The notes under the pieces were generated by a model, which had not been told where the DNA came from, ran no database searches, and worked only from the letters and a program-made list of their open reading frames with translations. DNA of 32,000 nt from Alkanindiges illinoisensis DSM 15370 (GTDB lineage Bacteria; Pseudomonadota; Gammaproteobacteria; Pseudomonadales; Moraxellaceae), in NCBI RefSeq assembly GCF_000619845.1, contig NZ_JHUX01000003.1, forward strand, positions 1,210,064-1,242,063, in the 5' to 3' direction. The position numbers were made by a program, and so were the translations under genes. Numbering within the stretch: the stretch's first letter is position 1; every line of letters starts with the position of its first letter. Shown one piece after another: positions 1-32,000 of the stretch.

Positions 1-1
1 T

Positions 2-889
2 TTACAGGAAGAACGTACCTGGGCTGGCTTAACCACCCATACGCTTAAAGTAGGTGACATTGAATGGACCTATAGTGAAGGTGGCGACAAAGCCAAGCCA
101 ACCGTGATGCTGGTGCATGGCCTGTCCGGTAGCCGAGACAACTGGAACCGGGTAGCCCGTTACCTGACACCTTATTACCATGTCATTATTCCCGACCTGC
201 CTGCACATGGCGACACCAGGGTTCCGGCAGACTTTGACCTGCAAGTGCCCAATATGGTGGAAGCCCTGCGCCGCTTTACTGAAGCTGCCGGAATCAATAA
301 AAACCTGAACGTGGCGGGTCACTCACTGGGTGGTGCGGTTGCTGGCCTGTATGCAGCGCAATACTTTTTTGATGTGCAAAGCCTGCTGCTGATTGACAGT
401 GCTGGCGTATTCAAGACTGCCCAAAGTCCTTATTTAAAAGACCCCACCCTGCTGCGCAATATTGTGGTGTCCAAGCCCGGCGACTTTGATAACCTGATGA
501 AAATTGCCATGTACAATCCACCGTTTATTCCGACTGCACTCAAGCAGGAACAGGAAAAAGTGATGATTGCGCAAGCGGACAATACCCGTAAGGTGATTGA
601 GCAACTCATTAAACTGTACGGCTATTATACCCCGGAAACCTTTGCACTGGCAGCTAAAGCCATTGAAGCCCCAACGCTGATTATCTGGGGCAAGCAGGAC
701 AAGATCATTGATGTTAATGTGGTGCCGGAACTAAAAGGCCTGATTAAAAATGCACAGGAACCGGTGATTTTGCCAAATGTCGGTCATACGCCTATTCTGG
801 AAGCCGAGCAGCTGGTTATTCAAAAATACCTGCCCTTTTTGCAAAAATCAGTGGCCACACCCAATCCGTTTGCCGGATCAGCGCCTTAA
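2..889 (+). CDS. alpha/beta-fold hydrolase, 5'-truncated by the window edge
   Basis: The frame of ORF 104..889 stays open back to position 2 (LQEERTWAGLTTHTLKVGDIEWTYSEGGDKAKPTVMLVHG, a typical N-terminal strand plus HG oxyanion motif). Nucleophile elbow GHSLGG. C-terminal NVGHTP histidine region. Confidence 0.75.
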   Translation, partial: LQEERTWAGLTTHTLKVGDIEWTYSEGGDKAKPTVMLVHGLSGSRDNWNRVARYLTPYYHVIIPDLPAHGDTRVPADFDLQVPNMVEALRRFTEAAGINKNLNVAGHSLGGAVAGLYAAQYFFDVQSLLLIDSAGVFKTAQSPYLKDPTLLRNIVVSKPGDFDNLMKIAMYNPPFIPTALKQEQEKVMIAQADNTRKVIEQLIKLYGYYTPETFALAAKAIEAPTLIIWGKQDKIIDVNVVPELKGLIKNAQEPVILPNVGHTPILEAEQLVIQKYLPFLQKSVATPNPFAGSAP

Positions 890-944
890 CACAGGCTTTG
901 GTTAGGCTCTGGTTTATTAAACACTTTTAGTCTTCGAGAAACTT

Positions 945-1943
945 ATGATTCATCCCAAAGCAGAACAACTATTACAGGCCCAGTTGCGTTATATCCTGCT
1001 GCAATTGCAGTCCGAGCAAACCGTCAGCGATGAGGTCAATACGCTGGTCGCCCACCTGTCTGACAAGCCTGTTGAACAACTGATTACATTGGAACACTTG
1101 CAGGCACTGCTGGGCAAGCAGGCACTGGAGTATCCGGTACAAGCACACCTGACTGAGCAAATTGTGTCACAAATCCAGTTTGCCCTAACGCATGCCAGCA
1201 ATGACAGTATCAAGATTGCGGACCTGGTTCCTGCTGATTCAGTAGAAACGGTAGCGCAATACCTGTCCTCGCAAAAAGAGCATCGTGAAGCCTTTATTCA
1301 CCGGATTTTCAGTAACCCGGCTTATGCTCAGATGCTGTCACAAACCATTAGTCATGCCATCAATGACTATATGGAAAACAATGTGATTGCCAAGAAAATG
1401 CCCGGCATGGGTAGCCTGATGAAAATGGGCAAAAGCGTATTGGAAAAGGCAACTGACAGCAATCTGGATTCGGCCTTACAGGGATATTTAAGCAAAAATA
1501 TCAATAACCTGATTGCAGTCAGTGAAAAAATGGCCAACCGCCACCTCAATGACCAACAGGTATATCAGCTCATTAAGCAAGGCTGGCAAAGTGTGGCACA
1601 GCAGCCTGTGAGCATGGTTAATAACTATGTGGACAATGATGGCCTGACCAGCGGCGCGCAAGTGATTAGCCGCACCTGGGACAGCCTGCGCAGTAGCGAC
1701 TATATCCGCACTCAGGTGAATGATGGCATCGCGCACTGGTACAGCCAGAACAAACATCATACGCTGGGCAAAATCCTGCGCGATGTCAACGTGGATGCTG
1801 CACTGATTGAGCAGGAACTCAAACTGGCGATTATGCCGGTGGTACGCCAACTGATTGAAGAAGGCTATGTGGCCAAGCGTGTAGAAGCCCGCCTGCGTGA
1901 TTTTTATCAGACCAGCGAAGTGGCCGCCATTTTTGCTGACTGA
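945..1943 (+). CDS. hypothetical protein (332 aa, helical-looking, no recognisable motif)
   Basis: Long ORF with composition matching its neighbours. ATG preceded by a weak GAGAA. The antisense ORFs inside it are shorter and look spurious. Confidence 0.6.
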   Translation: MIHPKAEQLLQAQLRYILLQLQSEQTVSDEVNTLVAHLSDKPVEQLITLEHLQALLGKQALEYPVQAHLTEQIVSQIQFALTHASNDSIKIADLVPADSVETVAQYLSSQKEHREAFIHRIFSNPAYAQMLSQTISHAINDYMENNVIAKKMPGMGSLMKMGKSVLEKATDSNLDSALQGYLSKNINNLIAVSEKMANRHLNDQQVYQLIKQGWQSVAQQPVSMVNNYVDNDGLTSGAQVISRTWDSLRSSDYIRTQVNDGIAHWYSQNKHHTLGKILRDVNVDAALIEQELKLAIMPVVRQLIEEGYVAKRVEARLRDFYQTSEVAAIFAD

Positions 1944-2187
1944 TCATTTTTGCTAAGTACAATATTAAGCAAATTAAAGCGCATGGTTTGATTTAAGCAG
2001 TCATAATCATGCGCCATTCTTCTATGTACAATCACAGGTTAAGCGCTAATTAACTTCTGAAAAATCTAATACTGATCCTATAATATCCGTCCGCTAATTT
2101 TTATAACTACATCTCTTTAACTGCTTTTTATGGCATTTCATGGCACACTTGGTCCTTGAAATTTTATGTTTTAGACCAAGTTTTTTT

Positions 2188-2721
2188 ATGACTCAATTAT
2201 TGTCTGATACTGTAGAAACGCTACTGGCCGAAGAAGGCTTTAAGGTAGACCGGGTGAAACCCATTGTTCCTGCTACTGCATTAGACGAGGACAATACTGT
2301 TACTTTCCGGATTTTTGTAAAAGGGCACAAAGGCGAATGGCCGTGCATGGTGCGCTGCTTTGAAAACACGTCTCGCGTGCTGGTGTATAGCCTGTATCCC
2401 GATCAGGTGCCAGAACATTTGCGCTCACGCATTAGTGAACTCATTTGCCGCATTAACTACGGCCTGATTCTGGGCAATTTTGAAATGGACTGGGATGACG
2501 GCGAACTACGCTATAAAACCAGCATTGATGTGGAAGGCTTTGGCCTGAACAGCACGATTTTACGTAATCTGGTGTATGGCAATTTTCACAGCTTTGATTT
2601 GTACTTTAATGCACTGGCGTTGGGCATGGACACTGAACGCGATCTGGATATGATTGTGATGGAAGCTGAAAATCCTGATATGCCCAAGGGTTTTGATCTG
2701 GTTGATGAGATTGTGCACTGA
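2188..2721 (+). CDS. YbjN-like domain protein (putative chaperone-like or sensory transduction regulator family)
   Basis: The sequence MTQLLSDTVETLL...GNFEMDWDDGELRYKTSI resembles the YbjN family core. I prefer the internal ATG at 2188 over the track start at 2140, because the N-terminal extension overlaps a hairpin and T-tract. Confidence 0.55.
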   Translation: MTQLLSDTVETLLAEEGFKVDRVKPIVPATALDEDNTVTFRIFVKGHKGEWPCMVRCFENTSRVLVYSLYPDQVPEHLRSRISELICRINYGLILGNFEMDWDDGELRYKTSIDVEGFGLNSTILRNLVYGNFHSFDLYFNALALGMDTERDLDMIVMEAENPDMPKGFDLVDEIVH

Positions 2722-2784
2722 TTTTTTAACCTGTTGATTAAAGGCTGTACCGATTAATAAAATCGTTCAATAAAACCGATCAAT

Positions 2785-2823
2785 AAAAAAGCTGGCTACC
2801 TTTTTGGATTGCCAGCTTTTTTG
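2785..2823. terminator. bidirectional rho-independent terminator
   Basis: A 10-bp perfect stem, AAAAGCTGGC (2787-2796) with GCCAGCTTTT (2811-2820), has an A-run upstream and a T-run downstream. It lies between convergent genes. Confidence 0.7.
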
Positions 2824-2885
2824 TTTGATACTTTATTTGCTACTTTCAACGTGATTTTAAACCATACTAAACCGGCCTTAACAGA

Positions 2886-3326
2886 TTAGCCTTTATGCGC
2901 TTCAAGCTGTGCACCCACTCGAGCACCCATTTCCTTGCCCAGTGCAGCCAATGCATTAAATGGCCGGATCATCACTTCAAAATCCACGATCTTGCCCTGT
3001 GCATCAAAGCCAATCATGTCAATGCCTTTAAGGGCTTTGCCATCAACCACGGCACTAAATTCCAGCACGACCTGCAAACCATCATTACTTGCAAACTCAC
3101 GATGATAGGTAAAATTCTCGAAAATGGTAATTACTGTTTTAAGAATCAATCCTACCGCTAGCGAACCCGTATAAGGCCGGTGCGCCATGGGTGAACGAAA
3201 TACCACATTCGAGTCCAGCAGCTCAGCCAGAATGCTCATATCGCGGGTTTGTAGCATGTGGTGCCACTTTTCCAGTGAAGTAGCTACCGCAGGTTGAAGC
3301 TGGGCGGTTATTGCTGTTGTCGTCAT
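2886..3326 (-). CDS. NTF2/SnoaL-like fold protein (146 aa), downstream partner of fadH
   Basis: ATG at 3326 is preceded by GGAGAA. The size and the alternating beta-rich C-terminus are typical of the nuclear transport factor 2 family. The 190-aa track version would overlap the fadH stop and carries an implausible N-terminus. Confidence 0.6.
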   Translation of the reverse strand: MTTTAITAQLQPAVATSLEKWHHMLQTRDMSILAELLDSNVVFRSPMAHRPYTGSLAVGLILKTVITIFENFTYHREFASNDGLQVVLEFSAVVDGKALKGIDMIGFDAQGKIVDFEVMIRPFNALAALGKEMGARVGAQLEAHKG

Positions 3327-3429
3327 GCTTGTTCTCCCTGAACATTTATACCTTGTTTTTTGCCTGGAACTTGCCAGCGGGTTGTTAATATACCCGCTGG
3401 CATTGATCTGGCTGATTGGATTACGGCTA

Positions 3430-5502
<2,073 letters not shown>

Positions 5503-5583
5503 CTATTCCTTTATGGCGGAAATTAAAACGCTGGCGGTTGTGATCAGCACGATACGATTTCTTGAAAATGCCTGATCACAACT

Positions 5584-5599
5584 ATGCACTTTGTTGCAT
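5584..5599. promoter_or_regulatory. palindromic operator 1 (ATGCA-N6-TGCAT), putative PadR site
   Basis: ATGCACTTTGTTGCAT lies in the fadH/padR divergent intergenic region, downstream of the predicted fadH -10 element. Confidence 0.45.
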
Positions 5600-5615
5600 G
5601 ATTTGCTATGCCGAT

Positions 5616-5644
5616 TTTATAATTTATTTTCCATCACTATGCAA
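5616..5644 (-). promoter_or_regulatory. predicted sigma70 promoter of fadH
   Basis: On the minus strand: TTGCAT (-35, complement of 5639-5644), a 17-nt spacer, then TATAAA (-10, complement of 5616-5621). Confidence 0.4.
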
Positions 5645-5654
5645 CTGGTTGCAT
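5639..5654. promoter_or_regulatory. palindromic operator 2 (ATGCAAC-NN-GTTGCAT), putative PadR site
   Basis: Perfect 7+7 palindrome ATGCAACTGGTTGCAT. Each half supplies a TTGCAT -35-like hexamer for one of the two divergent promoters. Confidence 0.5.
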
Positions 5655-5677
5655 AAATTATTTTTACAGTATTTAAT
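5649..5677 (+). promoter_or_regulatory. predicted sigma70 promoter of the PadR-family gene
   Basis: TTGCAT (5649-5654), a 17-nt spacer, then TTTAAT (5672-5677). Confidence 0.3.
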
Positions 5678-5709
5678 ACTTTTTCAAGTTCACTCATTTG
5701 CGGTATTGC

Positions 5710-6255
5710 ATGTCACTCGCTCACGTCCTGCTCACGTCCTTACTGGAAAAGCCAAGCTCTGGTTATGATCTGGCACGCCGCTTTGACAAGTCCATGGGCT
5801 TTTTCTGGAGTGCCACCCACCAGCAGATTTACCGCGAGCTGAAACGCATGGAAGATCAGGGCTGGATTAATGCAAGCCCGGCAGAAGATGCGGGTAAGAC
5901 CAAGAAGAAAACCTATGAAGTGCTGGATGCAGGCAGGCAGGAATTAAAGCAATGGGTGTTGCTGGCGACTGATCCTTACCTGATCCGCGAAGAAATGGCA
6001 GTACGCCTGCGTGCCGAGGCCATACTTGGCCCATTGGGTATTGAGGAAGAACTCAAACGCCACCTGAAATTGCATGAAGAAAAACTGGTGCTGTATCTGA
6101 CCATTGAGCAGCGTGATTTTATTAAAAACAGTGTGCTTAGCCGCGAGCAGCAAATTCAGCATCGGGTATTGTTGTTAGGAATTGAAACGCAAAGAACCTG
6201 GATACAGTGGGCAAAGGACACCATTGCCCTGTTTGAAAAGCTGGATAAAAGATAA
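5710..6255 (+). CDS. PadR-family transcriptional regulator
   Basis: The winged-helix N-terminus MSLAHVLLTSLLEKPSSGYDLARRF...HQQIYRELKRMEDQGWI is typical of PadR. It is divergent from fadH. The ATG at 5710 is preferred over the TTG at 5698. Confidence 0.85.
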   Translation: MSLAHVLLTSLLEKPSSGYDLARRFDKSMGFFWSATHQQIYRELKRMEDQGWINASPAEDAGKTKKKTYEVLDAGRQELKQWVLLATDPYLIREEMAVRLRAEAILGPLGIEEELKRHLKLHEEKLVLYLTIEQRDFIKNSVLSREQQIQHRVLLLGIETQRTWIQWAKDTIALFEKLDKR

Positions 6256-6339
6256 GTTTCAGAGGATTAAAGCTCTAGCTTACTCTACCTATCTGATATT
6301 TTGGAATTTTGGTATAGTCAGACACTAAACCCCACCTAA

Positions 6340-6419
6340 CCTCCCCTTAAAAAAGGGAGGAACAACACGAACTATACGGATAAGTGAACTGTCACAAGTC
6401 TCCCCTAAAAAGGGGAGAC
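6340..6419. repeat. two related palindromic hairpin elements (REP-like)
   Basis: CCTCCC-cttaaaaaa-GGGAGG (6340-6360) and GTCTCCCC-taaaaa-GGGGAGAC (6398-6419) share a CTCCCCT-A5/6-GGGAG core in the same orientation. Neither is followed by a T-run. Confidence 0.5.
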
Positions 6420-6484
6420 TTAGAGGGGTAAAAGTTGAGGCATTATTTAATAAAAAATTTCACTTCAAACTTTCTTCAGGCTCA

Positions 6485-7153
6485 CTACTTAAAATAAGCG
6501 CCTTCTTTTTGGGTATGGTCAGTCTTATCAATCACACGACCCAGCTCGGGAATATGCTCTTTCAGCGTGGTTTCCACACCCTGCTTCAAGGTCACATCCA
6601 CCGCTGAACAACCCTGACAGCCACCACCAAACTGCAATACTGCGGTTAAGCCATGCTCGGCATCGTTGAATAGCTCAACCAATGACACATTGCCGCCATG
6701 CCCTGCCAGTCCCGGATTGATTTCTGCCTGCAATACATAAGCAATGCGTTCTTCAACCGACGCATCTGCACCCACACGAGGCACTTTGGAATTAGGCGCC
6801 TTAAAGGTTAACTGACCACCAAAGCGATCCTTGTTGTAATCAATCACGGCATCTTTTAAATAAGGAATGGATGGCGTGTCGATATAGGCCGGAAAGCCAT
6901 CATACTGCTGTTGGTAATCCAGTGTGTTCACTTCTTCCGGTGTGGCATAGGCCATGCAGCATTCCGCACGGGCAGTACCAGGATGCTCAACGAAAATGCG
7001 TACACCAATGCCAGGCGTATTTTGCTTGGCCAGCAAGTCATTCAGGTATTCCTGAGCGCTGGGCGTAATGACCATATTCGGGATCATTTCATCCGGTAAG
7101 CTTGTATTTTGAGTGGCTTGATTTTCAATCGTGGTGGCATTTTCAACAGACAT
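6485..7153 (-). CDS. nfuA: Fe-S cluster biogenesis protein NfuA
   Basis: An A-type-like N-domain is followed by a Nfu C-domain carrying [12 protein letters not shown] and FGGGCQGCS (the CxxC cluster ligands). ATG at 7153 is preceded by GGAG. The track start at 7192 adds 13 unlikely residues. Confidence 0.9.
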
Positions 7154-7372
7154 TACAACTAACTCCTGCGCAGAGGGCACATCATAGCGCATAGATGAGG
7201 GCTATGATCATCAAACACAAGTTTAAGTGATTTTTTGGGCAAAATGTAAGAAAACCCTTGGCAAAATACCGATCATCATTATCGGCTAAAAATGTAACTA
7301 GGCGTTTATACACAACAATTTGGCCTAAAAGTATTTTACTATTCCGTCACAATAACCATTAATCCGACTAAA

Positions 7373-7987
7373 ATGCTAGGTTTACCTTTTTCCCATACCC
7401 TGACCTTAATTCTTATTACCTGTCTGCTGTCTTTTATTGCGTTTGGCAATCGTATGGTGATGAATCGCCTGATTATGTGGCCGCCAGCCATGCGCCGTGG
7501 CCAGTTTGACCGCTTTATTACTTATGGCTTCGTGCATGCTGATGGTACGCATTTGCTGTTTAATATGATTACCCTGTATTTTTTTGGCCGCGCGATTGAA
7601 GCATTTTACCGGCCTTATTTTGCCGGAATGGGTTTTATCCTGTTTTATCTGGCGGCTTTGGTGGTGGCCATGCTACCCAGCTATTTCAAACATAAGAATG
7701 ACCCCAATTATCTGAGCCTCGGTGCTTCAGGTGCAGTATCCGCAGTACTGTTTGCCTATATCCTGTTTGCGCCGTGGAGCCTGATTTTTGTATTTTTCAT
7801 TCCCATGCCTGCCATTATCTATGCCTTGCTATACACGGCTTATACCGTTTATTCAGCACGGCGTGGACAAGACAATATCAACCACAGTGCGCATTTATGG
7901 GGTGCAGGTTTTGGGGTGATTGCTACCATTGCAATTGAGCCTCGGTTGGTACCGCGCTTTATGCAGGAATTGCTGCATCTTCATTAA
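7373..7987 (+). CDS. rhomboid-family intramembrane serine protease
   Basis: Polytopic membrane protein with the catalytic GASGAVSAV (GxSG) helix, the downstream HSAHLWGAGFG histidine helix, and FVHADGTHLLFNM. Confidence 0.8.
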   Translation: MLGLPFSHTLTLILITCLLSFIAFGNRMVMNRLIMWPPAMRRGQFDRFITYGFVHADGTHLLFNMITLYFFGRAIEAFYRPYFAGMGFILFYLAALVVAMLPSYFKHKNDPNYLSLGASGAVSAVLFAYILFAPWSLIFVFFIPMPAIIYALLYTAYTVYSARRGQDNINHSAHLWGAGFGVIATIAIEPRLVPRFMQELLHLH

Positions 7988-8122
7988 AATATTTTAGTGC
8001 CATTTGAGGTTAATTTTAAAACCTGAAAACAAGATTAGTGATTTGATATAGTTTTACTTATATTTTTATTCGATAGCCTTGTTCGTTTTAATTATTTTAA
8101 AAAGATAAACCGGTTGCCTACC

Positions 8123-8149
8123 ATTCCTCATATAATTTTTTAGAGGAAT
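8123..8149 (+). promoter_or_regulatory. hairpin sequestering the sulfatase Shine-Dalgarno sequence
   Basis: ATTCCTC (8123-8129) pairs with GAGGAAT (8143-8149) across a 13-nt AT loop. The right arm contains the only SD (GAGGA) 5 nt before ATG 8154. Confidence 0.3.
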
Positions 8150-8153
8150 ATCA

Positions 8154-9836
8154 ATGGCTACTTTTAATACAAAGCAGTTTCTGGTTGCAGGCCTGTGCAG
8201 CGTGGCTGTTGGCCTGACAGCGTGCAGTGATAATGACAAAAATGATCAGGCTAATGTGCCTGGTATAGAAAAGAAGAAGCCGAATATTCTGTTTATCATG
8301 GCGGATGATCTGGGCTATTCAGACCTTGGGGCTTTTGGTGGTGAAATCAATACGCCAAATATTGATGCACTGGCCAGCACAGGCCGGATTCTCACCGACT
8401 ATCATACGGCGCAAGCCTGTTCGCCCACCCGTTCGCAATTATTGTCCGGTACTGACCATCATCTGGCCGGCATTGGCTCCATGGCTGAAAGCCTTAATGA
8501 CAACGTGCGCGGTGCGGATGGCTATGAAGGCTATTTAAATGACCGTGTATTGTCCCTGCCGCAATTGCTTAAGGACAATGGTTACCATACCTATATGGCC
8601 GGAAAATGGCACTTGGGATTAACCCCGGAATATGGTCCCAAGGCACGTGGCTTTGAACGCTCATTTGTATTACTGCAAGGCTATGACCTGCACTACAAGG
8701 ACAAACCTGCCAGCGTGCAACGTCCCGGTACGTATACCGAGGATGGTCAGGCTGTTGAACTGCCCGATGGGTTTTTCTCTACCAATTATTATACCGACAA
8801 GCTACTGGCCTACCTGAACAGCAACAAGGACGGCAAGCCGTTTTTTGCTTATGCGGCCTATACCGCCCCGCACTGGCCACTTCAGGCACCGGATGAATTC
8901 ATTGCAAAATATAAAGGCAAATATGATGCAGGCTATGATGCCATTCGTAACCAGCGTCTTGCACGCCAGAAACAACTGGGCATTGTGCCAGCAGATTTCC
9001 AGCCTGCTAATCCATTAGCCACAGCCAACACACCGGACAAGGCCGGAAGCTGGAATGAGCTGACTGATGACCAGAAGAAAATTGAAGCCCGCAAAATGGA
9101 AGTGTATGCGGCCATGATCGAAAATCTGGATTACAACGTGGGCCGCATCATTACAGCGCTTAAGAAAAATGGCCAATATGACAATACGCTAATTTTCTTT
9201 GTGTCTGACAATGGCGCTGAAGGCTTTCCACGCAACGCTAATGGCTTTGACAACAGCCTGAATAATATTGGCAAGCCGACTTCTTATGTAAGTATTGGGC
9301 CACGCTGGGCTGAAGTCAGCTCTACCCCATTCCACTTATGGAAACTGACTGCGGGTGAAGGTGCCGTGCTGTCTCCAGCGATTATCAAGCTGCCCAGCCA
9401 GAATAAGGCTGAAACCATAAACACCAGCTTTACTTCGGTCAAAGATGTATCACCGACCATTCTGGAAGTTGCCCAGATCAAAAATCCGGGTAGCCAATAC
9501 AATGGTAAAACTGTGCATCCTATCACTGGCAAGTCATGGCTATCCTTGTTGCAAAACAAAACCAGCACAGTGTATGGCGATAACTTTGTGTTTGGCGATG
9601 AACTGCACGGCAATCAGTATGTGCGCACCGCCAATTGGAAACTGGAATTACAAGCACCGTATCAGGGTAAAAATATTCTGGGAACCGGTGACTGGGAACT
9701 CTACGATATTAAAAATGACCGTGCCGAACGCAACAACGTGGCTGCACAGCATCCGGATATTGTGGCAGATTTAAAAACCAAATATAGCCAGTATGCCAAA
9801 GATAATGGTGTACAGCCTTTCTTTGGTAAACAGTAA
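8154..9836 (+). CDS. Cys-type arylsulfatase, probable lipoprotein
   Basis: It has the sulfatase signature CSPTRSQLLSG (C-x-P-x-R formylglycine site) and the N-terminal metal-binding FIMADDLGYSDLG. The signal peptide ends in a lipobox-like LTACS. Confidence 0.9.
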   Translation: MATFNTKQFLVAGLCSVAVGLTACSDNDKNDQANVPGIEKKKPNILFIMADDLGYSDLGAFGGEINTPNIDALASTGRILTDYHTAQACSPTRSQLLSGTDHHLAGIGSMAESLNDNVRGADGYEGYLNDRVLSLPQLLKDNGYHTYMAGKWHLGLTPEYGPKARGFERSFVLLQGYDLHYKDKPASVQRPGTYTEDGQAVELPDGFFSTNYYTDKLLAYLNSNKDGKPFFAYAAYTAPHWPLQAPDEFIAKYKGKYDAGYDAIRNQRLARQKQLGIVPADFQPANPLATANTPDKAGSWNELTDDQKKIEARKMEVYAAMIENLDYNVGRIITALKKNGQYDNTLIFFVSDNGAEGFPRNANGFDNSLNNIGKPTSYVSIGPRWAEVSSTPFHLWKLTAGEGAVLSPAIIKLPSQNKAETINTSFTSVKDVSPTILEVAQIKNPGSQYNGKTVHPITGKSWLSLLQNKTSTVYGDNFVFGDELHGNQYVRTANWKLELQAPYQGKNILGTGDWELYDIKNDRAERNNVAAQHPDIVADLKTKYSQYAKDNGVQPFFGKQ

Positions 9837-9856
9837 CTTTGTTTAGCCTTTATTCA

Positions 9857-10972
9857 ATGAGTAACCTTTATTCAATGAAGAATCAGTGTTTACACCAGTG
9901 CTACCGCTTGATAGCACTGGGGCTATTTATATTTTCCGCCCAAGGTTGCCAACCAACCGATGCAGCCAAACAGCAGTCATCTCCGGATGTTGCTTTGGCA
10001 AAACCTTTAGCGCTGGGTAATCTGCAACATTGTCAGCGCTATACAGGATTGCCTGCCAACTTTGGCAAAAACCCAAAAGCAGGCATGGCGTATATTCCCG
10101 CGGGTGAATTACAAATTGGCTCAACCCAAGGCTATCAGGATGAATTGCCCTTAAAAAGTGGCGCAGGCACACCTGTTGCAGCTTTTTGGATTGACCAGAC
10201 AGAAGTTACTAATGCCCAGTTCGCCCAATTTGTAAAAGCGACGGGTTATATAACCGATGCGGAAAAAACAGGCGGTGGTGCGGTATTTATTGCGCCTAAA
10301 GCCGGGGAAGCCATCAGCAATAATAGCTGGTGGCATTTTGTCAAAGGGGCAAACTGGAAACAGCCTAATGGTCCCGGCAGCTCAATTAAAAACAAGGATC
10401 ACGAGCCAGTCGTCTTAGTGACTAAAAATGATGCCGAGCACTATGCCGTGTGGCTGGGTCATGACTTGCCCACCGAAGCCCAGTGGGAATATGCCGCAAA
10501 AGCACAGGGGCAAGCGCAATCACTGGAAAAAGCACCGCATGATGAACATGGCGCGCCTAGTGCCAACTACTGGCAAGGTGATTTTCCCTTACAGAACAGT
10601 CAGGCTGACCATTTCGCCGGGATTGCACCAGTGGGCTGTTATGCAGCCAATGCTTATGGCCTGTATGACATGATTGGCAATGTCTGGGAATGGACGCAAT
10701 CGCCCTATCACAATAGCCATGAACAGGATGCTGTTGCACAGAACCTGCCCGATGGACATGGCGGCAATCCTGCGCTGGCTCAAAGTCCAACAGCTCAACC
10801 TACTCAGTCCAAGACAATGCTATTTGATGCTACACCGTTTGTCATTAAAGGTGGCTCCTACTTATGTGCAGCCAATTATTGCGTGCGCTATCGGGCGGCT
10901 GCACGTCATCCACAGGAGGCCAATTTGCCCACCAGTCATGTTGGGTTTAGAACCGTATTAAATCTTAAATAA
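9857..10972 (+). CDS. formylglycine-generating enzyme family protein (SUMF1-type sulfatase maturase)
   Basis: FGE-sulfatase motifs are present: GNVWEWT, RGGSY-like KGGSYLC, HVGFR. It has a signal-peptide or lipoprotein-like N-terminus (LFIFSAQGC) and starts about 20 nt after the sulfatase stop. The start is ambiguous among TTG 9839, ATG 9857 and ATG 9872. Confidence 0.85.
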   Translation: MSNLYSMKNQCLHQCYRLIALGLFIFSAQGCQPTDAAKQQSSPDVALAKPLALGNLQHCQRYTGLPANFGKNPKAGMAYIPAGELQIGSTQGYQDELPLKSGAGTPVAAFWIDQTEVTNAQFAQFVKATGYITDAEKTGGGAVFIAPKAGEAISNNSWWHFVKGANWKQPNGPGSSIKNKDHEPVVLVTKNDAEHYAVWLGHDLPTEAQWEYAAKAQGQAQSLEKAPHDEHGAPSANYWQGDFPLQNSQADHFAGIAPVGCYAANAYGLYDMIGNVWEWTQSPYHNSHEQDAVAQNLPDGHGGNPALAQSPTAQPTQSKTMLFDATPFVIKGGSYLCAANYCVRYRAAARHPQEANLPTSHVGFRTVLNLK

Positions 10973-10984
10973 CTGATTAACCTC

Positions 10985-11017
10985 AAAAAAATGCCCAGCC
11001 TAAGCCGGGTATTTTTT
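10985..11017. terminator. probable bidirectional terminator
   Basis: A7-TGCCCAGC-ctaa-GCCGGGTA-T6 forms an imperfect stem between convergent genes. Confidence 0.4.
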
Positions 11018-11030
11018 GTATTCCAAACTT

Positions 11031-12650
11031 TTAGACAAACCGTAAAAACAGCCAGTACAAGCCACCCGACAGGGCCACTGTTGCTGGCAGGGTGAGCACC
11101 CATGCTGACAAAATGGTACGAATGGTTGACCACTGTAAACCGGATTTATTGGCTGCCATGGTTCCCGCAACCGCACTGTTGAGCACATGAGTTGTACTGA
11201 CGGGCATGCCCAGGCGATCAGCAATACCAATAGTTGTCATGGCAACCAGCTCAGCCGCCATACCCTGCCCGTAGGTCATATGTGATTTGCCAATGCGCTC
11301 GCCCACAGTCACCACAATACGCTTCCAGCCCACCATCGTACCCAGACCCAGCGCTAGCGCCACGGCCACTTTAACCCAGGTTGGAATATACTGGGTGACC
11401 TGATCCAGCCCCTTGCGGTAGCTCTCCACAACCTTGCTGTCAGACTCGGCAAGTGTTGGCATAGCCTTGTCTTTATCCAGTCGCTTGAGCGCAGCACTGC
11501 TCAGATACATATCATTGCGCAAGGTAGCCACTGCATTGGCGGGTACATTGTTCAGGTTTTTATAAGTTGCGACTTCTTCACTGATATGCTGCGATAACAC
11601 TGCCACAGCAGGCATTACATCTGCATTAACCTGACGATCCTGAATATAATGGGTTAAGGTAGCGCGTGCTGCGGTTTCCGTCATGCTTGACGCTTTGGGT
11701 GCAAGTACCTGTGCCGCTTGTTCAGACACCACCACAAAGGATTGTACCTGCGAGGCATCCAGTGTTTTGTTCAGGGAATACGCCAAGGGTGCAATGCCAA
11801 TTAAAATCAGCATAATCAGGCCCATGCCTTTTTGCCCATCGTTGGAACCATGTGCAAAGCTAACGCCGGTACAGGTAAAAATCAGCATGGCCCGGATGCC
11901 TAGTGGCGGTGGCTCATTACCGACTGGCGGTTTGAACAGCTCAAGACGCTTTTTAAAGATAAATTTTAATAGCAGGAACACTACTGCTGCAAACACAAAA
12001 CCAATCATGGGCGAAAACAGCAAGGCTTTACCGACCTTGATCACCTGTTCAATATCAACGCCGCTGGTGCCATGTGCTGAATTAAGCAACTGGTTCATCA
12101 GCCCTACACCAATAATCGAACCTACCATGGTGTGTGAACTGGACGCTGGAATACCAAAATACCAGGTGCCCAGATTCCATGTAATGGCTGCAATCAGCAA
12201 GGCAAATACCATTGCGAAACCCGCGCCACTGCTGACATTTAAGATCAGCTCAACCGGAAGCAAAGCCAAAATGCCATAGGCCACCGCTCCACTGGCAAAC
12301 AGCACACCCAGAAAATTAAACAATCCAGCCCACATCACCGCCACATGCGCCGGCATAGCGTTGGTATAAATCACGGTGGCTACCGCATTGGCCGTATCGT
12401 GAAAGCCATTCACAAACTCAAAGCCCAGCGCAATGATTAATGCAACCGCCAGTAAGGCAAATGAAAATAATGCCATCTGGGGAATCTGGGATAAATCAGC
12501 AAATAATTGCGTGGCAATATAAATCAGCGCCACAGCAATAATACCGAGGAACGCCGGCTTAAAAAACTTGGGTGGTGGCGTATCAACATTGCTTGAATTC
12601 AGGCTTGCTGCTGGGGCCAGAGGCTGCCCTTGCGATTCTGGTTTGTGCAT
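11031..12650 (-). CDS. pitA: inorganic phosphate transporter, PiT (PHO4) family
   Basis: Both PiT signature repeats are present (GFHDTANAVAT and AHGSNDGQKGMG), and the protein is polytopic. I prefer the start at ATG 12650, because the track GTG at 12695 lies inside the Pho-box repeat. The start is still uncertain. Confidence 0.85.
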   Translation of the reverse strand: MHKPESQGQPLAPAASLNSSNVDTPPPKFFKPAFLGIIAVALIYIATQLFADLSQIPQMALFSFALLAVALIIALGFEFVNGFHDTANAVATVIYTNAMPAHVAVMWAGLFNFLGVLFASGAVAYGILALLPVELILNVSSGAGFAMVFALLIAAITWNLGTWYFGIPASSSHTMVGSIIGVGLMNQLLNSAHGTSGVDIEQVIKVGKALLFSPMIGFVFAAVVFLLLKFIFKKRLELFKPPVGNEPPPLGIRAMLIFTCTGVSFAHGSNDGQKGMGLIMLILIGIAPLAYSLNKTLDASQVQSFVVVSEQAAQVLAPKASSMTETAARATLTHYIQDRQVNADVMPAVAVLSQHISEEVATYKNLNNVPANAVATLRNDMYLSSAALKRLDKDKAMPTLAESDSKVVESYRKGLDQVTQYIPTWVKVAVALALGLGTMVGWKRIVVTVGERIGKSHMTYGQGMAAELVAMTTIGIADRLGMPVSTTHVLNSAVAGTMAANKSGLQWSTIRTILSAWVLTLPATVALSGGLYWLFLRFV

Positions 12651-12688
12651 AGAAACGAAACTAATAACCGTTTGATTGTGTCTATTTT

Positions 12689-12717
12689 GTGACACTTATA
12701 TGACATTTACATGACAA
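12689..12717 (-). promoter_or_regulatory. Pho box (three 7-bp direct repeats at 11-bp spacing), predicted PhoB site
   Basis: The minus strand reads TTGTCAT-GTAA-ATGTCAT-ATAA-GTGTCAC. This matches the CTGTCAT-N4-CTGTCAT consensus architecture, 40 nt upstream of the preferred pit start. Confidence 0.6.
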
Positions 12718-12839
12718 ATGCTGTAATTTCCGGATTTCCCCGATCAATTGACTGGTTTTTAAACATGAAAATAGCCTGTTAATGCCATTTTGACCACTTG
12801 TTGTTATGATTCCGCTGAGCCTGATCACTGAGTAATACA

Positions 12840-13487
12840 ATGTCTTCTTCGCAAAACTGGCGTGCTAATCCGGCAAACAATTACCATGGGCCAAAAATTG
12901 CGCTGATTCATGGGTTGCTGGCTGGCAGCCACATGCAGCGTCATTTATTGCAGTTTTTGCGCGAAGCCGGTTATCAGGATACATCCTTGTATAGCAATCA
13001 CCAGCGTCCAGCAGCTGTAGCCCGGGATCTCATTGAAGCTGGCAAGGCAGGTCGCCCCATTGTACTGATTGGCTATAGTCAGGGTGGCAGTCAGGTCATT
13101 AAGGTCGCCAGGATACTACAAAAACATGGCATACAATGTGACCTAGTGGTGTCACTGGCGGCAGGTGGATTGGGGCGGTTGTATCCGGCACAGTGGGGCT
13201 TTAACGTGCGCCAGATTCCAGCCAACATTAAACGCTACCTGAATTATTTTGCTGCGGTTGACCGCTTGGGAACAGACCATCAATATCATCGTAATCTGGC
13301 TGTTGCACCGGGCTTTGATACCCATGTGGAAAATATTGCCTATCCAGCTGATGCCAATGTAGACCACCTGAGCATTGTGCGCTGCTATCCTTACGAGCAA
13401 GTGATTCCAGAGGTGCGCACCTTGTTTTTAGAGCGCCTGTTACAGGAACTTGCTGCCCTAAAATCTGTATCGCAGCCTGCCTTTTAA
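12840..13487 (+). CDS. small alpha/beta hydrolase, lipase/esterase-like
   Basis: HGLLAG oxyanion-type motif, nucleophile elbow GYSQGG, and a late VDHLSIV histidine. 215 aa. Confidence 0.5.
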   Translation: MSSSQNWRANPANNYHGPKIALIHGLLAGSHMQRHLLQFLREAGYQDTSLYSNHQRPAAVARDLIEAGKAGRPIVLIGYSQGGSQVIKVARILQKHGIQCDLVVSLAAGGLGRLYPAQWGFNVRQIPANIKRYLNYFAAVDRLGTDHQYHRNLAVAPGFDTHVENIAYPADANVDHLSIVRCYPYEQVIPEVRTLFLERLLQELAALKSVSQPAF

Positions 13488-13619
13488 AGCGGCTGGTCTG
13501 ATCCTGCCTCATATCCTGAGCGCAAATCTGCTAGAATATTCCCCTTTGCTTTAGCCTGCTTTGTTTTGCCCTGCTTTAGTTTCAATCTTAATTTGCCCTA
13601 GCCGCTGTCGGAGTTGTTG

Positions 13620-16600
13620 ATGTCCACGCTTGCCACCCTCAAAGAATTACTGGCCAAACGAATTTTAATTATCGATGGCGCAATGGGCACCATGATTCAG
13701 CGCCACAAACTTGAGGAAGCTGATTACCGGGGTGAGCGTTTTGCCAACTGGCCGCATGATGTCAAAGGCAACAATGACCTGCTGGTGCTCACCCAGCCCC
13801 AGATTATTCAGGGCATTCATGCGCAGTATCTGGAAGCAGGCGCCGATATTATTGAGACCAACACTTTTAATGGCACGCGCGTTTCCATGGCCGATTATCA
13901 CATGGAAGATCTGGTGCCAGAAATCAACCGCGAAGCGGCACGCCTGGCCCGTGAAGTCTGTGATGAATTTACCCGCAAGAATCCCGACAAGCCTCGTTTT
14001 GTTGCCGGTGTTTTAGGGCCAACCTCGCGCACCTGCTCTATTTCACCGGATGTGAACAACCCGGCTTTTCGGAATGTGACCTTTGATTTGCTGGTTGAAA
14101 ACTATGTGGAATCCACGCATGCCTTAATTGAAGGCGGTGCGGACATTATTCTGATTGAAACCGTATTTGATACCTTAAACTGTAAGGCTGCCATTTTTGC
14201 CGTGCAGCAAGTGTTTGAAGACATTGGCCGTGAACTGCCGCTGATGATTTCCGGCACCATTACCGATGCCTCTGGCCGTACCCTGTCTGGTCAGACTGCC
14301 GAAGCGTTCTGGAATTCGGTACGTCATGGCAACCTGTTGTCGATTGGCTTTAACTGTGCGCTGGGTGCAGATGCCATGCGTCCACACGTAAAAACCATTT
14401 CAGATAAAGCAGATATTTTTGTGTCGGCGCACCCGAATGCTGGCCTGCCCAATGCCTTTGGTGAATATGACGAAACCCCTGAGGAAACTGCGGAATTTTT
14501 GCGTGAATTTGCCCAAAGCGGCCTGATTAACATTACCGGCGGCTGCTGCGGCACCACGCCCGAACACATTGCTGCCATTTATCAGGCCGTAAAGGACATT
14601 ACACCGCGCCAGATTCCAGAGATTGCGCCAGCCTGCCGCTTGTCTGGTTTAGAGCCATTTAATATTGAAGCTGATTCGTTGTATGTCAACGTGGGGGAAC
14701 GCACCAACGTTACCGGTTCAAAAAAGTTTTTACGCCTGATTCGTGAAGAAAACTTTAACGAAGCACTGGATGTGGCACGCGAACAGGTTGAAGGCGGTGC
14801 ACAGGTCATTGACATTAACATGGACGAAGGCATGCTGGATTCGCAAGGCGCGATGGAGCACTTTTTAAAGCTGGTTGCCTCCGAGCCTGATATTTCCCGC
14901 GTACCCATTATGATTGACTCCTCAAAATGGGAAATCATTGAAGCCGGCTTAAAGTGCGTCCAGGGCAAGCCGATTGTCAACTCCATTAGCTTAAAAGAAG
15001 GCTATGACGAGTTTGTGCAAAAGGCCAAACTCTGCCGCCGTTATGGTGCTGCGATTATCGTGATGGCCTTTGATGAAGATGGTCAGGCCGATACTGCCGC
15101 GCGCAAAAAGGAAATCTGCAAGCGCTCATATGATGTGCTGGTGAATGATGTGGGCTTCCCTGCTGAAGATATTATTTTTGATCCCAACGTGTTTGCCGTG
15201 GCCACCGGGATCGAAGAACACAACAACTACGCGGTAGATTTTATTGAAGCCACGGGCTGGATCAAGCAAAACCTGCCACATGCCATGATTTCTGGCGGCG
15301 TGTCCAACGTGTCCTTCTCTTTCCGGGGCAATGAGCCGGTACGCGAAGCCATTCACGCCGTGTTTTTGTATTATGCTATTCAGCAAGGCATGACCATGGG
15401 GATTGTCAATGCCTCGCAACTGGCGATTTATGATGACATTCCTAAAGAATTAAAAGATGCGGTTGAAGACGTTATCCTAAATAAAAATCAGGGCGGCTCT
15501 TCATCAGAGGCAGGGGGTAATGAAGCCACTGAAAAACTGCTGGACATTGCCGAAAAATACCGTGGTGGTGGCTCTACCGCAGCTAAGCCGGTTGAAAATC
15601 TGGAATGGCGTAATGAAAGCGTGGAAAAACGGCTGGAATATGCGCTGGTTAAAGGCATTACCGCATTCATTGATGTCGATACCGAAGAAGCCCGCTTAAA
15701 ATCCAAGCGCCCGCTGGATGTGATTGAAGGCCCGCTCATGGACGGCATGAACGTGGTTGGCGATCTGTTTGGTGCCGGAAAAATGTTCCTGCCGCAAGTG
15801 GTGAAGTCCGCCCGTGTGATGAAGCAAGCCGTAGCATGGCTAAATCCGTACATTGAAGCCGAAAAAGAAGTCGGTAGCAGCAAAGGCAAAGTGCTGATGG
15901 CTACGGTCAAGGGCGACGTGCATGATATTGGCAAGAATATCGTGGGTGTGGTACTGGGCTGTAATGGCTATGACATTGTTGATATGGGCGTGATGGTGCC
16001 TGCCGAAAAAATCCTGCAAAAAGCCATTGATGAAAAAGTGGACATTATTGGTTTGTCTGGCCTGATTACCCCAAGCCTTGATGAAATGGTATTTGTGGCC
16101 AAGGAAATGCAGCGTCAAGGCTTTAAGATTCCACTACTCATTGGCGGTGCAACCACCTCCAAAGCGCACACAGCAGTTAAAATTGACCCGCAGTATCATA
16201 ATGATGGCGTCATTTACGTGGCCGATGCCTCACGTGCGGTGGGGGTCGCCACAACCTTGCTGTCACCAGAAATGAAGCCAGCCTTTATTGCACAAACCCG
16301 TGAGGATTATGAAAAAGTTCGTGAGCGGCTTGCTAATAAACAGCCCAAAGCCGCACGCTTGAGCTACAGTCAGGCCATCGACAATGGGCTAAAAATTGAC
16401 TGGCAGAATTACCGTCCGCCTGTACCAAACCAGCTAGGCACACAGGTTTTGCGTAATTATCCACTGGAAAAACTGGTGCCATATATTGACTGGACACCGT
16501 TTTTTATTTCATGGAGTCTGGCCGGCAAGTTCCCCAAAATCCTGGAAGATGAAGTGGTGGGTGAAGCCGCGCGTGACTTGTATGCGCAAGCACAGGCCAT

Positions 16601-17387
16601 GTTGAAAGATCTGGTGGATAACAATAGGCTGGATGCACGAGCCGTATTTACCCTAAAACCAGCGGCCCGAATTAGTGCAGATGATTTGGTAGTGTATGAC
16701 GATGAATCGCGCCAGAATGCCACGCATACCTTCCATCACCTGCGCCAGCAGACTGATAATGTAAACCGCAAGCCCAATCTATCACTAGCGGATTATATTG
16801 CGCCTGATGCTGGATATGCAAAGCACTGCTTTGCCCAGCAGCAAGACCGGAGCGATAGCGCAGGTGTAATTACTGCCCCACCTGATTATCTGGGCGGCTT
16901 TACCGTATCCATTTTTGGCGCTGAGGAAATGGCGGTTGACTACCGCGCCAAGGGTGATGATTACTCGGCCATTCTGGTGCAATCTCTGGCAGATCGTTTG
17001 GCAGAAGCCTTTACGGAGCATTTGCATGAGCGCGTGCGTAAGGAGTTCTGGGGTTATGTCAGCGACGAAGCACTGGACAATGACGCACTCATCAAGGAGC
17101 AATATGTGGGCATTCGTCCGGCTCCGGGTTATCCGGCCTGCCCTGAACATTCGGAAAAAGTAACGCTGTTTAATTGGCTAAATACCACTAATGCCATTGG
17201 CACACAACTCACTGAGCATTACGCCATGATGCCGCCCTCTTCGGTGAGTGGTTTTTTCTACTCTCACCCAGAGTCGGATTATTTTAATGTGGGCAAAATT
17301 GGCCGCGACCAGTTAGAGGATTATGCCAAGCGTAAGGGCTGGAGCATTGAACATGCGGAACGCTGGTTGGCACCGAATCTGGAGTGA
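13620..17387 (+). CDS. metH: cobalamin-dependent methionine synthase
   Basis: About 1255 aa with all four modules: the Hcy-binding [11 protein letters not shown], the pterin barrel, the B12-binding [10 protein letters not shown] (DxHxxG) and the C-terminal AdoMet reactivation domain ([12 protein letters not shown]). ATG at 13620 is 6 nt after GGAG. The two TTG codons upstream are used by the ORF track. Confidence 0.97.
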
Positions 17388-17425
17388 TTTACGTTATTCA
17401 ATAATGCATAGAAAATTATTCATTG

Positions 17426-17454
17426 TTGAATAATAAATCATCAAGCCCTATGAT
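17426..17454 (+). promoter_or_regulatory. predicted vapBC promoter
   Basis: TTGAAT (17426-17431), a 17-nt spacer, then TATGAT (17449-17454). Both hexamers sit inside inverted repeats. Confidence 0.45.
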
Positions 17455-17487
17455 AGATATGACTGGTCACTATCATAGGGCTTTTTT
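17444..17487 (+). terminator. metH terminator hairpin, possibly doubling as a VapB operator
   Basis: A 13-bp perfect stem, AGCCCTATGATAG (17444-17456) with CTATCATAGGGCT (17469-17481), is followed by T6 that runs directly into the vapB ATG (17488). Confidence 0.6.
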
Positions 17488-17721
17488 ATGGAACACGCCA
17501 AAATTTTCCAATCTGGCCGTAGTCAAGCCGTGCGTTTACCAAAGGCTTTTCGCTTTTCTGGTGAAGAAGTTGCCATTAAGCGCTTTGGCAACGGTGTGCT
17601 TTTATTACCAATTAACCAACCGTGGCAAATGCTGGAAGAATCATTAAATGAGTTTGAAAGTGGCTTTCAGTTAGAGCGTGAAGCACAGCAGGGTCAGGAA
17701 CGTGAGGAGTTAGATCCCTAA
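17488..17721 (+). CDS. vapB: type II antitoxin VapB (AbrB/SpoVT-type)
   Basis: The N-terminus [23 protein letters not shown] is the swapped-hairpin DNA-binding motif of the VapB/MvpA type. The stop overlaps the vapC start (TAATG). Confidence 0.9.
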
Positions 17722-18113
17722 TGCTGATGCTTGATACCAATATTTGTATTTATATCATTAATCATAAACCGCCACAGGTGATTGAACGATTCAAGCAATA
17801 TTCCCTTGGTGAAATTGTGATTTCCAGTATTACCGCCAGTGAATTAACATTTGGCGTAGAAAAAAGTGGTTCAGCTAAAAACAAGTTGGCTTTGCAAAAG
17901 TTCTTTGCACCACTCGAAATTTTACCTTTTGATGAGCATTGTATTTGGCATTACGCGACATTGCGCAATTATTTACAGCAGCAAGGCACACCAATTGGTT
18001 CATTAGATATGTTGATTGCAGCCCATGCCCTGTCAATTGACGCAATGCTGGTGACTAATAATGTGGCTGAATTTAGTAGAGTGAATGGGTTAAAGATTGA
18101 GAATTGGGTTTGA
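17721..18113 (+). CDS. vapC: type II toxin VapC, PIN-domain ribonuclease
   Basis: [14 protein letters not shown] (first PIN acidic residue), SSITASEL, DMLIAAHALS and VTNNVAEFSRV resemble the enteric VapC/MvpT clade that cleaves initiator tRNA. Confidence 0.9.
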   Translation: MLMLDTNICIYIINHKPPQVIERFKQYSLGEIVISSITASELTFGVEKSGSAKNKLALQKFFAPLEILPFDEHCIWHYATLRNYLQQQGTPIGSLDMLIAAHALSIDAMLVTNNVAEFSRVNGLKIENWV

Positions 18114-18198
18114 GTTTTCTTAAGCCTCTAGCTAGGCCCAATTAAGATGATTATATAAAACAAAGTAAATTTTTAATATTCGGAATAATTTTTATATT

Positions 18199-19341
18199 AT
18201 GAAAAACTATATTAGCTATTTACCATTTGAAAATATTAAAAATATTCCGTCCAAGCATATTTCTTCATATGAATACATATTTTTCTTGCATGACCAATGT
18301 GCAAAGCTTTTAATTGAATATGGCTCTAGTAATATTGATGAAGTTGGCTTAGATGAATTAATAGAAGCTTACTCTATAAATTTTAAGAATAATGATTTCG
18401 ATATTGTTGAGGTTCTACAATTTTTTAAGGAGAAAAGCATAGATGCACCATACTTTCACTTCTTATACTCAAAAATTTTATTAGGTTTAACAGGCGATTT
18501 ATTAAATTTTATTTACGAATCACTTAAGTGTTTTGAAAAAAGAAAGTTTTCAGTTGCATATAGTTTACTTAGAAAACCACTTAAAGAAAATCTTACTTTT
18601 ATATGTTGGTTATTCAATAATTACGAAAATTTTATAGAGAAATTTGAACAAGAGACAGATAAAACTTTAAATAAAATTCATGAGTCAACTATAAAATCTA
18701 TTATTTTAGAGACTATTAATAAACTTCCTTTACCTGAATTATTTGATGCAGAATTACTCTACAACATGATATTTTCAAAGCAGCATCTTTTTGGATTAGA
18801 GATTCCTTGTCAAAGAAGTACACACTTAATCACCTCACACGGTAGTCACCTTAAAACAGGTAAAATGTTTATAAACTCAATATTTGATAATCCAAATGAA
18901 ACTGGTCAATACCAACCACTATATATCTCACTTCCTTACATTATGCTTTTTACATCGCATGTCATTTTTGAAGCATTTAATAAAATTATCAGATTGAATA
19001 ATAAAACCCATCAGCATTTCACTCTGACTTCAATAGCAAGCTATGAAAATTTATACTCTGATGCAAGAAAAAGACCGTTAACTAAATGGTGCGGCAAAGC
19101 AATAAAAGAATTTTTAAAGTGTATATATTGCAATAAAACTATTAATCTAACAAAAGAAAATTCTTTAAGAATGTTTATGACAGATAAATTAATTTGCAAC
19201 CACTGTCATACTCATTTAGATTTTCCCTTTTATTGGTTACTTGCTCAGACTAAAATTTCAATTACTAGCACTAACTCAGATGATGACAGCGCATGGAAAG
19301 ATACTATTTTAGCACGCATGTTTAAATCCACAGAAATATAA
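18199..19341 (+). CDS. AT-rich orphan protein (380 aa) with a C-terminal CxxC-x21-CxxC zinc ribbon, function unknown
   Basis: A single long uninterrupted ORF lies in a stretch of roughly 23-30% G+C (sampled lines). No competing ORF exists on either strand. It is Lys/Asn/Ile/Phe-rich. The motif CIYC...CNHC is at 19120-19215. Confidence 0.7.
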   Translation: MKNYISYLPFENIKNIPSKHISSYEYIFFLHDQCAKLLIEYGSSNIDEVGLDELIEAYSINFKNNDFDIVEVLQFFKEKSIDAPYFHFLYSKILLGLTGDLLNFIYESLKCFEKRKFSVAYSLLRKPLKENLTFICWLFNNYENFIEKFEQETDKTLNKIHESTIKSIILETINKLPLPELFDAELLYNMIFSKQHLFGLEIPCQRSTHLITSHGSHLKTGKMFINSIFDNPNETGQYQPLYISLPYIMLFTSHVIFEAFNKIIRLNNKTHQHFTLTSIASYENLYSDARKRPLTKWCGKAIKEFLKCIYCNKTINLTKENSLRMFMTDKLICNHCHTHLDFPFYWLLAQTKISITSTNSDDDSAWKDTILARMFKSTEI

Positions 19342-19394
19342 TATATAAAGATATAACTATCATTTGTAGATCAAAAACTTATGAAGATAAATAA

Positions 19395-19874
19395 TTAAAT
19401 TCGCTCCACAAACAGCACCCCATTCAAATGATCGACCTCATGCTGCACAATGCGCGCAGGAAAACCCTCAAATGTGGTTTCAACCTGCTCACCTTGCAAG
19501 GTGAAATAACGCACCAGAATCCGTTGAGCACGCGCTACAGTCCCACGCTCATCCGGCACACTCAAGCAGCCTTCTTCGCCCAGACACGTCTCTTCTGAAA
19601 ATTCCAGAATTTCAGGATTCACCATGACCACCGCAGCCATGTCCGGTGCATCAGGATAACGCGGGTTTGGCCGGGACGCGACAATAATCACCCGCTTGGA
19701 TACATACACTTGCGGTGCTGCAATCCCAACTCCATTTCGCTCAAGCATGGTGGCCTGCATCGCTCGGGCCAGTTGCTCAAGCCACGGTGTATTAAACTCA
19801 CTGGTAGCAACAGGCGCAGCTTTTAGCGTCAGGATAATTTCGCCACGCTTTGCAACGGGTAAAATAGCGCTCAT
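19395..19874 (-). CDS. def: peptide deformylase
   Basis: All three PDF motifs are present: GIAAPQ, EGCLSVP and HEVDHLNG. Confidence 0.95.
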   Translation of the reverse strand: MSAILPVAKRGEIILTLKAAPVATSEFNTPWLEQLARAMQATMLERNGVGIAAPQVYVSKRVIIVASRPNPRYPDAPDMAAVVMVNPEILEFSEETCLGEEGCLSVPDERGTVARAQRILVRYFTLQGEQVETTFEGFPARIVQHEVDHLNGVLFVERI

Positions 19875-19920
19875 CTATTTTTTGACCTTTGTTTTAATTG
19901 CTAGTTTTCCAATCTCTAAA

Positions 19921-19946
19921 ACAAAAACTCCCCTTGCGGAGAGTCT
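19921..19946 (-). terminator. probable rho-independent terminator of the 19953..20450 gene
   Basis: On the minus strand, ACTCTCC-GCAA-GGGGAGT (one mismatch) is followed by TTTTTGTTTT. Confidence 0.5.
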
Positions 19947-19952
19947 TTATGT

Positions 19953-20450
19953 TTAAGCTTGAAGCTGTTTTTTGGCTTCATCTTCAACAATATCAAGTTC
20001 CAGTTGGGTAAAGCGGCGAATTTCACCTTCAGCATGGCGCTCCAGCATACCGCCAACCAAGGGTACTTTCACTTTCACTGTCCAGACCATGGTCACATTC
20101 AGTTTATTGCTGTCGCCAGTTACTGTGCGCTCACCCTTTGCTTCCAAAGGCAGGTTAGCACCCAGCTCAACCGTAGAAGTCAGTGCAGTTAAATTAGTAA
20201 TGTCAGTGCGTTTTAGACGAAAAGCATTTTTCAGCAGTTTTTTGGCCACATCAGGAATATTCACATCCAGATTGTATTCACGGCGTAAGGTATAGGTATT
20301 GCCCTGAATATTGGATTCCAGAATTTCCAGATTTTCACCGGGAATACGACGGCACACCGCTTCATGCAGTGATTTATCAGCAGCCAGTCGCTTAAAGTCG
20401 TCTATTGAAATACCAGGAATGGTTGCATTGATGGTGAATTGATGTGCCAT
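19953..20450 (-). CDS. SRPBCC-fold / DUF2505-like hypothetical protein
   Basis: 165 aa with an alternating beta pattern and a long C-terminal helix. The overall look is that of DUF2505-type lipid-binding START-like proteins. No catalytic motif was seen. Confidence 0.4.
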   Translation of the reverse strand: MAHQFTINATIPGISIDDFKRLAADKSLHEAVCRRIPGENLEILESNIQGNTYTLRREYNLDVNIPDVAKKLLKNAFRLKRTDITNLTALTSTVELGANLPLEAKGERTVTGDSNKLNVTMVWTVKVKVPLVGGMLERHAEGEIRRFTQLELDIVEDEAKKQLQA

Positions 20451-20515
20451 AGCAGAGTCCGTGTCATTTTTTAATGTATGTCAACATTCAGTTAAGCAGA
20501 AAGTTAAGCACGCAA

Positions 20516-20524
20516 ATTATATCA
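20516..20524 (-). promoter_or_regulatory. extended -10 promoter element (TGATATAAT)
   Basis: The minus strand reads TG-A-TATAAT about 65 nt upstream of ATG 20450. There is no good -35, which is consistent with the extended -10 class. Confidence 0.35.
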
Positions 20525-20628
20525 CTAACTTTTGTAGCCATTCCTGAAAATTTGCTTAATTTGCAGCTTATACCTGCGCTGCTTTACTTAAAAGTTGAGG
20601 AAGGCTGCTAGCGTGGCAATGCATAGGC

Positions 20629-20967
20629 TCAATCATCGCGGGTAAGCACTTCCAGCAATTCAATTTCAAAAATCAGGTTGGAATTGGGCGGAATCTTGCC
20701 AATTTGGCGCTCGCCATAGCCTAGATGCGCAGGCACGAACAGCTTGCGTTTGCCCCCAACTTTCATTCCCATTAAACCCTGATCCCAGCCCTTGATCACG
20801 CGGCCCGTACCAATCACACATTGAAAGGGCTGCCCCTTATTCAACGATGTATCAAATACGGTGCCATCTTCCAGTGTACCGGTATAATGGGTGGTAATCA
20901 GTGCGCCCTTAACGCATGTTTTGCCTGTGCCTTCCAGCAGATCGGTAATTTGTAGTTCAGTGGTCAT
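20629..20967 (-). CDS. FKBP-type peptidyl-prolyl cis-trans isomerase
   Basis: 112 aa. It carries HYTGTLEDGTVFDTS, VIKGWDQGLMGMKVGGKRKL and LIFEIELL. ATG at 20967 is preceded by AGGAA. The track start at 21033 would overlap the upstream gene. Confidence 0.9.
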   Translation of the reverse strand: MTTELQITDLLEGTGKTCVKGALITTHYTGTLEDGTVFDTSLNKGQPFQCVIGTGRVIKGWDQGLMGMKVGGKRKLFVPAHLGYGERQIGKIPPNSNLIFEIELLEVLTRDD

Positions 20968-20977
20968 TAATCTATTC

Positions 20978-21583
20978 CTAGCAGTCATCCTGAAAAAATG
21001 CATAACGCCACAGTTTGCCGTTTTTAAATTCAAACCGGTACTGCGTTAAGCCGCTTTCCTGCTCAAATGTATACTGATGTGGCGCGTAAACCCCATACAT
21101 TCCGCTATAGTACTTTAAAAATTCCAGCTCTGAGGTTTGGCCAGATATAGGCTTGCCCAGCAGCATCAAACGATTGCGTGAGTCATTAAAATACAGGCTT
21201 TGCACTTGCAGTGTGTATTCATTGACTTGAAAAGAGCCATAGTCCAGCAGCCGGGGGAAATCCTGCCCGTTACAGTCATCATAGCCCTGAGACAGCAGTT
21301 TAACAGGCTTACCCAGTTGCTGATGCACCGCAGCCAGTGAATTTAAGCGTTTAAATGCTTTACCGTTAATGACCGGATAAATATCCTTGGCTGCAATCGC
21401 CTGCTCAATCACAGCCGAAGATTTTTGATGTTGCTGGCTGGCTTGCAACAGTTTTGCAAGACCTTGTGACTGACTTGGCGCCGTCCATGTCTCTGCCGAT
21501 GACACACCGCCAGCCAGCAATAAGGCAACCGGGAGTGCCACACCGGCTCCCAGCATTTTTAATATTTTTTTAATGTTATGCAT
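20978..21583 (-). CDS. secreted hypothetical protein
   Basis: It has an N-terminal signal peptide (KKILKMLGAGVALPVALLLAGGVSSAE) and no recognisable domain. Its stop lies 10 nt upstream of the FKBP start. Confidence 0.6.
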   Translation of the reverse strand: MHNIKKILKMLGAGVALPVALLLAGGVSSAETWTAPSQSQGLAKLLQASQQHQKSSAVIEQAIAAKDIYPVINGKAFKRLNSLAAVHQQLGKPVKLLSQGYDDCNGQDFPRLLDYGSFQVNEYTLQVQSLYFNDSRNRLMLLGKPISGQTSELEFLKYYSGMYGVYAPHQYTFEQESGLTQYRFEFKNGKLWRYAFFQDDC

Positions 21584-21620
21584 GGTTTGATTATATCAAT
21601 TGGTTATGCGGGTTGATCCA

Positions 21621-22151
21621 TTATTTTAACGCAATCCATTCAACGGTAACGCTGCCTTTATCACTGGATAATGTCCACTCCCCATCCATGATATTCAGCT
21701 GCAACTGCATGGTACGTTCGCACAAGTCCTGAATCGCCTGCGTGGTGGCAAGCGGTAACTGCCATACACTGACATTGTTCATATTGGCCAGCTTGCTATT
21801 GCGCTTCCACCATTCCTCCACTTGCGTACCGTAAGCAATCACAGCCACTTCGGGACAGCGTGCACTTGCTTTTTTAACCTTGTTTTCATCCGGCAAGCCC
21901 ACTTCAACCCACTTTTCCAGCTGGCCAGTCAGGTCTTTTTGCCACAAGGCAGGCTCATCTGTTTCAAACAAGTCTTTGGTAAAGGTGAGCTGCTCATCGG
22001 CAAAACGGGCAAATGCCAGAATGCGCATCATCAGTCGCTCGATGGTTTCAGAAGGATGCTGCGCCAGTGTAAGCTGATGATCGGCATAATAGTGGCGATC
22101 CATGTCGGCAATTTGCAAATCAGCTTTATAAATGGTTGCTTTAAGGGCCAT
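21621..22151 (-). CDS. yaeQ: YaeQ-family protein (PD-(D/E)XK-like fold)
   Basis: MALKATIYKADLQIADMDRHYY...LTLAQHPSETIERLMMRILAFA is nearly colinear with E. coli YaeQ. Confidence 0.9.
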   Translation of the reverse strand: MALKATIYKADLQIADMDRHYYADHQLTLAQHPSETIERLMMRILAFARFADEQLTFTKDLFETDEPALWQKDLTGQLEKWVEVGLPDENKVKKASARCPEVAVIAYGTQVEEWWKRNSKLANMNNVSVWQLPLATTQAIQDLCERTMQLQLNIMDGEWTLSSDKGSVTVEWIALK

Positions 22152-22285
22152 AGAAAAAAGTCATGTGTTGCTAAAAATTGCTGGCAAGCATAGCGGATTA
22201 GCCAGCAATAAGCAGGATGTCCTAGAAAATAATTCTTCTATATGCTGACTTTACTGACATCAAACCCCAGCTTTCTCTGGCTAAT

Positions 22286-22325
22286 AAAAAACCTGCCTGT
22301 TTTTTTAAGGTCAGGCAGGTTTTTA
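22286..22325. terminator. bidirectional rho-independent terminator
   Basis: A6-CCTGCCTG-tttttttaaggt-CAGGCAGG-T5 lies downstream of the minus-strand reductase gene. Confidence 0.7.
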
Positions 22326-22395
22326 ATGAACTAGTTTGCTGGCAACAATAGCGTTTTGCTTTATGTCAGTTTGTTTGATGACTAAAACCCAGAAG

Positions 22396-23262
22396 CTATT
22401 CGTCTTCGAGTACCTGATGCGAGTCACTTTGGCCCAGTTGCCAGTATCCGGCAGCCTTAATGTATTTTTTATTCACATCATAGTCTTCAATCAGGGTTTT
22501 GCGTAGCTGGCGCGCCACGTTGGTTTCTGCGGCAATCCAGGTATGAAACTCTTTTTCCGGAAAAGGCGCATGTTTAAAGGCCTGCAAAAACAGGTCTGCT
22601 TGTCCCATGGGTTGCCCCATGCGTTGCACCCACATGATTTCAGTATCTGCCGGGCACTCCCAGTTCAGTTGATCTTGCTGGCAGTCCACTTCTGCAATGA
22701 CCAGTACCTGACTGTCGCGCGGTAATTCTTCCAGACGGCGGCCAATGGCAGGCAACGCTGTTTCATCACCAATCAGCACATAGCCATCAAAATCCATGGG
22801 AATAATCATCGAACCCCGTGGCCCGCCAATACCCAGCTCGTCACCCACTTTCGCCCGTCTGGCCCAGTCCGAAGCCGGGCCTGCTTCATGCAAGGCAAAA
22901 TCAATGGTCAGGCTATGTTGCTGGTTATCAAAATAGCGGGGTGTATAGTCCCGCATGATTGGCTTTGGCCCATCACTCACTGCAATGCCCTGTCCTTCCA
23001 ACTGCGGTAGCACCAGTTGTCCACTTTGGGCATCGGGAAAAAATACTTTCACATGATCATCAAAACTGGCGCTTGTGAAGTCGGCAAAGTCCGGCCCTAT
23101 TAACACAATACGCCGCATATTAGGCCCTAGCTCCTCAATCTGCTGTACGCTTGCCTTACGCAGCTTAAGTGGGTGGCGCACGCGGTAGGCTTTTTTAGGT
23201 TCCCAGTTTTGCTCAGGTTGCGAGTTCTGCCCAAGTCGTGAGTTTTGTTCATTCTGTTGCAT
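22396..23262 (-). CDS. siderophore-interacting protein / ferric-siderophore reductase (SIP, ViuB/YqjH-like)
   Basis: An FAD-binding-9 domain with RDYTPR (RxYT motif) is followed by a SIP C-terminal NAD(P)H domain. AGAGG precedes the ATG. Confidence 0.85.
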   Translation of the reverse strand: MQQNEQNSRLGQNSQPEQNWEPKKAYRVRHPLKLRKASVQQIEELGPNMRRIVLIGPDFADFTSASFDDHVKVFFPDAQSGQLVLPQLEGQGIAVSDGPKPIMRDYTPRYFDNQQHSLTIDFALHEAGPASDWARRAKVGDELGIGGPRGSMIIPMDFDGYVLIGDETALPAIGRRLEELPRDSQVLVIAEVDCQQDQLNWECPADTEIMWVQRMGQPMGQADLFLQAFKHAPFPEKEFHTWIAAETNVARQLRKTLIEDYDVNKKYIKAAGYWQLGQSDSHQVLEDE

Positions 23263-23314
23263 GACTGACCTCTGCTATTTTTAAAAATTCAATCAATAAA
23301 TAATCTTCAACTGC

Positions 23315-23800
23315 TTACAATTGTTCAATTTGGCGCACTGCATTGTCCAGAATTTCGGTGAGCTGGTTGGCCTGTGCAGTAGTCAGCACCTCATTACCCA
23401 GCTTAAGCCGCACTGCCAGCTTAAAGTTTTCAATCGCACGTGTAACCTGAATTGGCTGTTTTGCACGCTGGCGCACCCGGGCAAAGATATGTTCCACCCG
23501 GGCAGCTTCATCAGCCAATACTTTTTTGCCAGCAGGCTGAATGGCATACACCTGCTTTTTGCTTTCTACACCAGCCGTGGCTTCAGCACTAATCAGTCCC
23601 TGTTCCACCAACTGCCCTAACAAGGGATAAACCATGCCCGCACTGGGGCGATAATGACCGGAAGTTAATTCTTCCACGGCTTTGATCAGGTCATAGCCAT
23701 GCCGTGACTGCGCATTGATCAGGCTCAAAAGGACCAGCCGTAACCCGCCATGACCAAAACCACGTTGCTTGTTACCCGCGGGCAAAGTAGATTCAGACAT
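23315..23800 (-). CDS. PadR-family transcriptional regulator (YqjI-like)
   Basis: It has the PadR winged helix (LVLLSLINAQSRHGYDLIKAVEELTSGHYRPSAGMVYPLLGQLVEQGLI) and lies 52 nt upstream of the SIP gene. ATG at 23800 has a GGAAGG SD. Confidence 0.85.
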   Translation of the reverse strand: MSESTLPAGNKQRGFGHGGLRLVLLSLINAQSRHGYDLIKAVEELTSGHYRPSAGMVYPLLGQLVEQGLISAEATAGVESKKQVYAIQPAGKKVLADEAARVEHIFARVRQRAKQPIQVTRAIENFKLAVRLKLGNEVLTTAQANQLTEILDNAVRQIEQL

Positions 23801-23957
23801 CTTTACCTTCCCATATTTAAATTCAGATATAAAAAAGATATAGCTAAAATTAGTATTGTTCAAGTTGCTTTTTGCTATTTTTTCATCATCTTTTAAACTT
23901 ATTGTTAAGCCGCTTTGTCAAGATGGATAGATTTAGCAAAACAGGTTTACAATACAG

Positions 23958-24122
23958 GCTACTCTTCAGGGCGGGGTGTAATTCCCCACCGGCGGTAAGT
24001 GGATCAGCAAATTATCAGTAAGATATCAAGTTGCATTCACAAGCCCGCGAGCCGAAACCTCTGGATGCAGGCAGATTTGGTGAGATTCCAAGGCCGACGG
24101 TATAGTCCGGATGAAAGAAGAT
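23958..24122 (+). promoter_or_regulatory. FMN riboswitch (RFN element) aptamer
   Basis: The canonical conserved blocks are present: CTTCAGGGCGGGGTGTAATTCCCCACCGGCGGTAA, AGCCCGCGAGC, CAGATTTGGTGAGATTCCAAGGCCGACGGTATAGTCCGGATGAAAGAAG. It lies upstream of ribB. Confidence 0.95.
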
Positions 24123-24338
24123 GTGCAATTTATCAATGGTGTACAGCTCAGGCTACTTATGGCCTGTTGAGGTATGGCATTGTGTACGCTTTTATTCAAG
24201 CAGTCCTGAAATGTTCATTGTCCATTTTTCAAGAGCATTTCAATGTCCAGTTATATTTCCCAAGCGTTGCAAAACCAGTCTGAACTTTCCTTACCTCCTT
24301 CTTCTTCTCATTCAAAATTATTGCCTGCTGAACAAGTG

Positions 24339-24986
24339 ATGCAGCAGCCGCAGTTTTTTGACCAGCTTGCACCTGCATCGGAACGAATCTCCCGCGCACT
24401 GGCCGATATGCGTTCAGGCCGACCTGTACTGCTCATGGATGACTTTGACCGTGAAAACGAAGTTGACCTGATTGTTGCTGCCGAAAAGATTTCACAAGAC
24501 AGCATGGCACGCATGATTCGTGATGGCAGTGGTATTGTTTGCCTGTGCATCCCAGATACGCTGGCCGATCATTTGCAGCTCGCGCCCATGGTGCAGGACA
24601 ACCAGAGCCGCTTTAGCACGGCCTTTACAGTTTCCATCGAAGCAAAACATGGCGTTAGTACTGGTGTTTCTGCTGCCGATCGGGTAACAACCATTCTGGC
24701 TGCCATTGATGACAATGCAGTTGCCGATGATCTGGCGCGTCCCGGCCATGTGTTTCCATTACGCGCGCAATCCGGGGGCGTGCTGAGCCGCAAGGGCCAT
24801 ACCGAAGGCAGTGTGGACTTGGCCCGGCTGGCTGGCCTAAAACCGGCTGGCGTTTTATGCGAACTAATGAACCCGGACGGCAGCATGGCACGCGACCAGC
24901 AAATTCTGGATTATGCACTACAGCATGATCTGGTGATTTTAACGATTGATGAACTGGTACAATACCGGCAGCAAACCGGACTTTAA
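24339..24986 (+). CDS. ribB: 3,4-dihydroxy-2-butanone-4-phosphate synthase
   Basis: [22 protein letters not shown], the GHVFPLRA loop and [12 protein letters not shown] are present. ATG at 24339 gives 215 aa, colinear with the 217-aa E. coli RibB as I recall it. The track start at 24243 adds 32 non-conserved residues, so the start is ambiguous. Confidence 0.9.
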
Positions 24987-25051
24987 ATCATTAAGTTTTG
25001 ATTATTCGAATCTTAGGATTTAAGCTCTTCGATTTAAAGTTGTGCATCAAT

Positions 25052-25079
25052 AAAAGGAAGGTTTTGGCCTTCCTTTTTT
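25052..25079. terminator. bidirectional rho-independent terminator
   Basis: AAAAGGAAGG-ttttgg-CCTTCCTTTTTT lies between convergent ribB and the DUF1289 gene. Confidence 0.7.
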
Positions 25080-25108
25080 ATTTCTCTTTATTCAGTTGGA
25101 TAATGATT

Positions 25109-25573
25109 TTATAAACTGGTTTCCGTAGCCGTTTCGCCAAATTGCGCTGCCCGTAACCAAGCCAATTCAAAACTGGCCACGGCCAGTGAATAAATACGCT
25201 GCTCAAACAACTGCCAGGTTTTTTGCACATGTTCTGATGCAACACTCAATCCTGCCCGTTCATGGCAGGCGGGATTACGCTGGCAAATCCGTAAGGCATG
25301 ATAAATCTTGCGACCTTGCGAGGCATTCTCCAGCAAGCGCACCTGTTGCGAGCGTAGGAACTCATCCAGTGCCTGTTCATCCCGGATTTGCACCAGTGGC
25401 AATAAAATCTGGTCAAGCTGGCTATCCAGTCGTTGCCAAATCAGCTTTTGCTCATCCAGCGAATAGCGATTCCAGTGAATCACTTCATAGCTAAAGCGAC
25501 GGCAGCCACGACAAACACTATCACCAAACACGGTTGAGCACTTTCCGGCACAAGGCGTTAAGGCAGCAGTCAA
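25109..25573 (-). CDS. DUF1289 domain protein (Cys-rich N-terminus)
   Basis: CAGKCSTVFGDSVCRGCRRFSYEVIHWN matches the DUF1289 Cx3C...CxxC...W pattern. A TTG start at 25573 has an excellent GGAGG 5 nt upstream. Confidence 0.7.
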   Translation of the reverse strand: MTAALTPCAGKCSTVFGDSVCRGCRRFSYEVIHWNRYSLDEQKLIWQRLDSQLDQILLPLVQIRDEQALDEFLRSQQVRLLENASQGRKIYHALRICQRNPACHERAGLSVASEHVQKTWQLFEQRIYSLAVASFELAWLRAAQFGETATETSL

Positions 25574-25587
25574 GTGAACCTCCAGTT

Positions 25588-25635
25588 TTTTTATAGCCTA
25601 TTTTTATAGCCTATTTTTATAACCAATATTGGTTA
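25588..25635. repeat. 3 x 13-bp tandem repeat merging into a perfect 16-bp palindrome
   Basis: TTTTTATAGCCTA occurs twice (25588-25613), followed by TTTTTATAACCAA (25614-25626). The palindrome TAACCAATATTGGTTA is at 25620-25635. Confidence 0.8.
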
Positions 25636-25872
25636 ATAAAAACACAATATCTAGTAGTTTATTAAATATGAAAATCTATATATAGACAATAACCATTTTT
25701 TATTCTTGTGTTTAGCCAATGAAAATTTTAGCTATTTTATTATTGTTGCCATGAGCGCAATTAAACCATAATTTTTTTATGGAATTTATCGCGCTTTGTA
25801 GTTCAAACCAGTAGAATATGCGCGTCTCATTTTCCTGTTTATGTATTTAGGCAGACTCTTTAGGAGCGTTCC

Positions 25873-26844
25873 ATGTCCGCAACATTAGACCAGCAGCTTG
25901 CACCTGCGTCTTCTACAACCACCATCGATCAAAACCCTGTCAATGCAGGCACGGCTGATCAAAACTGGGTTGTGGCGGCGCTCTATCAGTTTCATCCGGT
26001 TGCCGATCCATCAGCCTTACAGCAACAATTACTAGATTTGCTTAGCTCACTTAACATCTGCGGCACCCTGATTGTGGCCGGCGAAGGCATCAATGGCACG
26101 GTGGCCGGTTCGCGGGCTGCCATTGACCAGATGCACCAGTACCTTATGGATTGCGGGTTTACCAACATGGAATACAAGGAATCCTCAAGTTCCGAGAAGC
26201 CATTTCGCAAAACCAAGGTCAAGCTGAAAAAGGAAATTGTCACGCTTGGCGTGGAAGTTGCTCCACGTTCACAGGTCGGTCATTATCTCAATCCTGAAGA
26301 ATGGCATGACTTTATTCAACAGGACGATGTCATTTTGATTGATACCCGCAATGACTACGAATATAAAGCCGGTACGTTTAAAAATGCCATTGATCCACAA
26401 ACCGAAAGTTTCCGTGAATTCCCCGACTATGTTGAAAAAAACCTGAGCGATGCCAAAGACAAAAAAATTGCCATGTTTTGCACAGGCGGTATTCGCTGTG
26501 AAAAATCCACCAGTCTGCTATTGCAACAAGGATTTAAAGAGGTTTATCACCTTAAAGGCGGCATTTTAAACTATCTGGAACAAATCCCGGCTGAACAAAG
26601 CCTGTGGGAAGGCGAATGTTTTGTATTTGACAATCGCACCGGAGTAACGCATGGCGTACAGGAAGGTGAAAGCGTAAAATGCCATGCCTGTGGCTGGCCG
26701 TTATCGCCTGAAGAAGTTGAATTGCCCAGCTATGAACTGGGTGTAAGCTGCGTATATTGCATTGATAAAACCACCGAGCAACAAAAGTCAGGCTTTCGTA
26801 TGCGCCAGTCGCAGCTCACCAAAGCCAAGCGCAAAAGACTTTAA
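25873..26844 (+). CDS. trhO: rhodanese-domain tRNA uridine(34) hydroxylase (UPF0176, YceA/TrhO family)
   Basis: Rhodanese active-site loop CTGGIRCEKS, a C-terminal Cys-rich tail (CHACGWP...CVYC) and an AGGAG SD. Confidence 0.85.
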   Translation: MSATLDQQLAPASSTTTIDQNPVNAGTADQNWVVAALYQFHPVADPSALQQQLLDLLSSLNICGTLIVAGEGINGTVAGSRAAIDQMHQYLMDCGFTNMEYKESSSSEKPFRKTKVKLKKEIVTLGVEVAPRSQVGHYLNPEEWHDFIQQDDVILIDTRNDYEYKAGTFKNAIDPQTESFREFPDYVEKNLSDAKDKKIAMFCTGGIRCEKSTSLLLQQGFKEVYHLKGGILNYLEQIPAEQSLWEGECFVFDNRTGVTHGVQEGESVKCHACGWPLSPEEVELPSYELGVSCVYCIDKTTEQQKSGFRMRQSQLTKAKRKRL

Positions 26845-26902
26845 TTGCTATCTGCTAAACGCTTAAGTTAACTTGGCTTAACTACTAGCATCAATAAAAT
26901 TA

Positions 26903-26937
26903 AAACGGGCCTGCATTATATGTACGCCCGTTTTTTT
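26903..26937 (+). terminator. rho-independent terminator of trhO
   Basis: AACGGGC-ctgcattatatgtac-GCCCGTT is followed by a T-run (T7 counting the two stem Ts, 26931-26937). Confidence 0.65.
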
Positions 26938-27238
26938 ACGTTTTTCACGGTTATTTTGGTCTTCCACTTTTACGTCACAAATATTTTTATTAGTTTTGAA
27001 TAGCAATCTTTAAGCCGACTTAAAAGATTGTTTACGCATTATCTACAACTGTCACGCTTCATTACGCTTCACGCTTTTTTCTACGTCAACCTTCCAACAA
27101 GAAACGCTTAGCAACTACATTTGCGACAAACTACAGTAGCGACATAGGGTAACACCCTGTTTATGGAAAGAAATGCAGTACTAGCTATTCCAGTAACTGT
27201 TCAGACTAAAAATTTTGTAAGTCAATTGGAGTAAAGCA

Positions 27239-28297
27239 ATGAGTAGTTCACGTGATAATTTAGACAATATGGATCGCGACCAAATTAAGAATATGTCGGA
27301 TGAGGCGCGCGATGATTTAAATGCTGATCCGATTACTGGAGAACCAGGTTCTCATCCTGTAGGTACAGGCCTTGGTGCTGGCGGTGGCGCAGCTGCTGGT
27401 GCAGCTATTGGTGCAGTTGCCGGTCCAGTCGGTGCGATGGTTGGTGGCGTAATCGGTGCTATTGCCGGTGCAGCAGCAGGTCATGCCGCTGGCGAAGCCA
27501 TGAACCCAACAGAAGAAGAAGCCTACTGGCGCGAAAATTACACCAATACCTCATATTACAAGTCTGAAGCTAGTCAGCACCCAGACTTAAATTATGACCG
27601 TGATTACAGCACCGCCTACCGTGTAGGTTATGAAAACCGTGCTCATTACAACCAGACCCATCGCTTTGAAGATGCAGAAAATGATCTAAGCCGCAAATGG
27701 GATGAAGTCAAAGGTGAATCACGCCTGAAATGGGATCAAGCCAAACATGCTACCCGTGATGCGTGGGATCGTGCTACCAACCGCACGACTGGCAGCTATG
27801 ACACCACCCGTACCAATAATGATGATGATTTAAATGCTGATCCGATTACTGGTGAGCCAGGTTCTCATCCTGTAGGTACAGGTGTCGGTGGCGTTGGTGG
27901 TGCAGCCGCTGGCGCAGCAATTGGCTCTGCTGCTGGCCCAATTGGTACAGTAGTGGGTGGTGCGGTTGGTGCGGTCGCTGGTGGCGTAGCAGGTCATGCC
28001 GCTGGTGAAGCCATGAACCCAACTGAAGAAGATGCGTACTGGCGTAGCAATTACACCACAACGCCATACTATTCCAGCAACTCAGCAACCTATTCTGATC
28101 TGGACTATGACCGTGATTACAGCCCCGCCTATCGTCTGGGTTATGAAAACCGCGCGCGTTATGGCAACGATGCCCGTTTTGAAGATGCCGAGAGCGATCT
28201 GGGCCGTAGCTGGGATCAATTTAAAGGCGAATCCCGCCTGAAGTGGGAACAGGCCAAAGATGCAACCCGTGATGCATGGAACCGTGTTACTCATTAA
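27239..28297 (+). CDS. internally duplicated glycine-zipper protein (2 x ~171-aa modules), function unknown, possibly stress-related
   Basis: GGAG SD. Each module has LNADPITGEPGSHPVGTG, a ~45-aa Gly/Ala zipper, and a hydrophilic Tyr/Trp/Asp/Arg-rich domain (DYDRDY..AYR.GYENR...RLKW.QAK.ATRDAW.R). Confidence 0.8.
   Translation: MSSSRDNLDNMDRDQIKNMSDEARDDLNADPITGEPGSHPVGTGLGAGGGAAAGAAIGAVAGPVGAMVGGVIGAIAGAAAGHAAGEAMNPTEEEAYWRENYTNTSYYKSEASQHPDLNYDRDYSTAYRVGYENRAHYNQTHRFEDAENDLSRKWDEVKGESRLKWDQAKHATRDAWDRATNRTTGSYDTTRTNNDDDLNADPITGEPGSHPVGTGVGGVGGAAAGAAIGSAAGPIGTVVGGAVGAVAGGVAGHAAGEAMNPTEEDAYWRSNYTTTPYYSSNSATYSDLDYDRDYSPAYRLGYENRARYGNDARFEDAESDLGRSWDQFKGESRLKWEQAKDATRDAWNRVTH
27311..28294 (+). 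repeat. intragenic tandem duplication, period 513 nt
   Basis: GATGATTTAAATGCTGATCCGATTACTGG at 27311 recurs at 27824. The first ~60 nt of each unit are nearly identical. The remainder is about three-quarters identical at protein level by eye. Confidence 0.9.
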
Positions 28298-28308
28298 GTG
28301 CAACACAT

Positions 28309-28336
28309 AAAAAGCACCTTCGGGTGCTTTTTTTTA
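28309..28336 (+). terminator. rho-independent terminator
   Basis: AAAAGCACC-ttcg-GGTGCTTTTTTTT. Confidence 0.8.
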
Positions 28337-28390
28337 TAACTGCTATTCACTGGCTTACATAGCAATTACTGCAATTTAGGGATATGAAAT

Positions 28391-29038
28391 ATGTCATCGG
28401 TTGCCAACTGGATTAATGAGGTAATGCAACAGCTTGGCTATTTTGGTATTGCCCTGCTGATGTTTCTGGACAATGTATTCCCACCGATTCCTTCCGAACT
28501 GATTATGCCTGCGGCGGGTTTTACTGCGTCACAGGGTGAGCTAAATATTGTCGGTGTGATCATTGCCGGCAGCTGTGGCAGCATTCTGGCAGCGATCATG
28601 CTGTACTGGATTGGCCGGTTGCTGCATGAAGACCGCCTGACGTCATGGCTTGAGCGTCATGGGAAATGGCTATTTCTAAAACCGGATGACCTGAAAAAAG
28701 CCACTGGCTGGTTTAATCAGCATGGCCGCAAAATTGTATTTTTTGGCCGCATGGTGCCTGCCATACGTTCCATTATTAGTATTCCGGCGGGAATGTCACG
28801 GATGCCCTTTGGCTTGTTTCTGCTGTATACCAGCCTGGGTACGATCCTCTGGACCACTATTTTAGGACTGGCAGGTTTTTACCTAGGAAACAATATTGAA
28901 AAATTTTCGCACTGGTTATCCGGGATTGGCAATGTCATCGTTCTCGTTTTAGTCATTGCTGGTGGCTTTGCCATTCGTCGCTACTATAAACATAAAGGAC
29001 AGACTGACCAGCAGTCATCAAAAAAGGCATCAGCTTAA
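28391..29038 (+). CDS. DedA-family inner membrane protein
   Basis: LMFLDNVFPPIPSELIMPAAGF, the FFGRMVPAIRSIISIPAGM re-entrant motif and multiple TM helices are present. Confidence 0.9.
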   Translation: MSSVANWINEVMQQLGYFGIALLMFLDNVFPPIPSELIMPAAGFTASQGELNIVGVIIAGSCGSILAAIMLYWIGRLLHEDRLTSWLERHGKWLFLKPDDLKKATGWFNQHGRKIVFFGRMVPAIRSIISIPAGMSRMPFGLFLLYTSLGTILWTTILGLAGFYLGNNIEKFSHWLSGIGNVIVLVLVIAGGFAIRRYYKHKGQTDQQSSKKASA

Positions 29039-29079
29039 TTACTTTTTTAGTAGCAGGAGTCAGGTTAAAACATTAAAAA

Positions 29080-29139
29080 AATCAGGCCGCCAGACATGAC
29101 ATTAAGGTTAATCCATTAATCATGTGGCAGCCTGATTTT
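29080..29139. terminator. long imperfect hairpin, probable bidirectional terminator
   Basis: AATCAGGCCGCCAGACATGA pairs with TCATGTGGCAGCCTGATT, flanked by an A-run and a T-run, between convergent genes. Confidence 0.5.
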
Positions 29140-29193
29140 CAGGTTTTTATTTCATTGTTTTAGTTCAATATTTATCAATAAAAGCCTCAAACT

Positions 29194-29724
29194 TTATTCA
29201 TCAGGTGAATGATACAGCAAGTACAGCTTGGTCAGATTTTCCGGAATCTCTTCGGCCAGCTCATCCATCAGGTCACCATTGCGGCGAATGTTGTCCATTT
29301 CTGTTTCGCCTTCAATGCCACTAAAGACCATCATCGGCAGTGTCAGCATGATGATAGCCTCTTCATCAGCATCATCTACCTGAAACCATGCTTCATCATT
29401 TAAAAACAGTGCATCCACAAAACCCACGCTCCAGTCACCGAGGCTGGATTCTTCTGTAGCTTCCTCAATCTCAAATGGAAACTCAATAGTTTCTTCATTA
29501 ATCAGGGTTTGCTGAATATCTTCACGCCATAAGCGAATTTGCTCAATAATGTCTTTTCGAACCTTAGCTTCATTATTTTCAAACAACTGGCTTAGCCAGT
29601 CCTTGAGTTCCGGGCCCACCACACAGGCACATAAAAAACCATGCGTTGCTGCAAAATCCAGACCGTGCTCATTGTGTTCGCCATCCAGATAATCAGCCAG
29701 CAAATCCAAATCCAGCGTTGCCAT
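29194..29724 (-). CDS. UPF0149 family protein (YgfB / YecA N-domain-like)
   Basis: LDFAATHGFLCACVVGPE (the conserved HG..x..V.GP motif), an acidic C-terminal half, 176 aa from ATG 29724. The longer track start is a TTG with an unlikely hydrophobic leader. Confidence 0.6.
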   Translation of the reverse strand: MATLDLDLLADYLDGEHNEHGLDFAATHGFLCACVVGPELKDWLSQLFENNEAKVRKDIIEQIRLWREDIQQTLINEETIEFPFEIEEATEESSLGDWSVGFVDALFLNDEAWFQVDDADEEAIIMLTLPMMVFSGIEGETEMDNIRRNGDLMDELAEEIPENLTKLYLLYHSPDE

Positions 29725-30159
29725 ATCATTTAACCAGTCATTTAAAATTGTCCATATTGTGACATACAACCTCTGCAAACTTAAATATTAAAAACTGTGA
29801 ACGCTTGCTTACTGTCTTCAGTAAAGATGACACGTTAAGTCTTTCTCTTCTAATTGAAAATTGTTAGCTTTGATTTTTTAAACCAGAAAACTCAATGTCC
29901 CATTGTTGTAAGGTTTTTTTAAAGCGCTGAAGCTCATTTTGCGTTAAAACTGACAGAAACCATATCCGCCTTTTCTCCGCTTTATAATGTTATTACCTGT
30001 TCGATCTGGATAATTTATACCCGGTTAGCTACTGCCCAGAATCCTCTTTTTGCGCAAAAAATGGTACATTTCCAGTGCATCCTAGCTACTTTTATCCCAA
30101 CACCTGTTTTTATCATTCAAATTGAATTTTTAATATTCCATATATTTTTTAGGGGGTAA

Positions 30160-31353
30160 ATGATGGAACTCTCTATTGCCAAGATCGGTTTACTTTTAGT
30201 GATTGCTGCGTTCGTGGCCATGCTGGCACGCCGCTTTCATTTTCCTTATACCGTTGGCTTGTTGATTGCTGGCATTGGCATGGCATTTTTTCCATTTATT
30301 CCAACTATTGAACTCACCAAGGAACTGATTTTTACCGCGCTATTGCCACCGCTGATTTTTGAGGCTGCCTTGTTCCTGCCGTGGAAAGAACTCAAGCAGG
30401 TTATGCCTTCAACCATTAGCATTGCCAGTATTGGCCTGCTTTTCTCTGCCGTTGTAACCGGTTTAGGCATGTTTTACCTGCTGGACTGGCCCGTTTATGC
30501 AGCAGCCGTGTTTGGCGTGTTGATTGCGGCAACTGATCCGGTATCAGTCATTGCTACCTTTAAGGAAGCCGGGGTAAAAGGCAACCTGAAAATATTGGTT
30601 GAATCGGAAAGCCTGTTTAATGATGGCGTGGCTGCCGTGTTATTTGGTTTAGCCATTACGCTGACTTCATCCACCCAGACTATTAGTGTCGTCAGTATCG
30701 TGATGAACATGGGCTATGTGATTGGCGGTGGCTTGCTGGCAGGTATTGCTGTGGGAATAGTGGGCCTGTTCGTGCTTTCCAAGACAACCGATCACCTGAT
30801 TGAGCTGACCTTTACTGCCATTGGCGCCTATGGTTCCTTTATGCTAGCGGAGCATTTTCACTGCTCTGGTGTGCTGGCAACGCTAGCTACAGGTGTTATG
30901 GTCGGTAATCTGGGCCATATCAAGGCCATTTCTACCCGGGGCAATGAGGCTATTGAAAACTTCTGGGAATTTGCTGCATTTATTGCCAACTCCATTATTT
31001 TTTTATTGATTGGTGTTTATGAAGCCAAGCGATTTGACCTAAACCTGTTAATGGCATCAGTCTGTGCAATTGTGCTGGTACTGCTGGGGCGAATGGTAGC
31101 TATTTATCCGGTAGCTGCACTGTTTCGTAATACCCGATACCATATTCCAGCAACTTATCAGCATATTATGGTATGGGGCGGTTTGCGTGGTGCACTGGCT
31201 TTGGCGCTGGCGCTGGGTTTACCCAATGACATGGTGTACCGCTCACAGATCATTACCGTCACCTTTGTGGTGGTTGGTTTCTCAATTCTGGTACAGGGCA
31301 TTACCATCACTCCCCTGCTCAGGCGTTTTGGCATCCTGAAAACCAATAGCTAA
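30160..31353 (+). CDS. Na+/H+ (cation:proton) antiporter, CPA1/NhaP type, lacking a cytoplasmic tail
   Basis: About 11-12 TM helices, with IAATDPVSV (ATDP) and ESLFNDG signature motifs and a GGGGG SD. Confidence 0.85.
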   Translation: MMELSIAKIGLLLVIAAFVAMLARRFHFPYTVGLLIAGIGMAFFPFIPTIELTKELIFTALLPPLIFEAALFLPWKELKQVMPSTISIASIGLLFSAVVTGLGMFYLLDWPVYAAAVFGVLIAATDPVSVIATFKEAGVKGNLKILVESESLFNDGVAAVLFGLAITLTSSTQTISVVSIVMNMGYVIGGGLLAGIAVGIVGLFVLSKTTDHLIELTFTAIGAYGSFMLAEHFHCSGVLATLATGVMVGNLGHIKAISTRGNEAIENFWEFAAFIANSIIFLLIGVYEAKRFDLNLLMASVCAIVLVLLGRMVAIYPVAALFRNTRYHIPATYQHIMVWGGLRGALALALALGLPNDMVYRSQIITVTFVVVGFSILVQGITITPLLRRFGILKTNS

Positions 31354-31386
31354 AAAACGTCAGTGCTGGTGCTGTAAACCTCATAT

Positions 31387-31411
31387 TAAAAGCCGCATAA
31401 AGCGGCTTTTA
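31387..31411 (+). terminator. rho-independent terminator
   Basis: AAAAGCCGC-ataaa-GCGGCTTTT. Confidence 0.7.
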
Positions 31412-31519
31412 ATCGTTCTGTCTAACCAACTCCAAAACTGATACCAGATTAGGTTTGTATGCTATATCTGATGCCTCCTAGTCCTGAATTAGCCCAAGAA
31501 CAAGATTGCATGGACCAGA

Positions 31520-31732
31520 CTAAAAATCCTCGTCATCAATGTCATCAAAATCGTAATCAAGATCCTTGAGTTCACGTTGCAAACGACGCTCAGCCAGCAA
31601 GTCATCAATCAGGCGGCGTTTTAGCAGGGAATCCTTGGCACTGGCAGCCTTGCCTGCATTTTCATCCTCAAACGGCGCTTCTTCCTCAGTAAAGCTATCA
31701 TCCAACTCAAAATCCTGACCTGAACCAGACAT
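31520..31732 (-). CDS. small acidic protein (70 aa), resembling the PA3496-type putative envelope-integrity family
   Basis: A strong GGGGGAAG SD precedes the ATG. Acidic termini flank a basic helix, KRRLIDDLLAERRLQRELKDLDYDFDD, which is the pattern I recall for that family. Confidence 0.5.
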   Translation of the reverse strand: MSGSGQDFELDDSFTEEEAPFEDENAGKAASAKDSLLKRRLIDDLLAERRLQRELKDLDYDFDDIDDEDF

Positions 31733-32000
31733 AGCACTTCCCCCAAAAAAATTTTGTTCTGGCGGCTATTTATATCTGATCAAAAATAAAGTCAAGAAAT
31801 TTTTTTATGCTGTCTTAGCTTTAGCTGGCTGTCTATTGTTTTTCATCAGATTTAAAATAATATACCGATAGCTTTAACCCGGCCATTTAACAGGCAAACT
31901 AACGGGCTTTATTGCTGGGCAGTCCAGAGTACCGACTTGAAATATAAAAAATATCCCTCATATCGGCTATTATTGACAGCAGCTGATACTGATCACTGTA

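Follow-up and report, generated by a model that had tools for sequence, protein, structure and literature searches.

What is a markedly AT-rich gene for a 380-aa protein doing between two housekeeping genes of Alkanindiges illinoisensis, directly behind a toxin-antitoxin (TA) pair? We examined this gene (gene X; an open reading frame with an ATG start at 18199..19341, plus strand) within a stretch of 32,000 nucleotides, referred to here as the window. A protein on record, WP_026470858.1 from A. illinoisensis, is 100% identical to the gene X product and is labelled hypothetical. The original prediction had read gene X as an orphan, horizontally acquired gene for defense or abortive infection (Abi) that might act together with the adjacent vapBC pair.

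The features on which that prediction rested were largely borne out at the locus itself. The gene order metH (13614..17387), vapB (17488..17721, plus strand), vapC (17721..18113, plus strand), an 85-nt gap, gene X and def (19395..19874, minus strand, convergent with gene X) was confirmed. VapB has a MazE/AbrB fold (Pfam MazE_antitoxin, 1.6e-8) and VapC matches Pfam PIN at 2e-19. Gene X is indeed far richer in AT than its surroundings: exact computation gave a GC content of 27.5% against 46.1% for the window, or z = -6.9 relative to sliding 1143-nt windows elsewhere in it (mean 47.0%, sd 2.8%, minimum 38.7%), and a GC3 of 22% compared to 52% for metH. The two spacers around it are AT-rich as well, at 23.5% GC for the 85 nt between vapC and gene X (18114..18198, plus strand) and 17% for the 53 nt between the convergent stop codons of gene X and def (19342..19394). 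Neither spacer holds a terminator-like site or structure beyond chance, as judged by site searches and folding (z = +0.68 for the 85-nt spacer). Promoter-like sites in 18114..18198 occur at chance level, with no convincing promoter or Shine-Dalgarno sequence, and an alignment of the regions upstream of seven Moraxellaceae copies revealed unconserved sequence and no conserved promoter. By comparison, metH is followed by an intrinsic terminator (17443..17487, plus strand), a perfect 14-bp stem followed by T6 that ends at the vapB start codon and has a free energy of -21.9 kcal/mol (z = -5.0). A scan of 17300..19950 against Rfam returned sub-threshold miRNA-family noise alone, and direct repeats that would mark the edges of an insertion were searched for and not found.

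Gene X is a real gene maintained by purifying selection. Relative to the sister species, it has a dN/dS of 0.11 and a dS of 1.09; since the latter matches the flanking genes, gene X is old and vertically inherited in this lineage. The proposal of horizontally acquired cargo therefore holds for the foreign composition and the patchy, accessory character of the family, but not for a recent arrival. The compositional bias extends well beyond A. illinoisensis: of 43 loci spread over many phyla, 38 have a gene X whose GC content is lower than that of the flanks by over 5 points, the mean for the 43 being -12 points. Every Moraxellaceae copy keeps a GC3 of 0.18-0.25. Alleles of gene X in two close relatives differ by a dN of 0.196 compared to 0.021 for metH, about ten times more, so that the gene X alleles at this hotspot have diverged out of step with metH. 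Among 185,579 species, each represented by one genome, 39 loci with gene X were found, and the gene also occurs on four plasmids. By its composition, patchiness and varied locations, gene X is a horizontally mobile accessory gene.

The neighborhoods of other family members likewise place gene X in variable regions, as had been supposed, with TA modules, integrases and defense-type genes adjoining it. In three Acinetobacter genomes, gene X lies 46-77 nt downstream of a gene of equally low GC3 for a 790-aa DUF4238(+SEC-C) protein; another protein with DUF4238 has been validated as an anti-T7 system consisting of a single gene (PMC9122126). A PD-T4-6-like kinase gene is found directly upstream of gene X in one locus (L029), and a second kinase is present among the scanned neighbors. 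Other neighbors encode an LmuA-like protein of 1698 aa, an Avs4/DUF626-like protein of 1816 aa, HEPN_Cthe2314, AbiEii and AAA_21, as well as ParE, HicB and IS481. Near gene X, a Vibrio plasmid carries Abi, GIY-YIG and recombinase genes, and a C. botulinum plasmid carries Fic and DUF262 genes. Altogether, defense-type neighbors were seen in about a dozen of some 45 contexts, a raw count to be read alongside the many other neighbors that are housekeeping genes (among them metH, def, rpsF, ribonucleotide reductase and nitrate reductase). The only immediate neighbors that recur are DUF4238, in the three Acinetobacter loci, and class II ribonucleotide reductase, in two alphaproteobacterial loci, and the latter adjacency looks like a hotspot rather than a partnership. 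Four loci share a small protein encoded two or three genes away from gene X.

Database searches did not support the description of gene X as an orphan, as 73 close clusters were found and its family comprises 717 clusters at 50% identity. Listed members are about 330-385 aa long and share a single architecture; their names in the sources are 'hypothetical' or derive from the zinc ribbon described below. On the other hand, the view that the protein belongs to no recognizable catalytic family stood up. The window protein had no match in Pfam, NCBIfam, PHROGs or PADLOC. Scanning 66 diverse members against Pfam yielded weak zinc-ribbon matches and little else, two members have zinc-finger-type Pfam matches alone with the helical body covered by no Pfam family, and at E <= 10 two family consensus sequences and eight distant members again matched ribbons alone. 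In PADLOC-DB v2.0.0, the window protein matched nothing at E <= 1, and nine diverse relatives and one consensus matched nothing meaningful. Sequence searches of the PDB, with the single protein or a profile, gave matches at chance or ribbon level alone, a profile search for distant annotated relatives retrieved further unannotated members of the same family alone, and a literature search with six accession numbers found no paper.

Structure prediction gave confident models. The AlphaFold model of the window protein has a pLDDT of 85.6 and a pTM of 0.88, and a second, deeper model, of the Stenotrophomonas maltophilia homolog, has a pTM of 0.92. Foldseek found no match with E < 0.4 for the window model in the PDB and BFVD or for the S. 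maltophilia model in the PDB. Gene X represents a widespread, so far uncharacterized family, and judged by these models its body is without a detectable structural relative. The product is predicted to be a compact all-alpha domain capped by a C-terminal C4 zinc ribbon, C308-x2-C311-x21-C333-x2-C336 (19120..19206, plus strand), with two short beta strands (residues 330-332 and 339-341 in the model). The zinc-ribbon signature CIYC-x21-CNHC noted originally is therefore genuine, at residues 308-311 and 333-336, although it ends at 19206 and not at 19215. C308, C311 and C333 are present in all 66 diverse relatives and C336 in 65, and the 21-residue spacing between the CxxC pairs is kept in 291 of 308 family members. 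Zn_ribbon families of Pfam match recurrently, always below threshold. With two conserved CxxC knuckles, each followed by a predicted strand, the element has the hallmarks of a C4 zinc ribbon, and zinc binding is predicted. The acidic Ser/Asp tail that follows holds for the Moraxellaceae clade, but is absent beyond it.

Three conserved stretches can be described in the helical body. On one face of helix 1 (residues 18-44 in the model) lies an H-x6-H-D family motif, which reads YEYIFFLHD in the window copy (residues 24-32; 18268..18294, plus strand); position 24 is His in 64 of 66 relatives but Tyr here. The most conserved stretch, residues 100-131 (18496..18591, plus strand), falls in helices 83-113 and 117-140 of the model and consists of D100-x6-E107-x6-K114 on one helix face, followed by CFEKRKF and LLRKPLKEN. 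The latter motif contains K126-P127 and R125, an Arg that is invariant across 100 sequences. The third is a loop, residues 205-229 (18811..18885, plus strand), in which H209, N226 and F229 are invariant and T212 and T220 nearly so. This loop is a candidate for an active or ligand-binding site; its pLDDT is low in the window model and 89-94 in the S. maltophilia model. Among 66 sequences, R125, H209, N226, F229, C308, C311 and C333 are invariant, and C336, D100, K126, P127, T212, T220 and H24 reach a conservation of 95% or more. On three helices the conserved polar residues are arranged as stripes (H24/H31/D32, D100/E107/K114 and R125/K126), and the invariant loop adds H209, T212, T220 and N226. 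The idea that the His/Asp/Glu stripes mark an HD domain or a di-iron site was dropped, as the spacing is non-canonical and H24, H31 and E107 vary. With a family pI of about 6 and a zinc-ribbon region that is only weakly basic, the protein is untypical of a strong nucleic-acid binder.

How gene X should be interpreted depends on several competing explanations. The adjacent TA pair suggests a three-gene module, in which gene X would be a co-transcribed effector or regulator gated by VapBC. Such a module is consistent with gene X lying on the same strand, 85 nt behind vapC, without an intervening terminator or a convincing promoter for itself, and the vapBC-gene X arrangement is kept in the sister species (L003/L015). 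However, the window and this sister species are the only places where the pair was seen beside gene X. In four related Moraxellaceae contigs (L057-L060), gene X lies directly 3' of metH without vapBC, the Acinetobacter copies follow DUF4238 instead, and a PIN/MazE pair does not recur elsewhere, with 2 PIN matches among 113 neighbors. An all-against-all BLAST of neighbors across about 40 loci identified no conserved partner gene at all, and vapBC differs from gene X in composition (40.6% vs. 27.5% GC). The comparative context thus largely refutes the three-gene module, which we consider barely credible, and with it the suggestion that gene X acts with vapBC. Since these relatives carry gene X directly after metH, vapBC is probably a neighboring type II TA pair inserted later between metH and gene X. 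A second explanation, that gene X is a diverged HEPN/DUF5677-type (AbiV-like) RNase acting in Abi with the LLRKPLKE helix as its signature, would fit an all-alpha, single-gene product in Abi-like contexts. Invariant R125 in LLR is followed by a polar residue at position 131 (Rx5N; N in 51 and H in 3 of 66 sequences), and one of the 66 members matched DUF5677 (PF18928) at E = 0.012. That lone match is at chance level for 66 scans, however, and DUF5677/HEPN matched neither the window protein (E <= 1) nor the two consensus sequences and 8-10 diverse members (E <= 10), leaving the LLRxxxE hint of the original prediction without support. There is no conserved Rx4-6H either: R206 (K/Q/R) and R265 are variable, H209 is 84 residues from R125, and RLNNKTH, once read as Rx5H, is unconserved (K/P/E at position 265, T/F/Y at position 271). 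A four-helix HEPN fold went undetected by structure or profile comparison, including Foldseek with two confident models. A HEPN-type RNase is therefore very improbable.

Mobility itself provides another explanation, in which gene X is an accessory of mobile elements outside defense, such as an anti-defense factor, an establishment or replication helper, or a regulator whose zinc ribbon binds a protein of the host or of the element; phages, plasmids and islands would carry it and sometimes leave it behind in chromosomal hotspots. In a Heliusvirales-like phage or prophage, gene X sits within the replication module, in a two-gene insertion between nucleoside deoxyribosyltransferase and VapE/helicase genes. 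It adjoins primase- or integrase-like genes on one viral contig (L061), has integrases within two genes in four loci, and is found next to recombinases on plasmids. The lack of a matching defense model and the near-neutral pI of the family also agree with this explanation. However, most copies are solitary chromosomal genes with no recognizable element around them, gene X was found in 3 of 2.9 million IMG/VR viral contigs and in none of 50,697 GenBank phage records, and such strictly conserved Arg, His, Asn and Thr residues are more reminiscent of an enzyme than of an adaptor. We regard a non-defense accessory of this kind as somewhat unlikely. The product might instead be an enzyme of metabolism or stress, for example a metal-dependent helical bundle that uses the His, Asp and Glu stripes, outside genetic conflict and simply carried in flexible genome regions. 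H24-x6-H31-D32, D100-x6-E107 and H209 could bind metal, the top Foldseek rows, none of them significant, feature di-iron enzymes built as helical bundles (VlmB, aldehyde-deformylating oxidase and a desaturase), and the position beside metH is stable in several Moraxellaceae. However, those Foldseek matches are meaningless (E >= 0.4, TM <= 0.2), the putative metal-site residues H24, H31 and E107 all vary, partners from a metabolic operon do not recur, and an extreme, lasting AT bias with a patchy distribution is atypical of metabolic genes. A metabolic role consequently seems improbable.

We favor, tentatively and with somewhat less than even confidence, the interpretation that gene X encodes a stand-alone protein of a mobile accessory family that acts in genetic conflict, as a one-gene effector of phage resistance, abortive infection or exclusion between elements. 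This putative defense/Abi-like function remains the leading hypothesis because of the foreign composition, the lack of a catalytic family, the zinc ribbon and the patchy family in variable regions. The polar stripes and the 205-229 loop may converge on one buried catalytic or ligand-binding pocket, whose chemistry would most plausibly be phosphodiester cleavage by a nuclease or RNase-like activity using Arg/Lys and His. The zinc ribbon could recognize nucleic acid or a phage protein, and the persistent AT-richness may keep gene X xenogeneically silenced or expressed at a tightly low level until triggered. A bolder version, which we consider unlikely, is a one-gene immune system with a new fold, a novel putative catalytic site (R125/K126, H209, T212, T220 and N226), a zinc-ribbon sensor and an AT-richness that is itself selected. 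In that version the AT-richness would be kept by selection and not be a relic of transfer, as GC3 stays at about 0.2 despite a dS above 1; such selection could hold gene X under xenogeneic silencing until infection. Several observations speak against a defense role. Stable vertical inheritance in this lineage is less typical of fast-turnover defense cargo, the window copy has Tyr24 where His is near-invariant, many neighbors are housekeeping genes, and the pI and weakly basic ribbon do not point to strong nucleic-acid binding. Moreover, homology ties the gene X product to no activity, and it matches no model in PADLOC-DB v2.0.0.

Should gene X prove to be a defense or conflict effector, the single-gene systems would gain a member whose fold is new and whose chemistry probably is as well. 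Its sporadic presence in clinically relevant strains of Acinetobacter baumannii, A. pittii and S. maltophilia could then affect phage therapy; homologs from these species include WP_206257056.1 (A. pittii/baumannii), which has a DUF4238 neighbor, and WP_407619626.1 (S. maltophilia). Mutagenesis has a ready basis in a confident model that lacks structural relatives and in some ten near-invariant polar residues, and an AT-richness that has survived saturated synonymous divergence offers a clean case for the question of selection on composition. Even if the role is not defense, a sizeable family of at least 717 clusters at 50% identity without annotation deserves a Pfam entry.

Finally, gene X can be compared with four known systems. 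With VapBC modules it shares only an immediate, same-strand position in the window and the sister species; it is homologous to neither component and does not co-occur with them elsewhere. HEPN-type Abi proteins (AbiV/DUF5677 and Abi_2/AbiD) resemble its product in being all-alpha and stand-alone, in their defense contexts, and in having a conserved Arg and His. However, gene X has no Rx4-6H and no HMM or structural match to them, and its R125 and H209 lie on separate elements. The C4 zinc ribbons (Pfam Zn_ribbon, Trm112p, Elf1 and eIF2-beta C-terminal) resemble its C-terminus, where short strands accompany a pair of CxxC knuckles separated by 21 residues. This region repeatedly gives sub-threshold matches to ribbon models and ribbon-containing PDB chains, although it reaches no gathering score and is joined to a helical body of about 300 residues that those families lack. 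The DUF4238 protein of P2-like prophage hotspots (Rousset et al. 2022, PMC9122126) is similar in being encoded by a solitary, low-GC gene in variable hotspots and in having uncharacterized biochemistry. The two are unrelated in sequence (hhalign of the gene X family against the Acinetobacter DUF4238 protein, probability 0.1%) and gene X occurs elsewhere without DUF4238; the DUF4238 system has been validated, and gene X is a candidate.

Gene X, the 380-aa open reading frame at 18199..19341 (+) of the window, is followed by a convergent def and a DUF2505 gene and preceded, across an 85-nt gap, by vapBC and metH, the order of metH through def being as originally described. Its GC content of 27.5% (GC3 22%) is far below that of its surroundings, as had been claimed, compared with 46.1% GC for the window and a GC3 of 52% for metH. 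Windows of equal length taken from the rest of the 32 kb have a mean of 47.0% GC (sd 2.8%, minimum 38.7%); therefore, gene X is a -6.9 sd outlier. The flanking spacers were equally AT-rich (23.5% and 17% GC), and a site scan and folding detected no terminator-like site and no structure above chance in either one, in agreement with the original note. The four-cysteine motif it described was also present, as C308-x2-C311-x21-C333-x2-C336 (19120..19206).

The vapBC pair encodes a MazE/AbrB-fold antitoxin (17488..17721, +) and a PIN toxin (17721..18113, +), with a 1-base overlap. A strong intrinsic terminator of metH at 17443-17487 (a 14-bp perfect stem then T6; -21.9 kcal/mol, z = -5) ends exactly at the vapB ATG (17488), and was overlooked by a consensus terminator scan because its loop is 13 nt. 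Transcription of vapBC would therefore call for a promoter within this terminator or before it, and a promoter-like site lies at 17426-17454. An Rfam match of the AT-rich inverted repeats after metH (17376-17446) to mir-3747, a eukaryotic miRNA family, reached 29.6 bits, well below the gathering score of 63, and was regarded as chance.

We also compared the metH-def interval among Moraxellaceae. A sister species (loci L003 and L015; metH 87% identical in amino acids) has the same order, metH-vapBC-X-def. Between the window and this species, X has a dN of 0.122 and a dS of 1.09, the latter matching the flanks (1.2-1.4), and its dN/dS of 0.11 is comparable to that of def (0.105). Therefore, X has been vertically inherited since the split, under purifying selection. 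Four further contigs (L057 and L058-L060; metH 81% identical, X 72% and 64% identical, respectively) carry X directly 3' of metH without vapBC, and have variable cargo between X and def, namely DUF559, glutaminase, or MFS plus AraC genes. Direct adjacency of metH and X is thus more widespread than the order with vapBC, and vapBC, at 40.6% GC, was probably inserted later between the two genes. Between L057 and L058, metH hardly differs (3225-6911 and 3143-6829, respectively; dN 0.021), whereas their X genes (7001-8149) are very different (dN 0.196, ten-fold more), with dS saturated, and the cargo that precedes def is not the same. This contrast points to allele exchange or rapid diversification at the metH hotspot, and in Moraxellaceae the interval acts as a hotspot of recombination or integration. 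Low GC is not confined to the window copy: across 43 loci X averages 12 GC points less than its flanks, and in 38 of them the deficit exceeds 5 points. Its GC3 is 0.18-0.25 in every copy compared (the window, L015, L057, L058, L001 and L009), with host metH at 0.37-0.52, despite synonymous divergence among these copies of more than 1 substitution per site, which is saturated. Therefore, the AT bias looks actively maintained, beyond a relic of recent transfer.

The label of orphan did not survive a wider search. The X protein is a 100% match to WP_026470858.1, annotated as a 'hypothetical protein' in Alkanindiges illinoisensis; 73 related clusters came from a word-indexed search, and an exhaustive profile search recovered 717 representatives at 50% identity, of which 349 scored below E = 1e-30. 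X shares 62-76% identity with its relatives in Acinetobacter and Alkanindiges-like organisms, approximately 40% with those in Syntrophobacteraceae, Sulfuricurvum, Marinobacter and other groups, and as little as 27% with that in Martelella. The family turns up sporadically, both in A. baumannii, A. pittii, A. calcoaceticus, S. maltophilia and Massilia and in MAGs that carry the labels Spirochaetes, Chloroflexi, cyanobacteria, Firmicutes and Planctomycetes. Among the 150 matches listed, all are approximately 330-385 aa or fragments and share one architecture. Further profile searches returned nothing but additional members, with all source-supplied names being 'hypothetical' or taken from the ribbon, and showed no Pfam family spanning the helical body. 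X itself had no match in Pfam, NCBIfam, PHROGs or PADLOC, and PADLOC recognized none of ten diverse members. Searches with 66 diverse members, two HMM consensus sequences and further distant members gave only recurrent sub-threshold matches to C-terminal zinc ribbons, and PDB sequence and profile searches found nothing above ribbon-level noise.

An AlphaFold2 model of X (40-sequence alignment; pLDDT 85.6, pTM 0.88) is all-alpha, with about 14 helices, and has a small beta ribbon following each CxxC. In a second model, built for the S. maltophilia homolog (100 sequences; pLDDT 93.3, pTM 0.92), the conserved loop is ordered as well. Foldseek comparison of both models with the PDB, and of the first with BFVD, gave no match better than E = 0.4, with TM at most 0.22. 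In an alignment of 66 sequences, as little as 17% identical to X, residues R125, H209, N226, F229, C308, C311 and C333 are invariant; conservation is 95% or higher for C336, D100, K126, P127, T212, T220, H24 and L123, and 83-92% for D32, E107, K114 and H31; a 100-sequence alignment agrees. The CxxC-x21-CxxC spacing is fixed in 291 of 308 members, and the median pI of the family is about 6. The conserved polar residues form i/i+7 stripes on three long helices (H24/H31/D32; D100/E107/K114; R125/K126) and also fill loop 205-229, from which we infer a putative buried polar pocket. The window copy has Tyr24 (TAT, 18268-18270); 64 of 66 relatives, the sister species among them, carry His at this near-invariant position, and the replacement may alter activity.

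Neighbors of X were counted within one or two genes, a few slightly further, and no partner was conserved across approximately 40 loci. Two A. pittii genomes and Acinetobacter sp. TTH0-4 share a tight same-strand arrangement in which a 790-aa DUF4238(+SEC-C) gene of equally low GC3 precedes X by 46-77 nt (L001 5568-9137; L008 5555-9134; L009 5551-9137), and the pair may be a two-gene cassette; a DUF4238 protein has been validated as a single-gene anti-T7 system (PMC9122126). In L009 the pair is followed by a gene for a 1698-aa LmuA-like/AAA_22 protein. Other neighbors encode an Avs4/DUF626-like 1816-aa protein, HEPN_Cthe2314, a weak DUF2726 match, IS481, ParE, HicB and four integrases, and one neighborhood has PDDEXK_1 upstream and AAA_21 plus AbiEii further downstream. 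Many of the remaining neighbors are plain housekeeping genes. In Pseudoxanthomonas helianthi (L029), 30 nt separate X from an upstream gene for a PD-T4-6-like Ser/Thr kinase with a C-terminal cold-shock domain (8846-9925); the neighbors scanned include a second kinase that matches the same models. An ORF at 7731-8846 abuts the L029 kinase gene on its upstream side. In two alphaproteobacterial MAGs, X follows a class II (B12-dependent) ribonucleotide reductase gene by 31-65 nt (L032 4628-8482; L035 6124-9927), a border that, like B12-dependent metH in Moraxellaceae, places a large core gene upstream of X and is probably coincidence or a hotspot.

X occurs on a Vibrio plasmid beside Abi, GIY-YIG and recombinase genes and on a C. 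botulinum plasmid beside Fic and DUF262 genes. It was not found in 50,697 GenBank phage records, and was present on three IMG/VR contigs. In L062/L063 (7152-9011) and a matching Spirochaete MAG, L044 (9152-11011), a Heliusvirales-like phage or prophage carries a 251-aa gene and X between its genes for nucleoside 2-deoxyribosyltransferase and VapE/helicase. At this position the related Heliusvirales phage NatCom_11393 contains no more than a 107-aa ORF, and the two genes are a moron-like insertion.

These data fit a mobile, stand-alone accessory gene, maintained by selection in flexible regions that also collect defense genes, toxin-antitoxin modules and integrases. We rank first, tentatively, a single-gene conflict or defense effector, and the original defense hypothesis is plausible. 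A mobile-element accessory with a non-defense role is a possible, less probable reading and ranks second. An accessory enzyme unrelated to conflict, ranked third, is unlikely. A diverged HEPN or DUF5677 RNase, ranked fourth, is more doubtful still: the proposed Rx5H string, RLNNKTH, is not conserved among the 66 relatives, the LLRKPLKE helix once read as DUF5677-like is a hallmark of the X family itself with no detectable DUF5677 feature, and a HEPN link was not supported. Least probable of all is a module coupled to vapBC; X adjoins vapBC in the window and its sister species, L057-L060 have metH-X without the pair, and the suggested link was not supported.

X probably encodes an enzyme or a sensor that combines a new helical domain with a zinc ribbon. 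Its putative Arg/Lys/His/Thr/Asn pocket could perform phosphodiester chemistry on nucleic acid, the ribbon might recognize nucleic acid or a phage protein, and AT-richness may lead to silencing. X is well defined and a good candidate to screen by experiment, and the mutagenesis plan for it is clear; it is not yet surprising. Its family and fold are undescribed across every library searched, while the kind of element is familiar: a solitary hotspot gene with a probable conflict function.
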